Position numbers and translations under genes: made by a program
The notes under the pieces: generated by a model
Database searches by the model: none
The model's input: only the letters and a program-made list of their open reading frames with translations
What the model was told of the DNA's origin: nothing
Shown: positions 1-64,000 of the stretch, in pieces
Position numbering within the stretch: position 1 is the first letter of the stretch
Layout: each line of letters begins with the position of its first letter
NCBI GenBank assembly: GCA_965277805.1
Contig: OZ255842.1
Span: 5,440,001 to 5,504,000 of the forward strand
Reading direction: 5' to 3'
Length of the DNA: 64,000 nt
Origin: Candidatus Lustribacter sp.
GTDB taxonomy: Bacteria > Vulcanimicrobiota > Vulcanimicrobiia > Vulcanimicrobiales > Vulcanimicrobiaceae

Positions 1-95
1 GGGTCGGGGCGGAATGGCGCTCGAGTGGCATGGTGTGGACTGCTTTTGTCTGGCCTCCTCAACCATTCCCTCGCGCCGGCAATTATGTGGGGCCG

Positions 96-1778
96 ATGCT
101 GCTCGAGGCGGATGTGCTCGTGATCGGCGCCGGGGCCGCCGGTCTCATGGCAGCGCGCGCTGCCGCCGCGGCCGGCGCGTCGGTCGTGATCGCGGACAAG
201 AGCATCATCGGCCGGGGCGGCGCCACCATCATGGCCCAGATGACCACCGCCGTGGCCCTCGGAGCTGCCGAGCCGGATTCGGTCGAGCTGCACGCGCTCG
301 ACACGTGGGAGGGCAGCCGTGATCTCGGCGACCACGCGATTATCGACGTCATCTGCACGCGCGCGCCCGATGTGATTCGTGAAGTCGAAGGCTACGGTGC
401 GAATTGGGCGCGCACGGCCGACGGCAGCTACAGCCAAGTGTTCGCACCCGGACACTCGCGCAAACGCTGCGTGTACGTCGACGTGCTGCGCACCGGCGAT
501 GCGGTTTCGCAAGCGTTGCGCAGCGTCGTGCGCCGCGACGGCAACGTCGTGCGCCTCTCCAACGTGATGCTCACGAAGCTTGCGAAAGACGCCGATCGCG
601 TTACCGGCGCGCTCGGCTTCGCGATCGAGCAACTCGAACCGGTGGGCATCGCGGCAAAGACCACGATCGTCGCGACCGGCGGGCTCACGTTCCTCTACGC
701 GCGCAACAGCGCATCGGCGAATATGACCGGCGACGGTTTTCTGCTCGCCGCCGAAGCGGGTGCGACGCTGCGCGACATGGAGATGGTGCAGTTCTTTCCG
801 ATCGCGCACCTGTATCCGCCGCTGGTGCAACTCGATCCGATCATGTGGGATCCGTTTCGCTACAAGCTCGGCGGCCGTTTGCTCAACGGCAACGGCGAAG
901 AATTTCTCGGCGAGAGCGGTGATGCGTCGGGCGCGTACACGACGCCGCGCGATACCGCCACGTACAAGATCTTTCGCGAAGTCGAAGCGGGCCGCGGCTC
1001 GCCGCACGGCGGCGCGTATCTCGATTTCCGGATGATCGGCGCGGACGCACTCAAGGCCGGTTTCGGACCCGTCATCGACATCCTCGCGCGTCAGGGCATC
1101 GATCTTACGCGCGACATGGTCGAGGTGTCGCCGATGGCGCACTTCATGCTCGGGGGCATCGCGGTGGACGCGTCGATGCAGACCGGCGTCGAAGGACTGC
1201 TCGCCTGCGGTGAAGCGATCGCCGGCATGCACGGCGCCAATCGCCTCTCGGGCAATGCGATCACCGAGGCGCTCGTCACGGGCCGCATCGCGGGCGAAAT
1301 GGCCGCCGCACGCCAAGCAATCGCGCGCACCTCGATCGAAGCGGCGCTGGCGGAAGAGTGGGCGCAGCTGAAGGCGCTGTGGCATCCGCGCGCGGTTTCG
1401 CGCGACGATGGGCCGGTCGATGCGTTGAAGGCGCGCTTGCAGCAGACGATGTGGGACAACGCGGGACCGCTGCGTACCGGTCCGCAGCTCGAACGCGCGC
1501 TGGCCGACATCCGCGCGCTCGAAGCGGAGAGCGCCGGGCTCGCGCTGGCGCCGGTCGAGGCGTTCGCCTTGAATCTGCAAGAACGCGTGGAATTGCGGAT
1601 CATGCTGGCGGTGGCGGAGTCTATCGTGCTGCCGGCGCTCGAGCGGCGCGAATCGCGCGGCGCGCACGTGCGGCTCGACTTTCCCGAACAAGATGCCGCC
1701 ACGGTCGCGCACATCCTCGCGCGCAGCGACGAGCGCTGGACGATGACCTCGCGCGAAACCGCGGCGGCTTCGGCATGA
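96..1778 (+). CDS. SdhA/FrdA/NadB-family FAD-dependent oxidoreductase (flavoprotein subunit)
   Basis: Rossmann motif VLVIGAGAAG, ATGG, TGDG, HFMLGG, HGANRL and C-terminal RRESRGAH. Likely start is ATG at 96 (ORF track starts at 30). Confidence 0.9.
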   Translation: MLLEADVLVIGAGAAGLMAARAAAAAGASVVIADKSIIGRGGATIMAQMTTAVALGAAEPDSVELHALDTWEGSRDLGDHAIIDVICTRAPDVIREVEGYGANWARTADGSYSQVFAPGHSRKRCVYVDVLRTGDAVSQALRSVVRRDGNVVRLSNVMLTKLAKDADRVTGALGFAIEQLEPVGIAAKTTIVATGGLTFLYARNSASANMTGDGFLLAAEAGATLRDMEMVQFFPIAHLYPPLVQLDPIMWDPFRYKLGGRLLNGNGEEFLGESGDASGAYTTPRDTATYKIFREVEAGRGSPHGGAYLDFRMIGADALKAGFGPVIDILARQGIDLTRDMVEVSPMAHFMLGGIAVDASMQTGVEGLLACGEAIAGMHGANRLSGNAITEALVTGRIAGEMAAARQAIARTSIEAALAEEWAQLKALWHPRAVSRDDGPVDALKARLQQTMWDNAGPLRTGPQLERALADIRALEAESAGLALAPVEAFALNLQERVELRIMLAVAESIVLPALERRESRGAHVRLDFPEQDAATVAHILARSDERWTMTSRETAAASA

Positions 1779-2089
1779 GCGGAACGACGACGACGCTCGC
1801 GATCGCGCGCGCCGTTCCGGGCGGCGAGCCGTGCGTCGAAGAGTTCGTCGTGCCGTACGAAGACGGGCTCACGCTGCTCGACGCGATCATCTGGATCCGC
1901 CGTCATCACGATCCGTCGCTGGCGGTGCGTTTCTCGTGCAAGGCCAATGCCTGTAAGGAATGTTCCGCCCTCATCGACGGCAAGCCAGGCTTTTTGTGCG
2001 CTCAGCGCGCAGTGCCCGATGCAACAGCGCGAATCGGACCGCTGCCCAAACCGCGCTTGATCCGCGACCTCGTGACCGAACTGTACTGA
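1775..2089 (+). CDS. Short SdhB/FrdB N-terminal-like [2Fe-2S] protein (104 aa), lacking the 4Fe-4S/3Fe-4S domain
   Basis: ATGA overlap with the upstream stop; DPSLAVRFSCKANACKECS...C motif and a PLP..IRDLV terminus typical of the SdhB 2Fe-2S domain; stop at 2089. Confidence 0.85.
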   Translation: MSGTTTTLAIARAVPGGEPCVEEFVVPYEDGLTLLDAIIWIRRHHDPSLAVRFSCKANACKECSALIDGKPGFLCAQRAVPDATARIGPLPKPRLIRDLVTELY

Positions 2090-2105
2090 TGGAGACGAGC
2101 GAGTA

Positions 2106-3557
2106 ATGCCGAAAAACCTGCGCACGTTCATGCGCGATGCCGTCGAGCGCTTTCCCGGTTCGATCAAAGTGATCGACGTGCCGGTCGAGCGGCGCTTCGG
2201 TATCACCGCGTATGCGGCGAAGCTCGCGCAGACCGGCGAGTACAAAGGTCTGCTCTTCAACAACGTGATCGGATCGCGGTTTCCGGTTGTGACCAACCTG
2301 ATGTCGAGCTACGACCGCATGGCGATGGCGATGAACTGCGGGATCGAAGAGCTGCCGCAAGTCTACGGCACCCGCGTGAAGAAACCGATCGCGCCGGTGA
2401 TCGTCGCGCGCGACGCCGCGCCGGTGAAAGACGTCGTGATGCGCGCCGACATCGACCTTGCGACCTTGCCGATCCCGGTGCACAACGCGCTCGACGGCGG
2501 GCCGTACCTCACCGCCGCCGCAACCGTCATGCGCGATCCCGAAACGGGCGCGCAGAACGTCGGCATCTACCGCCATCACGTGTTCAACAAGACCGAGATG
2601 GGCGTGTGGTTCTTCGGCAGCCATCACGGCAGCGACATCGTCGGGCGCTACGAGCGGCGGGGTGAGCGCACGCCGTTCGCGATCGCGATCGGCCACCATC
2701 CGGCGTTTTTGATGGGTGCGGCCGCGCGTTTGCCCGGCATCGGCGGCGAATACGATGCGGCCGGCGCGCTGCTCGGCGAGCCGGTCGAATTGGTCGAAGC
2801 CGAAACCTCCGATCTGATGGTGCCCGCGCAAGCGGAATTCATCATCGAAGGCTACATCGCGCCCGGGCAGCTCCGGCGCGAAGGGCCGTTCGGCGAGTGG
2901 CCCGGCCACTACCTGAACGAAGAAGACGTGCCGATCATGACCGTCACCGCGATCACGCACCGGCGCGATGCGATCTTTCAGGACATCATCGGCGCGGGCC
3001 GCGAGCATTTGCTCATGGGCGGCATTCCGCGTGCCGGCAGCATCTATCGCAGCGTGAAGGACGTCGTTCCCGACGTCGTCGCGGTCAACGTGCCGCCGCA
3101 TAGCCGGATGCACTGCTACGTATCGATCAAACGCCGGCACAACGTCGATGCGAAGCGCGCGGCGTTTGCGGCGCTGAATACCGAGCCCGAGAATTTGCGC
3201 GCCGTAATCGTCGTCGATGACGACATCAACGTCTACGACGACGGTGACGTGCTGTGGGCGGTGGGGACGCGTTTCGACGCCACGCGCGATCTCACGATCG
3301 TGCAGGGTTGGAGCGGGCCCGGCGGATTATTGCCGACCAACTGGGAGTACTTCGCTGACGGAACCAAGACGGCGCGGGCTTCGAGTGCGATCATCATCGA
3401 CGCTACGAAGCCGCCGCCACCGGTACCGTATCCCCCGCGCACGCAAGTTCCGGACGACGAAGTGAATCGTGTCGATCTCGGAACGATGAGCGATCTCACC
3501 GGGGCAAACCCATACCTGCGCGCCGCTGAGGAAGCGGCGCGCGTAGGTTTGGTTTAG
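2106..3557 (+). CDS. UbiD-family (prFMN-dependent) decarboxylase
   Basis: DGGPY, NVGIYR, EGPFGEW, VVDDDI and IIIDATKP motifs. Confidence 0.92.
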   Translation: MPKNLRTFMRDAVERFPGSIKVIDVPVERRFGITAYAAKLAQTGEYKGLLFNNVIGSRFPVVTNLMSSYDRMAMAMNCGIEELPQVYGTRVKKPIAPVIVARDAAPVKDVVMRADIDLATLPIPVHNALDGGPYLTAAATVMRDPETGAQNVGIYRHHVFNKTEMGVWFFGSHHGSDIVGRYERRGERTPFAIAIGHHPAFLMGAAARLPGIGGEYDAAGALLGEPVELVEAETSDLMVPAQAEFIIEGYIAPGQLRREGPFGEWPGHYLNEEDVPIMTVTAITHRRDAIFQDIIGAGREHLLMGGIPRAGSIYRSVKDVVPDVVAVNVPPHSRMHCYVSIKRRHNVDAKRAAFAALNTEPENLRAVIVVDDDINVYDDGDVLWAVGTRFDATRDLTIVQGWSGPGGLLPTNWEYFADGTKTARASSAIIIDATKPPPPVPYPPRTQVPDDEVNRVDLGTMSDLTGANPYLRAAEEAARVGLV

Positions 3558-3889
3558 GAGGCCTTTTTCTCGGCGGCAGCCGCGTCGGCGGCAGCCTTCT
3601 TGCCTTGCTCGATCAGGGCTTTGACCTTCTGGCCGCCCTTTTGGCCGATCTCTTCGTAAAAAGCCGGGCCGTAACGGTCGCGAGTGGCCTCGCCGCCTTT
3701 TTTGCCGCCTTTTTTACCGATGGCCTCGTAGAAAGCGTGGCCGTGAGCCTTTTTCGTAGCCTGACCACCCTTGCGGCCGATCATCTCGTAAAATTCGGGG
3801 CCATACTTTTTCTTGACGGTCTCGCCGCCTTTTTGACCGGCTTCGCGGACGCTCATGCCGGGTTTACGCTCTGGAGTGGGGGTGGACAT
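3554..3889 (-). CDS. KGG-repeat general stress protein (GsiB/Em-like hydrophilin)
   Basis: Repeated FYExIG(R/K/Q)KGG units and MSVREAGQKGG. Confidence 0.88.
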   Translation of the reverse strand: MSTPTPERKPGMSVREAGQKGGETVKKKYGPEFYEMIGRKGGQATKKAHGHAFYEAIGKKGGKKGGEATRDRYGPAFYEEIGQKGGQKVKALIEQGKKAAADAAAAEKKAS

Positions 3890-4061
3890 GACGGGAACCT
3901 CGTTCGTTTCTAGATTTGGACCTATCGGAAGTAACGTAAGCGGTCACTCGAAAGTTGTGCCCAGGGCCCTCAAGTTTGCAAAGCTTCCGCTTGACTTGGC
4001 TGGCGGGGCGCTTCGAGGGGTGGGCCGCTCGGCTACCCTTCGGTTGGATAGCCGTACGACT

Positions 4062-4085
4062 GTACCCAATTATCGGCTCTTGAAC
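4062..4085 (-). promoter_or_regulatory. Putative SigB/SigF-type promoter upstream of the KGG gene
   Basis: Minus strand reads GTTCAA-N12-GGGTAC, resembling the SigB consensus GTTTAA-N12-14-GGGTAT. Confidence 0.5.
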
Positions 4086-4130
4086 TACTGCTTTTCTATC
4101 CGCCTTACGGCAGATAGTCGCAGATCGAGC

Positions 4131-5234
4131 TCAATGACGGGCGAGCAGCGTCCAAATCCGCCGGCGGCCGGCGAACACGAGGGCTCCGGCGGCCAGCATG
4201 GCCCCCACGAGCGTGAGAAGCATGATGGGGGAGAACCCGCTGGCGAGCGCCGCGCCGCAGGTCCGCACCACCCCGCCGAAGAGCCGCAGGGCAAAGCGAG
4301 CCAGCGGATTGGCCGGCAGCGTGGCGATCGAGCGCGCCTCAGCCGCGACTTCGGCTGCGGTCCAATCGTTGCCGGCGAACGTATTCTCAAGGAAGCCGTC
4401 GCGAGCGATCAGGACCGCCTCGGTATGAAGGATGAGCCCGGGCCGCGGCCGGTCCACGTAGAGGCCCGACCGCTCGGCAAAGGCGGCGATCGAGGCCGGC
4501 GCACCCGTCGCCAAGGTCCAGCGGTCACCGTCGGCGCCCGCCGCCCGGCCGTAGGCGCGCAGGACGGCCGGCGTATCGTAGGCCGGGTCGAGGGTGATCT
4601 CGAGCAGCCGGACCGGGGTGTCGCGCAGCAGGGTCGCCATGCGCCCGAACTTCGCGGTCACGAGCGGGCACATCGACGGATCCGGACAGCGGGTGTAGAT
4701 GAACGATAGCACCGTCACGCCGTGCTGCAGATCCACGCCGGCGCCGTTCATGTCGACCAGCGGCGGTGCGGCGAGGGCATCGGTGCTGCGCGCGTCGGCA
4801 TTGAAGGCCGAGCCCGCAGTGCGGCCGCTGATCCGGAACGGCACGTCCACCTCGTTTTGATCGCCGGCGGTGTTACGCGCAATCACGTGCAGCGTGTAGG
4901 GCCGCACCATGAGCGCGGGCACGTCGATCACGTGGAAATGAAAGTGAAATCGGCCCGGCTGTGAGCGAGGGGCCGAAAAATCGAAGAGGTTGGTGCCGAT
5001 TTCGAGGCTCGCGGTATTGGTGGTGGTAACGACGTCGCCGTCCCAGTCCGTGCCGGCTCGCACGTCGAGACTCGAGAAACGCAGTGCCTGGATTGCGGGC
5101 CGCGCGGCCACGCTCGAGGGATGTGGAGCGGGCCAATTCTTGGGCGTGCCGGCCGCGACGAAGAGCGAGTTCGGCTTCGGCGGCAGGGCTTGAACGCATC
5201 CGGCGAGGACGACACTCGCAATGAGCGCGGTCAT
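4131..5234 (-). CDS. Lipoprotein with N-terminal beta-rich domain fused to an SCO1/SenC copper-chaperone domain and a C-terminal TM anchor
   Basis: Lipobox LAGC after ATG at 5234; FIYTRCPDPSMCP, ITLDPAYDTP, W..ATG and ILH motifs of Sco; hydrophobic C-terminus. Start uncertain. Confidence 0.8.
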   Translation of the reverse strand: MTALIASVVLAGCVQALPPKPNSLFVAAGTPKNWPAPHPSSVAARPAIQALRFSSLDVRAGTDWDGDVVTTTNTASLEIGTNLFDFSAPRSQPGRFHFHFHVIDVPALMVRPYTLHVIARNTAGDQNEVDVPFRISGRTAGSAFNADARSTDALAAPPLVDMNGAGVDLQHGVTVLSFIYTRCPDPSMCPLVTAKFGRMATLLRDTPVRLLEITLDPAYDTPAVLRAYGRAAGADGDRWTLATGAPASIAAFAERSGLYVDRPRPGLILHTEAVLIARDGFLENTFAGNDWTAAEVAAEARSIATLPANPLARFALRLFGGVVRTCGAALASGFSPIMLLTLVGAMLAAGALVFAGRRRIWTLLARH

Positions 5235-6366
5235 CAGCCGCCCGGAAGCACCGAGGACGGTTTCCCAGAATCGGGTCGGACCGGCACCGCCCAATGCGAC
5301 GGTCGACTTACTTGTCGGTGTCGTGGGCTTGTGGCTCGCAGCGGGATTTTTGCTGGACAGTTGGGCCCATCTCCACGTCCCCGTCGAAACGTTCTTCACC
5401 CCCTACCATGCAACGTTTTATAGTGCGATGGTCGCGGGCTCGATCATTGTGCTGGTCTTCGCGCGGCGGAATTTAGCCCTCGGATTCACCGGAATGAACG
5501 CGTTGCCTGCCGCGTACCAAACCGCCCTATGGGGCATTCCGATCTTTTTCCTGGGCGGCGTCGGCGATTTGATTTGGCACACGTTCTTCGGCGTCGAGGA
5601 TCGCGTCGAGGCGGTGACGAGTCCGACTCATCTGATCATCGGTCTCGGCGTGCTGCTGGTGGTCGGGGCGCCGATCCGTTCCGCGTTGGCACAGCGAACG
5701 ATGCTGGTCACGTTGCGTTCGCAGTTGCCGCTGCTGTTTGCGCTCGCGACGTGGCTCGAATTCATCCATCTGGGGACGGCTTACGCATTCGATCCCGGAG
5801 CGGCGCAGCTCTACGCGCCGCCCGACGGCGCCGCGTACAGTCCCGATTATTTCACCAACACGACTTTCGTCTTGTTCAAAACCGGTTCCGGAATCGCGAT
5901 CGTCATTTTGCAATCGCTGATCTTGATGGGCGTGTGCGTTTGGGCAGTGGCGCGTTTCCGTTTGCGTCCGGGTGCGCTGACGATCCTGTTCGTGCTGGCC
6001 AACGGCATGATCGCCGCCGCGCTGACCAACGACACAATGATCCTCGCGACGTACCTCGTGATGAGCGTCGCGGCCGGGGCTGCCGGCGATCTCATTATCG
6101 CGCGGCTGCATCCCTCGCGGTCGCGGCCCATCGCGTTCGGCTTGTTCGGAGCAGTTGTGCCCGGCGTCTATTATGGAACGTACTTTCTCTTCACGGCGCT
6201 GACCGGCGGCGTCTGGTGGAGTTGGACCCTCACGCTCGGTGCAATCGTCTGGGCGATGCTCTGCGGGCTGGCACTCACGCTACTTGCTGGCGGGCGTGAG
6301 GGGACCCCGGCGCTGCCCGTGCCCGAAGGTAACGCAGCCTTTACAACTCCTCCCGTCTCCTTGTAG
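5221..6366 (+). CDS. Polytopic membrane protein with two PmoC/AmoC-like D-x3-H...PxH metal-binding motifs
   Basis: About 10 hydrophobic segments; D46-x3-H50-x12-H63 (DSWAH...FTPYH) and D116-x3-H120...H137 (DLIWHTFF...SPTH). The gene itself is well supported; the function is inferred. Confidence 0.8.
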   Translation: MSAVISRPEAPRTVSQNRVGPAPPNATVDLLVGVVGLWLAAGFLLDSWAHLHVPVETFFTPYHATFYSAMVAGSIIVLVFARRNLALGFTGMNALPAAYQTALWGIPIFFLGGVGDLIWHTFFGVEDRVEAVTSPTHLIIGLGVLLVVGAPIRSALAQRTMLVTLRSQLPLLFALATWLEFIHLGTAYAFDPGAAQLYAPPDGAAYSPDYFTNTTFVLFKTGSGIAIVILQSLILMGVCVWAVARFRLRPGALTILFVLANGMIAAALTNDTMILATYLVMSVAAGAAGDLIIARLHPSRSRPIAFGLFGAVVPGVYYGTYFLFTALTGGVWWSWTLTLGAIVWAMLCGLALTLLAGGREGTPALPVPEGNAAFTTPPVSL

Positions 6367-6401
6367 GCCCCCATCGCCCGCACTCGAACGTGGGAGGGCG
6401 T

Positions 6402-6962
6402 ATGGCCTGGCGGGTGCTGGTCGCGGACGACGACCCTGAGATTTGCACGCTCATCAAAACGATCTTACGCAACGCGTCGTTCGAAGTCTCGGTTTGCCCT
6501 GACGCCGAAAGCGCGCTCGTTCATCTGCAGCGCGACAAGGCCTACGATATTCTGATCAGCGACTTCATGCTGCCGGGCATCTCGGGCATCGAGTTGATCA
6601 CGATGGTTCGCGCGAACCCGCAGACCGCGCGTTTGCCGATTTTGATGATCAGCGGTCACAGCAACTACGCCATGGACGCGCGCGCGAAGAGTGCCGGCGC
6701 CGATCATTTTCTCAACAAGCCGTTCACGCTCACGCAGTTGCGTTCGACCGTGACCGCGCTCGCATCGAAGTACCGTCCGTTGACGGAAGCGGAAGAAGCG
6801 AAGATCGCGGCCGGCAAAGCCCCCGGCGCCGCCCCGCCCGCTGCGCCGCAAGCGCAAGCGCCGACACGGGTCGTCGGTACTCCCGGCCGGCCCGACACGA
6901 TCAAGGTGACGTCGACTGCGCCGCTCACCGATGCGAAGAACAGCGGATCCGACTCGCACTGA
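6402..6962 (+). CDS. Response regulator receiver (CheY-like) with a Pro/Ala-rich C-terminal tail
   Basis: VLVADDD, ISDFMLPGISG, MISG and KPF motifs; ATG at 6402 preceded by GGAGG. Confidence 0.9.
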   Translation: MAWRVLVADDDPEICTLIKTILRNASFEVSVCPDAESALVHLQRDKAYDILISDFMLPGISGIELITMVRANPQTARLPILMISGHSNYAMDARAKSAGADHFLNKPFTLTQLRSTVTALASKYRPLTEAEEAKIAAGKAPGAAPPAAPQAQAPTRVVGTPGRPDTIKVTSTAPLTDAKNSGSDSH

Positions 6963-6984
6963 TCGCTAGACGGCGCGGTATCGC

Positions 6985-7554
6985 ATGACCGCCGCCGCAC
7001 TCTTTAAAGTCGTGCTGGTGGCGATGTCGCTCGGGCTCGACGTTTTCGCCGTGTCGATCGGCGTCGGCATGCGCGGTTTGCCGCGCGGCGTGAAGTTCCG
7101 CATCGGCGCGGCGTTTGCGGCGGCCGAAGTTTCGATGACCGTCATCGGCGCCGGCATCGGGCAGGTCGCGGGCGCGTTGCTCGGCGACATCGCGGGCTAT
7201 ATCGGCTTTGCCGCCCTGATCGGCGTCGGCATCTACATGGTGATCGAATCGCTGCGCGAGAGCGAGGCGGGTGGATTCGATCTCTCACGCGGCTGGGGCT
7301 TGCTCTTGGGGGCGGTCTCGATCAGCCTCGACTCGCTCGGCATCGGCTTCTCGATCCTTTTCATCGGGGTCCCGCTCGCCGTTTCGCTCGTTTGTATCGC
7401 CGTCGTGGCGGTGACCTCCACGACCCTGGGCCTCACCCTCGGCCGGGCGCTCGGCGCGCGCGCGGAAGCGGCGGCTGCGACGTGGGGCGGCGTCATCCTC
7501 ATCGCGACCGGCGTCGCGTTTGCGGCGCTGAAGTTGTTCTCCGCCAAACTGTAG
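6985..7554 (+). CDS. mntP: Manganese efflux pump MntP family
   Basis: Duplicated SLGLDVFAV / SISLDSLGIG motifs and six TM segments. Confidence 0.85.
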   Translation: MTAAALFKVVLVAMSLGLDVFAVSIGVGMRGLPRGVKFRIGAAFAAAEVSMTVIGAGIGQVAGALLGDIAGYIGFAALIGVGIYMVIESLRESEAGGFDLSRGWGLLLGAVSISLDSLGIGFSILFIGVPLAVSLVCIAVVAVTSTTLGLTLGRALGARAEAAAATWGGVILIATGVAFAALKLFSAKL

Positions 7555-7565
7555 AAGCGGCTCGC

Positions 7566-8537
7566 GTGCTCACGTTCGTGGTCCGGCGCATTTTGCAGAG
7601 CATTCCGCTGCTGTTGCTGATCTCGATGATCCTGTTCGGCATCATAAGTGAGGCCCCGGGCGGTCCGCTCACGCCGTACTTGCAGAATCCGCACATCACC
7701 GAAGCCGATATCATCCGGCTCAAGCACAACTTGGGCTTGGACCAGCCGGTGCCGATCCAGTACTTGCACTGGCTCGGGCAAGTGCTGCACGGCGACTTCG
7801 GTTACTCGATGTCCAACTCGGAACCCACCATCACGGCCGTCACCGAGCGCATTCCGATCTCGCTGCAGCTGATGGGCAGCGCGATCGGCGTCGCGCTGAT
7901 CCTGGGAGTCATCTTCGGCATCATTTCGGCCGTGAAGCAGTACACGTGGGTCGATTTTCTCATCACGACGCTCGCGTTTTTCGGCCAAGCGATGCCGGTG
8001 TTTTGGTTTGCGCTCATCCTGCAGCTGGTGTTTTCCGTCCAAGGGTTCACCGGTTTCGGATGGCATGTGGCGCTGCCGTCGGCGGGCATCAGTTCGAGCG
8101 ATACCTTCGATCTCGGCGACCGCATCCAGCACCTGATCTTGCCCGTCATCGTGCTGTCGCTGGCGTATCTCGCGCTCTTCAGCCGCTTCATGCGCTCGTC
8201 GATGCTCGAGGTCATTCATTCGGATTACGTGCGCACGGCATCGGCAAAAGGCCTGACTCGATTCGCCGTCATCATGCGGCACGCGTTCCGCAACGCCCTC
8301 ATTCCGATCGTCACGATTGCGGCCCTCACGGTGCCCGATCTCGTGGGCGGGGCGGTCATCACGGAGAAAATCTTCGCCATTCCCGGCATGGGCAATCTGT
8401 TCATCAACGCGCTCGGGCAGTTCGACTTCGCCGTTCTGATGGCGTTCATGTGCCTCACGGCCGTGTTCGTCGTGCTCGCGAACTTGCTCGCCGACGTGTG
8501 CTACGCGTGGCTCGATCCGCGGGTGAAGTACAGCTAG
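7566..8537 (+). CDS. Peptide/nickel ABC transporter permease (OppB/DppB-like)
   Basis: GLDQP..QY, GDFGYS, RSSMLEV..SDYVRTA.AKGL, HAFRNALIP; GTG start at 7566. Confidence 0.92.
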   Translation: MLTFVVRRILQSIPLLLLISMILFGIISEAPGGPLTPYLQNPHITEADIIRLKHNLGLDQPVPIQYLHWLGQVLHGDFGYSMSNSEPTITAVTERIPISLQLMGSAIGVALILGVIFGIISAVKQYTWVDFLITTLAFFGQAMPVFWFALILQLVFSVQGFTGFGWHVALPSAGISSSDTFDLGDRIQHLILPVIVLSLAYLALFSRFMRSSMLEVIHSDYVRTASAKGLTRFAVIMRHAFRNALIPIVTIAALTVPDLVGGAVITEKIFAIPGMGNLFINALGQFDFAVLMAFMCLTAVFVVLANLLADVCYAWLDPRVKYS

Positions 8538-9466
8538 TGGCGGTGAATCTTCCGATCGTCGAGCCGCCGCCCGACGTGGCGGCCGACGCGGTGTTCGAAC
8601 TGTCGCGCAACACGGTGTGGAAGCGTTTCCGGCGACATCGCGTGGCGCTCATCGGCGCGATCGTGCTCGCGATCGTCGGAACGTTCGCCGCGCTCGGTCA
8701 CCTCATGTATCCGGTCGATCCGAACGCGATCGATCAGGTGAACTGGACCGGCTATCCGCTGGCGCCGGGCGTTGCGGGGCACGTTCTCGGCACCGACGAG
8801 AACGGACGCGATCTCCTCGCGCGGCTCATCGCCGGCTCGCAAATTTCGTTGACGGTCGCAATTGCCACCGTCGTGATGCAAGTGGTGGTGGGCTCCGTGC
8901 TCGGCGCGATCGCCGGCTACTACGGCGGCTGGGTCGACTTCTGGATCATGCGCTTCACGGACGTCGTGCTTTCGATCCCGCTCTTGCCGCTGCTGCTCGT
9001 GCTGACCGCGATCGTTTCGGCGACGTCCAACAAGGCATCGTTGAGTTTCATCGTGATCATCGTGCTGATCGGCGTGTTGACGTGGCCGGCGATCGCGCGG
9101 CTCGTGCGGGCTTCGTTTCTCAGTTTGCGCGAACGGGAGTTCACCGAAGCCGCGCGCGCGATCGGCAGCGGAGACGTGCGCATCATCTTCCGGCATCTGC
9201 TGCCAAACGCCGTTGCGCCGATCATCGTGCAGGCGACGCTGAATGTGGCGAACGTGATCCTGCTCGAATCCGCGCTATCGTTTCTCGGCTTCGGCATTCA
9301 ACCGCCGCAAGCGTCGTGGGGCAACATGCTTGCGAACGCGCAGTCGAACATCACGATCGCGCCGTGGGTCGCAATCTATCCCGGTCTCTGCATCCTGATC
9401 GTCTCCTTGTCGATCAACTATCTCGGCGACGGTCTTCGTGACGCTCTCGACCCCAACCAGCGCTGA
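8537..9466 (+). CDS. Peptide ABC transporter permease (OppC/DppC-like)
   Basis: LGTDENGRD, EAARAIG, HLLPN, LSFLGFG, GDGLRDALDP; TAGTG overlap start. Confidence 0.92.
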   Translation: MAVNLPIVEPPPDVAADAVFELSRNTVWKRFRRHRVALIGAIVLAIVGTFAALGHLMYPVDPNAIDQVNWTGYPLAPGVAGHVLGTDENGRDLLARLIAGSQISLTVAIATVVMQVVVGSVLGAIAGYYGGWVDFWIMRFTDVVLSIPLLPLLLVLTAIVSATSNKASLSFIVIIVLIGVLTWPAIARLVRASFLSLREREFTEAARAIGSGDVRIIFRHLLPNAVAPIIVQATLNVANVILLESALSFLGFGIQPPQASWGNMLANAQSNITIAPWVAIYPGLCILIVSLSINYLGDGLRDALDPNQR

Positions 9467-10682
9467 GCCGCCGGCGGTCGTCGCGGGCGACCGCCGCGCG
9501 CTGTTGCTGCTGGCGGTCGGTCATCTCGCCGACGACGTAAACCAGAGCTTTCTGCCGGCGCTGTTGCCGCTGCTCGTCGTGCAGCGCCACCTCTCGTATC
9601 AGGCGGCCGCAACGCTCGTGCTCGCGCAAGCGATCAGCTCGTCCGTCGTCCAGCCCGCCATCGGTTTCATCGCCGACAAGTATCCGATGCCGTGGATCGC
9701 CGGGATCGGTTTGCTGCTGGCCGGTTTCGGCATCGCCGGCATTGGCTTCATGCCGAGCTATGCGCTGATCTTCGTGTGCGCGCTGATCAGCGGGCTCGGC
9801 GTTGCGATGTGGCATCCCGAAGCCGCGCGCTTCGCCAACCTCGCTTCGGGTTCGCGCAAGGCGTCGGGGATGCGCTGGTTTGCAGTCGGCGGAAACCTCG
9901 GCTTCGCGACAGGCCCGGTGTTTGCAACGTTCGCGCTGGCAACCTACGGCATTACCGGCACTTTCCTGGCCGCGATTCCGGTTGCGATCATGGCCACGCT
10001 GATGCTGCGCGAAACGGCGCGCTTCCGCACGTTCTTGCCGAAAGGCGGCAGCGCGCGCGGCCGCGTGCCGCTGCCCGATGACTGGTCGGCGTTCGGACGC
10101 CTGACCGCGTTCATCACCGTTCGCTCGACCGTCTACATCGGTATGGTCTCGTTCATTCCGTTGTATTTCACCGGCGTCGTGCACGCATCGCCGTGGATCG
10201 CAAACCTGATCCTGACCACGTTCTTGCTGGCCGGTATCGCCGGCACGATCGTCGGCGGATCGATGGCCGATACGTTCGGCCGCCGCCCCGTCATCATTGT
10301 CGCGATTGCCGCGGCGCTGGTCTTCATCATTCTCTTCGCGGAGATCACGAACGCGCCGACGATGTTCTCGATCGTCGCTGGTTTCGTCGTAGCGATTCCG
10401 CTGGGCTTCATGGCGTTGGGCTCGCAAGCCGCATCGATCGTCCTCGGTCAAGAATATCTGCCCAACCGTCTGGGTGTTGCATCGGGCGTAACGCTCGGGC
10501 TCGGTGTCTCGATCGGCGGCATGTTCACGCCGGTGCTCGGCCACATCGCCGACGTGTGGGGCTTACACGCCTCGCTGCTGACGATCGCCGGCATCACCGC
10601 GCTTACGCTCGCGATCGCCTGCACGCTGCCCGATCCCGAAGCGCGCCGCGCCAAGATCCTCGCCCGAGGTACGCATGCCTAA
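9438..10682 (+). CDS. MFS transporter (Fsr/fosmidomycin-resistance-like)
   Basis: HLADD.NQS.LPALLP, HPEAA, FAVGGNLG and DTFGRR motifs; 12 TM segments. Confidence 0.88.
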   Translation: MTLSTPTSAEPPAVVAGDRRALLLLAVGHLADDVNQSFLPALLPLLVVQRHLSYQAAATLVLAQAISSSVVQPAIGFIADKYPMPWIAGIGLLLAGFGIAGIGFMPSYALIFVCALISGLGVAMWHPEAARFANLASGSRKASGMRWFAVGGNLGFATGPVFATFALATYGITGTFLAAIPVAIMATLMLRETARFRTFLPKGGSARGRVPLPDDWSAFGRLTAFITVRSTVYIGMVSFIPLYFTGVVHASPWIANLILTTFLLAGIAGTIVGGSMADTFGRRPVIIVAIAAALVFIILFAEITNAPTMFSIVAGFVVAIPLGFMALGSQAASIVLGQEYLPNRLGVASGVTLGLGVSIGGMFTPVLGHIADVWGLHASLLTIAGITALTLAIACTLPDPEARRAKILARGTHA

Positions 10683-10842
10683 AGCTACCGTGCAACGCAT
10701 CGCCATCGTCTGTCTCGTCCTCGCCGGCGTCGACATCGTCATGGGACAGAAGACGCTCGCGATGATCTTCGCCGGCGTCGCGATCGCGATCAGCCTCGGG
10801 GCGGGCCTGCTCGCCGGCCGCAAGAGCGGCAAAGGCCGCTGA
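10675..10842 (+). CDS. Small two-TM membrane protein (55 aa), not in the ORF track
   Basis: MPKATVQRIAIVCLVLAGVDIVMGQKTLAMIFAGVAIAISLGAGLLAGRKSGKGR*; start overlaps the MFS stop; GC-rich third codon positions. Confidence 0.6.
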   Translation: MPKATVQRIAIVCLVLAGVDIVMGQKTLAMIFAGVAIAISLGAGLLAGRKSGKGR

Positions 10843-11209
10843 ACGTGATCGACTCGTGGCTGATGGCCAGGCCGTGGCGGGACTCGAGTTGCGCGCGCGT
10901 CGCGTCGTCGAGCGCGTAGTCGACATCTTCGACGGCGCCGCAGGCGGTGCAGCGGAAGTGGGCGTGGTCGCTGGTGGCCGGCTCGTACATCGCCGAACCT
11001 TCACCCGGGATGTCGAGTTTGAGGACATGCCCGAGCTCCTGGAGCCGGGCCAGACCGCGATGAACCGTCGTAAACCCGATGCGCGGCTGCCGCTCGCGGG
11101 CGCGCATAAAAACGTCCTGCGCCGTCGCATGACGACCCGACCCGAATTCGTTGACGACGTCGAGGATCACGCGATAGTTGGCCGGGAGTTTGGGGGTTGA
11201 CGGGTTCAT
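10790..11209 (-). CDS. Fur-family transcriptional regulator (possibly PerR-like)
   Basis: H.TAQDV, IGFTTVHRGL, DHAHFRCTAC and C-terminal CxxC; divergent from the peroxiredoxin. Confidence 0.9.
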   Translation of the reverse strand: MNPSTPKLPANYRVILDVVNEFGSGRHATAQDVFMRARERQPRIGFTTVHRGLARLQELGHVLKLDIPGEGSAMYEPATSDHAHFRCTACGAVEDVDYALDDATRAQLESRHGLAISHESITFSGLCRSCGRRAGPPRG

Positions 11210-11237
11210 CCGATCGGAGTAACCTCATACAGCGACG

Positions 11238-11258
11238 TGGAAGTGAATTTCACTTTCA
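11238..11258. promoter_or_regulatory. 7-1-7 inverted repeat, probable Fur/PerR-family operator
   Basis: AAGTGAA-T-TTCACTT (11241-11255) is a perfect palindrome in the divergent fur/peroxiredoxin spacer. Confidence 0.7.
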
Positions 11259-11291
11259 GTCTACACGAAAAGTTACTGGAGGACAAGCACT

Positions 11292-11846
11292 GTGCTAGCG
11301 AAGGTCGGACAGCCCGCACCCGCGTTCAAACTCAAGAGCACCAAGGGCGCGACGAGCGCCAAGAACCTTGGCGCCGAGATCAGCCTGTCGGATTACAAGG
11401 GCAAATGGCTGATTTTCTTCTTCTACCCGCTCGATTTCACGTTCGTCTGCCCGACGGAGATCCGCGCCCTCTCGGATCGCCTCGACGAACTCAAGGCCCT
11501 CGACACCGAAGTTCTCGGTTGCTCGACGGACTCGGTCCACAGCCACTGGGCTTGGCTGAACACCCCGGTTGCCAAGAACGGCATCGAGGGCGTGAAGTAC
11601 CCGCTCGTGTCGGACTTCACAAAGGAAGTCTCCCGCGCATACGGCGTGCTCGATGAATCATCGGGCGTCTCGGGCCGCGGCCTCTTCATCATCGACCCCG
11701 AAGGCGTGCTCAAGTACGCCGTCGTCACCGCGGATAATGTCGGCCGCGGCGTCGACGAAACGGTCCGCGTGCTCCAGGCTCTCCAAACCGGCGGTCTCTG
11801 CCCGGCCGAGTGGGAACCCGGCAAGGCTCTGCTCACGGTCGGTTAG
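11292..11846 (+). CDS. ahpC: 2-Cys peroxiredoxin (AhpC/YkuU-AhpA type)
   Basis: FFYPLDFTFVCPTE, GRGLFIIDP and LCPAEW motifs. Confidence 0.93.
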   Translation: MLAKVGQPAPAFKLKSTKGATSAKNLGAEISLSDYKGKWLIFFFYPLDFTFVCPTEIRALSDRLDELKALDTEVLGCSTDSVHSHWAWLNTPVAKNGIEGVKYPLVSDFTKEVSRAYGVLDESSGVSGRGLFIIDPEGVLKYAVVTADNVGRGVDETVRVLQALQTGGLCPAEWEPGKALLTVG

Positions 11847-11854
11847 GTTCGCAC

Positions 11855-12319
11855 ATGCCACTTCGTTTGAAAACGCCGATGCCGTCGCTGGACGGCATCG
11901 CCGACTGGGAGAACGGCGGCAAGCCCTCGGATGAGGCGCTTGCCGGCCACCCTGTACTGGTCCACTTTTGGTCGGTGAGCTGCTATATCTGCCACAACGT
12001 GGCCGATGTGGTCGCGGGCTGGCGCGATAAATACGAGCCTCGCGGGCTCAAGGTCATCGCGATCCACCAGCCGCGCGGACCCGAGGAACTAGACGTCGCC
12101 AAGGTGACCGAGGATGCCCGTGGCGAGATGGGGATCACCCAGCCGCTGGGGATCGACAACACGCACGCGGTCGTGAAGGCGTTCGAAAACGAGTTCGTGC
12201 CGGCTTACTACCTCTTTGATGCCAATCACGAGCTCGTGCACCGCCAGGCGGGCGACCGCGGCTTCGAGCGGCTCGAGACCAAGATCGAAGAGGTCCTCTC
12301 GGGCGTTCCAGCTACCTAA
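11855..12319 (+). CDS. Thiol-disulfide oxidoreductase, YkuV/AhpT-like redoxin
   Basis: HFWSVSCYIC, AIHQPR and AFENEFVPAYYLFD resemble Bacillus YkuV; directly downstream of the peroxiredoxin. Confidence 0.85.
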   Translation: MPLRLKTPMPSLDGIADWENGGKPSDEALAGHPVLVHFWSVSCYICHNVADVVAGWRDKYEPRGLKVIAIHQPRGPEELDVAKVTEDARGEMGITQPLGIDNTHAVVKAFENEFVPAYYLFDANHELVHRQAGDRGFERLETKIEEVLSGVPAT

Positions 12320-12329
12320 GAACGCATTT

Positions 12330-12384
12330 GAGGGCGGCCTGGGCGAAGCCCAAACGCGACGGATTCGGCCGCAAGGCCGAATCC
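12330..12384. repeat. Palindromic intergenic element (two hairpins)
   Basis: TGGGC-GAA-GCCCA and GGATTCGGCC-GCAA-GGCCGAATCC; sub-motifs recur at 27877-27899 and 56444-56479. Confidence 0.6.
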
Positions 12385-12389
12385 TGGAC

Positions 12390-12418
12390 TTGCGGGGGTG
12401 CGCGTGGCAGTGTATGCT
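12390..12418 (+). promoter_or_regulatory. Sigma70-type promoter for the tRNA
   Basis: TTGCGG-N17-TATGCT shortly upstream of the tRNA. Confidence 0.65.
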
Positions 12419-12434
12419 TACGCGCGGTCCCCGT

Positions 12435-12521
12435 GCGCGAGTGGCGGAATTGGTAGACGCACTAGCTTGAGGGGCTAGCGGGAGCAATCTCGTGCTGGTT
12501 CGAGTCCAGTCTCGCGCACCA
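12435..12521 (+). tRNA. tRNA-Leu (anticodon GAG)
   Basis: GCGCGAG/CTCGCGC acceptor stem, GGCGGAATTGGTAGACGC D-arm, CTAGC-TTGAGGG-GCTAG anticodon arm, long variable arm, GGTTCGAGTCC T-arm, encoded CCA. Confidence 0.97.
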
Positions 12522-12525
12522 GAAG

Positions 12526-12556
12526 AAAAAGACCACGCTTCCGTTGGTCTTTTTTA
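12526..12556 (+). terminator. Intrinsic terminator after the tRNA
   Basis: AAAAAGACCA-N9-TGGTCTTTTTT. Confidence 0.75.
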
Positions 12557-12608
12557 CTTGCGGTGGCCCGCTGAGCCATATGGGCCAAATGGACCAAGCG
12601 ATGGTCTG

Positions 12609-12637
12609 TTGCTTACCCATTAGGCCCACTGTATAGT
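12609..12637 (+). promoter_or_regulatory. Sigma70-type promoter of the crp/fnr gene
   Basis: TTGCTT-N17-TATAGT; the -10 overlaps an ATAGTAC-N8-GTACTAT inverted repeat. Confidence 0.55.
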
Positions 12638-12652
12638 ACAAAAATCAGTACT

Positions 12653-13453
12653 ATGGTTTTGCGGCAGAATTTTATTCTGAACGCTGTATCTGAAGATGTC
12701 CGCAATCGCGCGCTTCATAAGAGCGCGCTGGTTTCACTTGCGTTCCGTGAAGTCGTCCACGAGCCCGACGAACCGATCCGGCACGTGTATTTCCCGATCG
12801 ACGGGGTCCTGACGGTCGTGGTGCAGATGGGCGATGGGCTCGAACTCGAAATCGCGACCATCGGGCGCGAAGGCATGTCGCCGCTGCCGCTGCTGATGGG
12901 TGGAACGAAGGCGGCGAACCTCTGTTTTTGCGAAGTTCGCGGCACCGCGATTCGCGTACCCGTGTCCGATTTTCGTGCCCTCGTTGCCGCCGATCCGGCG
13001 TTGACCTACGTACTCGAACGATACGTGCAAACGCGCCTCAACGTACTCGGACAACTTGCCGCATGCAATCGGCTCCACAACGTCTACCAGCGTTGCGCGC
13101 GCTGGCTGCTGCTGACGTGCGATCGCGTCAACGCGAATGAGTTTCCGGTGACGCACGAGTTTTTAGCGTCGATGCTCGGCACGCGGCGCTCGGGCGTGAG
13201 CGATGCTGCCTCGGCTTTGCAGGCCGCCGGCTGCATACGATATGCGCGTGGTATCGTACGGATCACCGACCGCAGCGGCCTCGAAAGCGCAGCTTGTGAG
13301 TGTTACGCGCTCATACGCGCGCAATTCCTCAAACTGCAGCAAGACGCGCCGAGTGCCGGCAACGCAAGATTGTACGGGCAATTGCGTACTTTCCGTCTGA
13401 ATCAGACAGACGAGCAAAATGGTATGGGCAATAATAGCCCGGAACTGAATTAA
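12653..13453 (+). CDS. Crp/Fnr-family transcriptional regulator
   Basis: HVYFPIDG, EIATIGREG, ACNRLH...RCARWLL and THEFLASMLGTRRSGVS (HTH). Confidence 0.92.
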   Translation: MVLRQNFILNAVSEDVRNRALHKSALVSLAFREVVHEPDEPIRHVYFPIDGVLTVVVQMGDGLELEIATIGREGMSPLPLLMGGTKAANLCFCEVRGTAIRVPVSDFRALVAADPALTYVLERYVQTRLNVLGQLAACNRLHNVYQRCARWLLLTCDRVNANEFPVTHEFLASMLGTRRSGVSDAASALQAAGCIRYARGIVRITDRSGLESAACECYALIRAQFLKLQQDAPSAGNARLYGQLRTFRLNQTDEQNGMGNNSPELN

Positions 13454-13624
13454 CCGTTCAGTTTTACCTCGCGCCGTCGTTAAAAGCGATGCGTGTTTTG
13501 GTTAGACTCCGCGGCTGCTCACGCTGAGAACAGCCTTCACTTAATAGTCGCCCTGCGGTTTTGAAACGCCGGTTGCACGGCGTTTTCTAAGCCCTTAATT
13601 TCGCATGCCCCGACGGAGCTCTCG

Positions 13625-15478
13625 ATGATTCGAACGAGTCTTAGTTTCGCATTGCCTCTGCTGCTCGCAATCACGCTTAGTGCCTGCGGAGGATCAGGAT
13701 CACAATCGCTCACGCCGTCCGGAGGCGCGGCGCCGCCCGGCGCGCTCGCAGCGGCGCGCGCAACGGCAGCGCCGACGCCCGCACCCGCACCGTTATTTTC
13801 GGGGTACGTTACCGAACTCGCGGCGTACGGATTTAACGCGTGCCCGCCGAGCGGGACGGCGTACATTGCAGGCTACGGGTGTATTCCCGTTACCACGACG
13901 AGCGCGAAGATCGTCGGAACGCAGGCGGCGGGAATGTATTTTCGCGTGTGGGGGACGGTTTCCGGACCGAACGTCACCGCAACGGAAGTCGATTTCTCGA
14001 CGTCTCCTCCGACGCCGTCACCTTTACCGTCACCGTCTTCCGTGCCGACGGCGCCGCCCGTGCTGGCCGGTTACGTCACCGAACTCGCTGCGTACGGATT
14101 CAACGCGTGTCCGCCGAGCGGGAGCACATACATTGCAGGTTACGGATGCATTCCCGTAACGACCACGAGCGCGAAGATCGTGGGAACGCCGGCCGCCGGT
14201 ATGTATTTCCAAGTGTGGGGCACGATCTCGGGACCGAACGTCACGGCAACGGAAGTCGACTTCTCGAAGTCGCCGCCGACGCCGGCTCCGAGCGCAGGAC
14301 CGACAGCGACTCCCACGCCGCGGCCGACCGTTACTCCGACCGTCGCCCCGACCGTTGCACCGGTCTTGCCGTCGACGCTCGTGAACGGACAACCGCTGCC
14401 GGCGGGATTCGCGCCCTATGCTCCTACGTCGGTTTGGAACAAACCGCTCCCGCCGATCACATCGAATTCCTACACCGCGGATTCCGCTAAAATCATTGCG
14501 GAGCAATTCGGCGGCAATCCCGGCAACATGGGCGAACCGTTGCGCGATAACGAGCCCGGTATGTACGACGGCGGACGCGCGATCTATTACGCGAAGACGA
14601 GCGATCCGCTCGTTACAATTCCGTGTTCGACGTTCTACACCGGCTGTTTCAGCGGTCCGGGCGCGCTGCCCGCCTCGATCAACATCCCCGCGCTGGCGCG
14701 CGGATCGCAAGAACCCGGCAACGACAACCGCCTCGACGTCATCGGACCCGACGGCACCGAGCGCGACTTCTATAACGGCGGTTCCACGGTCTTCAACCCG
14801 CCCGGCGGCGGAAACTGGACGAACGGTTCGGTGCTCCCCGGAGGCGGCACCGGAAATTCGTGCGGCAATTACCTCACGGGCACCGGATTGACGACGCCAG
14901 ATGTAACCTACGGCGTCACCGCCGGCGATCAATGTGCCGAAGCCGGTCTCGTCACGATCAACGATCTGCTGACGGGGACGATCAACCATGCGCTGATCGT
15001 CGTGACCAATTGCACGAATCCGGGCGGCGTGTATCCGGCGCGAAATCAAAACACGAACAACTGCACCGACGGCGTCGGTCCGATGCTCGGGTACTGGCTC
15101 TGGTACGACGTCCCGTGTTCGACGACGCGTGCATCGGGCCTCAAACTCTACGCACAGGCCATCCTCTGTGCCCTGAACGTCCACGGCGGCGCCGTCATGG
15201 ATGACTACGGCGGCGGCACGATCGCCGGCGGCATGGGTCTTGCGACCGAGGGCTCGGAGCCGTTCTACGCCTTTTGCGCCAGCGGCCAGGTCTGCGACTA
15301 TTGGAGTAAACTGGCCGCGCAGGGCTGGGTCGGGCTCACGATTCCCGGAACCCCGGCCGGCTATCAGCGATGGTTTGCCGGGGACATGGACGCGAACGGC
15401 AACTGGACCCCGCCGGGAGTGAACTTCGCCGCCCACCTTCATTACCTCAAATCGTGCGTGATCCAGGGGACCTGTTGA
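13625..15478 (+). CDS. Secreted lipoprotein with two internal repeats, Pro/Thr linkers and a Cys-rich C-terminal domain
   Basis: Lipobox LSAC; duplicated ~72-aa module; PTPTP linkers; function unknown. Confidence 0.85.
   Translation: MIRTSLSFALPLLLAITLSACGGSGSQSLTPSGGAAPPGALAAARATAAPTPAPAPLFSGYVTELAAYGFNACPPSGTAYIAGYGCIPVTTTSAKIVGTQAAGMYFRVWGTVSGPNVTATEVDFSTSPPTPSPLPSPSSVPTAPPVLAGYVTELAAYGFNACPPSGSTYIAGYGCIPVTTTSAKIVGTPAAGMYFQVWGTISGPNVTATEVDFSKSPPTPAPSAGPTATPTPRPTVTPTVAPTVAPVLPSTLVNGQPLPAGFAPYAPTSVWNKPLPPITSNSYTADSAKIIAEQFGGNPGNMGEPLRDNEPGMYDGGRAIYYAKTSDPLVTIPCSTFYTGCFSGPGALPASINIPALARGSQEPGNDNRLDVIGPDGTERDFYNGGSTVFNPPGGGNWTNGSVLPGGGTGNSCGNYLTGTGLTTPDVTYGVTAGDQCAEAGLVTINDLLTGTINHALIVVTNCTNPGGVYPARNQNTNNCTDGVGPMLGYWLWYDVPCSTTRASGLKLYAQAILCALNVHGGAVMDDYGGGTIAGGMGLATEGSEPFYAFCASGQVCDYWSKLAAQGWVGLTIPGTPAGYQRWFAGDMDANGNWTPPGVNFAAHLHYLKSCVIQGTC
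13802..14284 (+). repeat. Intragenic direct repeat (13802-14017 / 14069-14284)
   Basis: GYVTELAAYGFNACPPSG.(.)YIAGYGCIPVTTTSAKIVGT.AAGMYF.VWGT.SGPNVTATEVDFS occurs twice with synonymous differences. Confidence 0.9.
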
Positions 15479-15484
15479 CCGCTT

Positions 15485-15516
15485 CGGCCCGCCTTCACCG
15501 GCGGGCCGTTTCTTTT
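15485..15516 (+). terminator. Intrinsic terminator
   Basis: CGGCCCGCC-TTCACC-GGCGGGCCG followed by TTTCTTTT. Confidence 0.8.
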
Positions 15517-15582
15517 GTCCGAAACAAGCGTGACGGGGGCGCGTATATCGAATGACCTCGCTTAGGGAGTCCTCATTCCGTT

Positions 15583-18500
15583 ATGTGGTTGACCCGGTTT
15601 TCTATCCAGCGGCCGATCATCGTGGCTATGCTGTTCATCGCTCTGGCGGTCTACGGCATCTTTTCGTTTTTCCAGATCGGGCGCAGCCTCAACCCCAACG
15701 TGACGTTCCCGATCGTGGTGGTGTCGGCGACGTATCCGGGCGCCTCGCCGGCCGAGATGGAACGGCTGGTCATCAAGCCGATCGAAGATCAGATCGACGG
15801 CATCGACAATCTCGACCAGATGTCGGCGACGGCGGAAGAAGGCCTGGCCGCCGTCATCGTGCAGTTCAAGCTCGACACGAACCTCGATTACGCCGCGATT
15901 GACGTGCAGCGCCGCGTCGATACCGCGCGTGTCTACATGCCGACCGATCTCGATCCGCCGCTGGTCGACAAGAGCCAGGGTTCGTCGCAATCGCCGATCC
16001 TTACATTGGCGCTCAGTTCGCGTTCGATGTCGGCGACGGCGCTCTCGGATCTCGTCGCAAACCGCATCGTGTCGGACATCCGGCACGTGCCCAACGTTCA
16101 GAGCGTGGACGTCAGCGGCGAGAGCAAACGTGAATTTCACGTGCTGCCCGATCCGCTGCGGTTGATGGGCACGGGCGCCACGATCGCCGATATCTATCAG
16201 GCGATCAACGCGAATAACGCGAACGTGCCGGGCGGACGGCTCGAAGATTCCAATGCCGAGACCGACGTCTCGATTCATTCCGACGTCGTGCGCGCGAGCG
16301 ATATGCTTGCGATCCCGCTCAATATCCCGGCCGCACTCCTCGCTTCCGGTTTCTCGCCGTCAGCGGCGAACGGGCTGCGCGTGGGCGACGTAGCGACGAC
16401 GGACGACGGCTACGTCGAGCAGCGCATCATCTCGAAGTTCGACGGTGCGCCCACCATCGTCCTCAACGTCAACCGCATCATCACCGCCGATGAGATCAAC
16501 TCGACCAAGGTGCTGCGCGATCAGCTCAAGACGATCGAAGCGCGCTACCCGACGGTCCACTTCGAAGAAGTTGGTGCGCCGGCGGACTACACGCAGAAGT
16601 CGCTCGACGGCGTGCTCCAGAGTTTGGTCGAGGGCATCGTGCTGACCGCGGTCGTGCTGATGCTCTTCCTGCACGCCTGGCGCAACGCGCTGGTCGTCAT
16701 GATCGCGATCCCGGTTTCGCTGCTCACCACGTTCATCGTGATGAAGCAGATGCACTTCACGCTCGACATCGTCTCGCTGATGGGCGTGTCGCTGATCATC
16801 GGCATCTTGGTCGACGACTCCATCGTGGTGCTGGAGAACATCACCCGGCATCGAGACCTCGGGCAAACGCCGTTCGACGCGGCAATTACCGGCCGGGGCG
16901 AAATCGGCGGTGCGGCAGTGGCCATCACGCTCGTCGACGTCGTCGTCTTTCTGCCGATCGCGTTTCTCTCGGGTATCGTCGGCAAGTATATGGTTGAGTT
17001 CGGCGTCGTCGTCGTCGTTGCGACCCTAGTGTCGCTGCTCGTTTCATTCACGCTCACGCCGATGCTGGCCGCGCGCTGGTCAGTCGTCAAACGCAGCGCC
17101 GCTCCGCCGAAGTCGCTAGAGTGGTTTCAGAACGCGTTCGATCGCTTTAACGCTTGGTATCGCGACCGCGCGCTGCCGTATGCGCTCCTGCATCGCTGGC
17201 AGACCGTCGGCGTCTGCGTCGCGCTGCTCGTCAGCGCGCTCGCGCTGCCGGCCCTCGGGCTCGTGTCTTCGGAATTCATACCGAATTCGCAAACGGGATC
17301 GATCGAGACGACCTTGACCTATCGGGCCGGGACGCCGATTACCCAAACGTCGGCCGCGGTCGATCGTCTGGCGAACGGCATCATGCAACTGCAGTACGTG
17401 CACGCCACGCTGAGCACCGTCGGCGTGAAGCCGGCCGGCTACGGTGAGACGACCGGCGGCTACGTGGCGAAGATGACGGTCGAACTCGACAAGAATCACC
17501 GCAACGCGACGAACGATGTGATCAAGAAGATCCGCACGCTCGGCTCGCTGGTTCCCGGCGGCATCCTCACCGTTGCGGGCGAGGGTAATTCCGAGCCGAT
17601 CTTTTACACGCTCTCCGGCCCCGAGGACCAGCTTCAGGCCGGCGCCGACAAGCTCGCGGCTCTGATTCGCTCGATCCCGGGCACCGTCGACGTGCACACC
17701 GGCACCGAGAGCGAGACCAATCGGCTCGACATCAACATCGACCGTGCGAAGTGCGCGCTGCTCGGGGTGAATCCGGGCACGGCGGCGACTGCGGCCCGCA
17801 TCGCGATCGGCGGCGCCGTGGCGACGCGCGTTCGCACCGAGACGGGCCTGGTCGACGTGCGCGTTCAATTGCCGGCCGCCTACCGCAACCGGCTCGCCGA
17901 CGTGCAAAAGATCCAGGTTCGCGCAAACGACGGCGTCAGTCTCTACCGCTTAAGCGATCTCGCCTCGTTCAGCTTCGCGCCGGCGCCCACAAAGATCGAA
18001 CGCCTCGACAAGCAGCGCATCGTCCGCGTGAGCGGCGGCTTCGACGCCGGCGCGACGACGCTCGGCGCCGTGACGCAAAAGATCGACGCCGCCGTCAAGG
18101 CGCCCGATTTCTTTCCCGAAGGCGTCGCGTTGCGGGCTGACGGCGACAGCCAGTTCTTCGCCGAGACCTTCAGCAGCATGGGCCTCGCGATGCTGACGTC
18201 GTTCGCGCTCGTGTACGTGCTGATGGTGATCCTCTACAGTTCGTTCCTGACGCCGTTCGTGATTATGTTCTCGGTGCCGCTGGCGCTCGTGGGCGCGCTC
18301 TACGGTCTCGCGCTGACGCATCAAACGCTGAACCTGTTCTCGATGATCGGCATCATTATGCTCTTCGGCCTCGTCGCGAAGAACGGCATCCTGCTCGTCG
18401 ACTACGCCAACACCCAGCGCCACCGCGGGCTGCGCGTGCTCGAGGCGATGCGCACGGCGGCGGGCATTCGCTTGCGTCCGATCGTGATGACGACCGCATC

Positions 18501-18744
18501 GATGGTGTTCGGTATGTTGCCCCTCTCGCTCGGTTTGGCCGAGGGCGCCGAGTTCCGTCAGTCGATGGGCACGGTATTGATCGGCGGCTTGCTCAGCTCG
18601 CTCATTCTTACGCTGTTCCTCGTACCGGTCGTGTACGCGTGGGTAGCGGGCGGGATCGAGAAGCGCGCAGACAAACGCGCGCTTGCTGCCGAGCATCGCG
18701 CCGGTGAGGAGCGCCTACTCGTGCCGCACACGAGTGGTGATTAA
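15583..18744 (+). CDS. RND efflux transporter permease (AcrB/AcrD/AcrF family)
   Basis: 1053 aa; YPGASP.E.E, GILVDDSIVV, KNGILLVD and RLRPIVMT motifs. Confidence 0.95.
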   Translation: MWLTRFSIQRPIIVAMLFIALAVYGIFSFFQIGRSLNPNVTFPIVVVSATYPGASPAEMERLVIKPIEDQIDGIDNLDQMSATAEEGLAAVIVQFKLDTNLDYAAIDVQRRVDTARVYMPTDLDPPLVDKSQGSSQSPILTLALSSRSMSATALSDLVANRIVSDIRHVPNVQSVDVSGESKREFHVLPDPLRLMGTGATIADIYQAINANNANVPGGRLEDSNAETDVSIHSDVVRASDMLAIPLNIPAALLASGFSPSAANGLRVGDVATTDDGYVEQRIISKFDGAPTIVLNVNRIITADEINSTKVLRDQLKTIEARYPTVHFEEVGAPADYTQKSLDGVLQSLVEGIVLTAVVLMLFLHAWRNALVVMIAIPVSLLTTFIVMKQMHFTLDIVSLMGVSLIIGILVDDSIVVLENITRHRDLGQTPFDAAITGRGEIGGAAVAITLVDVVVFLPIAFLSGIVGKYMVEFGVVVVVATLVSLLVSFTLTPMLAARWSVVKRSAAPPKSLEWFQNAFDRFNAWYRDRALPYALLHRWQTVGVCVALLVSALALPALGLVSSEFIPNSQTGSIETTLTYRAGTPITQTSAAVDRLANGIMQLQYVHATLSTVGVKPAGYGETTGGYVAKMTVELDKNHRNATNDVIKKIRTLGSLVPGGILTVAGEGNSEPIFYTLSGPEDQLQAGADKLAALIRSIPGTVDVHTGTESETNRLDINIDRAKCALLGVNPGTAATAARIAIGGAVATRVRTETGLVDVRVQLPAAYRNRLADVQKIQVRANDGVSLYRLSDLASFSFAPAPTKIERLDKQRIVRVSGGFDAGATTLGAVTQKIDAAVKAPDFFPEGVALRADGDSQFFAETFSSMGLAMLTSFALVYVLMVILYSSFLTPFVIMFSVPLALVGALYGLALTHQTLNLFSMIGIIMLFGLVAKNGILLVDYANTQRHRGLRVLEAMRTAAGIRLRPIVMTTASMVFGMLPLSLGLAEGAEFRQSMGTVLIGGLLSSLILTLFLVPVVYAWVAGGIEKRADKRALAAEHRAGEERLLVPHTSGD

Positions 18745-18787
18745 CGTAACTTTCATCATATTCGGCGCTTGTCTAGCGACAAAGGTC

Positions 18788-18812
18788 GTCTAAGTCTGGG
18801 AAATTCGGGTAC
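18788..18812 (+). promoter_or_regulatory. Putative SigB/SigF-type promoter
   Basis: GTCTAA-N13-GGGTAC, 35 nt before the GTG start, with GGAGG SD between. Confidence 0.5.
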
Positions 18813-18847
18813 AGAGCCCTCCGTACTTATCACCCGGAGGTCGCCCT

Positions 18848-19999
18848 GTGTTCTACCTTACCGAGTCCGCGCGAGCGGTGGCTGCGGCTGCCGGAGCGAT
18901 CGCCCTCTGCACGAGCATCGCGCTCGCGCAGAGCGACGTCTCCGTAACCCTCAACGGTTCACCGCTCAACCTTAGTCCCGCACCGCAGGAACGGGCCGGG
19001 CGGGTCTTCGTTCCGTTACGCGGTGTGTTCGAGCAACTCGGCGCCTCCGTCGTCTATCAAGACGGCACGATCAATGCGCAAGGCCGCGGCAACCGCTCGG
19101 TCAGCTTGCACATTGGTTCCACCCAGGCAATGGTCAACGGACAACCGCAGACGATGGACGTCGCACCATTCATCATCGGCGCGAGCACCTACGTTCCGCT
19201 GCGCTTCGTTTCGCAAGCGCTGGGCGCGAGCGTAAATTACGACGCGAGCAACCGGATCGTGGCACTGGCCAATGGCGGCCCGCAACAAGGTCCGCCGCAG
19301 GGCGCACCGCCGCCGCAAGCGATGCAGCCCCCGCCGCCGCAGGCGATGCAGCCCCCGCCGCCGCCGCAGCACAGCACCGTGGCTCTCGCCGCCGTTTTTC
19401 CGGGCCGCGGTGAATCCGTTCCCGCACGCCGTCCCACGATCGAGGCCAACTTCAACGAGCCGCGCGCGAACCCGAACTCGATCCGCATCGACATCGACGG
19501 GCTGAACGTCACCGACCAGTCGTCACGTTCGCCGCGCGGCGTCGTCTTCTCGCCGCCATCGGATCTGCAATCGGGCCCGCATCAGGTCCGCGTTTCCGGC
19601 ACCGACATGACGGGGGCGCCCTTCGAGGGCCGCTGGACGTTCAACTCGGGCACGAGCACCGTCGTGAACTCGATCACCGACGTACACCCGGGTGCCGACG
19701 CGAATGTGAAGGGTCAGTTCACGGTCTCGGGCCACACGCTGCCGGGCGCGCGCGTCGTCGTGCAAGTCGCGACGGTCAATCGCCCGTCGCCTGCCAACGT
19801 CCTCGGGCAACTCCTCGGTACCGGCACCGCCAGCGACAACGTGCGCAGTGAAGTGATCGCCGACGGTAACGGCAACTTTGCTGCCCCGATCACGATCCAA
19901 GCGCATCCCGGCCAGCCCATCACGCTCGTCGTCGATTCAACCGACGCGCAAACCAAATCGGCTGCTCCCCGCATCGTCCGTAACTTGACGGTCGAGTAG
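18848..19999 (+). CDS. Secreted copper-amine-oxidase N-terminal (stalk) domain protein with Ig-like C-terminal domains
   Basis: Signal peptide; GRVFVPLRGVFEQLGASV and TYVPLRFVSQALGA; Pro/Gln linker with a PPPPQAMQ tandem repeat. Confidence 0.85.
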   Translation: MFYLTESARAVAAAAGAIALCTSIALAQSDVSVTLNGSPLNLSPAPQERAGRVFVPLRGVFEQLGASVVYQDGTINAQGRGNRSVSLHIGSTQAMVNGQPQTMDVAPFIIGASTYVPLRFVSQALGASVNYDASNRIVALANGGPQQGPPQGAPPPQAMQPPPPQAMQPPPPPQHSTVALAAVFPGRGESVPARRPTIEANFNEPRANPNSIRIDIDGLNVTDQSSRSPRGVVFSPPSDLQSGPHQVRVSGTDMTGAPFEGRWTFNSGTSTVVNSITDVHPGADANVKGQFTVSGHTLPGARVVVQVATVNRPSPANVLGQLLGTGTASDNVRSEVIADGNGNFAAPITIQAHPGQPITLVVDSTDAQTKSAAPRIVRNLTVE

Positions 20000-20024
20000 C
20001 AGCGGAATCTTCGGAGGACTCATC

Positions 20025-20840
20025 TTGCCATACTTTACATCATACGCCCGCGCGCTGGGCGGGGCCATCGCGGCGTTCGCGCTGTGCAGCAGCATCGCAC
20101 TTGCGCAAAGCGACGTCTCGGTGACGCTCAACGGCGCGCCGCTCAATCTCAATCCCCCGCCGCAAGAACGTGCCGGACGCGTCTTCGTACCGCTGCGCGG
20201 CGTGTTCGAGCAACTCGGCGCATCAGTCGTGTACGATAACGGCACGATCAACGCGCAGAAGGGCCGCGAACGCTCGGTCAGCCTCCACGTCGGCTCGACG
20301 GCAGCAACGGTCGACGGTCAACCGCAAACGCTGGACGTCGCACCGTTCATCATCGGCGCCAGCACATACGTTCCGTTGCGCTTTGTCTCGCAAGCGCTCG
20401 GCGCGACCGTGAATTACGATGCGACCAATCGCGTCGTTGCGCTCGGCGAAGGCGGCCGGCCGATGGGCGGCCCGCCGATGGGAGGCCCGCCGCCGCGTTC
20501 GGAGCCGCCGCAAGCATTGCAGCCCCCGCCGCCCGATCACACCTCGCTCATCCTAAGCGCCGTGCGTCCGGGTCGTAATGAAGTCGTCGCCGCGCGCCGT
20601 CCGACGATCGAAGCCGACTTCGCCGACGGCCGCGTAAACCCGGACTCGCTGCGCATCACGCTCGACGGCGTGAACGTTACCGGTCAGTCGACGCGTTCGC
20701 CGCGCGGCATTGTCTACTCGCCGCCGTCCGATCTGCAGACCGGCCGGCATGAAGTCCACGTCAACGGAACCGACACCAACGGCACGCCGTTCGACGCGAA
20801 CTGGAGCTTTACGTCCGGCCGTACGGTCGGCGACCGCTAG
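20025..20840 (+). CDS. Shorter tandem paralog of the stalk-domain protein
   Basis: Near-identical stalk domain and first Ig-like domain; lacks the last domain; TTG start after GGAGG. Confidence 0.85.
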   Translation: MPYFTSYARALGGAIAAFALCSSIALAQSDVSVTLNGAPLNLNPPPQERAGRVFVPLRGVFEQLGASVVYDNGTINAQKGRERSVSLHVGSTAATVDGQPQTLDVAPFIIGASTYVPLRFVSQALGATVNYDATNRVVALGEGGRPMGGPPMGGPPPRSEPPQALQPPPPDHTSLILSAVRPGRNEVVAARRPTIEADFADGRVNPDSLRITLDGVNVTGQSTRSPRGIVYSPPSDLQTGRHEVHVNGTDTNGTPFDANWSFTSGRTVGDR

Positions 20841-20847
20841 GGCTCAA

Positions 20848-21534
20848 TCAAATCGTCCGCTCGATCCAGGCGATCGAGCGGGCGATGATCTCCGGCTGGC
20901 GTTCATCCCATAGTTGAAGGCCGGTCAGCGCCGTCCCGGGATAGGCCTCGCACTCGGCGGGGAAGACGGCCGTCGCCGCGAGGCTCATCGCGGCGGCGTT
21001 TCCGTTTGGATCGAGCGCTCCGTAGACCAAGTAGATCCCGCGCGGTGCGAACGCGCCCGGACCGGCAAAGCCGCGCGCCCGGTTTTCATCCGGGCTCACG
21101 CACACCACGCTCGCCGCACCCCAACCACGGGCAGCCGCCGCGTAGGCAAGATCGCCGCCGAGGCCGAGCCCGACGATCGCGCGTTTCGCGGGGTCGGCTT
21201 TGGGCTGACGCGCGGCAAATGCGAGCGCGGCCTTGAGGTCGAGCGGCCAACCGGCTTCCCAGGGAGTCTCCGGAGTGCCGGCCGGTTGCAGGGTGGTGCG
21301 CGCTTCTTGCCTTACGGATTCGCCGTGGCCCCGCAGATCGAACGACAGCACATTCCACCCGCGCGAGAGATAGAAGCGAACGTACTGATCCCACACACTG
21401 CGATCGGCGCTGCGATCGTGCACCAGCAGCAAGGAGACGGCTTCATCGTTGCGCGCTTCCCAGTAGGAACCGCGCAATTGGAAAGCGTCCTCGGCCAAAA
21501 ACATGACCGGTCGCATGCGCGAGCTCGCGTTCAT
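20848..21534 (-). CDS. Alpha/beta-hydrolase fold protein with degenerate catalytic motif
   Basis: FDLRGHGES is present; nucleophile elbow reads GLGLG. Start uncertain (21534 or 21546). Confidence 0.75.
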   Translation of the reverse strand: MNASSRMRPVMFLAEDAFQLRGSYWEARNDEAVSLLLVHDRSADRSVWDQYVRFYLSRGWNVLSFDLRGHGESVRQEARTTLQPAGTPETPWEAGWPLDLKAALAFAARQPKADPAKRAIVGLGLGGDLAYAAAARGWGAASVVCVSPDENRARGFAGPGAFAPRGIYLVYGALDPNGNAAAMSLAATAVFPAECEAYPGTALTGLQLWDERQPEIIARSIAWIERTI

Positions 21535-21566
21535 AGGAGCCGCCATTCCGTCGCATTTACAAAGGC

Positions 21567-22322
21567 GTGCGGCGCTTGTCCTCTCGCGTAGCACTAGTGA
21601 CCGGTGCAGCGTCCGGTCTCGGCGCGGGCGTCGCTCGCGCGCTGGCAGCGGCGGGCTATCGGATTGCATTTACTTTTCGTCCGGACGGCACGCCGCCGGA
21701 TGAGACTTCCAGAGCGATTGCCGAATACGATCCCGATGTGCTGGCCATCGCAAACGATCTCGGCAGCTTCGAGGCCGGCGCGGAATTGGTCGCTGCGGTG
21801 GAAACGCAACGCGGTCCGCTCGACATCGTCGTGCACTGCGTCGGACCGATCGTCGTGCGCTCGTTCGCGGCGTCGTCCGTCGCCGCCGACTACCGCGCAA
21901 TGATCGACGGCAACTTCGGTTCGGCCGTGTCGATCGCGGCGGCGGCGTTGCCGGGGATGCGCGCGCGGATGTTCGGCCGCCTCGTGTTCTTCGGCATGAA
22001 CGGCTCGCACGTGACGCAACCTGCGAAGCTGATGGCGCTCTACGGTGCGGCCAAGGCAGCCGTCGTCGCGTTCGCCCGCACGCTGGCGCTCGAAGAAGCG
22101 AAGAACGGGATCACCGTCAACGTGATCGAGCCCGGCGACATTCGCAACAAGACGGCCACGCGCGCGGAATCGCGCGCGATCGTGGCCGGTAATCCGACCG
22201 GTCACGCCGGCAGCTGGGAAGACGTCGCGGATGCGGTCTGTTTTGCCGTCGCCGACGAGGCCGGGTTTCTCAATGGCATGGTGCTGGGCGTAAACGGCGG
22301 CCTCGCGGATCCGCATGAGTAG
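21567..22322 (+). CDS. SDR-family oxidoreductase (FabG-like)
   Basis: TGAASGLG, YGAAK and GITVNVIEPG motifs. Confidence 0.9.
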   Translation: MRRLSSRVALVTGAASGLGAGVARALAAAGYRIAFTFRPDGTPPDETSRAIAEYDPDVLAIANDLGSFEAGAELVAAVETQRGPLDIVVHCVGPIVVRSFAASSVAADYRAMIDGNFGSAVSIAAAALPGMRARMFGRLVFFGMNGSHVTQPAKLMALYGAAKAAVVAFARTLALEEAKNGITVNVIEPGDIRNKTATRAESRAIVAGNPTGHAGSWEDVADAVCFAVADEAGFLNGMVLGVNGGLADPHE

Positions 22323-23892
22323 CGCGGTCGAATCCGCGCCGCGGGCGCACGTGCGCACCTGGGATCGCCTCGGCATCATCGCGTGGTCGATCGTCGCGAT
22401 CGTCACCGGAATGCGCGCCGCGGCGGCCTTCAGCGTGCCGATCACGGGCGACGAAGCCTATTACTGGGAGTGGTCGCGCCATCTCGCGCTCGGCTACAGC
22501 GATCATCCGCCCGGCGTTGCCTATACGATCTTCGCGTTCAGCTGGCTCGGGACGAACCCGTTCGCGGTGCGGATCGGCTTCATCGTTTGCGGCGTGATCG
22601 CGACGATCTTCGCCGCCAAGACCGCCACGCGGCTGGCGGGCGGCAATCCGCGCGCGGGCGTCGTCACCGCGCTCGCGATCACGTTGACGCCGTTGACGTC
22701 GGTCGCCTTCGGGTCGGCGTCGCCCGACGGTCCGTATCTGGCGGCGTGGGCCGCGACCTTGTATTGCGCCGTGCGCGCGTTCGGCTCGCACCTGCGGCGC
22801 GACTATATCTGGCTCGGGATTGCGCTCGGCGCCGTGCTGCTGACGCGCGCGCTCGCGGTGGCAATGGTCTTCGGCATCGTGATGTACGCGCTTACGCCGC
22901 GCCGGCGCCAGTACTGGCGCGAAGGTCTCTGGCTCTCGCTGCTCGTGGCGGGCGTGATGTGCGTGCCGTTCCTCGTGTGGAACTCCACTCACGGCTGGGC
23001 GACGATCGCGTTTGCGCTGGTGAGCCGGCACGCGCAGGCCTGGAAGTGGGACCGCCCGCTCGCGCTCTTCGCCGTGCAAACTGCCGCGTACTCGCCGGGC
23101 TTGTGGTTCGGTGCGCTACTGAGCATTTTCTACGTGCGCAACGCTTTCCTCAATTGGACGGCGGTACCGCTGTTCGTGTTGCTCACGCTGGTCGACTTTC
23201 ACGAACCGGTCGAGATCCATTGGGTGTTCGGCGCGTACCTCTCGCTCTGCGTCGCGCTCGGGATCGTATTCGTGCGGCTCGGCGCGCGTGCGCGCGTGAT
23301 CTGGGCCAGCATCGCGGCCGTGCCGGCGCTCATTCTCTTCCCGCTGATCTTCGTAGCCGCAATCGAACCGGGTTTCGTCTACAGCCAGTTCCTCCGCACG
23401 GGTTCGACGTTGCGCAACACCGGCGGCTTCGAAATCTTCACGGTGCCGTCGCTCGCGATCGACGTGCGCAACATCATGGAAGCGAATGACGCGACCGTCG
23501 TCACCGACGGTTACGGACTTTCATCGGCACTGGATTTCTACGGCGGCGTTCCGCCGGTGCTGATCGGCTACAATGCGGAAGGTCAGGAGGCGCTGCGGTG
23601 GTACGACGCCGACGCGCAGCCGCACCGCATCCTGTTCGTCGATAAGGAAGCGTTGTATCCGCGAGCCGGTCACCCCGAAGACAGAGGGCGGCCGGAGTTC
23701 GTGAAACAACTCGGACGGGCATGTACGCGCATCACGGCGGGGCCAACTCTCGGCTATGAGTTTCACGATTCGTCGGGACACACGGTGCCCGCGCGGCTGT
23801 ACTTCACGACGTGGTGCGAAGGACCGCGCCCGCATGCGTTGCGCATCTTGCAGTGGGACCCGCGTTACTCGCCGCCCGCCGGCCAATCGTAG
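22315..23892 (+). CDS. GT-C glycosyltransferase (ArnT/PMT, family 39-like)
   Basis: GDEAYYWEWSRHL...Y.DHPP motif; multiple TM segments; extracytoplasmic C-terminal domain. Confidence 0.88.
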   Translation: MSSAVESAPRAHVRTWDRLGIIAWSIVAIVTGMRAAAAFSVPITGDEAYYWEWSRHLALGYSDHPPGVAYTIFAFSWLGTNPFAVRIGFIVCGVIATIFAAKTATRLAGGNPRAGVVTALAITLTPLTSVAFGSASPDGPYLAAWAATLYCAVRAFGSHLRRDYIWLGIALGAVLLTRALAVAMVFGIVMYALTPRRRQYWREGLWLSLLVAGVMCVPFLVWNSTHGWATIAFALVSRHAQAWKWDRPLALFAVQTAAYSPGLWFGALLSIFYVRNAFLNWTAVPLFVLLTLVDFHEPVEIHWVFGAYLSLCVALGIVFVRLGARARVIWASIAAVPALILFPLIFVAAIEPGFVYSQFLRTGSTLRNTGGFEIFTVPSLAIDVRNIMEANDATVVTDGYGLSSALDFYGGVPPVLIGYNAEGQEALRWYDADAQPHRILFVDKEALYPRAGHPEDRGRPEFVKQLGRACTRITAGPTLGYEFHDSSGHTVPARLYFTTWCEGPRPHALRILQWDPRYSPPAGQS

Positions 23893-23901
23893 GCTAGGAA
23901 T

Positions 23902-26418
23902 TTGACCGAGCGCTTGCCCTTTGCGTTGCCGGGTGCGCGGCCGCATTACGGCCCCGATCGCACCGTGCGCGTGGAACATCTCGATCTGCACCTGCGGCCG
24001 GACTTGGCGGCGAAGACCCTGTACGGCGAAGTCACGACGCGCGTGCGCGCGATCGAAACGGGCGTGCGAACGCTGCGCTTGGACGCGGTCGACCTCACGA
24101 TCGACGCGGTGCGCGACGTGAACGGCGCGCCGCTCGCATTCACCGCAACGTCAAAAGATCTCACGATCGAACTGCCCTCGGCGCTTGCGGCGGATGAAGT
24201 CTTCTCGTTTGCGGTCGCTTATCGCGCGATCGAGCCGCGCCGCGGCTTATACTTTATCGACCGGCCGCGCCAGGCGTGGACGCAGAGCCAGGATACCGAT
24301 GCGCGCGCGTGGGTGCCGTGCTTCGATCACCCCTCGGAAAAGGCGACGACCGGCACGACGATCGTCGTCGAGCCGGGCCTCTTCGCGCTCGGCAACGGCG
24401 CGCTCGTTTCGCGCACGGAGACGGCGGACGGCGTGACGTTCCGTTACGAGCAGGCGATCCCGCACGCGTCGTATTTGCTCACGATGGTGGCGGGCAAGTT
24501 CAGCGAGATCGAACAGGCGCGCGCGCCGCTGCCGATCGCGTACTACGTGGAACCGGGCCGCGAAGCGGACGGCGAACGCTCGTTCGGCCGCACGCCCGAC
24601 ATGATCGATACCTTCGGATCGACGCTCGGCGTTCCGTATCCGTACGCGCGCTACTCGCAGATCGCCGTGGCCGATTTCATCTTCGGCGGCATGGAGAATA
24701 CCAGCGCCACGACCCAGACCGATCGCACGCTGCACGACGAACGGGCGCACTTGGATTTCTCGAGCGAGCCGCTAGTGGCGCACGAACTCGCGCACCAGTG
24801 GTTCGGCGATCTCGTTACGTGTCGCGACTGGTCGCAGGCGTGGCTCAACGAAGGCTTCGCGACGTATTTCGAAACGGTGTGGATGGAAGCGAGCCGCGGC
24901 TGGGATGAATACCAGCGCGACGTGTTCGAGATCGTCGGCCGCTATCTCGACGAAGACGGCGAACGCTACAGCCGCCCGATCGTCTGCAACGTTTACCGCG
25001 ATCCGATCGAACTGTTCGATCGGCATCTCTACGAAAAGGGCGCAGCCGTGCTGCACATGCTGCGCGGCGAGCTCGGCTGGGATCGCATGAAGCGCGCGCT
25101 GCGCACGTACATCGAGGAGAATGCGACGCGCAGCGTCGAGACGATCGATCTCGTGCGCGCGATCGAGCACAGCACCGGCCGTAACGTACGCGAGTTCTTC
25201 GCCCAATGGATCGATCGGGCCGGTCATCCCGAGCTGGAGATTCGCGCGTCGTGGGATAGCGAACGTGCGGCGCTGACGCTCGAGATCGAACAGAAACAGA
25301 CAATCGGCGAGCATCATCCGCCGTACGTGTTCGATTTGGATATCGGCCTGCTCGCGGCGCAGCCGGACGTCATCGCGCGCGATGCCGGCGACGGCCCGGC
25401 GGCCGGCGAGCAGCGGGTGCGCGTGCACGTCGAACGCGCGCTCGAGTCGTTCGTGATCCCCCTCGCTGCCAAGCCCGCGCTGATCCGCATCGATCCCGGC
25501 GCCTATCTGCTGTGCACGATGACCTATGCGCTCGGAACCGAGTGGAACGCGGCCGTGCTGCGCGGCGATCCGAGTCCGGTCGCGCGGATCCGCGCCGCCC
25601 GCGCGCTCGGAAAAGACGATGCGCGCAGCGCACAGACTGCGCTTGGCGCGGCGCTGCGCGACGAACCGTTCTGGGGCGTTGCGGTCGAAATCGCTGCAGT
25701 GCTCGGCCCCGTGCGTTCCGCGTCCGCGCGCGACGCGCTGCTCGCGGCGCTCGCGCACCCGCATCCGAAAGTCAGGCGCGCGGTTGCCGATGCGCTTGGA
25801 ACCTATCGCGAGGCCGAGGTTGCGACCGCGCTGTTGAACGTGCGTTCGGATGCGTCGTACTTCGTCATTGCCTCCGCGCTGACCGCGCTCGGGAAGACGC
25901 GCGATCCGCGCGCGTTCGATGCGCTCCTCGCTGCGCTTGGAGAGCCGTCGTGGAACGAAACGATCGCGGCCGGCGCCGTGCGCGGGCTAGCCGAGCTCGC
26001 CGATGCGCGCGCGCTCGAACCGCTGGTAGCCGCAACGCGCACCGATCGTCCCGAGCCGCTGCGCCGCGCCGCGGTCGGCGCGCTCGCGCGTTTGGGAACG
26101 CTGGTGGATCCGGTTCGCACCGCGGCGGCCGATGCGCTGGAGCGCGCGCTCGACGATCCGTCCTACCTCGTGCGGCTCTCCACCTATGCGGCGACCGAAA
26201 CGCTAGCCGATGCGCGTCTGCTTCCGGCGCTCGATCGCCTCGCAACGGCGGAAAGCGACGGGCGCTTGCGGCGCGACGCGGCCGAAGCGGCGATGCGCAT
26301 TCGCAGTGCCGCCAAAAAGCCGCCCGAGCTCGTGCGTTTGCGCGAGGAAGTCGATCGTTTGCGCGACGATCTCAACCGGTTGCGCGATCGCGACCAGCCC
26401 GCGACGCTGACGAAGTAG
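23902..26418 (+). CDS. pepN: M1 aminopeptidase with C-terminal HEAT repeats
   Basis: GGMEN, HELAHQW..WLNEG and YEKGA; HEAT-like repeats and a terminal coiled coil. Confidence 0.92.
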   Translation: MTERLPFALPGARPHYGPDRTVRVEHLDLHLRPDLAAKTLYGEVTTRVRAIETGVRTLRLDAVDLTIDAVRDVNGAPLAFTATSKDLTIELPSALAADEVFSFAVAYRAIEPRRGLYFIDRPRQAWTQSQDTDARAWVPCFDHPSEKATTGTTIVVEPGLFALGNGALVSRTETADGVTFRYEQAIPHASYLLTMVAGKFSEIEQARAPLPIAYYVEPGREADGERSFGRTPDMIDTFGSTLGVPYPYARYSQIAVADFIFGGMENTSATTQTDRTLHDERAHLDFSSEPLVAHELAHQWFGDLVTCRDWSQAWLNEGFATYFETVWMEASRGWDEYQRDVFEIVGRYLDEDGERYSRPIVCNVYRDPIELFDRHLYEKGAAVLHMLRGELGWDRMKRALRTYIEENATRSVETIDLVRAIEHSTGRNVREFFAQWIDRAGHPELEIRASWDSERAALTLEIEQKQTIGEHHPPYVFDLDIGLLAAQPDVIARDAGDGPAAGEQRVRVHVERALESFVIPLAAKPALIRIDPGAYLLCTMTYALGTEWNAAVLRGDPSPVARIRAARALGKDDARSAQTALGAALRDEPFWGVAVEIAAVLGPVRSASARDALLAALAHPHPKVRRAVADALGTYREAEVATALLNVRSDASYFVIASALTALGKTRDPRAFDALLAALGEPSWNETIAAGAVRGLAELADARALEPLVAATRTDRPEPLRRAAVGALARLGTLVDPVRTAAADALERALDDPSYLVRLSTYAATETLADARLLPALDRLATAESDGRLRRDAAEAAMRIRSAAKKPPELVRLREEVDRLRDDLNRLRDRDQPATLTK

Positions 26419-26419
26419 C

Positions 26420-27874
26420 ATGCGGACTGCGCGCGTTCTCATCGCGCTCGTGCTCGCACTCGCCACCGGCTGTGCGCGGCAATCGTCGGCCGCCGTGCCG
26501 CGTCCGGTGCAGTTTGTTGCCGCACCGAAAGCCCCGGCATGGAGCGCGGCTGCGTTGGCCCGCCTGCGGTCGCGACTGGCCGGTCCTCTCGGGCTCTCGG
26601 CGTTGGCGACGAGCGGCATCGCCATTCTCGATGCGCAAGGCCGCCCGCTGTTTCTGCGGCGCGAACGCACGGCCGCGATACCGGCATCGACGTTCAAATT
26701 GCTCGTTGCCGTCACCGCGCTGCTCACGCTCGGGCCCGACTACCGTTTCGAAACGAAACTCGAGGCGCTGGACGAACCGCACAGCGGCACGCTCGACGGC
26801 GACCTCTATCTCGTGGGCAGCGGCGATCCGTCGCTGACGTCGGATACGCTGCGCGGCGGCGTCGGGGTACTCGCCCGCGCCGGTCTCACCGACATCACCG
26901 GCGGCATCGTGGCCGACGCATCGCTCTTCGGCGGTCGCGAGATCAACCCGGCGTGGGATCCCGACGACCTGCAGTACGACTACGCGGCCGGCACGAGCGC
27001 GCTCTCGCTCGATGAGGGAACGGTCGAATTTCATCTCGTGCCGACGACCTCCGGCGCGCCCGCGCGCATCGAAGTCCGGCCGCCGAGCGACGCGGTGCAA
27101 GTTCGCGGCGGCGTGCTGACGGGCTATTCGAGTTCGCTTTCGATCGATCGCGCGCCCGACCGCAACGCCTTCACCTTTGACGGCAGTATCGCCGTGAACG
27201 CCGAGCAGTCGTTCTATCGCCCGGTGATCGATCAGCCGCATTACGTCGCCGGCGTCGCGCGCTCGATGTTGCGCGCGCGCAACATCACGGTCGAGGGCGG
27301 CTCGCACACTGGCGTCGCGCCGTCCGTCGCAACGGTCTTGTGGAAGCACGAGTCGGCGCCGCTGAAGACGCTGCTCAACCATATGCTCTTTGAATCGGAC
27401 AACCACTACGCCGAGCAGCTTTTGCGGGCCGTCGGTGCGCACGGCGGAACGGTCGGCACCGAGCACTCCGGGGCCATCGTCGAACGTGCGGTGTTCCAGC
27501 AGCTGGGTGCTCCGACCGAGGGCCTGCGGGTGGTGGACGGGAGCGGCCTCGCGCCGACGGACCGCGTCGCGCCGATCGATCTGGCGACGCTGCTCGCGCG
27601 TGCCACGCTCGTCGCGCCGGGTGAGGTCCTCTTCACCGATCTCCCCCGGGTGGGAATCGAGGGGACGGTCCGGCGGCACGACGTAACGACCGCGCTCGGC
27701 CGCGCGCGGGCCAAGAGCGGGCATATTAACGATGTCGACGCGCTCGCCGGGTACGTCGACACGCGCCACCACGGTCGCGTGGCTTTCGCCATCCTGGTCA
27801 ACGACCCGCGAGCCGACGACGACGGGGTCTACGACGGCATGGACGCCACATTGGACATCCTGGCGGGTTCGTAA
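26420..27874 (+). CDS. dacB: D-alanyl-D-alanine carboxypeptidase/endopeptidase (PBP4, S13)
   Basis: PASTFK (SxxK), GSGDP, SDN, DGSGL and KSG motifs. Confidence 0.92.
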   Translation: MRTARVLIALVLALATGCARQSSAAVPRPVQFVAAPKAPAWSAAALARLRSRLAGPLGLSALATSGIAILDAQGRPLFLRRERTAAIPASTFKLLVAVTALLTLGPDYRFETKLEALDEPHSGTLDGDLYLVGSGDPSLTSDTLRGGVGVLARAGLTDITGGIVADASLFGGREINPAWDPDDLQYDYAAGTSALSLDEGTVEFHLVPTTSGAPARIEVRPPSDAVQVRGGVLTGYSSSLSIDRAPDRNAFTFDGSIAVNAEQSFYRPVIDQPHYVAGVARSMLRARNITVEGGSHTGVAPSVATVLWKHESAPLKTLLNHMLFESDNHYAEQLLRAVGAHGGTVGTEHSGAIVERAVFQQLGAPTEGLRVVDGSGLAPTDRVAPIDLATLLARATLVAPGEVLFTDLPRVGIEGTVRRHDVTTALGRARAKSGHINDVDALAGYVDTRHHGRVAFAILVNDPRADDDGVYDGMDATLDILAGS

Positions 27875-27924
27875 TCGGCCGAATCCAAAGAGGGCGGCCC
27901 CGTAGGGATCGGAAAACGGGTCTC

Positions 27925-29370
27925 ATGGAAGCACCGGCAGTCGGGACCTCGCTGATCATCCGCGTCGAAACCCGGAATTCTCCCAACGCGTTCGCGAACT
28001 TGGCCGCGGCCATCGGGGAAGCGGGCGGCGCCGTGAACGCCGTCGACACGCACACGGTCGGACGCACGACGACCGTGCGCGACGTAACGATCTCCATCGC
28101 GAGCGACGAGGTGGGCCTCGCGGTGCAAGCCGCGATCAAGGCGCAAGAGGGCGCGCGCCTGATCAGCGTCTCCGATTCGATCTTCCTGGCCCACCTCGGC
28201 GGCAAGATTCACATGGAACCGAACATTCCGGTTCGCACGCGTGCCGATCTCGCTATCGTCTATACGCCGGGCGTCGCCCGCGTGTCGATGGCGGTGGCCG
28301 AAGATCCCGCCAAAGCTTTTCAGCTCACGATCAAGCGCAACACGGTCGCGGTCATCTCCGACGGCACGGCAGTCCTCGGTCTCGGCGACATCGGACCGCT
28401 CGGGGCGTTGCCGGTGATGGAGGGCAAGTGCATGCTCTTCAAACAGTTCGGCGGCGTCGACGCGTTTCCGATTACGCTCGACACGAAGGACGTCGATGAA
28501 ATCGTTGAGACGTGCATTCGCATTGCGCCGGTGTTCGGCGGTTACAGCCTCGAGGATATTTCCTCACCGCGCTGCTTCGAAGTCGAAGAGCGATTGATTG
28601 AAGCGCTGGATATTCCGGTGATGCACGACGATCAGCACGGCACGGCGGTCGTGATCTTGGCCGCGATCATCAACGCCGCCGCGGTCGTCGGCAAACGTCT
28701 CGAAGAGATGACGATCGTGCTCAACGGCAGCGGTGCCGCCGGCACCGCAACGATCAAGCTGCTGCTGCTGGCGGGCGTGGGCGACGTGATCGCGGTCGAT
28801 CGCGACGGCGCGATCTCCGGCGACCAGCAATACGGCGCGCCGCACTGGACGTGGCTGGCGAAAAATACCAACAATCACCGTAAGCGCGGTTTGCTGCGCG
28901 ACGTGCTCAAGGGCGCCGATGCGTTCATCGGCCTCAGCGCTCCCAACATCCTCAACAGCGAAGATATCAAGAACATGGCGCGCGATCCGATCGTGTTCGC
29001 GATGGCCAACCCGAGCCCGGAGATCATGCCCGAGGCCGCCGCGCCGTACGTAGCCGTGATGGGCACCGGCCGCAGCGATTTCCCCAACCAGGTGAACAAC
29101 GTGCTGGCGTTCCCCGGCATCTTCCGCGGTGCGCTCGACGTGCGCGCGCGCAAGATCAGCGACGGGATGAAGCTCGCGGCCGCGCGGGCCATCGCCGACA
29201 TCGTCGGTGCCGAGCGCAATGCCGAGTACGTGATCCCGAGCGTGTTCGACCCGCGCGTCGCCGACGGCGTCGCCGAAGCGGTTGAGAAGGCCGCCATCGA
29301 GGAAGGCCTGGCGCGGCGCACGCTGCTGGCCGCCGATGACGACAACGCCGCGACGTCGATGGTTCGCTGA
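27925..29370 (+). CDS. NAD(P)-dependent malic enzyme with N-terminal ACT domain
   Basis: YTPGV, DGTAVLGLGDIGP, PVMEGK, HDDQHGTA and TGRSDFPNQVNN motifs. Confidence 0.93.
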   Translation: MEAPAVGTSLIIRVETRNSPNAFANLAAAIGEAGGAVNAVDTHTVGRTTTVRDVTISIASDEVGLAVQAAIKAQEGARLISVSDSIFLAHLGGKIHMEPNIPVRTRADLAIVYTPGVARVSMAVAEDPAKAFQLTIKRNTVAVISDGTAVLGLGDIGPLGALPVMEGKCMLFKQFGGVDAFPITLDTKDVDEIVETCIRIAPVFGGYSLEDISSPRCFEVEERLIEALDIPVMHDDQHGTAVVILAAIINAAAVVGKRLEEMTIVLNGSGAAGTATIKLLLLAGVGDVIAVDRDGAISGDQQYGAPHWTWLAKNTNNHRKRGLLRDVLKGADAFIGLSAPNILNSEDIKNMARDPIVFAMANPSPEIMPEAAAPYVAVMGTGRSDFPNQVNNVLAFPGIFRGALDVRARKISDGMKLAAARAIADIVGAERNAEYVIPSVFDPRVADGVAEAVEKAAIEEGLARRTLLAADDDNAATSMVR

Positions 29371-30056
29371 TGAGTGAAAAGGTTCTCATCATTGAGGACG
29401 ATCCGGAGATCGCATTTTTTGAACGCACGATTCTGGAGCGGGCCGGCTACGAGGTGAAGGTCGCAACGACCGGCGCCGCCGGGCTCGAGGCGGAGCCCGC
29501 ATTCAAGCCGGCCGTGATCTTGCTCGACGTCGAATTGCCGGATATCAGCGGCCTCGACGTGTGCACCTCGCTCGCGAACTCGAGCGATGCATTCATCTTG
29601 ATGGTGAGCGCGCACTCAACCGAAAACGACGTGCTCAAAGGCCTCGGTCTCGGAGCGGACGACTACGTGCGCAAGCCGTTCTCGGGCAACGAACTCGTGG
29701 CGCGCGTGCAATCGTTTCTGCGGCGCCGCGAACGTTCGCGCCGCAGCGACGGTGACGGGCGTTTGCAAGCCGGCACGACCGAACTCGTGCGCGACTTTCA
29801 CACGCTCGAGAACGCCGGCAAGAACGTCAGCCTCACGGCGCTCGAGTTTCGTCTGTTGTGGTATCTTGCGGAGAACACCGGCAAGCTGTTGACGCGTGCG
29901 CAGATTCTCGAACGCGTGTGGAACGACGTCTCCGGCGTTCCGACGCGGGTCGTCGATGTGCACGTTGCAGCCTTACGTAAGAAGTTGAACGAAGTCGAGG
30001 CACAGCTGCAGATTTCCAGCGTGCGCGGCATCGGTTATCGTCTCGACGAACGATAG
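29370..30056 (+). CDS. OmpR/PhoB-family response regulator
   Basis: Receiver domain plus winged helix (RVVDVHV..LRKKL, VRGIGY). Confidence 0.93.
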   Translation: MSEKVLIIEDDPEIAFFERTILERAGYEVKVATTGAAGLEAEPAFKPAVILLDVELPDISGLDVCTSLANSSDAFILMVSAHSTENDVLKGLGLGADDYVRKPFSGNELVARVQSFLRRRERSRRSDGDGRLQAGTTELVRDFHTLENAGKNVSLTALEFRLLWYLAENTGKLLTRAQILERVWNDVSGVPTRVVDVHVAALRKKLNEVEAQLQISSVRGIGYRLDER

Positions 30057-30098
30057 GAGCAAGCGGGACCACTCACCGGCACGCGAATCCCAAGGCAC

Positions 30099-32510
30099 GT
30101 GAAGTCTTTCGTTCTGCGTATCGCGTGCATGGCGCTCTCGCTTGTGGTGTTGCCGCTCGGCGTTCGTTCGGCGACCGTGAGTTACGCGCCGCCGGCGGGC
30201 AGCTTACCGGCCGGACGCTATCACGGGTTGCCGTATAGCGCGGTTCTGCCCTCGGGACGGCTGGTAACGCCGGCCGGGACCAGCATCGTCACCGGCATGA
30301 ACAGCCTCGGCCTCGTTCTCTCGCCCGACGGACGATACGCGATCACGAGCAACGACGACGAAAGTCAGGGCGGCGTGCGCAGCGCGCTCGATCCCGATGC
30401 GAGCGGCGGCTATTCGCTGACCGTGATCGATACGACGCGAATGGTTGCGGTGATGCATTACCGCGCGCCGGAGGAGACGTTCTACAGCGGTCTCGCCGCC
30501 GTGCGCGATGCGAGCAATCCCGGGCAGACACTGGTGTTTGCCGCCGGCGGCGCGTCGAATGCCGTCTACGTGTTCGATCTCGATGCGGCCGGACGACTCG
30601 TGCCGGACGCGCATCATACGATCGCCGTTGCCGGACCTACCGATGCGGCGTTCGCGGATCGCGGTATCAGTTTTCCCTCCGCGCTGCTGGCATCGGCCGA
30701 CGGCCGGCGCATCTACGTGGTTTCGGCCGCCGGGCAGTCGGTCGCGGCGATCGACGTTGCGTCGCGGCGCTTGTTAGCGGCGCCGCAGCGGGTCGGATTT
30801 TCGCCGAGCAGCGTTGCCGTTGCCGCAGCGCGGTTGCTGGTCACGAACGAAGGGCTGATGCGTTACGGCCGCTTAGCGCAGCCAGCGACGAGTCCGGCCT
30901 TCGACGTTCCGCCGGCGGATGCGTCCGATGCATCATCGCTTTCGGCAATCGCGCTCGATGCGGGCGGCGGCATCGCCGGACCCGCCGGTGCATTGCCGAT
31001 GGATACGCCGCTCGATGGGTTGCGGCTGGTTGGCGGAGCGCATCCGACCGCGATCGTCACGACCGCCGATGCGAACTACGCGTTCGTTGCGATGACCAAC
31101 GTCGACCGCATCGCCACCGTCGCGCTCGGAGCGACGCCGCACGTGGCAGGCGGCACCGAACTGCGCTTGTTCGATCGTGGTCCGTACGGCACGCAGCCGA
31201 CGGCGCTCGCGCTCAGTCGCGATGCGTCGCGTTTGTACGTCGCGTTGACCGGACTCGATGCGATCGCGGTGATCGATGCGCGCGATCCGCTGCACTTGCA
31301 CCGCCTCGGTTTGATTCCCACCGGCTGGGCGCCGAGTGCGCTCGCACTGAGCGCCGACGATCGCACGCTCTACGTCGCGAATCAAAACGGCTTCGGCTAC
31401 GACGCAAACTTCACCGGTAATCCGGATACGGGCGCGGATGCGCGCGCGATCTGGTCGACGCTCGAGCGCATCGACTTGGCGGAAGTGAAGCTGGCGGATA
31501 CGACGCGCGCGGCGCTAGGCGCGGCGCGGAACGTCGTGGCGATGCCGGTGCCGCTGCCGTCCGTCATCCACAATGTCGTGCTGGTGGTCGAGGGCGACAA
31601 GAATTACGATGAGGTGCTGGGCGATCTCGGCGTCGGCCCGGGCGCACCAAGCTTTTCGCTTTACGGTGCTGCCGACACGCCGAACTTGCACGCGCTTGCG
31701 CGACGCTTCGGTCTCGCGGGCAACTTCTTCGCCGAACCCGGCGGCGATGCGCAGGAAGCCGTTGCGGGCGGCATTGCAAGCGCATTCACCGCGCGCACGA
31801 ATCCGGTGCAGGTCGCGCGGCGTCCGCTCGGTTTCGTCAACCAAGACCCCGAAGATATGCTGCGCTTGGGAACGGTGTTTCACGAACTGGCGCGGCACAA
31901 TCTCAGCTTCCGCGATTACGGCGGTTTTCTCGACGTTTCCGGCTCGACGCCGGCAGGCTACACGCAGAACGTTCCGGCGCCGGCCATTCTCGCCGATCAT
32001 GTCGACCTGAATTATCCGACGTTCGCGGCGAAGGTGCCCGATGCGCTGCGGGCGGCAGAATTCGTGCGCGATTTCGGCGCGCTTTCGGCCGCGCACCGGC
32101 AGCCGCGCTTCGCCTACATTGCATTACCCGGCGGCGGCGACAGCCCGGGGGGAACGCCGGCTGCCGAAGCGTCCGTCGTCGACGGCGATCGCGCGCTCGG
32201 CACGATCATCAGCTATCTCTCGCACTTGCCGTCGTGGCGCACGACCGTCGTGTTCGTGCTGCCGGCGGGCGCGAGCACGGGGCGCGATCACATCGACGCG
32301 TCGCGCACGTATGCGCTGGCGATTTCGCCGTTCGTCAAACACGGCTATCTCGGCATGCGGCATCTCTCGACGGCAAGCGTGCTGAAGACCATCGACCGGG
32401 TGTTCAAGCTGCCCCCGCTCTCGCTCGGCGATCTGCTCGCCAACGACATGGGCGACTTCTTCGGCACCCGGCCGGACGTACGCCCGTACGAGGCGGCGAC
32501 CACGCCGTAG
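30099..32510 (+). CDS. Secreted YVTN/YncE beta-propeller + phosphoesterase/alkaline-phosphatase-like protein
   Basis: Signal peptide, LPSGRLVTPAG, propeller repeats (GLIPTGWAP), YDEVLGDL, TPNLHALA and DHID.SR. Confidence 0.8.
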   Translation: MKSFVLRIACMALSLVVLPLGVRSATVSYAPPAGSLPAGRYHGLPYSAVLPSGRLVTPAGTSIVTGMNSLGLVLSPDGRYAITSNDDESQGGVRSALDPDASGGYSLTVIDTTRMVAVMHYRAPEETFYSGLAAVRDASNPGQTLVFAAGGASNAVYVFDLDAAGRLVPDAHHTIAVAGPTDAAFADRGISFPSALLASADGRRIYVVSAAGQSVAAIDVASRRLLAAPQRVGFSPSSVAVAAARLLVTNEGLMRYGRLAQPATSPAFDVPPADASDASSLSAIALDAGGGIAGPAGALPMDTPLDGLRLVGGAHPTAIVTTADANYAFVAMTNVDRIATVALGATPHVAGGTELRLFDRGPYGTQPTALALSRDASRLYVALTGLDAIAVIDARDPLHLHRLGLIPTGWAPSALALSADDRTLYVANQNGFGYDANFTGNPDTGADARAIWSTLERIDLAEVKLADTTRAALGAARNVVAMPVPLPSVIHNVVLVVEGDKNYDEVLGDLGVGPGAPSFSLYGAADTPNLHALARRFGLAGNFFAEPGGDAQEAVAGGIASAFTARTNPVQVARRPLGFVNQDPEDMLRLGTVFHELARHNLSFRDYGGFLDVSGSTPAGYTQNVPAPAILADHVDLNYPTFAAKVPDALRAAEFVRDFGALSAAHRQPRFAYIALPGGGDSPGGTPAAEASVVDGDRALGTIISYLSHLPSWRTTVVFVLPAGASTGRDHIDASRTYALAISPFVKHGYLGMRHLSTASVLKTIDRVFKLPPLSLGDLLANDMGDFFGTRPDVRPYEAATTP

Positions 32511-32548
32511 CCGAAAGGTTCGGTCGTGGGAGAGCCGTGCATTCCGTG

Positions 32549-33394
32549 ATGACGAAATCATCCGAGCCACCGTACGTTCGTTCTGACGCCGGCGCTCTAG
32601 CCGGCGCCGTTGTGTGTGCCCCCTCGGCCAGCATCGACCAGTTGCCGCCGATCAAGGGCGAACCGTCGCCGATCGCGACCCGCGCCTTCGAGCAGCACGG
32701 GATCTTGCTGCGCACGCTGCGCGATCGCGGCGTCGAGCTGACGATCCTCGAGCCGTCGACCGAGACGCCGACCGAGTCGCTCGTCGCCGATTGCGCGATC
32801 GTCTTGCCTCAGGGGGCAATCCTGGCGCGCCCGTCGTCAGTCGAGCGCCGCGGCGAACTGCCCGCGATCGAACGCGCGCTCGCCGCGCGCGGGATCCCGA
32901 TCGCCGGCCGCATTGAAGCGCCCGGCCTCCTCGATGCAACCGACGTCGCGATTGCCGGCGACCGCGTTTTCATCGGCGTGCCGCGTCCGGGAGCCGGGCT
33001 GCGTTCGCGCTCGAACGCGCTGGGCCGCGAACAGCTCGCCGCTTATGCCGCGGCCGCCAACCTGAGCGTCGTTGAACTGGCAATCGCGCCCGACGTGCCG
33101 CGCCTGCGCAACGTGTTCAACATCGTCGCGACCGACGCCGTGATCGCCGCGCCGGAACTGGTCGATTTGGTCCCGGTTCGCGACCTGCGCGTGATCGAGG
33201 TGCCGCGGGGCGAAGAATTTGCCGCCGGCGTGCTCGCTTTCGGCGATCGCCGCGTGATCGTCAACCTCCGTTTCCGCTACAGTATCGGTCTGTTGCGGGC
33301 AGCGAAGATCGACGTCGAAGCGATCGACCTGTGGGAGTTCGGGAAAGCCGGAGCGGGTCCGTTCCAGCTCGTGCTCGCCACGAAGCGGGGATAG
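32549..33394 (+). CDS. Amidinotransferase/DDAH-fold protein with degenerate catalytic residues
   Basis: A.EQH..L...LR, RRGE, IEAPG.LD.TD and E..K..G terminal motif. Confidence 0.8.
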   Translation: MTKSSEPPYVRSDAGALAGAVVCAPSASIDQLPPIKGEPSPIATRAFEQHGILLRTLRDRGVELTILEPSTETPTESLVADCAIVLPQGAILARPSSVERRGELPAIERALAARGIPIAGRIEAPGLLDATDVAIAGDRVFIGVPRPGAGLRSRSNALGREQLAAYAAAANLSVVELAIAPDVPRLRNVFNIVATDAVIAAPELVDLVPVRDLRVIEVPRGEEFAAGVLAFGDRRVIVNLRFRYSIGLLRAAKIDVEAIDLWEFGKAGAGPFQLVLATKRG

Positions 33395-34123
33395 TTGCGG
33401 ATCGCGATCCTCTCCGATCTGCATGGAAACGCGGTCGCGCTCGATGCGTGTCTCGCGGATCTTGCCGCTGCCGGCGGCGCCGACCGTATCATTGCCGCGG
33501 GTGATCTCTGCATGGACGGGCCGCGGCCGCGCAAGGTGCTGCGCCGTTTGAAGGACGCCGGCGCGCATGTCGTGCGCGGCAACACCGATCGCATGATCGC
33601 GCTCGAAGATCCGGCGATCTACGATGACGAGACGCGTCAATCGATCATTTGGCAGCGCGGTGCGCTCGGTCAAGATTGGGTGGCGTGGCTGGGTGCGGCG
33701 CCGCTGACCGTGGCGATCGGTGGCGGCGCAGACGGTCTCTTGATCACGCATGCGACGCCCGCGCGCGATGACGAACACGTGTGGCCCGATGCGAGCGACG
33801 ATCAGCTCGAAGCGATCACCGCGAACGTTCCGCAGCATACGATCGCGTTCGGTCACCTCCACCTGCCGTACGTGCGCACCTGGCGCGACCGGATGTTCGT
33901 CAACGTCGCATCGGCCGGCTTGCCCAAAGACGGCGATCCGCGCGCGCACTACGCCATCCTCAGCCAGCAGAGCGGCGGCTGGTCCGTCCGTTCGCGCCGG
34001 GTGGCGTTCGACGTCGATAAGGTGGAACGTCAAATTCGCAAGAGCGGGATGCCCAACGTTGCCGAGCGCGTCGACGTGTTGCGCCGGCACCGGTACAAGC
34101 AACTGGCGGAGCACAAGATCTAA
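33395..34123 (+). CDS. Metallophosphoesterase (YfcE/calcineurin-like)
   Basis: SDLHGN, AGD, GNTD, THA and FGHLH motifs. Confidence 0.9.
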   Translation: MRIAILSDLHGNAVALDACLADLAAAGGADRIIAAGDLCMDGPRPRKVLRRLKDAGAHVVRGNTDRMIALEDPAIYDDETRQSIIWQRGALGQDWVAWLGAAPLTVAIGGGADGLLITHATPARDDEHVWPDASDDQLEAITANVPQHTIAFGHLHLPYVRTWRDRMFVNVASAGLPKDGDPRAHYAILSQQSGGWSVRSRRVAFDVDKVERQIRKSGMPNVAERVDVLRRHRYKQLAEHKI

Positions 34124-34836
34124 TGCTGGCGCTGAAAATCGATGGATTGGTGAAACGCTACGGCGATTTCACGGCCGTCAACGGCATTTCGTTCGACGTG
34201 CCGGCCGGCGAGTTTTTCGGGCTGCTCGGACCGAACGGCGCGGGCAAGACGACGACTATCAACTCGATCGTCGGTCTTTCCACCCTCACCGCGGGATCGA
34301 TCGAATTGTTCGGTCTCGACGTCACCAAAGACTGGCGTGCGGCGCGCCGCATGGTCGGTCTATCGCCGCAAGAGTACAATTTCGACCGCTATCTCAACAT
34401 CCGCGACATTCTGATCTACCAAGCGGGCTACTACGGCATGCGCGGCAAGGCGGTCGCCGCACGCGCCGACGATCTGCTCGAACGCTTCGACCTCACCTCG
34501 AAGGCCAAGCAAGTTTACACGCGGCTCTCCGGCGGGATGAAGCGCCGGCTGACGATTGCGCGCGCGATGATGCATCAGCCGCGCTTGCTCATTCTCGACG
34601 AGCCGACCGCCGGCGTCGACGTCGAATTGCGGCTCGAGCTGTGGGCGTTCTTGCGTCAACTCAACGCCGACGGAACGACGATCATCCTGACGACGCACTA
34701 TCTCGAAGAAGCAGAAGAGTTGTGCGCGCGCATCGGCATCATCGAAGCCGGACAGCTCGTCGCTTTGGAAACGACCCGCAAGCTCGTCGGTTCGCGTTCG
34801 TTGCAAGACGTCTTTTTGGAGCTCACCCGCCGATGA
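34123..34836 (+). CDS. ABC transporter ATP-binding protein (YadG-like)
   Basis: GPNGAGKTT, LSGGMKRR and LDEPTAGVD motifs. Confidence 0.94.
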   Translation: MLALKIDGLVKRYGDFTAVNGISFDVPAGEFFGLLGPNGAGKTTTINSIVGLSTLTAGSIELFGLDVTKDWRAARRMVGLSPQEYNFDRYLNIRDILIYQAGYYGMRGKAVAARADDLLERFDLTSKAKQVYTRLSGGMKRRLTIARAMMHQPRLLILDEPTAGVDVELRLELWAFLRQLNADGTTIILTTHYLEEAEELCARIGIIEAGQLVALETTRKLVGSRSLQDVFLELTRR

Positions 34837-35633
34837 CTGCCACGACGTTCTCTGCCGAGCCGGATCGCCGGCCCAACGGCATCGGATTCATCACGATCGT
34901 TAACCGCGAAATGGTCCGCACGTTCGCGATCATCAATCAAGTGATCTGGCCGCCCGTCATCATGACGCTGCTGTATGTGTTCGTGTTCGGCCAAGCGTTG
35001 GGCAGCCGCATCTCGAGCGTGCAGGGCGTTAGCTACTCGCAGTTCCTCGTTCCGGGACTGATCATGCTGCAGGTGATCGAGCAGACCTACGGTGAGGGCT
35101 CGAGTACGGTCTTCCAAGGCCGTTGGATGAACTCGATCCAGGAACTGCTGATCGCCCCGCTGTCGGCCTTCGAGATGGTGATGGGCTACGTGGTTGCCGG
35201 CGTCGCGCGCGCGCTCTTCATCGCGCTTCTCATCACCGCGCTGGGTGCGGTCGTCGTGCACACGCTGCCCGTCAACTGGGTGCTCTACTTCGCGACGATC
35301 GTGCTGGTGGCGGTGTTGTTCGCATCGGTTGGGATCATCTGCGGACTGTTCGCCGAGAAATTCGATCACATCGCGCTGCTGACGACGTTTTTCATCACGC
35401 CGCTGGTCTTTGTCGGCGGCGTGTTTACGCCGGCGCAGTTCTTGCCGCCGGTGGCGCGGATGATCTCGATGTTCAACCCGATGTTCTATATGATCAACGC
35501 GTTCCGCTATTCGTACACCGGCCGCGGCGACGTCCCGCTCGAACTCTCCCTCGGCATCATCACCGCCCTAACCCTAATCGCCTTCACCCTAGCCCTCTAT
35601 CTCTTCTCAATAGGCTTCAAACTCCGCAACTAG
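34833..35633 (+). CDS. ABC-2 type permease (YadH-like)
   Basis: ATGA coupling; FLVPGLIM, GGVF and NPMFYMINAFRY motifs. Confidence 0.9.
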   Translation: MTATTFSAEPDRRPNGIGFITIVNREMVRTFAIINQVIWPPVIMTLLYVFVFGQALGSRISSVQGVSYSQFLVPGLIMLQVIEQTYGEGSSTVFQGRWMNSIQELLIAPLSAFEMVMGYVVAGVARALFIALLITALGAVVVHTLPVNWVLYFATIVLVAVLFASVGIICGLFAEKFDHIALLTTFFITPLVFVGGVFTPAQFLPPVARMISMFNPMFYMINAFRYSYTGRGDVPLELSLGIITALTLIAFTLALYLFSIGFKLRN

Positions 35634-35673
35634 TTTTTCTGATGACATTAGACAAGACGATGAAAAATGGAAA

Positions 35674-36492
35674 TCAGAAAAACGGGTTGTGGGCTTTTTC
35701 TTCGCCGATTGTTGACGGGGGGCCGTGGCCGGGAGCGACGACGGTGGCGTCGTCGAGGGCGAAGAGTTTGAAGCGGATGCTCTCGAGGATGTCTTTGTAG
35801 CCGGTTGCGGTGCCGAACGCGCCGCCGACGCTGCCCGCGAAGAGCGTGTCGCCGGTGAAGATCGTCGACTTGAAGAGGAAGCACGAACTTCCGTCGGTGT
35901 GTCCGGGTGTGTGCAGCATGCGGATTGCGGCGTTGGGGCCGAACGGCAATTCATCGCCGTCGACGATCGGCTTCGCGCGTTTGCCGAGTTCGCCGATCGC
36001 CGCGACGTCGGAGCGGTGCATCACGATCTCGGCGTCCGGAAATGCTTTCGAAATGTCGGCCGTCGCATCGCAGTGGTCGGCATGCTTGTGGGTGATGAGG
36101 ATGTAGCGCAGCGCGAACGGTCCGTCGGCGATTGCGTTGAGGATCGTCGAGGGCAGCCCGGCGGGGTCAATCAGCGCGGCCGTTCGGCCGTCGTCGAGGA
36201 AGAACAGGTAGCCGTTGGAGGGGTGCGGGTCGTGCGGATGGTGGCGGACGTCGCCGGGCAGCGCGACGTGCGGCTCCCAGCGTTTGGCGGCGGCATCGGC
36301 AAGCTTGCCTGGGTCGAGGCCCAGCAGCTTCGCGAGCGCCCGCGCCTCGGCATCGCCGGCGGCGCCGTCGCCCTTCTGCCACTCGGTGATGTGGCCGGCC
36401 GGCAGGCCGCTGCGCGCGGCCAGGGCGGCGGCGTCCAGGCCCGTCCCGCGCGACGCCTTGCGCAGGATGTCGCAGAAATCGTCTTCCAGCAT
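35674..36492 (-). CDS. MBL-fold metallo-hydrolase with N-terminal HTH-like segment
   Basis: THKHADH, TPGHT, FTGDTLF and PGHGP; N-terminal LEDDFCDILRKA.RG.G helical domain. Confidence 0.9.
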   Translation of the reverse strand: MLEDDFCDILRKASRGTGLDAAALAARSGLPAGHITEWQKGDGAAGDAEARALAKLLGLDPGKLADAAAKRWEPHVALPGDVRHHPHDPHPSNGYLFFLDDGRTAALIDPAGLPSTILNAIADGPFALRYILITHKHADHCDATADISKAFPDAEIVMHRSDVAAIGELGKRAKPIVDGDELPFGPNAAIRMLHTPGHTDGSSCFLFKSTIFTGDTLFAGSVGGAFGTATGYKDILESIRFKLFALDDATVVAPGHGPPSTIGEEKAHNPFF

Positions 36493-36547
36493 GGAGCGCT
36501 CTCTTTTCTGAACCGGACGCAACCGCCTAGGGGTTGAAGGGAGCGAC

Positions 36548-37498
36548 ATGTCCCGCAACCACAGTTCCGTCGCCATCATCGGTTCCGGACCGGCCGGCCT
36601 GACCGCCGCCGTCTACGCAGCCCGCGCCAACCTTGCCCCGGTCGTCTTTGCCGGTGGCCTCTACGGCGGCCAACTGATGCTCACGACCGAGGTCGAAAAT
36701 TACCCCGGCTTCCCGCAAGGCATCATGGGACCCGAGCTGATGGAGAACTTCCGTCTGCAGGCCGAGCGTTTCGGCTCCGTGATGCACTTCGTCGATGTGA
36801 CGAAGGTCGATCTCAAGCAGACACCGTTCCGGTTGTGGACCGACGACGATGAGTACACGGCCGACACCGTCATCATCGCCACCGGCGCGAGCGCGCGCTG
36901 GCTCGACGTGCCGCACGAAGCGCGTTTGCGCGGCCGCGGCGTGTCGACGTGCGCAACCTGCGACGGCGCGTTCTTCCGCGACAAGCACATCGTCGTCGTG
37001 GGCGGCGGCGATTCGGCGATGGAAGAAGCGCTCTTCCTCACCCGCTTCGGTTCGAAGGTGACCGTGATCCATCGCCGCTCGTCGTTCCGGGCGAGCAAGA
37101 TCATGGCCGATCGCGTGCTGGCGCACGAGAAGATCGAGGTGATCTGGAACAGCGAAGTCACCGAAGTGCTCGGCGCGGAGAAGACCGAGGGACTCGGCCT
37201 GCGCAACATCGAGACCGGCGAGACGAGCCAAATCGATGCCGACGCGCTGTTCATCGCGATCGGTCACGATCCGAACACCGGGCTCTTCAAGGGGCAGATC
37301 GATCTGGATCCGATGGGCTACATCGTATCCGCCGACGGCGTGACGACCAACATTCCCGGCGTGTTCGTTGCGGGCGATGTGTTCGACGTGCGCTATAAAC
37401 AGGCAATTACCGCTGCCGGCTCGGGCTGCAAAGCAGCACTCGAAGTCGAAAAATACTTGGAGGCTAACGAGGCCAAACACACGACGGCGCTGGTCTAA
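36548..37498 (+). CDS. trxB: Thioredoxin-disulfide reductase
   Basis: GSGPAG, VENYPGF, CATCDG, GGGDSAMEEA and QAITAAG motifs. Confidence 0.97.
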   Translation: MSRNHSSVAIIGSGPAGLTAAVYAARANLAPVVFAGGLYGGQLMLTTEVENYPGFPQGIMGPELMENFRLQAERFGSVMHFVDVTKVDLKQTPFRLWTDDDEYTADTVIIATGASARWLDVPHEARLRGRGVSTCATCDGAFFRDKHIVVVGGGDSAMEEALFLTRFGSKVTVIHRRSSFRASKIMADRVLAHEKIEVIWNSEVTEVLGAEKTEGLGLRNIETGETSQIDADALFIAIGHDPNTGLFKGQIDLDPMGYIVSADGVTTNIPGVFVAGDVFDVRYKQAITAAGSGCKAALEVEKYLEANEAKHTTALV

Positions 37499-37501
37499 GC
37501 G

Positions 37502-39850
37502 GTGGGCATCGGTCGCCGGATGGCCTACACGGCCCTCGGCATGTTCGTACCGCTCGTTTTGGCTATTCTCGTGTACATCGGCTACGTCTGGATCGGCATC
37601 GCGAACGGCACCGCGCGTACGACCGGCACCATCGCCGGCCTCGGACTGCGTGCGCCGGTAACGGTGATTCGCGATGCCCGCGGAGTTCCGCACATTCGCG
37701 CCGCATCGGTGCACGACGCCGCGTTCGCGCAAGGTTACGTTACCGGCGCCGACCGGCTTTTTCAGATCGACATCACGCGACGCTTCGTGCTCGGCACGCT
37801 CTCCGAGATGCTGGGCTCGGTAACGATGCAAGCCGATCAAGACGCGCGCATCATCGACCTCAAGGGCATCGTTGACAACGAATACGCGCATCTCTCGGCC
37901 GTCGACCGCGACACGCTGCAAGCGTATGCCGACGGCGTCAACGCCGCCGCGGCACACGAATCGCTGCCCCCGGAATACCGGATGCTGCTCTTTCACTTTA
38001 CGACGTGGAAGCCCCAGGATTCGCTCGCCGTCGGTTTTGCGATCGTCCTCGATCTCAACGATTCGTGGTACGACGTGATGGCGCGCGATGCGGTCGAACG
38101 CGAAGTGGGCCCGCGCGCGGTCGCGGCATTTTTCTCGCTGACGGATCCGGCCTACGACGTCCCGACCGCCGGCGTACGTCCGGTTTCGTTACCGCCGCTG
38201 CCGGAACTCGACGGCGCGAACAAGCCGGCGGCCGTCACGTGGAATGGCGAGAACGTGCACGACGTGCTGGGCAGCAACGAGTGGGTCGCCGGCGCGCAGC
38301 GCACCGCAACGGGGCGCGCGCTGTTGGCCAACGACCCGCATTTGGTACGCCGCATCCCGGGCATCTGGCATCTCGTCGACATCAACGCTCCGGGCGAACA
38401 CGTTGCCGGCGCGGCGATCGCGGGCGTTCCCGGCGTGATCCTCGGCCACAACGAGCACCTTGCGTGGGGTTCAACGAATGCGGACGTCGTCAGCGCGCGC
38501 GTGTTCAACGAGACGTTCGCGCATAACGAGGGCCTGAAATATCGCACCGGTGCGCAGTGGTCCGATGCGGTGATGCGTCACGAATCGTTCAACGACCGAT
38601 TCGGCAGTGCGCGCAAACACGACTACCTCACGACGCGCCACGGCTTCGTGCTCGAAGACAGCGGCTTCGTTCGCCACGCCGTGCAGTGGAACGAAGTCTC
38701 CGGCGCGCAGTCGCCCGTCGCCGCGTTTCTGGCCCTCGACCGCGCCGGCACGATCGAAGCCGGCATGCGCGCCTTAGCGCAGTATCCGGGCCCGACGCAG
38801 AACTTCACGCTCGCGCAAACCGACGGCCGGGCCGCGTTCAGCATGGCCGGTGCGATTCCCAATGATCCCGCCTGGGGACTCGCAGTGGCTAACGGTGCCC
38901 GGACGCCGGCGGTGCCGCTCGCGTTCGTACCGTTCGCGCAATTGCCGCACATCGCACCCGCGCGCGCTGCGCTGGCCGTGAATTCCAATAACCTCGCCTA
39001 CGGAGCCGGCTACCCTTTCCGTCTGGGCCCGTACTTCAGCGCACCCTATCGCGCGGCCGAGGTCGAGCGACGCCTGCACGCTCTGCCGAAGCTCGACGTG
39101 GAGGCGTCGCGCGGGATACAAGCGGACACGACGTCGCTCGCCGAGGCCGAGTTGGCGCGCATGTGCGTGACGGCACTGAAGAAGAGCGGCGCCGATCGCG
39201 ATCCCGGCATCGCGCCGTCCTATGCCGCGCTCAACGTGTTCGTCACGTCGGAGAACGGGAACGTCGCGCCGGCTTCGAAAGGCGCGACCGTCATCCAGCG
39301 CGTGCGCTTCGTCGCGACGCGCGACCTGATCGCCGCGCACATGAGCGCAGCGACCGCCAACAATTACCTGCGCGATGGTCCGGCGTTCGTCACGCTGATG
39401 CGCGCGCTGCGCGAACATCCGCGCGGCTGGTTCCCGCACAACGATCCCGCGGCGTTTCTCGTGAACGCGGTGCGCGAGACGGTCCCGCTCTTCGGCGGCC
39501 GTGATGCCGTCGCAACGCCGTACGGCACGGCCTATGCGGTCGTTGCGCAGCATCCGTTTGCCGTGTTCAACTGGCACTTCTGGGATGCGCCGTCATTCCC
39601 GGGCAGCGGCGGCAGCTACGCGCCCGCCGTGCAAGCCATCGCGCTCGGCCAAAGCTTCCGCGCGGTGTGGGACGTGGGCAACTGGGACGCCGGCGGCATC
39701 GATCTCCCGCTCGGCGAATCCGGCGAACCCGGCTCGCCCCACTACACCGACGCCGCGCCCGCCTGGCTACGCCACGACCTAACCCCACTACCCTACACCG
39801 ACGCCGCCGTAACCCGCGCCGGCGTCGCCACCCTAACCCTAACGCCGTAA
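37502..39850 (+). CDS. Penicillin acylase family Ntn-hydrolase (S45), N-terminal membrane anchor
   Basis: RDARGVPHI, GSNEW (Ser nucleophile), LANDPHL and GESG.PGSPHY motifs. Confidence 0.92.
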   Translation: MGIGRRMAYTALGMFVPLVLAILVYIGYVWIGIANGTARTTGTIAGLGLRAPVTVIRDARGVPHIRAASVHDAAFAQGYVTGADRLFQIDITRRFVLGTLSEMLGSVTMQADQDARIIDLKGIVDNEYAHLSAVDRDTLQAYADGVNAAAAHESLPPEYRMLLFHFTTWKPQDSLAVGFAIVLDLNDSWYDVMARDAVEREVGPRAVAAFFSLTDPAYDVPTAGVRPVSLPPLPELDGANKPAAVTWNGENVHDVLGSNEWVAGAQRTATGRALLANDPHLVRRIPGIWHLVDINAPGEHVAGAAIAGVPGVILGHNEHLAWGSTNADVVSARVFNETFAHNEGLKYRTGAQWSDAVMRHESFNDRFGSARKHDYLTTRHGFVLEDSGFVRHAVQWNEVSGAQSPVAAFLALDRAGTIEAGMRALAQYPGPTQNFTLAQTDGRAAFSMAGAIPNDPAWGLAVANGARTPAVPLAFVPFAQLPHIAPARAALAVNSNNLAYGAGYPFRLGPYFSAPYRAAEVERRLHALPKLDVEASRGIQADTTSLAEAELARMCVTALKKSGADRDPGIAPSYAALNVFVTSENGNVAPASKGATVIQRVRFVATRDLIAAHMSAATANNYLRDGPAFVTLMRALREHPRGWFPHNDPAAFLVNAVRETVPLFGGRDAVATPYGTAYAVVAQHPFAVFNWHFWDAPSFPGSGGSYAPAVQAIALGQSFRAVWDVGNWDAGGIDLPLGESGEPGSPHYTDAAPAWLRHDLTPLPYTDAAVTRAGVATLTLTP

Positions 39851-39859
39851 CGACTGGTG

Positions 39860-40588
39860 CTAGGGCTTTTTCAATCCGGCTCGGGTTAGCCAGTATTCCC
39901 AGCCGCGTTGGAAGGCGGGGAGTTCGGGGTGGACGGGGCCGGCTAGTTCGACTTCGCCCGGTGAGGATATCTTGACGCTGCCGCCGAGCAGTTTTGCCGT
40001 GGTGAGAATGCGCGCGTTCTTCGGCAGATAGATCGCCGTGCTGACCGCGTCTTGGAGGTGGTTGCCCGCGACGGCGAAGCCGTGGCCGCGCATGAGGGCG
40101 ACTTTGTCGCGGCCGAGAGCTGCGGCGAGGTCGGTGCCTTGCGCGACGTTGGTCACGAGCATGTTCGTATCGCCGAACTTATCGCGAATATCCCACACGG
40201 GCACGTGGTTGCCGATACACGCCGCCTGGTGCCAGACCGGCTGCAGCGCGACCGAACTGATCGAATATGGGATCACGTCTTCCTGGTGCGAGTGCACGAC
40301 CGAGATGACGTCGGGCCGCGCTTTGTAGATCGAGCCGTGGATGAAGCGTTCGAGATAGGGCGGCCGCTTGTCGTCGCCGACGACTTCGCCGTCGAGCGTG
40401 AACTCCATGATGTCCTCGACGCTCACGAGTTCGGGGCTGCGCGAGCGCGAGAGCAAGTAGTGCGCCGGATTGTCGGGATGCCGCATGCTGACGTGGCCGT
40501 AGCCGTCGAGCACGCCTTCGCGCGCGAGGATGTGGTTGGCGGACATGACGTCCCATTTCGCTTGCGCGATCGTGTCGGTTGCAGTCAC
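39860..40588 (-). CDS. Class II aldolase/adducin family protein
   Basis: GHVSMR, ERFIHGSIY, VVHSH and LMRGHG motifs. Confidence 0.9.
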   Translation of the reverse strand: MTATDTIAQAKWDVMSANHILAREGVLDGYGHVSMRHPDNPAHYLLSRSRSPELVSVEDIMEFTLDGEVVGDDKRPPYLERFIHGSIYKARPDVISVVHSHQEDVIPYSISSVALQPVWHQAACIGNHVPVWDIRDKFGDTNMLVTNVAQGTDLAAALGRDKVALMRGHGFAVAGNHLQDAVSTAIYLPKNARILTTAKLLGGSVKISSPGEVELAGPVHPELPAFQRGWEYWLTRAGLKKP

Positions 40589-40595
40589 TGAACGG

Positions 40596-41711
40596 TTAAC
40601 CCCAGACTTTTTTGGCGACGTCGTGAACGAGTTTCATCTTGGCCCATTGCTCGTTTTCGGCGATGACGTTGCCTGACGACATCGACGCGAAGCCGCACTG
40701 CGGGCTGAGCGCGAGCTGATCGAGCGGCAGATACTTGGTCGCCGCGTCGATCCGCTTCGCGAGCGAGTCCGCGTTTTCGAGCGTGCCGAGTTTCGTCGTG
40801 ACCAATCCGAGCACGACGATCTTGCCCTTGGGCACGAAACGCAGCGGCTCGAACGAGCCCGAGCGCTCGTCGTCGTATTCGAGCAAAAAGCGGTCGACGT
40901 CGAGCTGGGTGAACACTTTCTCGGCGATGTTGTCGTAGCCGCCTTGCGCGTACCAGTTGCTCTTGTTGTTGCCGCGGCAAAGGTGGATCGCCAGAATCAC
41001 GCCCGGCTTGCGGGCTTTGCGGAAACCCAGGTTGTCGGAGGCGATCGCCTCGTCGAGCAATCCGTCGAGGTCGTCGCTGTACTCGGTGCGCAAGAACGTG
41101 CGCCACTTCTCATCGAGATAGTAGCTGTAGCGCGGCGCATCGATCTGGATGTACGCGACGCCTTCGTTGGCCAGCGCTTCCATTTCGCCGGCGATGATCG
41201 CGGCGACGTCGGCCAAGAACGGCTTGTAGGTGGGATACGCTTTTTCGCTCGCACCTTTGCGATATGCGATCGCCGGGAACTGGTTGGCGCTGGGCAGCGT
41301 CATCTTGACCGCGCCGGGCGCATTCTTCAACAGAAACGTCGACTCGTATTCGGTCAGGCGCCGCTTCTGCGTGATCTTCGCCGTCACGACGTCGAGCAGC
41401 GGCTGCGTCTTGCCGGTATTTTTCGTTGCCGCGTTCGTCCACGTGCGCGCATCGGCGTCGCTGCTCGAGAACCCGTCAACGGCCTCTACGAGGTCCGACA
41501 TGAAGCCTTCGCGGCGCAGTTCGCCGTCGGTGAAGATCTCGAAACCGAGTTCTTTCTGCTTCGCGATGATGCGTAGAATCTCGCGATCCTCGAGCGCGCG
41601 CAACTCGGGCGAGCCCGGCTTTTCTTCGCGCATCCGGAGCAATTCCGGCGGACGCAAGAAGCTGCCGAGGTGATCGGCACGGAAGGCGTTTTTAGTCAGT
41701 GTCGTTGCCAT
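40596..41711 (-). CDS. Cobalamin-independent methionine synthase II-family (MetE C-terminal-only) protein
   Basis: DHLGSFLRP, TDGELRR, HLCRGN, LEYD and SPQCGF Zn motifs; single domain. Confidence 0.88.
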   Translation of the reverse strand: MATTLTKNAFRADHLGSFLRPPELLRMREEKPGSPELRALEDREILRIIAKQKELGFEIFTDGELRREGFMSDLVEAVDGFSSSDADARTWTNAATKNTGKTQPLLDVVTAKITQKRRLTEYESTFLLKNAPGAVKMTLPSANQFPAIAYRKGASEKAYPTYKPFLADVAAIIAGEMEALANEGVAYIQIDAPRYSYYLDEKWRTFLRTEYSDDLDGLLDEAIASDNLGFRKARKPGVILAIHLCRGNNKSNWYAQGGYDNIAEKVFTQLDVDRFLLEYDDERSGSFEPLRFVPKGKIVVLGLVTTKLGTLENADSLAKRIDAATKYLPLDQLALSPQCGFASMSSGNVIAENEQWAKMKLVHDVAKKVWG

Positions 41712-41722
41712 GCCCGGGCGTT

Positions 41723-42562
41723 CTAAACCAGGCTCGCGCAGGCCTCGGTGATTTCCGGATGGCGGAAGACGTAGCCGGCTGCGAGTGCCGCTGCGGGTAC
41801 GACGCGCTGACCCTCGGTGACGATCGAGGCGCCCTCGCCGAAGAGGAGCTTGATCCCGAACTCGGGTGCCGGAAGGATGGCCGGCCGGTGGACGGCGGCG
41901 GCAAGCGCTCGCGTGAAGTCACGGTTTTTCACCGGATTCGGTGCGGTGGAGTTGAGCGTTCCGCCGTAGCTGTCGATCGCCAGCAAGTAGATCCCGACGT
42001 GATCGTCGAGATGTACCCACGACGTCCATTGCTCGCCGCTCGCGACCGGTCCGCCGAGGCCGGCGCGGAAGAGCGGTAAGAGCGGGCCCAACGCGCCGCC
42101 GTCGCGGCCGAGGACGAGCCCGGTGCGCACGATCGCGACGCGCATGCCGAGCGCACCGGCGCGCGCGGCTTCGTCTTCCCACGCAACGCACACGCGCGCG
42201 AGAAAGTCGTCACCCGGCGGGCTCGTCTCGGTGAACGTTGCGGTGCGGCTCATGCCGTAGTAACCGATGGCCGATGCGCTGACATAGGCGTTCGGCCGCG
42301 CATCGACGCGTTCGAGCGCCGACAGGAATGCGTGGGGCAGATCGACGCGCGAACGCGCGATCTCACGCTTGTAGTCATCCGTCCAGCGTCCGATGACCGG
42401 CGCGCCGGCAAGATTCACCACGACGTCGCTGCCGCTCGCCGATTCGGCGGCGCGGGCGGGATCGCGCAACGAAACCGCGCGCACGTCGTCACCGCGCGCT
42501 TGCAGTGCCGCGCCGAGCGCGCGTCCGACGAAGCCGGATGCCCCCAGGATGGTAACCTTCAT
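41723..42562 (-). CDS. TIGR01777/YfcH-family NAD-dependent epimerase
   Basis: GASGFVG, NLAGAP, SASAIGYYG, RTGLVL and SWVH.DD motifs. Confidence 0.9.
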   Translation of the reverse strand: MKVTILGASGFVGRALGAALQARGDDVRAVSLRDPARAAESASGSDVVVNLAGAPVIGRWTDDYKREIARSRVDLPHAFLSALERVDARPNAYVSASAIGYYGMSRTATFTETSPPGDDFLARVCVAWEDEAARAGALGMRVAIVRTGLVLGRDGGALGPLLPLFRAGLGGPVASGEQWTSWVHLDDHVGIYLLAIDSYGGTLNSTAPNPVKNRDFTRALAAAVHRPAILPAPEFGIKLLFGEGASIVTEGQRVVPAAALAAGYVFRHPEITEACASLV

Positions 42563-42566
42563 GGCG

Positions 42567-44645
42567 CTAGTGCGCGATCAGCGCGCCGGCGGCGTCGACG
42601 GCGGAGCGAGCGCGGCCGACGGCCAGGTCGACGGCGTTTTGATCGCCTTCGCTGATCGCGCGCGCGACGTCCGGAAACGTGATTCCGGTATCTCCGTCGA
42701 CGCCGTAGCCGATGAGATCGAGCGACCGGGCGGCTTGTAATTCGCGGTCGGATGCATTGCCCGTGGCCACCCGTTTCGTTGCGGCATCGTGGCGGTTCGC
42801 GCTCGCGGCGAAGCGCCGGATCGATGTTTCGAAGCCGTGCACGTCGAGGCTCACGTGACGCGAGCGCGCAGCTAGGGCGAGCCGGCGCAACGCGGCGTCC
42901 ATCGGACCGACGTAGGCGTTGAAGTGATACGGCACGACGTCCGCGTCGGCGAGCCGCAACACGGCGACGCCGTAGAGCTGCGCGGCCGCGCGATGCAGAT
43001 CGAATTGCGGGTCGCTGATCGTGCGTGCGTACTGCAGCGTGTCGTAGCTCGAATGATACGGCCCGAACGGACCGCTGAACGTTGCGTTCGCGCTCGGCGT
43101 GCCGGCGCCGAACAGGAACGGTGCGCGATCGATGCCGCCGTTGCCGCGGTCGATCGGCGGCAGCGCGCCGCGCGTGCGGAACGCATAGCGATCGTAGATC
43201 GTGCCGCCGGGACGCGCCGGATCGTCCACCACGTGCGAGGCGTCGGCGATCGTCGGTGCGATCGCGGCCACCGCGTCGGCGCCGAACGTTCCGCCGGTAA
43301 TGCTGGGCTCGGTATTCAGGTAGGCGATCGAGGTGTCACGGATCTCGTCGCCGTGGCGCTTCAGATACGCGAGCGAACCGTACGAGCCGAGCTCCTCGCC
43401 GTCCCATGCGGCGAGCACGATCGTGCGCCCGGGTACCCAGCCGGTATGCGCGAGGTAGCCGAGACCGCGTGCGGTCTCGAGCAGCGTCACCGTACCGCCG
43501 CCGCCCGCGCCGATGCCGTAGACCCACGCGTCGCGCTGCGCGCCGAGCACGAGCTCTTGGCCCGGGATGCTGCCGTGCAGAATGCCGACCGTATTCCAAA
43601 GCGTCGTGGTCTTGCGGACCATTTCGACGACCATATGAATGAGCGCCGGGCCGCGGGCGAACGGGTAGGTGACGGCCATGCCGCCGGCCCAGGGGCGGGC
43701 TCCGGCGGGGCCCTTCAGCGAGCCGAGCAAGATGCGCGCGTTGGCGGCCGAGACCGGGATGACCGGAATCGTGACGCCTTCGCCGACGCTGCCGCGCTGC
43801 ACGGAATTCACCGGCCGCCAGGGACCGTTGGGGCTCGTCATACCGCGCGAGGCACCGTCTTCGAGCGGATCGTCGTAGAGGACCGCCCCGGCCGCGCCGT
43901 GAGCTTGCGCCCGGCGCACGAGGCCGCCGCGGCTCTCCGAGCCGAGCCGGATCAGGACGATCGCGCCTTTCGGATCGACGTTGTGCGCGGCGAGAAGGGC
44001 GTAGTCGGCCGGCATGCCGTGGGCCACGTACACGAGCGGGGCCCGCACGTCTCCGTCGGCGCTCCCGGCGATGAACGGCAGGCCGACGGCGGCGTTCCCC
44101 GTGTCGGGATCGTTCGGATCGGGCAGCTCCCGCAGGTCGAGGCCGATGGCGGCTACGAAGGGCGGCCGCGGCGTCGGCGACACGCCCGGTGCCGGCGCTT
44201 GTGCGGCACCTGCCTTGGCTGCGGCGGCGGCTTGCTTTTCGCGGATGATCCGGCGCCTGGCGATCGAGTAGTAGGCGGGAAATTCGGGTTCGGCGCCCCC
44301 GGCGCGACTGCCGCTGCCGCCGATTTCGAGGATGAGTTTCTTCGGCACGTCGATGCGCGCCGTCAGGGTCTCCATCGTCGTGTCGAAGCCGGCTTCTTTC
44401 AACTTGTCGCGGACGTAGAGGGCGAGCTTGTAATCGCCGGCGGAACCGGCATAGTGCGGCTGAGCGGCGAGCGCCGCGGCGGCTTCCAGCGCGCCGGCCG
44501 AACTGGGGATATCGAGAAAGCGGTCTTCCAGCGCGAACTCGGCGTCGCTGTTCGCGACCGTATAACCGTAGATCTGCGTGTGCGGCGGTGCTGCTGCGAG
44601 CAATACGCACGCGCAAGCGACACCCAGAACACGGGCAGCTTTCAT
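42567..44645 (-). CDS. Secreted M28 glutamate-carboxypeptidase II/transferrin-receptor-like protein with PA domain
   Basis: PHYAGS, PA domain, VQRGSV, RDAW, WDGEE and YHS.YD motifs; some Zn ligands are substituted. Confidence 0.85.
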   Translation of the reverse strand: MKAARVLGVACACVLLAAAPPHTQIYGYTVANSDAEFALEDRFLDIPSSAGALEAAAALAAQPHYAGSAGDYKLALYVRDKLKEAGFDTTMETLTARIDVPKKLILEIGGSGSRAGGAEPEFPAYYSIARRRIIREKQAAAAAKAGAAQAPAPGVSPTPRPPFVAAIGLDLRELPDPNDPDTGNAAVGLPFIAGSADGDVRAPLVYVAHGMPADYALLAAHNVDPKGAIVLIRLGSESRGGLVRRAQAHGAAGAVLYDDPLEDGASRGMTSPNGPWRPVNSVQRGSVGEGVTIPVIPVSAANARILLGSLKGPAGARPWAGGMAVTYPFARGPALIHMVVEMVRKTTTLWNTVGILHGSIPGQELVLGAQRDAWVYGIGAGGGGTVTLLETARGLGYLAHTGWVPGRTIVLAAWDGEELGSYGSLAYLKRHGDEIRDTSIAYLNTEPSITGGTFGADAVAAIAPTIADASHVVDDPARPGGTIYDRYAFRTRGALPPIDRGNGGIDRAPFLFGAGTPSANATFSGPFGPYHSSYDTLQYARTISDPQFDLHRAAAQLYGVAVLRLADADVVPYHFNAYVGPMDAALRRLALAARSRHVSLDVHGFETSIRRFAASANRHDAATKRVATGNASDRELQAARSLDLIGYGVDGDTGITFPDVARAISEGDQNAVDLAVGRARSAVDAAGALIAH

Positions 44646-44688
44646 GCTGTGCGCCGTTGAACGGCGCAGCCCGGTCGTCCTCTCGGCC

Positions 44689-45777
44689 TCACAGCGCGGC
44701 GAGGACGGCGGCGCTCTCTCGATCGAGCCGCTGCTCGTAGACCTTCGGATGGGTGAGGTAGAAGAGGCACATCGCCCGCAGCACGAATTCGTGCCACTCG
44801 CCGTGGGCGAGCGCCCGCAATCGCTCGCTGGTGGTGCGGACTAGCCGCCTGACGCGTTCGACCGCGATGGCGCTCGACGGATAACAAGCGACGAAGTTCA
44901 ATTCGCGATGTTCCCGATCTTCGGCTTGATCGATGAAGTAGTCGAGCAAGATGTGCACCGCCGAAACGTTGGGAAAATACGCGGCGACCGTCGAGTCGAT
45001 CGCGCGCGCGTCGATGCGCGGCTGCAGCGCGAGATATATCAGCGCGAACACCGGCAGCGACGAACCGCAAGCGGCGGCGAACTCCCACCAGTAGAGCCCG
45101 GGGAAGGCTTCGGCGTGCTCGGCATACCAGGCGCTGCAGACGTCTTCGCGTACGGCGGCGTCGCCGTGCTTGAGCGTTTGCAGCTGCGCGTAGTAGCCGG
45201 CGATTTGCGCCAGCGCTTCGCGCACCGCCGCGTAGTGCGGCACGAGCGCGAGCTCGCGGCGCACGTCGTCGACGAGCGAAGCCAAATAGCCGCCGTCGTC
45301 GCCGGCCGGACCGTCGCGATAATACGCTCCGGGCGTGCGGCGATCGTCCAGTGCATCGAGCAATGCGCCGTGCAGCGTGGCGAACGCGGTTTGCGAAACG
45401 CCGGGCAAACGGTCGCAGAGGTTATCGAGGTAGTCGTAGATCGTTTCGAGCGAGGCGACGATGCGAACGTACCGCGTCGCGTCGGTGCCCGGCAGAAACG
45501 TGGCAAGAATGCATCCGCCCTGTACGTGAAAGGCCTTGCCGTCGATCGAGGCCAGCGCCTGTTCGCGCAATTCCGGCGCGGGAATCGCCGCCGCGCGCTC
45601 GCGGATTGCCTCAAGCGCGCGCGATGCGCGCGGCACCACGCGGATCAGAAAACGCGCCATCGATGCGAGGCCGCGCGGGCCGAGGCGAATCAAGCGCGCG
45701 AAGCGATCGGGCGAGTGCAGCACCGTCGTCACGACGACGCGCACGTCGTGCAGCAACGCGTTATATCGCGCCGACAT
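44689..45777 (-). CDS. ytpB: Tetraprenyl-beta-curcumene synthase family (YtpB/DUF2600) terpene synthase
   Basis: QALASI..K.FH.QGG, DYLDNLCD, W.EFAAACGS.L and HILLDYFIDQ.ED motifs. Confidence 0.85.
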   Translation of the reverse strand: MSARYNALLHDVRVVVTTVLHSPDRFARLIRLGPRGLASMARFLIRVVPRASRALEAIRERAAAIPAPELREQALASIDGKAFHVQGGCILATFLPGTDATRYVRIVASLETIYDYLDNLCDRLPGVSQTAFATLHGALLDALDDRRTPGAYYRDGPAGDDGGYLASLVDDVRRELALVPHYAAVREALAQIAGYYAQLQTLKHGDAAVREDVCSAWYAEHAEAFPGLYWWEFAAACGSSLPVFALIYLALQPRIDARAIDSTVAAYFPNVSAVHILLDYFIDQAEDREHRELNFVACYPSSAIAVERVRRLVRTTSERLRALAHGEWHEFVLRAMCLFYLTHPKVYEQRLDRESAAVLAAL

Positions 45778-46990
45778 ACCGTCCCGGTGACATGATCCCG
45801 GCCGGATCGAACTGCGCTTTGATCGCGCGCATGGTAGCGATGGTGCTGGGCTCGGAGCCCCAAGCGTCGATCGCCCCGCGCAAGCGTTCGCCGCCGGCGA
45901 GCACCGTGGCGCGTTCGAATGCGGCGCGCACGCCCGCATCGAGCGCGGCGAGGTTTGCGGCGAACGTGGCGATCGTGCGCGCCGAGAAACGCAGGATCGC
46001 ATCGCCCGTGCGCAAGTCGGCGATGCTCTCGGCGTGCAGGCCGTTTCGTCGCGCGAGGCTTTCGCTCGTGCGCGTGCGGGCCCAGGCCGTCGACGGCAAA
46101 CCGGTCGTGCGATAGGTGAGCATCCGTTCGCCGGGCGCCTCGATGTATGCGTCGATGACCTCGCCGAAGAGCGCTTCGGCCTCGGCGCCGTCGTGGAGCA
46201 GCGTTTCGGCGATGCCCGCGCGGCCGAGCGCCGAGCGTGCGTCGCGCGTGCCGCGCTCGACGACCGCTTCCGTCCCTTCAAACAGCAGTACCAGTCGCAA
46301 GCCCGCGCCGGGATAGCGTGCGATGCGCGAGTAGCCGTCGATGACGAGCGCGGCGGTGGGTTCGATCGCGAGGCCGCCGATTGCGGCCAGCGAGCGTTCG
46401 CGCAAGTCGGGCGCCAGCGCGGCGATCGCGAGGCGGCGCACCGGCGGTCGCGGCAGCGTTTTGAAGTTGCCACGGACGATCACGCCCAACGTGCCGAGCG
46501 AGCCGATGTAGAGCTTGCTCATGTCGTAGCCGGTGACGTTCTTGACCACCATGCCGCCGGCCCGCGCGAGCGTGCCGTCGGTGAGCGCGATCGTCGAGCC
46601 GATGACGAGATCGCGCGCGCGGCCGTACGCGGCCCGGCGCGGTCCGGCCCAACCGGAAGCTAAGGTGCCCCCGGCCGTGGCGCGCGCGGGCAAGGGTGCA
46701 TCGAACGGGATCCACTGTCCGTGCTCGGCCAACACGCGCGCGATCTCCGCCAGCGTTGTGCCGGCTTCGATTCCGGCGGTCATATCACGCGGATCGTAGT
46801 CGCGAATGCCGCGCAGCGCGCTCGTGTGCAACGCGACGTCGCAGGTGCGCGGCGCGTTGCCGAGCGTCTGCAGCGTCGCACCGCCGACGGTAACGACGGC
46901 CGCGCGATCGCGCGCACAGGCCGCGAGCGCAGCCGCGGTGTCGGCCGCGTTCGCCGGCGTGATGATGCGGGGCGCGACGTGGACCGTCAT
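45761..46990 (-). CDS. glcE: Glycolate oxidase FAD subunit GlcE-like
   Basis: GGMVVKNVTGYDMSKL.IGS.GTLG and K..FDP motifs; ATG at 46990 coupled to the glcD stop. Confidence 0.85.
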   Translation of the reverse strand: MTVHVAPRIITPANAADTAAALAACARDRAAVVTVGGATLQTLGNAPRTCDVALHTSALRGIRDYDPRDMTAGIEAGTTLAEIARVLAEHGQWIPFDAPLPARATAGGTLASGWAGPRRAAYGRARDLVIGSTIALTDGTLARAGGMVVKNVTGYDMSKLYIGSLGTLGVIVRGNFKTLPRPPVRRLAIAALAPDLRERSLAAIGGLAIEPTAALVIDGYSRIARYPGAGLRLVLLFEGTEAVVERGTRDARSALGRAGIAETLLHDGAEAEALFGEVIDAYIEAPGERMLTYRTTGLPSTAWARTRTSESLARRNGLHAESIADLRTGDAILRFSARTIATFAANLAALDAGVRAAFERATVLAGGERLRGAIDAWGSEPSTIATMRAIKAQFDPAGIMSPGRYVGAI

Positions 46991-48390
46991 GCGAGGGCGG
47001 CGGCGCGCACTTCGCCGCATACCGCACCGGTCGGGAAGATCTTGTCCGGGTTGAACAGCGCTTGCGGATCGAAGACGTTGCGCACGCGGCCCATCGCAGC
47101 GAGGTCGTCGGTGTTGAACACGAGCGAGAGCGAGTCGCGTTTTTCGTGACCGATGCCGTGCTCGCCGCTGATCGTTCCGCCCATCTCGATGCAGGTTGCG
47201 AGGATCTCGGTGCCGGCTTCCACGACCGCGCGGACCGCGCGTTCGTCGCGGCGGTCGAAGCAGAGCAGCGGGTGCAAGTTGCCGTCGCCGGCATGAAAGA
47301 CGTTCCCGACTTGCAAGTCGTACGCGTGCGAGATGCGCTCGATCTCGTGCATCACGGCCGGCAGTTTGGTGCGCGGCACGCACGCATCTTGGATGTAGTA
47401 GTTGGGCGCGATGCGGCCGAGCGCGCCGGCCGCGCCCTTGCGCGAGGCCCACAACGCTTCGCGTTCGGCGGGGTCGGCCGACGAACGCCACGACAGCGCG
47501 CCGTGCTGTTGCGCGATACGCGCGATCGCCGCTTCGCCGGCCGCCATATCGTCGCGCGGTCCCGCGATCTCGACGAGCAGCACCGCGCCCGCGTCCAGCG
47601 GAAAGCCCGCGTGATAGTGCGCTTCGACGGCCGAGGTGATCAGCTTGTCCATGATCTCGAGCGCGGTCGGCACGATGCCGGCCGCGATGATTGCCGAGAC
47701 GGCCTCGGATGCCGACTCGACGTCGGGAAAGGCGGCGAGGCCGACGCGCACGGATTCGGGCAGCGCCATCAGCCGCACGTCGACCGCGGTTACGAGCCCC
47801 AGCGTCCCCTCCGAACCGACGAGCAGCCCGGTTAGGTCGTAGCCCGAGTCGTCTAGCGATGTGTGGTGGATCACACCCTGGCCGTCGACGTACTCGACAC
47901 CCAGCACGTGGTTGGTCGTGGTGCCGTAGGACAGGCAATGCGGACCGCCGGCGTTCGTGCCGACGTTGCCGCCGATCGTCGAGACTTTCTGGCTCGACGG
48001 ATCGGGCGCGTAGAAGATGCCGTGGGTGGCGATGGCGCGCGAGAGGTCCAGGTTGATCAGGCCCGGCTGCACGCGCGCGCGCCGGTTTCGGACGTCGAGT
48101 TCAAGGATGCGGTTCATCCGTACCATCGACATGACGAGCCCACCTTGCGCCGGGATCGCCCCGCCGCACAATCCCGAACCCGCGCCGCGCGGCACGACCG
48201 GTACGCCGCACTCGAAGGCGATGCGCACCGCGAGCGCCGCCTCGCGCACGTCGCGCGGGATCACGGCGACGCTGGGGAGCTGCCCTTCGCTGTACGCGTC
48301 GAACGCGTAGACGGCAAGGTCTTCCCGGGAGCTCCGCACGGTGTCGGGCCCGAGCGCTTCCAGGAGGCGTGAAGCGAGCGACGTCACCAT
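46987..48390 (-). CDS. glcD: Glycolate oxidase subunit GlcD-like FAD-linked oxidase
   Basis: PRGAGSGL.GG, APDPSSQ, GSEGTLG, HAGDGNLHP and GEHGIG motifs. Confidence 0.9.
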   Translation of the reverse strand: MVTSLASRLLEALGPDTVRSSREDLAVYAFDAYSEGQLPSVAVIPRDVREAALAVRIAFECGVPVVPRGAGSGLCGGAIPAQGGLVMSMVRMNRILELDVRNRRARVQPGLINLDLSRAIATHGIFYAPDPSSQKVSTIGGNVGTNAGGPHCLSYGTTTNHVLGVEYVDGQGVIHHTSLDDSGYDLTGLLVGSEGTLGLVTAVDVRLMALPESVRVGLAAFPDVESASEAVSAIIAAGIVPTALEIMDKLITSAVEAHYHAGFPLDAGAVLLVEIAGPRDDMAAGEAAIARIAQQHGALSWRSSADPAEREALWASRKGAAGALGRIAPNYYIQDACVPRTKLPAVMHEIERISHAYDLQVGNVFHAGDGNLHPLLCFDRRDERAVRAVVEAGTEILATCIEMGGTISGEHGIGHEKRDSLSLVFNTDDLAAMGRVRNVFDPQALFNPDKIFPTGAVCGEVRAAALA

Positions 48391-48429
48391 AGTGGCGGGC
48401 TACGAAGGGCGCGCGACTTCTTCCTGGAA

Positions 48430-48963
48430 GTGCGACGCTCGTCCGTGTTCAACATTCGTAGACCCGGCGCCGGAGGCGATGCCGCTCCGTCGTCGTCAAA
48501 GGCCGATCAAAAGCGCGCGAGCTATCGTGCCTCGATCGAATTTCCGATCGTCTACATCGTCGACGGTCGCGAAGGCACGCGCACCGCAAGTGCTAACGAT
48601 CTCAGCGTCGGCGGTCTGCGCTTGCTCGGCGATGAAGACTTCACCAAAGACACGGTGATCGATTTCCGGTTCACGCTGCCGACGGCCGAAGTCAAAGACG
48701 TCTTTCTCGAAAAAGAAGTTACGGAACGCACCGCGTTCGGCGAACGCAAGCGCCGCGTGAAGACGCCGCCGACGCCGTTCGAAGAGTTCGACTTGGCCGG
48801 CAAGATCGTGATCGCGTTCTACAACTTGCGCACGCAGCGCTTCGCGCACGGCGTGCGGTTCCTGAACCTGCCGGATCGGACCGCCGACGAGATCCAGCGC
48901 TTCATCCATCTCTACCAGCTCAAGCAACTGCGCGAGCGAGCGGAACGCGACAACGAGGACTAG
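48430..48963 (+). CDS. PilZ-domain (c-di-GMP receptor) protein
   Basis: RxxxR (QKRASYR) and DxSxGG (NDLSVGG) motifs. Start uncertain. Confidence 0.82.
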   Translation: MRRSSVFNIRRPGAGGDAAPSSSKADQKRASYRASIEFPIVYIVDGREGTRTASANDLSVGGLRLLGDEDFTKDTVIDFRFTLPTAEVKDVFLEKEVTERTAFGERKRRVKTPPTPFEEFDLAGKIVIAFYNLRTQRFAHGVRFLNLPDRTADEIQRFIHLYQLKQLRERAERDNED

Positions 48964-48978
48964 AACGACCGTCTAGCC

Positions 48979-49482
48979 ATGAGCCGTATCATCCGCGCCG
49001 TTTTAGCCGTCGTCGTTATCGCTGTTGTCGTCGGCGGCGTGCTGTACTGGCGCGGCATCATCGGCCGGCCGGCCGCCAAGACGGCGAGCACAACCGCACC
49101 CGGGGCGAAAGCGTCGGGGGCGAAGCCGAGCGCATCAGCGACACCGTTCGTTACGCCCTCAGGCGCTCCGGTCGTCGGCGCCGACCTCGATCCCGCGGCC
49201 ATCGGTCCGTTCGACCTCCGCTTGGAGAAGGTCAATCAAATGGCGCACAAGCGCATCGTCACCAACGCCGAGTATCACGATTCCGATGACGGTACGCGCT
49301 ACTTCGTTGCGATCGTAACCTCGTGCAAAGACCTCAATGCGATCTGGCCGATCGACAAGGGCGTCCTGGCCGAAAAAGTCGAGGGCCCGCTCCGCCTCAA
49401 GAGCGACTTCGCGACGTTCTCGTTCGTGGAATACTTCCAGCAAGGCCAGTGGGGCGTCCAGTCCTGCGAGGGCGTGACGTAG
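48979..49482 (+). CDS. Hypothetical membrane-anchored exported protein
   Basis: N-terminal TM, Ala/Pro/Thr linker and a two-Cys domain. Confidence 0.7.
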   Translation: MSRIIRAVLAVVVIAVVVGGVLYWRGIIGRPAAKTASTTAPGAKASGAKPSASATPFVTPSGAPVVGADLDPAAIGPFDLRLEKVNQMAHKRIVTNAEYHDSDDGTRYFVAIVTSCKDLNAIWPIDKGVLAEKVEGPLRLKSDFATFSFVEYFQQGQWGVQSCEGVT

Positions 49483-49509
49483 CTGTCCCTCGACAAGCTC
49501 GGGATGACA
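49482..49509. repeat. REP-like short palindromic repeat (intergenic copy)
   Basis: GCTGTCCCTCGACAAGCTCGGGATGACA, 25/28 identical to 55124-55151. Confidence 0.75.
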
Positions 49510-49510
49510 T

Positions 49511-50719
49511 TTAGTAAATGAGGTAGCGCGCGCGGATCGTGCGGTAGGCGCTTAGGCCGGACTCCCATGAGGCGACGATGTCGTCGGGTGAGGCGCCGCT
49601 GAGCAGGGCGAGGCGCACGGTGTCGGTGCCCCAGTCGCGATCGAAGTTGGCCGGTTTGCCGATGTGCAGTTTTCCTTGCGCGCGCGCGGCCGCCAGCAGC
49701 TCGACCGCGGTGCGGACATTGGGGAAAACGTGCGGATCGTCGACGTGGATCTGCACGCCGGCCAGCGTTTTGCCAGCCCAGAACCCGCGCTGCGGCACCC
49801 AGTCGAGCGGCTCGAAGCGCGCGCCCGGAATTTGGCGCGCGGTCAGCGTGCGCGCGAAAGCCGCGGCGTTGAATTCGTAACCGCCGGCATATTCGAACGG
49901 GCGATCCGTGCCGACGCCGTTGTTCACGCCGCCCTCGTCGATCAGCCCGGTGGCCAAATAGACGATCGGCGTGAACGCGTACGGCACGTTGGGCGAGGTC
50001 GGCGTCCAGCGCAGGTGCGTGTCGGTCCACAGCATGTCGCGCGACCAGCCGCGGATGGGAACGACGCGCAGCTTCGCGCCGATCCCGAAGTGGCCGTTGA
50101 ACAACTGCGCCAACTCACCGATCGTGCAGCCGTGGCGTTCGGGAATCGGATAGAGTCCGATGAACGATTTGTAGGCGGGGTCGAGTACGGGCCCTTCGAC
50201 GCGCAGACCGCCGATCGGATTCGGCCGGTCGAGCACCCAGATTTCCTTGCCGTACTGTTTCGCCGATTCCATCACGTAGGCGAGCGTCGACATGTACGTA
50301 TACGGGCGCGCGCCGACGTCTTGGATGTCGAACACCAGCACGTCGATGCCATCGAGCATGCGCGCGCTCGGGTGGCGCGTCTCGCCGTAAAGGCTGTAGA
50401 CGGGCAATCCGCTGCGCGGATCGGCGTACGAGGGCACGTAGGTGCCGGCATCGCGGTCGCCGCGCAAGCCGTGCTCCGGCGCGAACAGCGCTTTCACGCG
50501 AATTTGCGGATTCGCGCGCACGGCATCGACGACCGTCGTGCCGTTGGAGAGCACGCCGCTCGCGTTCGTCACGATGCCGATCGTCCGGCCGTTCAGCTCG
50601 CGCCACGTTTCGGCGACGAACACGTCGTCGCCCGGCAACACGTGCGGCTCGGCCGCGCGGGCGACCGTCGGCGTTGCGAGTGCGGCGGCGGAACTTGCGA
50701 TGAACGTGCGGCGATGCAT
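49511..50719 (-). CDS. DUF1343/NamZ exo-beta-N-acetylmuramidase family, Tat-exported
   Basis: MHRRTF Tat signal; LFAPEHG, YSLYG, FDIQDVG, LDRPNP and TSPN motifs. Confidence 0.9.
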   Translation of the reverse strand: MHRRTFIASSAAALATPTVARAAEPHVLPGDDVFVAETWRELNGRTIGIVTNASGVLSNGTTVVDAVRANPQIRVKALFAPEHGLRGDRDAGTYVPSYADPRSGLPVYSLYGETRHPSARMLDGIDVLVFDIQDVGARPYTYMSTLAYVMESAKQYGKEIWVLDRPNPIGGLRVEGPVLDPAYKSFIGLYPIPERHGCTIGELAQLFNGHFGIGAKLRVVPIRGWSRDMLWTDTHLRWTPTSPNVPYAFTPIVYLATGLIDEGGVNNGVGTDRPFEYAGGYEFNAAAFARTLTARQIPGARFEPLDWVPQRGFWAGKTLAGVQIHVDDPHVFPNVRTAVELLAAARAQGKLHIGKPANFDRDWGTDTVRLALLSGASPDDIVASWESGLSAYRTIRARYLIY

Positions 50720-51297
50720 TAGCGGACCCCGATGAACTTGTGCGTTTGTAATGAGAGACGGTACCGGGCGGGTTCGTGTTTGGCGGCCTCGATCGCGAGC
50801 GCGATGTTGGCGGCCTTGTTGCCTTCGGGTTGCAGAAACAGCGGCGTCGCCGGCGGAAATGCCGCGGCCCACGCATGCGGCACGCTGCCGTCCACGATGA
50901 GCTTCGCTTCGTTCGCGCGCGCGGCCATCTTAGGGTGCAGCCGCTCTTTCGGCGACACCGTCAGCCACACGCCGTCGGGCAACGTTACGTCGATCGTGCC
51001 GTTCGATTCGATGTGCACGCGCCGGCCCTCGGCGCGCAGCGCGTCGATTAGCGCAACCGTCGCCGTTTGCGCGAGCGGTTCGCCGCCGGTGATGATCACC
51101 ATCGGACAGTCGCCGCCCTCCGCGCGCACGCGCGCGACGACGTCGTCGACGCTCGCGACGAACTTCAGCGCGTAGTCCGTATCGCAAAAATTGCAGGCGA
51201 GATTGCAGCCGGCTAACCGGACGAACACGGCCGGCGTGCCGGTCCACGTGCCCTCACCCTGTACGGAGTAGAAGATTTCGGCGAGTTGCAGCGTCAC
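50719..51297 (-). CDS. queE: 7-carboxy-7-deazaguanine synthase (radical SAM)
   Basis: EIFYSVQGEG, CNLACNFCDT, TGGEP, VSPK and LSLQTHK motifs. Confidence 0.92.
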   Translation of the reverse strand: MTLQLAEIFYSVQGEGTWTGTPAVFVRLAGCNLACNFCDTDYALKFVASVDDVVARVRAEGGDCPMVIITGGEPLAQTATVALIDALRAEGRRVHIESNGTIDVTLPDGVWLTVSPKERLHPKMAARANEAKLIVDGSVPHAWAAAFPPATPLFLQPEGNKAANIALAIEAAKHEPARYRLSLQTHKFIGVR

Positions 51298-51665
51298 GCG
51301 AGCAGCGGATCGTCCGCGCGCAGCACGGCGCAGGCATTGGCGGTTTCCCACAGCGTCAACTCATTCAGCCCCGGGAGTTCGGGGGCGAGACGGCGCCAGA
51401 TCCAGACCACGATGTTTTCGCTGGTCGGGTTCTCGATCGTATCATTGAGGTGCGTGTGGTCGAGTTTATCGATGACCACCGACCGCACCGTGCGCGCGAG
51501 GTCGTCGAAATCCACCACCATACCGGTGGCCGGCCCGCCGGCCTGCAGCGGGCCCGCGACGCTCACGTCGAGACGGTACGAATGGCCGTGCAGCCGGGAG
51601 CATTTTCCGGCGTGGAACGGCAGCACGTGCGCGGCTTCGAACGCGAATTGTTTGCGGATCAGCAC
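51294..51665 (-). CDS. queD: 6-carboxytetrahydropterin synthase
   Basis: FEAAH, CSRLHGHSY, LDH and NPTSEN motifs. Confidence 0.93.
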   Translation of the reverse strand: MLIRKQFAFEAAHVLPFHAGKCSRLHGHSYRLDVSVAGPLQAGGPATGMVVDFDDLARTVRSVVIDKLDHTHLNDTIENPTSENIVVWIWRRLAPELPGLNELTLWETANACAVLRADDPLLA

Positions 51666-51704
51666 GACATGCGTTTTTCCGTGTCCCGGCGAACGCGGCC
51701 TCCG

Positions 51705-52568
51705 ATGGTAGCCACGAATCGCAAGCGCTTAGTCGAAATGCCGGTCCACGGCGAGGTCGCCGCACCGAGCGTCCCCGGGGCCATCTACGACGTCGGCCAC
51801 GACGGCGTGGCGCGCGTTCTGCCGAGCGTGGGCGGCATCTCGCTCAACGTGCGTGTCGGCGACGGCGCGTTCGCGTTCGTCGGCGACCATATCGAGCCGG
51901 GAGTCAGCACCCGTCATCCCGACGACAAGGTCAACATCGGCTACTGCGTCTACGCGAGCGTGGGCAACCGGGCGACGATCCTCAGCGGAGAGGCTAAGGG
52001 CGAACGCGGGACCGTAACCGGGAAGCACGGCGGGATCGAACACGTGATGATCGATTTCACGCCCGAAATCATGGAGCGCATGGCGCTCGGCGACAAGATC
52101 GCCGTCCGCTCGGTCGGCCTCGGGCTCGAACTCGAAGACGCGGGCGACGTGCGCGTCTTCAACTGCGACCCCGACTTGCTCGAGAAGCTCGTCGTCAAGC
52201 GCGCTGGCGGCAAATTCGAAGTGCCGGTCGCACGGTTCGTGCCGGCCGCGATCATGGGCTCCGGTCTCGGACGCGCCACCGTTGCGCGCGGCGACTACGA
52301 CATCCAGTGCTTCGATCCCGTGATGGTCAAGGAATACGGGCTCGATGAACTCCGCTACGGCGACATCGTGGCGATCGTCGACGCCGATCATAGTTACGGC
52401 CGTATCTATCGTACCGGCGCCGTCAGCATCGGCGTCGTCGCGCACGGTTCGTCCGACATCGCCGGCCACGGACCGGGCGTCACCTCACTGCTCACCTCAC
52501 CGAGCGGTGCGCTCGTGCCCGAACTCGACGCCGGCGCAAACCTCGCGTCGCTTCTCAATCTGCGCTAA
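51705..52568 (+). CDS. DUF4438-family protein
   Basis: VGGISLNVRVGD, DHIEPGVS, GKHGG, MGSGLG, GDYDI and GHGPGVT motifs. Confidence 0.8.
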   Translation: MVATNRKRLVEMPVHGEVAAPSVPGAIYDVGHDGVARVLPSVGGISLNVRVGDGAFAFVGDHIEPGVSTRHPDDKVNIGYCVYASVGNRATILSGEAKGERGTVTGKHGGIEHVMIDFTPEIMERMALGDKIAVRSVGLGLELEDAGDVRVFNCDPDLLEKLVVKRAGGKFEVPVARFVPAAIMGSGLGRATVARGDYDIQCFDPVMVKEYGLDELRYGDIVAIVDADHSYGRIYRTGAVSIGVVAHGSSDIAGHGPGVTSLLTSPSGALVPELDAGANLASLLNLR

Positions 52569-54106
52569 CTCGTTTTGCGCGAGCGCTTGACGTAGAGCGC
52601 GCCCGAACGGTAGTCGAAGAAGAGATCGTAGGCGTGGAGAAGGTCGGTACCGGCGGTTCCGTCGATGTCTTCCGAGCCGAGGTTGGCGTTGGTGACGTCG
52701 ACGACCGGATCCAGCAGCGGCAACGCGGCGATGTCGAACGTCTTCAAGTGCACCGTTTCGGCGGTTCCGGTGCCGCCCAGACCGCGGAATTGCGCGACCT
52801 GCGCCGACGGGTCGATCGGCGCGTCGGCGCGCGAGGCGAAGAGCGGGGTGAACACCGAGCGGTTCGCGCCGGTATCGAGCACGACGCGCCCGGTCACGGC
52901 ATCGGCGCGTGCGCGCACGACGGGCGTACGGTCGTCGAGCGCGATCGGGATCGTCGCTGCATCGGCCGGCGGCTTGAACGTGCCGGGCGCGATGGCGTTG
53001 GCGACGCCATGATCCAGATCGACATGGACGATCGTATCCATGAAGAAATCGAAGCCCAGCAAGCCTGCGATGTGAGTGTGATCGTCGAGATGGAACGGCA
53101 CCGGCACGACGCGCGCGACGACGGAGCGCATCCGTAGCACGCCGACTCCGAGCTGCGGCACGATGCCGGTGGTTTCGGTGAACGTGCCGATCGTCGCACC
53201 GACGCGCGAACCGTACGTCTCGAGGTGCGCGTCGTCGACGATAGATGGATCGATCACGATTCCGGCGGCGCCCGAATCGAGCAAGAAGTCGTAGTCTTTT
53301 AGTCCGATGTGCACTTTGACGACGCACAGCCCGTTGACGACGCGCATCGGCAGATGCATCGTCGTGACGCCGGCCGGAAATTCAACCAGCGTACGGCGGT
53401 TCGGCGGGATATCCACGTCGCGCGGATCAGGGGTGAGGTCGAGCGTGCGCGAGAGGAGCGAGAGATCGCGTTCGTTGCCGTACGAATCGATGCTGCGCAC
53501 GTGCGAGGGTTCGGCGATGCCGTCGAAGGTGCGATAGCCGTCGAACGTCACCGTGAAGCGGCGGCCGCGCTCGACGTATTCGCGCCGCACGACGTTGGCC
53601 GTGCGCTTGTCCAGAAAACGCCACTCGTGACGGCCGCCCGGCGGATTGAGTTCGACGACAAAGGCGTTGAGGGGCACCGATTCGCCGATCAACCGCACGT
53701 CGCGCGGATCGCTGTCGGCGAGCCATGCCGTATCGCTGCGGGCATCGCGGTTTTCATGCACGCCGGCGTACGTGTAGGTGATCCCGTTGCGCGTTTGCTG
53801 CCAGTAGGTGCCGCCGTGGATGCCGGACTCGTAGAAGAAAGGCCCCAGCAGCGTGATGTCGCGCTCGTCACGGCCGAGCCGGAACACGTGATACGTGCCG
53901 GTCATCCGGTCTTGCGTCAAACGCCATTCTTCGATGATCGTTGCAGCGCGCGTGCGCTCGTGATCGTGAGTTTTGGCGTAGAGCGCGCGAACTTGCGCCA
54001 GCGACGTGCTGGTGGCGATCAGTCCGCCCGGCGGCTCGTCGACGGCTGCAGACGCGCTGCCGGCCGTCAGTGCGGCGAACGCGAGCACGCAGATGAGGGT
54101 GCGCAT
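52565..54106 (-). CDS. Secreted protein with two retropepsin-like aspartyl protease domains
   Basis: Signal peptide; FLLDSGA...GLLG and VLDTGA...GTAG motifs. Confidence 0.85.
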   Translation of the reverse strand: MRTLICVLAFAALTAGSASAAVDEPPGGLIATSTSLAQVRALYAKTHDHERTRAATIIEEWRLTQDRMTGTYHVFRLGRDERDITLLGPFFYESGIHGGTYWQQTRNGITYTYAGVHENRDARSDTAWLADSDPRDVRLIGESVPLNAFVVELNPPGGRHEWRFLDKRTANVVRREYVERGRRFTVTFDGYRTFDGIAEPSHVRSIDSYGNERDLSLLSRTLDLTPDPRDVDIPPNRRTLVEFPAGVTTMHLPMRVVNGLCVVKVHIGLKDYDFLLDSGAAGIVIDPSIVDDAHLETYGSRVGATIGTFTETTGIVPQLGVGVLRMRSVVARVVPVPFHLDDHTHIAGLLGFDFFMDTIVHVDLDHGVANAIAPGTFKPPADAATIPIALDDRTPVVRARADAVTGRVVLDTGANRSVFTPLFASRADAPIDPSAQVAQFRGLGGTGTAETVHLKTFDIAALPLLDPVVDVTNANLGSEDIDGTAGTDLLHAYDLFFDYRSGALYVKRSRKTS

Positions 54107-54144
54107 CACGCTAGGACAAACGAAAAAAGTGTTCGCGCGGTTCG

Positions 54145-54828
54145 TCAGAGCGCGCCCGACGGCCCCATCGCTTCGAGGCGCTTCTTCACGTCGGTCAGGA
54201 AGCCGATCGCCACGGCGCCGTCCACCACGCGGTGGTCGAGTGAGAGGCACACGTTCATCATCGAGCGGATCGCGATTGCATCGTTGCGGACAACCGGCCG
54301 CTTGACGACCGATTCCATCGTTACCATGCCCGCTTGGCCCGGCACGAGGATCGGCGCGGAGAGGATCGAGCCCGACGCGCCGTTGTTGTTGACGGTGAAC
54401 GTCCCGCCGCTGAGATCGTCGACGTCGAGCTTGCCGCGCCGGGCCTTGTCGATCAGCGCGCCGGCCGCGAGCGCGATGCCGCGAATCGAGCGTTCTTCCG
54501 TATTGCGCACGACCGGGACGACGAGGCTCCCCTCCGTTGCGGTGGCGATGCCGAGGTTGACATGTTTGTGCACCGCGATGCCGGCTTCATAGAACGACGC
54601 GTTCATCATCGGAAACTTCCGCAGCGCTTCGGTGACCGCGAACATGAAGAACGGCAGCAATGTCAGCTTGACGCCGTGCTCGCGCTCGAACGCATCCTTG
54701 ACGGCGGTGCGCCACGCCCAGAGGTCGGAGACGTCGACTTCGACCATCGTCCACGCGTGCGGCGCCGTCTGCGCCGACTCGACCATGCGCCGCGCGATCA
54801 GCCGGCGCGCCGGTGAGAGCGGGATCAT
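54145..54828 (-). CDS. 2-oxo-acid dehydrogenase E2, catalytic (acyltransferase) portion
   Basis: APHAW, GGTFTVNN.G and SLDHRVVDG; out of frame with the upstream lipoyl part; ATG at 54828. Confidence 0.8.
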   Translation of the reverse strand: MIPLSPARRLIARRMVESAQTAPHAWTMVEVDVSDLWAWRTAVKDAFEREHGVKLTLLPFFMFAVTEALRKFPMMNASFYEAGIAVHKHVNLGIATATEGSLVVPVVRNTEERSIRGIALAAGALIDKARRGKLDVDDLSGGTFTVNNNGASGSILSAPILVPGQAGMVTMESVVKRPVVRNDAIAIRSMMNVCLSLDHRVVDGAVAIGFLTDVKKRLEAMGPSGAL

Positions 54829-54832
54829 CTCG

Positions 54833-55447
54833 CTATCGTCCGCTTGAAGGTGCGCGCTGTGGTGCCACACCGGGTGGCGGTCCCTCGACGATGCGCCCGG
54901 ACGGCGCTGCGCTCGGGATGTCAGGTGGGCGCGGGGCGGTGGCGGCGGCGACGATGTCGGCGGCGGTGACGCGGCCGTTTGCACCGCTGCCGCTTACCGA
55001 TGCGATGTCGACGGCGTGTTCGCGCGCGAGGCGGCGCACGGCCGGTGACACGCGCAAGCCGTTTGCGCTCGCGCCGTTGGTGTAGCCGTTGGTTGGCGGA
55101 GCGGACGGAAGGGTCGTTGGGTGGCTGCCCCTCGACGAGCTCGGGGTGACAACGTCACGCTGCGCCTGCGGTGCGGGCGCCGCTGCGGGCGGTTGCGGTG
55201 CACGAGCGCCTACTTCGTCGATGATGGCGATTGGGGCGCCGGTAGGGACGGTCTCGCCTTCGGCGACGATCAGTTCGCGGATCGTGCCGGCGACCGGTGA
55301 GGGAACGTCGGCGTTGACTTTGTCAGTCGATACCTCGACGAACGCTTCGTATTTCTCGACGTTCTCGCCGGGCTTCTTGAGCCAGCGTGCGACCGTGCCT
55401 TCGGTGACGGTTTCACCGAGTTGCGGCATGCGGATCGTGGTGCTCAA
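54833..55447 (-). CDS. 2-oxo-acid dehydrogenase E2, lipoyl and E3-binding portion (ends at TAG in the linker)
   Basis: MPQLGETVTEG, STDKV lipoyl site, SPAVRRLA..H and GSG.NGRVT..D; TTG start coupled to the E1-beta stop. Confidence 0.8.
   Translation of the reverse strand: MSTTIRMPQLGETVTEGTVARWLKKPGENVEKYEAFVEVSTDKVNADVPSPVAGTIRELIVAEGETVPTGAPIAIIDEVGARAPQPPAAAPAPQAQRDVVTPSSSRGSHPTTLPSAPPTNGYTNGASANGLRVSPAVRRLAREHAVDIASVSGSGANGRVTAADIVAAATAPRPPDIPSAAPSGRIVEGPPPGVAPQRAPSSGR
54881..54923. repeat. REP-like repeat copy with internal hairpin, in the E2 inner linker
   Basis: TCCCTCGACG-[ATGCGCCCGGACGGCGCTGC]-GCTCGGGATGTCA shares both ends with the 49486-49509 copy. Confidence 0.65.
55124..55151. 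repeat. REP-like repeat copy in frame in the E2 outer linker
   Basis: GCTGCCCCTCGACGAGCTCGGGGTGACA; encodes VTPSSSRGS on the minus strand. Confidence 0.75.
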
Positions 55448-56577
55448 AATTCTACCAGCGCGCGCATCGCATCGCGCATGCGGTCGGTCGAAATCATGAA
55501 CGCGTCCTCGAGCGGTTTGGCGTAGCCCATTGCCGGAACGTCCGGACCGCACAAGCGCCGGATAGGAGCGTCGAGGTCGAACAGCGCCTCTTCCGACACC
55601 ATCGCGCTGATCTCGGCACCGATGCCGCCGAACTTGTTGTCTTCGTGAATGATCAAGAGCTTGCGCGTCTTGCGCACGCTGGTAAGAATCGTGGTCTTAT
55701 CCATCGGCCGGATCGAGCGCAGGTCGATCACTTCGATCGACAGCCCTTCGGTCTCGAGCTGTGCCGCGGCCTCGAGCGCTTGGTGCAAGTTGTAGCCGTA
55801 CGAAACGACCGTCGCTTGCGTGCCCGTTTTCTTCACGTCGGCTTTGCCGATCGGGATCGTAAAGTGGCCTTCCGGCACTTCGCCTTTCACCGAACGGTAC
55901 GTCTTCTTGTGTTCGAGGAAGAGCACCGGATCGGGATCCTCGATCGCTGCCGTCAACAACCCCTTGATGTCCCGCGGCGTCGACGGCGCCACGATCTTCA
56001 GCCCTGGCACGTGGTAGAACAGCGCTTCGATGGACACCGAGTGCGAGAGCGCCCCGTGCACTCCGCCGCCGTACGGCGTACGGATGACCAGCGGGCAACT
56101 GTAATCCCCGTTGGAGCGGTAGCGCGTCTTGGCCGCCTCGCCGACGATCTGGTTGAACGCCGGATAGATGAAGTCGGCGAACTGAATCTCCGCGATCGGC
56201 CGCAATCCTTGCATCGCCATGCCGACCGCGATGCCCACGATCGAGGCCTCGGCAAGCGGCATATCGATCACGCGCTTGGGGCCGAACTCTTCGAGAAATC
56301 CGGTCGTGATCAAGAAGACGTTGCCGCGTACGCCCACGTCTTCACCCATCACCAGCACGCGCTCATCGGCAACCATCGCATCGTGCAACGTCATACGCAC
56401 GGCCTCGACGTTTGTAAGGCGCTGCGCCCCAGGCTGCGCGCCCCCCACTTCGTGGGTCATGGATTCGCTTCGCGAATCCCCCGACGCGTCCGAGCTCGCA
56501 TCGAACCCTGGTACTGGTTCACGATCCTGCTGCGCTCGCTCCGGCACCATGTTAGTGGTGTCGCTCACTCGAGCCAC
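55444..56577 (-). CDS. Branched-chain 2-oxo-acid dehydrogenase E1 beta subunit with N-terminal extension
   Basis: GEDVG, EIQFADF and RYRSNG....P...PYGGGVHG..SHS resemble Bacillus BkdAB. Confidence 0.92.
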   Translation of the reverse strand: MARVSDTTNMVPERAQQDREPVPGFDASSDASGDSRSESMTHEVGGAQPGAQRLTNVEAVRMTLHDAMVADERVLVMGEDVGVRGNVFLITTGFLEEFGPKRVIDMPLAEASIVGIAVGMAMQGLRPIAEIQFADFIYPAFNQIVGEAAKTRYRSNGDYSCPLVIRTPYGGGVHGALSHSVSIEALFYHVPGLKIVAPSTPRDIKGLLTAAIEDPDPVLFLEHKKTYRSVKGEVPEGHFTIPIGKADVKKTGTQATVVSYGYNLHQALEAAAQLETEGLSIEVIDLRSIRPMDKTTILTSVRKTRKLLIIHEDNKFGGIGAEISAMVSEEALFDLDAPIRRLCGPDVPAMGYAKPLEDAFMISTDRMRDAMRALVEF

Positions 56578-57593
56578 GGCTCGTAGGCGGCGCCGGCATA
56601 CAAATGCGTCGTCATGTCGTCGACCGACGGATAGGGCAGCGCTTCGGCATCGTCGGTGGCGTCGTTCGCGAGCCGCAGCACGTCGGCTTTCATCTTCGCG
56701 ACGGATTCGTCAGTGATGAGGCCGGCTTCGAGCAAAACTTGCTGGTACTTCGGCACCGGGTCGTCGTCGCGCTGGTGCGCGAGTTCTTCGCGATCGCGAT
56801 ATACGCGGTCGTCATCGTCGGTCGAGTGGGCGAGAAGCCGGTAGCACTTGGCCTCGACCAGCGTCGGGCCGCCGCCGCTGCGCGCGCGGTCCATCGCGAC
56901 CTTCATCGCGCGATAGGTGGCGATCGGATCGGTGCCGTCGCAAATTAGTCCCGGCAGCCCGTAGCCGGACGCTTTGTCGGCGACGTCGACGATCGCCATT
57001 TGCTTCGATTGCGGCGTCGAGATCGCCCAGCCGTTGTTCTGCACGAGAAAGACGATCGGTAATTTGTGAACGGCCGAAAAGTTGATCGCCTCGTGCCATT
57101 CGCCTTCGCTCGTCGCGCCCTCGCCGGTCGAACACAGCACCGCGCGTCCGCTCTCGCCATGATAGTTCAGCGCGTATGCGGCGCCGGCGGCGTGCGGGCA
57201 GTGCGCGGCGATGATCGATGAGATCGAGAGCACGCCGCGATCGCGCGCGGTGTAGTGGTTGGGAAATTGACGGCCGCCCGAGACGTCGGCTTCGCGCGCG
57301 AACATGTTGTTGAGCAGATCGAGCGGCGTGATGCCGACGCCGAGCACGAGGCCCAAATCGCGATAGTAGGGCGCGAGGATGTCGTTGCCGCGCACGAACG
57401 CCATCGCGGCGCCGGCCTGGAGCGCTTCGTGGCCTTCGCTGCCGAGGGCGAACGGGATCTTGCCTTGACGGTTCAACTGGAAGCCGCGGTTGTCGAGCTG
57501 ACGCTGCAGCAGCATGTTCCAGAGCATCGCGACGAGCTGCTCGTCGCTGAGCCCGCCCCGATCGAGCGCTCGGGCCGTGACCGTTTTTGCCAT
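56565..57593 (-). CDS. Branched-chain 2-oxo-acid dehydrogenase E1 alpha subunit
   Basis: RQGKIPF, PYYRD, GEGATSEG...NN TPP motif and HSTDDD. Confidence 0.92.
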   Translation of the reverse strand: MAKTVTARALDRGGLSDEQLVAMLWNMLLQRQLDNRGFQLNRQGKIPFALGSEGHEALQAGAAMAFVRGNDILAPYYRDLGLVLGVGITPLDLLNNMFAREADVSGGRQFPNHYTARDRGVLSISSIIAAHCPHAAGAAYALNYHGESGRAVLCSTGEGATSEGEWHEAINFSAVHKLPIVFLVQNNGWAISTPQSKQMAIVDVADKASGYGLPGLICDGTDPIATYRAMKVAMDRARSGGGPTLVEAKCYRLLAHSTDDDDRVYRDREELAHQRDDDPVPKYQQVLLEAGLITDESVAKMKADVLRLANDATDDAEALPYPSVDDMTTHLYAGAAYEPWLE

Positions 57594-57672
57594 TGGGCAC
57601 CTATTTGCCGAAAGAGCCGCCGATACTCTGCCCGCGAGGGGCAGCCTGCGGGCCCTTGAACTGTGGGTACCC

Positions 57673-58830
57673 ATGCCGGCACCGGAAACAATCCCGCACG
57701 ATGAAATGGTCCGCGCGCGGCGCCGTTTGCATGTGAGCCCGGAACTCTCGCTGGTCGAGTTCGACACGGCGCGGTTCGTGGCCGATACGCTCGGCACGTA
57801 CGGCCTCGACGAGGTACGCACCCAGATCGGCCAGACCGGTGTGCTCGGGACCCTGGTGGGCGGCCGGCCCGGACCAGTGACGCTGCTGCGCGCCGACATG
57901 GACGCGCTGCCGATCCGCGAGCTCAACGCCGTCGACTACGTCTCGGCCCGCGAGGGCGTGATGCACGCTTGCGGCCACGACGGGCACGTCGCGATTTTGC
58001 TTGCTGCCGCCAAGACCCTCGCCGAGCGCCGCAGCGAGATCGCCGGCACGCTGGTATTTTGCTTTCAGCCGGGCGAAGAGGGCGCGGCCGGCAACCGGCT
58101 GATGATCGAAGACGGCGCGCTCGAGAACCCGCACGTCGACCGGACCTTCGCGCTCCACCTCTACAGCGGGCTTGACGTCGGCCGGATCGGCGTCCGCGAC
58201 GGCGCGTTTTTCGCCTCGGCCGACGAGTTCATCCTGACGATCCGCGGGCGCGGCGGGCACGGCGCGATGCCGCAGAATTCGGTCGACCCGATCGTGGCCG
58301 GCGCGCACATCGTCACGATGCTGCAGACGATCGTCAGCCGCGAGATCGCCCCCAAAGACCCGGCCGTGTTCACGGTCGGCCAGTTCACCAGCGGCACGAC
58401 CTTCAACGTCATTCCCGACGAGGCGCTGCTCAAAGGGACGGTCCGGGCCTTCGACGCCGGGGTGCGGGCAAGTATGCCCGAGCGTCTGCGCCGGATCGCG
58501 GGCGGCCTGGCCGAGGCCCTGCGGGTCGAGATCGAGGTCGACTACCGTTGGTCGTACCCGCCGACGGTCAATGCCGTCGAGCCGAACGATGTGGTCCGCG
58601 CGGTCGGCCGGGAGCTGCTGGGGGCGGAAAACGTGGTCGAGCACGACATCGTGATGTGGGCCGAGGACATGTCGTTCATGCAGGAACTGCGCCCGGGCGC
58701 CTACTTTATCGTCGGCTCACGGGGCGGCGACGCCAGCGCGTACCCGCACCACAATGCCCGGTTCGACATCGACGAGCGCTCGCTTGACGTCGGCTACCGG
58801 ATGATGGTCGCCTTGGGAATGAGTTCCTAA
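57673..58830 (+). CDS. M20D amidohydrolase (N-acyl-amino acid hydrolase-like)
   Basis: LRADMDALP, MHACGHDGH, FQPGEEG, GGHGAMP, EDMS and HHN motifs. Confidence 0.92.
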   Translation: MPAPETIPHDEMVRARRRLHVSPELSLVEFDTARFVADTLGTYGLDEVRTQIGQTGVLGTLVGGRPGPVTLLRADMDALPIRELNAVDYVSAREGVMHACGHDGHVAILLAAAKTLAERRSEIAGTLVFCFQPGEEGAAGNRLMIEDGALENPHVDRTFALHLYSGLDVGRIGVRDGAFFASADEFILTIRGRGGHGAMPQNSVDPIVAGAHIVTMLQTIVSREIAPKDPAVFTVGQFTSGTTFNVIPDEALLKGTVRAFDAGVRASMPERLRRIAGGLAEALRVEIEVDYRWSYPPTVNAVEPNDVVRAVGRELLGAENVVEHDIVMWAEDMSFMQELRPGAYFIVGSRGGDASAYPHHNARFDIDERSLDVGYRMMVALGMSS

Positions 58831-58915
58831 ACAACGCGCATCCTAAGAAAGACGTCTTCATTTCGACCTTTGCCTAGTGACGGAACGAGGCCTAATGGCC
58901 TAAAGTAAAGGTTCA

Positions 58916-63151
<4,236 letters not shown>

Positions 63152-63499
63152 CGGCCTTCGCGGCTTGATGCACTGCTTGCCGGGCGTTCTCGGCGAGCGG
63201 GGCTAAGCCGGCCTGAGCGCCTGCGGCGCCTTTCGTGAGAACGTCCTGGGCCGTGCTGATGAACGTCGTCAGGTGACCCTTGGCGGTCTCGAGGTGCGCC
63301 TGCGCGGCCTCGCCGTACTGCGGCGCCTGCTCGATCAGGGTCTTCTGGAGATCTTGCGCCTTCGTCATCGCGTCGGAAACGAGCGGCTTCGCTTGCTCAG
63401 CCCCCTTGATGGCGGCGTCGGCGACGGATTGCTGCAGGGCGCGGGCGCTCTCGAGGGCTTTGTTCACGAAATCGTTGTTCACGTTTACTCCTTGGACAA

Positions 63500-63844
63500 T
63501 TAGGGGGAATCGCGTTCCGTTACCGTCAGTACCCAGCGAAGAGCACGTCCGTACTGGTCCAGCTCTCTGGCGGTACGGGCCAGCCAACGGAAAGTTGCAT
63601 CGTCATTGACCTTCCGACCTTCGGCATCGTCGAGGCTGCGGATGAATGTCATGATAGCTTCGAGCTGCCGCTCAAGCTGCTCCCAGCGCTCGCGTAGCGT
63701 TCGCTCTGAGGCATCGGGCAGGCGGTCCAGGACCGGCGGTGACGGAAGCTGCGGGTTCTGCGAGGCGAATTCGAGCCGCGCTAGAGAGTAGTCGCTACTT
63801 CGCGTGATAAATGAACTAAGCGCGCGAACCAGCTTCTGGTCCAT
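63500..63844 (-). CDS. Hypothetical helical protein
   Basis: 114-aa ORF with ATG start, co-oriented with the downstream gene. Confidence 0.65.
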   Translation of the reverse strand: MDQKLVRALSSFITRSSDYSLARLEFASQNPQLPSPPVLDRLPDASERTLRERWEQLERQLEAIMTFIRSLDDAEGRKVNDDATFRWLARTARELDQYGRALRWVLTVTERDSP

Positions 63845-63875
63845 ACGTAGTATTTAGGGAGAAACGAACAAATCC

Positions 63876-64000
63876 ATGGCAGAACGCCGGTATGTCATCA
63901 TCGGGAATGGGTTCGCAGGGACGACTTGCGCGGAACAGTTGCGCAAGATCGACGCTTCGGCGTCGATTATCATGTTTGCCGATGAGCCGTATCCGCTCTA
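63876..64000 (+). CDS. NAD(P)/FAD-dependent oxidoreductase, N-terminus (runs off the window)
   Basis: MAERRYVIIGNGFAGTTCAEQLRK...ADEPYP Rossmann start. Confidence 0.8.
   Translation, partial: MAERRYVIIGNGFAGTTCAEQLRKIDASASIIMFADEPYPL

Follow-up and report, generated by a model that had tools for sequence, protein, structure and literature searches.

The gene at positions 5221 to 6366 (forward strand) of the window, by which we mean the whole 64,000-nucleotide stretch of the Candidatus Lustribacter genome analyzed here, raises the question of whether a membrane protein can carry a metal site of the PmoC type on its own, and what such a protein would do. In PMC11725843 the active site of pMMO is placed in the CuC/CuD pocket of PmoC, and PMC12576850 gives the ligands of the Bath-strain protein as Asp156/His160/His173 and Asn227/His231/His245. 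The original prediction had described the gene product as a stand-alone relative of this copper membrane monooxygenase (CuMMO) subunit, with no pmoA or pmoB nearby. Its isolation was borne out at the scale of the whole genome, since PF04896 (AmoC), PF02461 (AMO) and PF04744 have no matches in this one-contig, closed 5.5-Mb assembly, which is 95% complete. In positive controls the AmoC profile matched in four of five genomes and the AMO profile in three of three; PF04744 was run without a positive control. These searches support a protein that works without CuMMO partners, since its genome encodes none of the A, B and C subunits.

The gene and its paired Asp/His motifs

The open reading frame (P0001) translates into a 381-aa membrane protein of ten helices, and its GC3 is 0.76 compared with 0.49–0.61 in the overlapping frames. 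The AF2 model of the whole protein (mean pLDDT 79.7) shows an N-terminal four-helix transmembrane bundle (about residues 22–160; 5284 to 5700, forward strand), which is the conserved core of the family, followed by a less conserved C-terminal six-helix domain (about residues 163–358; 5707 to 6294, forward strand). Helices 1–4 lie at residues 26–52, 61–86, 102–123 and 135–157, and helices 5–10 at 165–187, 208–245, 252–268, 274–296, 303–327 and 335–356; the latter are the "about six" further transmembrane helices that had been foreseen, and the model has exactly six (165–356). Folded alone, the N-terminal bundle reached a pLDDT of 91.3 and a pTM of 0.83. Between positions 4000 and 7700 no terminator rose above shuffles, and a promoter scan returned two promoter-like sites against 0.5 expected, neither of them well placed.

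Motif 1 (5356 to 5409, forward strand) is CuC-like, D46-x3-H50-x-H52-x3-E56-x-FFTP-x-H63, and reads D46-SWA-H50-LHVPVETFFTPY-H63 when counted on the translation. Motif 2 (5566 to 5631, forward strand) follows a CuD-like pattern, D116-x2-W-H120-x5-E126-x8-P135-x-H137, and reads D116-LIW-H120-TFFGVEDRVEAVTSPT-H137, with an H120-x16-H137 spacer. D46 and D116 are 70 residues apart, and in the AF2 model a helix ends at each D-x3-H and the next one begins at each P-x-H; translation and model therefore agree with the two motifs at helix ends as originally described. Motif 2 also resembles motif 1 of the same protein (hhalign T1 versus T2, probability 30.6%).

Conservation was counted over 146 non-redundant N-domains sharing less than 62% identity. 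D46, H50 and H63 are each kept in 143 of these, H120 in 145 and E126 in 144, while D116, P135 and H137 are each present in all 146 and position 56 is E or D in 143. Conservation of the histidines in homologues had been proposed as a check on the prediction, and all six ligand residues are kept in 143 to 146 of the 146 domains. Among 104 non-redundant members, 34 positions are kept in at least 85% of sequences, 26 of them within the N-terminal bundle. It could also be that there is no metal site at all: the same histidines might ligate haem in a bundle resembling a b-type cytochrome, or the Asp-His pairs might serve a proton relay or a structural role. However, the histidines of cytochrome b bundles sit deeper and in both leaflets, whereas here all six ligand residues cap helices on a single face and the first His of each set is preceded, one turn earlier, by an Asp; we judge that reading very improbable indeed.

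Lysine and arginine residues number 2.74 per sequence in loop 2-3 and 2.00 in loop 4-5, compared with 0.25 and 0.59 in the two motif loops. The outer loop between helices 5 and 6 (5782 to 5847, forward strand) is the site at which relatives carry an inserted PD40 propeller or PDZ domain: the long forms (n=22) have 91–330 extra residues between residues about 162–209 and 213–227, and PD40 was found in all 13 long forms scanned and PDZ in P0140, eight long forms being left out of the scan. Both domains are typically extracytoplasmic. Because positive charges are sparse in the motif loops and PD40 and PDZ are inserted in loop 5-6, both motifs would lie on the outer membrane face of the N-terminal bundle. 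The two ligand sets thus share one face of a four-helix bundle, and a fused six-helix domain follows it.

The protein has 184 close homologues, and 2,327 clusters at 50% identity match it (E<=0.001). Relatives were met in Eremiobacterota, in genomes from the phylum of a Saccharopolyspora record (Actinomycetota by title) and in one MAG titled Chloroflexi. The genes are mostly single and occur in variable contexts. Searches of Pfam, NCBIfam and PDB sequences with the single protein and with profiles gave nothing usable: the target itself matches no Pfam family at E<=1, no Pfam match recurs among the 39 members scanned, and profile searches of PDB sequences returned no match at E<=10. No fused form longer than 745 aa was found, which is weak evidence. 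It is a large family without a Pfam model or a name. Judged by title and abstract, the papers listed on PmoC/AmoC-like proteins, their homologs and the origin of CuMMOs deal with true orphan pmoC/amoC copies or with unrelated topics, and no account of this family was found among them.

Likeness to PmoC and AmoC

Nine PmoC/AmoC proteins from four genomes carry an invariant D-x3-H-x12-H (EQDGTWH...DFTPSH) and an invariant N-x3-H-x13-H (NEWGHTFWFMEE..APLH), 71 residues apart, and the PmoC motifs quoted in the original prediction were thus seen in real sequences. The CuC set Asp-x3-His-x12-His is present in the target as D46-x3-H50-x12-H63. For the CuD set Asn-x3-His-x13-His the target has a like pattern, D116-x3-H120-x16-H137, but with Asp for Asn and x16 for x13, which makes the loop three residues longer. 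Both families place [D/N]-x3-H at a helix end and open the next helix with P-x-H, over four consecutive helices and a distance of 70–71 residues; they also share the strings FTPxH, WHT(F) and PxH and an acidic residue that follows the second His, and the topology inferred for both turns the sites to the outer face. The differences are equally plain. PmoC has two N-terminal helices ahead of its metal-site bundle, with about 100 residues preceding the first motif, whereas the target bundle starts at the first helix (26–52) and has six extra helices after it. By the hhalign register Arg165 of PmoC is V55 in the target. PmoC goes with PmoA and PmoB, for which the target genome has no genes, and PF04896 matches neither the target (at E<=1) nor any of the 39 family members scanned (at E<=10).

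The shared layout can be written as D-x3-H-x(8-18)-P-x-H-x(35-75)-[DN]-x3-H-x(8-18)-P-x-H, a pattern composed after both families had been seen and hence descriptive, with no value as a test. Of 277 family members 260 carry it, as do 57 of 64 PmoC/AmoC sequences, but none of 1,464 other ORFs of pmo loci does; in the target's own genome it picks out one of 26,611 six-frame ORFs of at least 100 aa, namely the target gene.

An initial hhalign comparison with shallow alignments (A1 versus A2) gave a probability of only 0.09%, and deeper, domain-limited alignments were therefore rebuilt. With these, the N-domain profile (146 rows) aligned in register with the PmoC core (37 rows) at P 0.0014 across 60 columns, and with full-length PmoC at P 0.0009 (probability 23%). 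The signal was strongest between the first motif halves of the two families (probability 47%, P 0.0002), and HMMER also aligns motif 1 in register with the D-x3-H-x12-H of PmoC. In-register hhalign probabilities span 18–47% and concern the first motif half only. The second halves (T2 versus P2) gave a non-significant P of 0.11, motif 2 meeting the N-x3-H...P-x-H of PmoC only in a forced full-length alignment. The hhalign score of 25.7 compares with a mean of 15.8 (sd 3.5) for block shuffles, one of 150 shuffles scoring as high, and the controls (N-domain versus PmoA, N-domain versus C-domain, C-domain versus PmoC) gave P values of 0.016–0.09. The PmoC HMM scores the target at only 1.3 bits and lifts only 7 of 276 family members above 7.7 bits, the top score among 26,611 genome decoys, while the N-domain HMM reaches at most 14.8 bits on PmoC and, by chance, 12.4 bits on an unrelated LivM-like ORF. 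HMMER scores between the target family and PmoC (10–15 bits) are near noise.

In the Foldseek search with the N-domain model, PmoC 7s4l_C had both the highest TM-score (0.52) and the highest probability (0.82) of the 49 matches listed; pMMO 9cl2_Ba has a TM-score of 0.49 and AMO 9pxf_G one of 0.40. A match to pMMO structures had been suggested as a check; it came out in part, with PmoC as the best TM-score but at an E-value of 0.63, and with PmoC missing from the best 50 of VIA-align in wide searches with the whole model and with the N-domain and in a PDB search with the N-domain. The whole target model had no Foldseek match at E<=0.001, and PmoC was absent among the matches listed; those listed by VIA-align are generic helical bundles, cytochrome oxidase subunit III and ECF S-components. 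Among named clusters of the ESM Atlas, those of AmoC stand at ranks 2 and 3 for residues 20–165, with a score of 0.88; of 256 features they have 197 and 194 in common with this segment.

Three independent weak methods, hhalign, Foldseek and language-model features, thus point weakly to PmoC/AmoC as the nearest named family. The predicted kinship with the CuMMO C subunit is favored by these likenesses, but it lacks any Pfam AmoC match and a significant second half. Homology between the target and PmoC is not statistically secure, and the N-terminal fold is a generic bundle. As to its origin, very remote kinship with the PmoC bundle and convergence upon it seem to us about equally probable.

Other folds were compared as well. 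The C-terminal six helices weakly resemble ECF-transporter S-components (5edl_A, PanT 6zg3_H, FolT 4z7f_A, RibU 5kbw_A). A PmoA-like nature of this domain was rejected, its hhalign match to PmoA covering 12 columns (P 0.0044). The C-terminal bundle of cytochrome oxidase subunit III/CyoC shows 5–12% identity over aligned residues; subunit III is not known to carry a metal site, and the match, which designed bundles equal, comes from a widely shared helix arrangement.

If the relation to PmoC is real, the family would make a PmoC-type metal centre open to study in a simpler protein, pMMO being fragile and hard to express according to PMC11725843, and it would be a candidate for the ancestor of the C subunit of CuMMOs or for a sister lineage to it. 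If convergent, it would still be a new and widespread family of outer-face metal-site membrane proteins, deserving a name and a function. A single-gene family here keeps the ligand pattern of PmoC in organisms that oxidize neither methane nor ammonia. A more far-reaching proposal sees in the family a single-polypeptide sister or precursor of the CuMMO active-site subunit, with a CuC/CuD-type centre and its own six-helix domain performing copper/O2-dependent oxidation of a substrate in the membrane or envelope without PmoA and PmoB. Such a sister or precursor family would have a wide range among soil bacteria of the Eremiobacterota, Actinomycetota and Chloroflexota. We think this distinctly unlikely; if true, the contested active site of pMMO would gain a minimal model, and the family would show how CuMMOs arose.

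A candidate membrane metal enzyme

To our mind there is an even chance that the target is a stand-alone metal enzyme of the membrane, the metal probably being copper, with a site of the PmoC type. The four-helix up-down bundle would bear D46/H50/H63 with E56 and D116/H120/H137 with E126 at its outer ends, and the two Asp-x3-His...Pro-x-His sets, judged by their sequence, may bind a single metal ion or a pair, copper being the likeliest, level with the outer leaflet. The motifs, their conservation and the weak likeness to PmoC are observed; metal binding, the choice of copper and catalysis itself are inferred. The PD40 propeller or PDZ domain of relatives, held in the outer loop, would sit beside the putative metal site, and in the window's genus an SCO1 domain fused to a lipoprotein partner could supply copper. 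The least certain steps are that the six C-terminal helices would act as a scaffold or substrate pocket, the role of PmoA/PmoB in the monooxygenase, and that the protein might be an enzyme in its own right, with a substrate that is lipophilic or belongs to the cell envelope.

Sites built of Asp, His and Glu are equally suited to zinc hydrolases. A near-invariant Glu follows each His of the target (E56, E126), as the general base of a metallohydrolase would. The protein could therefore be a convergent hydrolase of zinc or another metal, its mono- or dinuclear outer-face centre having no evolutionary or mechanistic tie to the monooxygenase, that cleaves or remodels a molecule of the cell envelope such as a peptide, a lipoprotein or a lipid-linked glycan. 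The PD40 and PDZ insertions fit, both domains being common in bacterial peptidases, as does a PmoC homology signal that is near noise in sequence. Envelope genes are also frequent neighbors: PMT_2 (GT-C) is the next gene downstream in five loci and GT2 adjoins in four, M15 adjoins locus L173, and YkuD, M23, PAP2 and two beta-lactamase-family genes neighbor Actinomycetota loci. However, these neighbor associations may be no more than kin genomes and chance would produce, no Pfam or NCBIfam peptidase or hydrolase family matches, and it would be left unexplained why language-model features and Foldseek TM-score place AmoC nearest among named families. We hold the hydrolase to be unlikely, and retain the PmoC-type metal enzyme as the preferred reading.

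Neighboring genes

Divergently from the target runs a gene (4131 to 5399, reverse strand) for a protein with a lipoprotein domain, an SCO1/SenC domain and a C-terminal anchor helix. As listed, its ORF overlaps the 5' end of the target, and its true start is probably further in. Downstream of the target, 23 bases after its stop, follows a stand-alone response-regulator receiver gene (6390 to 6962, forward strand; PF00072, E 2.4e-25), and further on an MntP-type manganese efflux gene (6985 to 7554, forward strand; PF02659, E 4e-25). This setting suits a role in metal handling, in which the outer-face site would capture copper or another ion and pass it inward, hand it to a chaperone or signal its presence, the protein being an importer, a metallochaperone platform or a sensor. 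D29, R153 and D290, conserved within or near the membrane, would fit, as would a histidine kinase directly downstream in the Chloroflexi locus L228 and a weak C-terminal HisKA_3 match in P0170 (E 0.00092, below the cut-off). On the other hand, a receiver gene behind the target is confined to the window's genus (L157, L158), MntP has no match among the called genes of 20 related loci (a weak point, as the gene caller drops real genes), a fused kinase occurs in none of the 24 members scanned apart from the weak P0170 match, and PD40/PDZ insertions next to a transport site are hard to explain. We find metal handling quite improbable. Gene neighborhoods in Actinomycetota are variable and show no copper or oxygenase signal.

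The usual companion of the target gene in the closest relatives is the lipoprotein domain of the divergent neighbor (4827 to 5204, reverse strand), which has no Pfam family. Among 14 loci from the two closest families, the window included, a domain profile detects it beside the target in 13; the exception is L168, where the neighbor of the target homologue is a TlpA-like thioredoxin protein. The profile detects it at none of the 20 loci that came from the Actinomycetota search and from the Chloroflexi MAG. Its lipobox reads LAGC, and beyond the lipobox Cys it has no conserved His, Cys or Met. Complex prediction for the target with this domain scored 0.00 against a mark of 0.32, which speaks neither for nor against binding. 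SCO1 as a general partner was rejected: what is kept next to the target is the lipoprotein part alone, and its fusion to SCO1 does not extend beyond the window's genus. Residues 223–315 of the neighbor match SCO1-SenC PF02630 (E 1.9e-11). Like SCO1/SenC chaperones it has a Cys pair (CPDPSMC) and a later His; it differs from them in that a lipoprotein domain without a known family precedes the SCO1 part and an anchor helix follows it. The Cys pair of SCO1 is a CxxxC, and the neighbor has five residues between its cysteines.

Paired Asp/His/His motifs in a ten-helix membrane protein

The ORF at 5221-6366 (+) encodes a protein of 381 aa, with a third-codon GC of 0.76 versus 0.49 and 0.61 in the overlapping frames of this GC-rich window (GC 0.60-0.70). 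A residue count on its translation confirmed the two Asp/His/His motifs of the original prediction, D46-SWA-H50-LHVPVETFFTPY-H63 and D116-LIW-H120-TFFGVEDRVEAVTSPT-H137, with 70 residues from D46 to D116. In an AlphaFold2 model (39 homologues in the input; mean pLDDT 79.7, pTM 0.79), helices 1-4 span residues 26-52, 61-86, 102-123 and 135-157, and helices 5-10 span residues 165-187, 208-245, 252-268, 274-296, 303-327 and 335-356. According to these limits, in both motifs D-x3-H closes one helix and P-x-H begins the next, and the location of each motif at a helix end, followed by about six TM helices, is thus reproduced by the model, which has exactly six.

Both motif loops are acidic and contain on average 0.25 and 0.59 K+R per sequence, against 2.74 and 2.00 for loops 2-3 and 4-5. 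In addition, 22 longer relatives carry 91-330 extra residues in the helix 5-6 loop; PD40 beta-propeller repeats occur there in all 13 of the long forms that were scanned, and P0140, another family protein, has a PDZ domain in this loop. PD40 and PDZ-type domains are typically extracytoplasmic in bacteria. With helix 5 directed outward, the ends of helices 1 and 3 and the first turns of helices 2 and 4 would lie outside. From this charge distribution and the domain insertions we infer that both motifs lie on the outer face of the membrane.

Family content and conservation

The protein has no match among Pfam or NCBIfam families or PDB sequences, and belongs to a large family without a name. A word-indexed search yielded 184 homologues; the few with source names are labelled as Eremiobacteraeota, Baltobacteraceae or Candidatus Acidoferrum MAGs, and all are annotated as 'hypothetical protein'. 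Among 1.84 billion cluster representatives, the family profile matched 2,327 at E<=0.001, 1,498 at E<=1e-10 and 636 at E<=1e-30. No recurring Pfam match appeared in 39 scanned members, even at E<=10. Of 41 related genomes, 30 contain the family; it also occurs in one MAG with the title Chloroflexi, and 21 of 201 genomes sampled from the phylum to which a Saccharopolyspora record belongs are positive (19 of 199 without the unpublished positive genomes G118 and G196, on which no other result depends).

Conservation is concentrated in the N-terminal four-helix bundle. In an alignment of 146 non-redundant N-domains, D46, H50 and H63 are each kept in 143, D116, P135 and H137 in all 146, H120 in 145 and E126 in 144; 143 have E or D at position 56, and 104 have His at position 52. 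Altogether 34 positions are kept in at least 85% of 104 non-redundant full-length members, and as 26 of them fall within the first 160 residues, this bundle is, judging from the alignment, the functional core. Only P170, G251, G286, D290, P314, W333, G340 and G349 reach this level in the C-terminal half.

Individual members deviate from this pattern. P0090 (355 aa; 56% identity) lost the equivalents of D46, H50, H52, H63, H120 and E126 and retains P135 and H137; this points to a paralogue that has degenerated and may be inactive, or to a gene in decay. In another genome of the same genus (G007:C3:1640040-1641069), the gene is found as two abutting pieces covering profile positions 2-146 and 144-344, the second with one TGA counted within, which suggests a frameshift or broken gene.

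Possible relation to the PmoC copper sites

PmoC/AmoC genes were obtained by scanning species genomes with the published pmoA primer A189f and then searching five matching genomes with PF04896; four were positive, which doubles as a positive control for this profile. Nine PmoC/AmoC proteins share the invariant strings EQD(G/A/N)(T/S)WH...(F)T(P/A)(S/N)H and NEWGH(T/A)FWF(M/R)EE..(A)P(L/I)H with a spacing of 71 residues, which confirms the PmoC motifs and spacing given in the original prediction. According to PMC12576850, the CuC ligands are Asp156/His160/His173 and the CuD ligands Asn227/His231/His245; PMC11725843 places CuD ~5.7 A from CuC and describes the pocket holding both as the active site.

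With the first, shallow alignments, hhalign detected nothing (probability 0.09%). When 146 non-redundant N-domains were compared with 37 PmoC/AmoC/hydrocarbon-MO sequences trimmed to the four helices that bear the motifs, the top-scoring local alignment was in register over 60 columns (P 0.0014, probability 17.8%), pairing the CuC Asp with D46, its first His with H50 and TPSH with TP-H63. A permissive realignment of 130 columns with one 3-residue gap sets D116/H120/E126/P135/H137 opposite N/H/E/P/H of CuD, although its extension beyond the 60-column core carries no confidence. The N-domain gave P 0.0009 (probability 23%) against full-length PmoC; first halves gave P 0.0002 (probability 47%), and second halves showed no similarity (P 0.11). 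Within the target, the first half also resembles the second (probability 30.6%), which suggests an internal duplication.

The real hhalign score of 25.7 compares with 19.4-21.0 for reversed profiles and a mean of 15.8 (sd 3.5) for block shuffles, one of 150 of which reached it. Control pairs gave P 0.016 (N-domain with PmoA), 0.09 (N-domain with C-domain), 0.05-0.08 (C-domain with PmoC) and 0.0044 over 12 columns (C-domain with PmoA). With HMMER, the N-domain model scored up to 14.8 bits on 64 PmoC sequences, 14 of them at least 10.4, compared with maxima of 6.2 for reversed PmoC, 5.9 for 113 PmoA candidates, 7.3 for 399 neighbour proteins and 7.5 for 1,464 other ORFs. Among 26,611 own-genome ORFs, however, an unrelated LivM-like permease scored 12.4 bits by chance, and the second-best decoy 8.1. 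Conversely, the PmoC model gave 1.3 bits on the target and ranked only seven of 276 family members above the best genome decoy (7.7 bits). With HMMER, the signal thus borders on noise.

Language-model features of residues 20-165 were compared with named clusters only. The nearest was the family's own fragment cluster (0.92), followed by two AmoC clusters at 0.88, a value below the 0.9 under which the tool rates a score as a lead only; they share 197 and 194 of 256 features, and PF04896 matches 14% and 71% of the proteins in them. The two-motif pattern, which was written post hoc, is matched by 260 of the 277 sequences in the family and by 57 of 64 PmoC proteins, by none of 1,464 other ORFs and by one of 26,611 own-genome ORFs, the target itself.

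Four independent, individually weak methods point to PmoC/AmoC and none to another named family. Formal membership in PF04896 failed, and true homology of the two bundles is about evenly balanced; that both hold the same kind of site is rated higher. The motifs noted in the original prediction are real and well beyond what chance would give, and its interpretation as a distant PmoC relative acting alone is partly supported. The protein is stand-alone and carries a PmoC-type pair of Asp/His/His sets on the predicted outer face of its four-helix bundle. The favoured reading, at about even odds, is a membrane enzyme that stands alone and uses a metal, probably copper. A zinc-type hydrolase that converged on this arrangement is unlikely, a metal-handling or sensing protein rather improbable, and a reading without a metal very improbable.

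The MAG titled Chloroflexi (G049) contains both a hydrocarbon-MO-type PmoC homologue (L067, found via a pmoA primer locus) and a target-family member (L177/L178), so the two families can coexist in one genome.

Genomic context

The reported absence of pmoA and pmoB from the window extends to the whole genome, as PF04896, PF02461 and PF04744 had no match in its single 5.53-Mb contig (95% complete). Upstream, the ORF at 4131-5399 (-) encodes a lipobox, a domain of ~125 residues without a Pfam family (4827-5204, -), SCO1/SenC (E 1.9e-11) and a C-terminal anchor helix. Only the lipoprotein domain travels with the target gene: within the two closest families, a profile of the domain detects it beside the target in 13 of 14 loci (window counted; target identity down to about 35%), a count that is not a statistic since the genomes are kin. 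Among 20 loci obtained through the Actinomycetota search and the MAG titled Chloroflexi, the profile detects it in none. The SCO1 part is confined to the window's genus, and proteins of other genera consist of the lipoprotein domain alone (138-209 aa). Apart from the lipobox Cys, no His, Cys or Met of this domain is conserved; the window's copy contains a His-rich string, HFHFH, that the other copies do not share.

A PMT_2 (GT-C) glycosyltransferase gene directly follows the target's orthologue in five other genera. In the window, a PMT_2 gene that may be the counterpart of these lies 16 kb away (22315-23889, +). A GT2 gene adjoins the orthologue in four class-level relatives. At L168, a relative's locus, a gene for a TlpA-like thioredoxin-TPR protein takes the neighbouring position. 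In the window, a receiver-domain gene begins 23 bases past the target stop and is followed by MntP. Actinomycetota contexts vary, with solute-binding or ABC genes in four loci and assorted genes otherwise. Genomic context thus offers no more than soft hints, which point to copper and thiol redox in a few genomes and to cell-envelope genes in others. Several Eremiobacterota loci have acyl-CoA synthetase, acyl-CoA dehydrogenase and enoyl-CoA hydratase genes beside the lipoprotein gene, and the family protein P0214 (589 aa) has a 4HBT_2 thioesterase domain (E 3.6e-23) fused N-terminal to the membrane protein; together these hint faintly at a connection with acyl or lipid metabolism.

Elsewhere in the window, a small KGG-repeat, LEA_5-like stress protein of 111 aa (3554-3889, -; PF10685, E 1.1e-13) occurs at 100% identity in two same-genus loci. 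Tandem genes at 18848-19996 and 20025-20837 (+), each with a copper-amine-oxidase N-terminal-like domain (PF07833), directly follow an AcrB-type RND pump gene (15583-18741).
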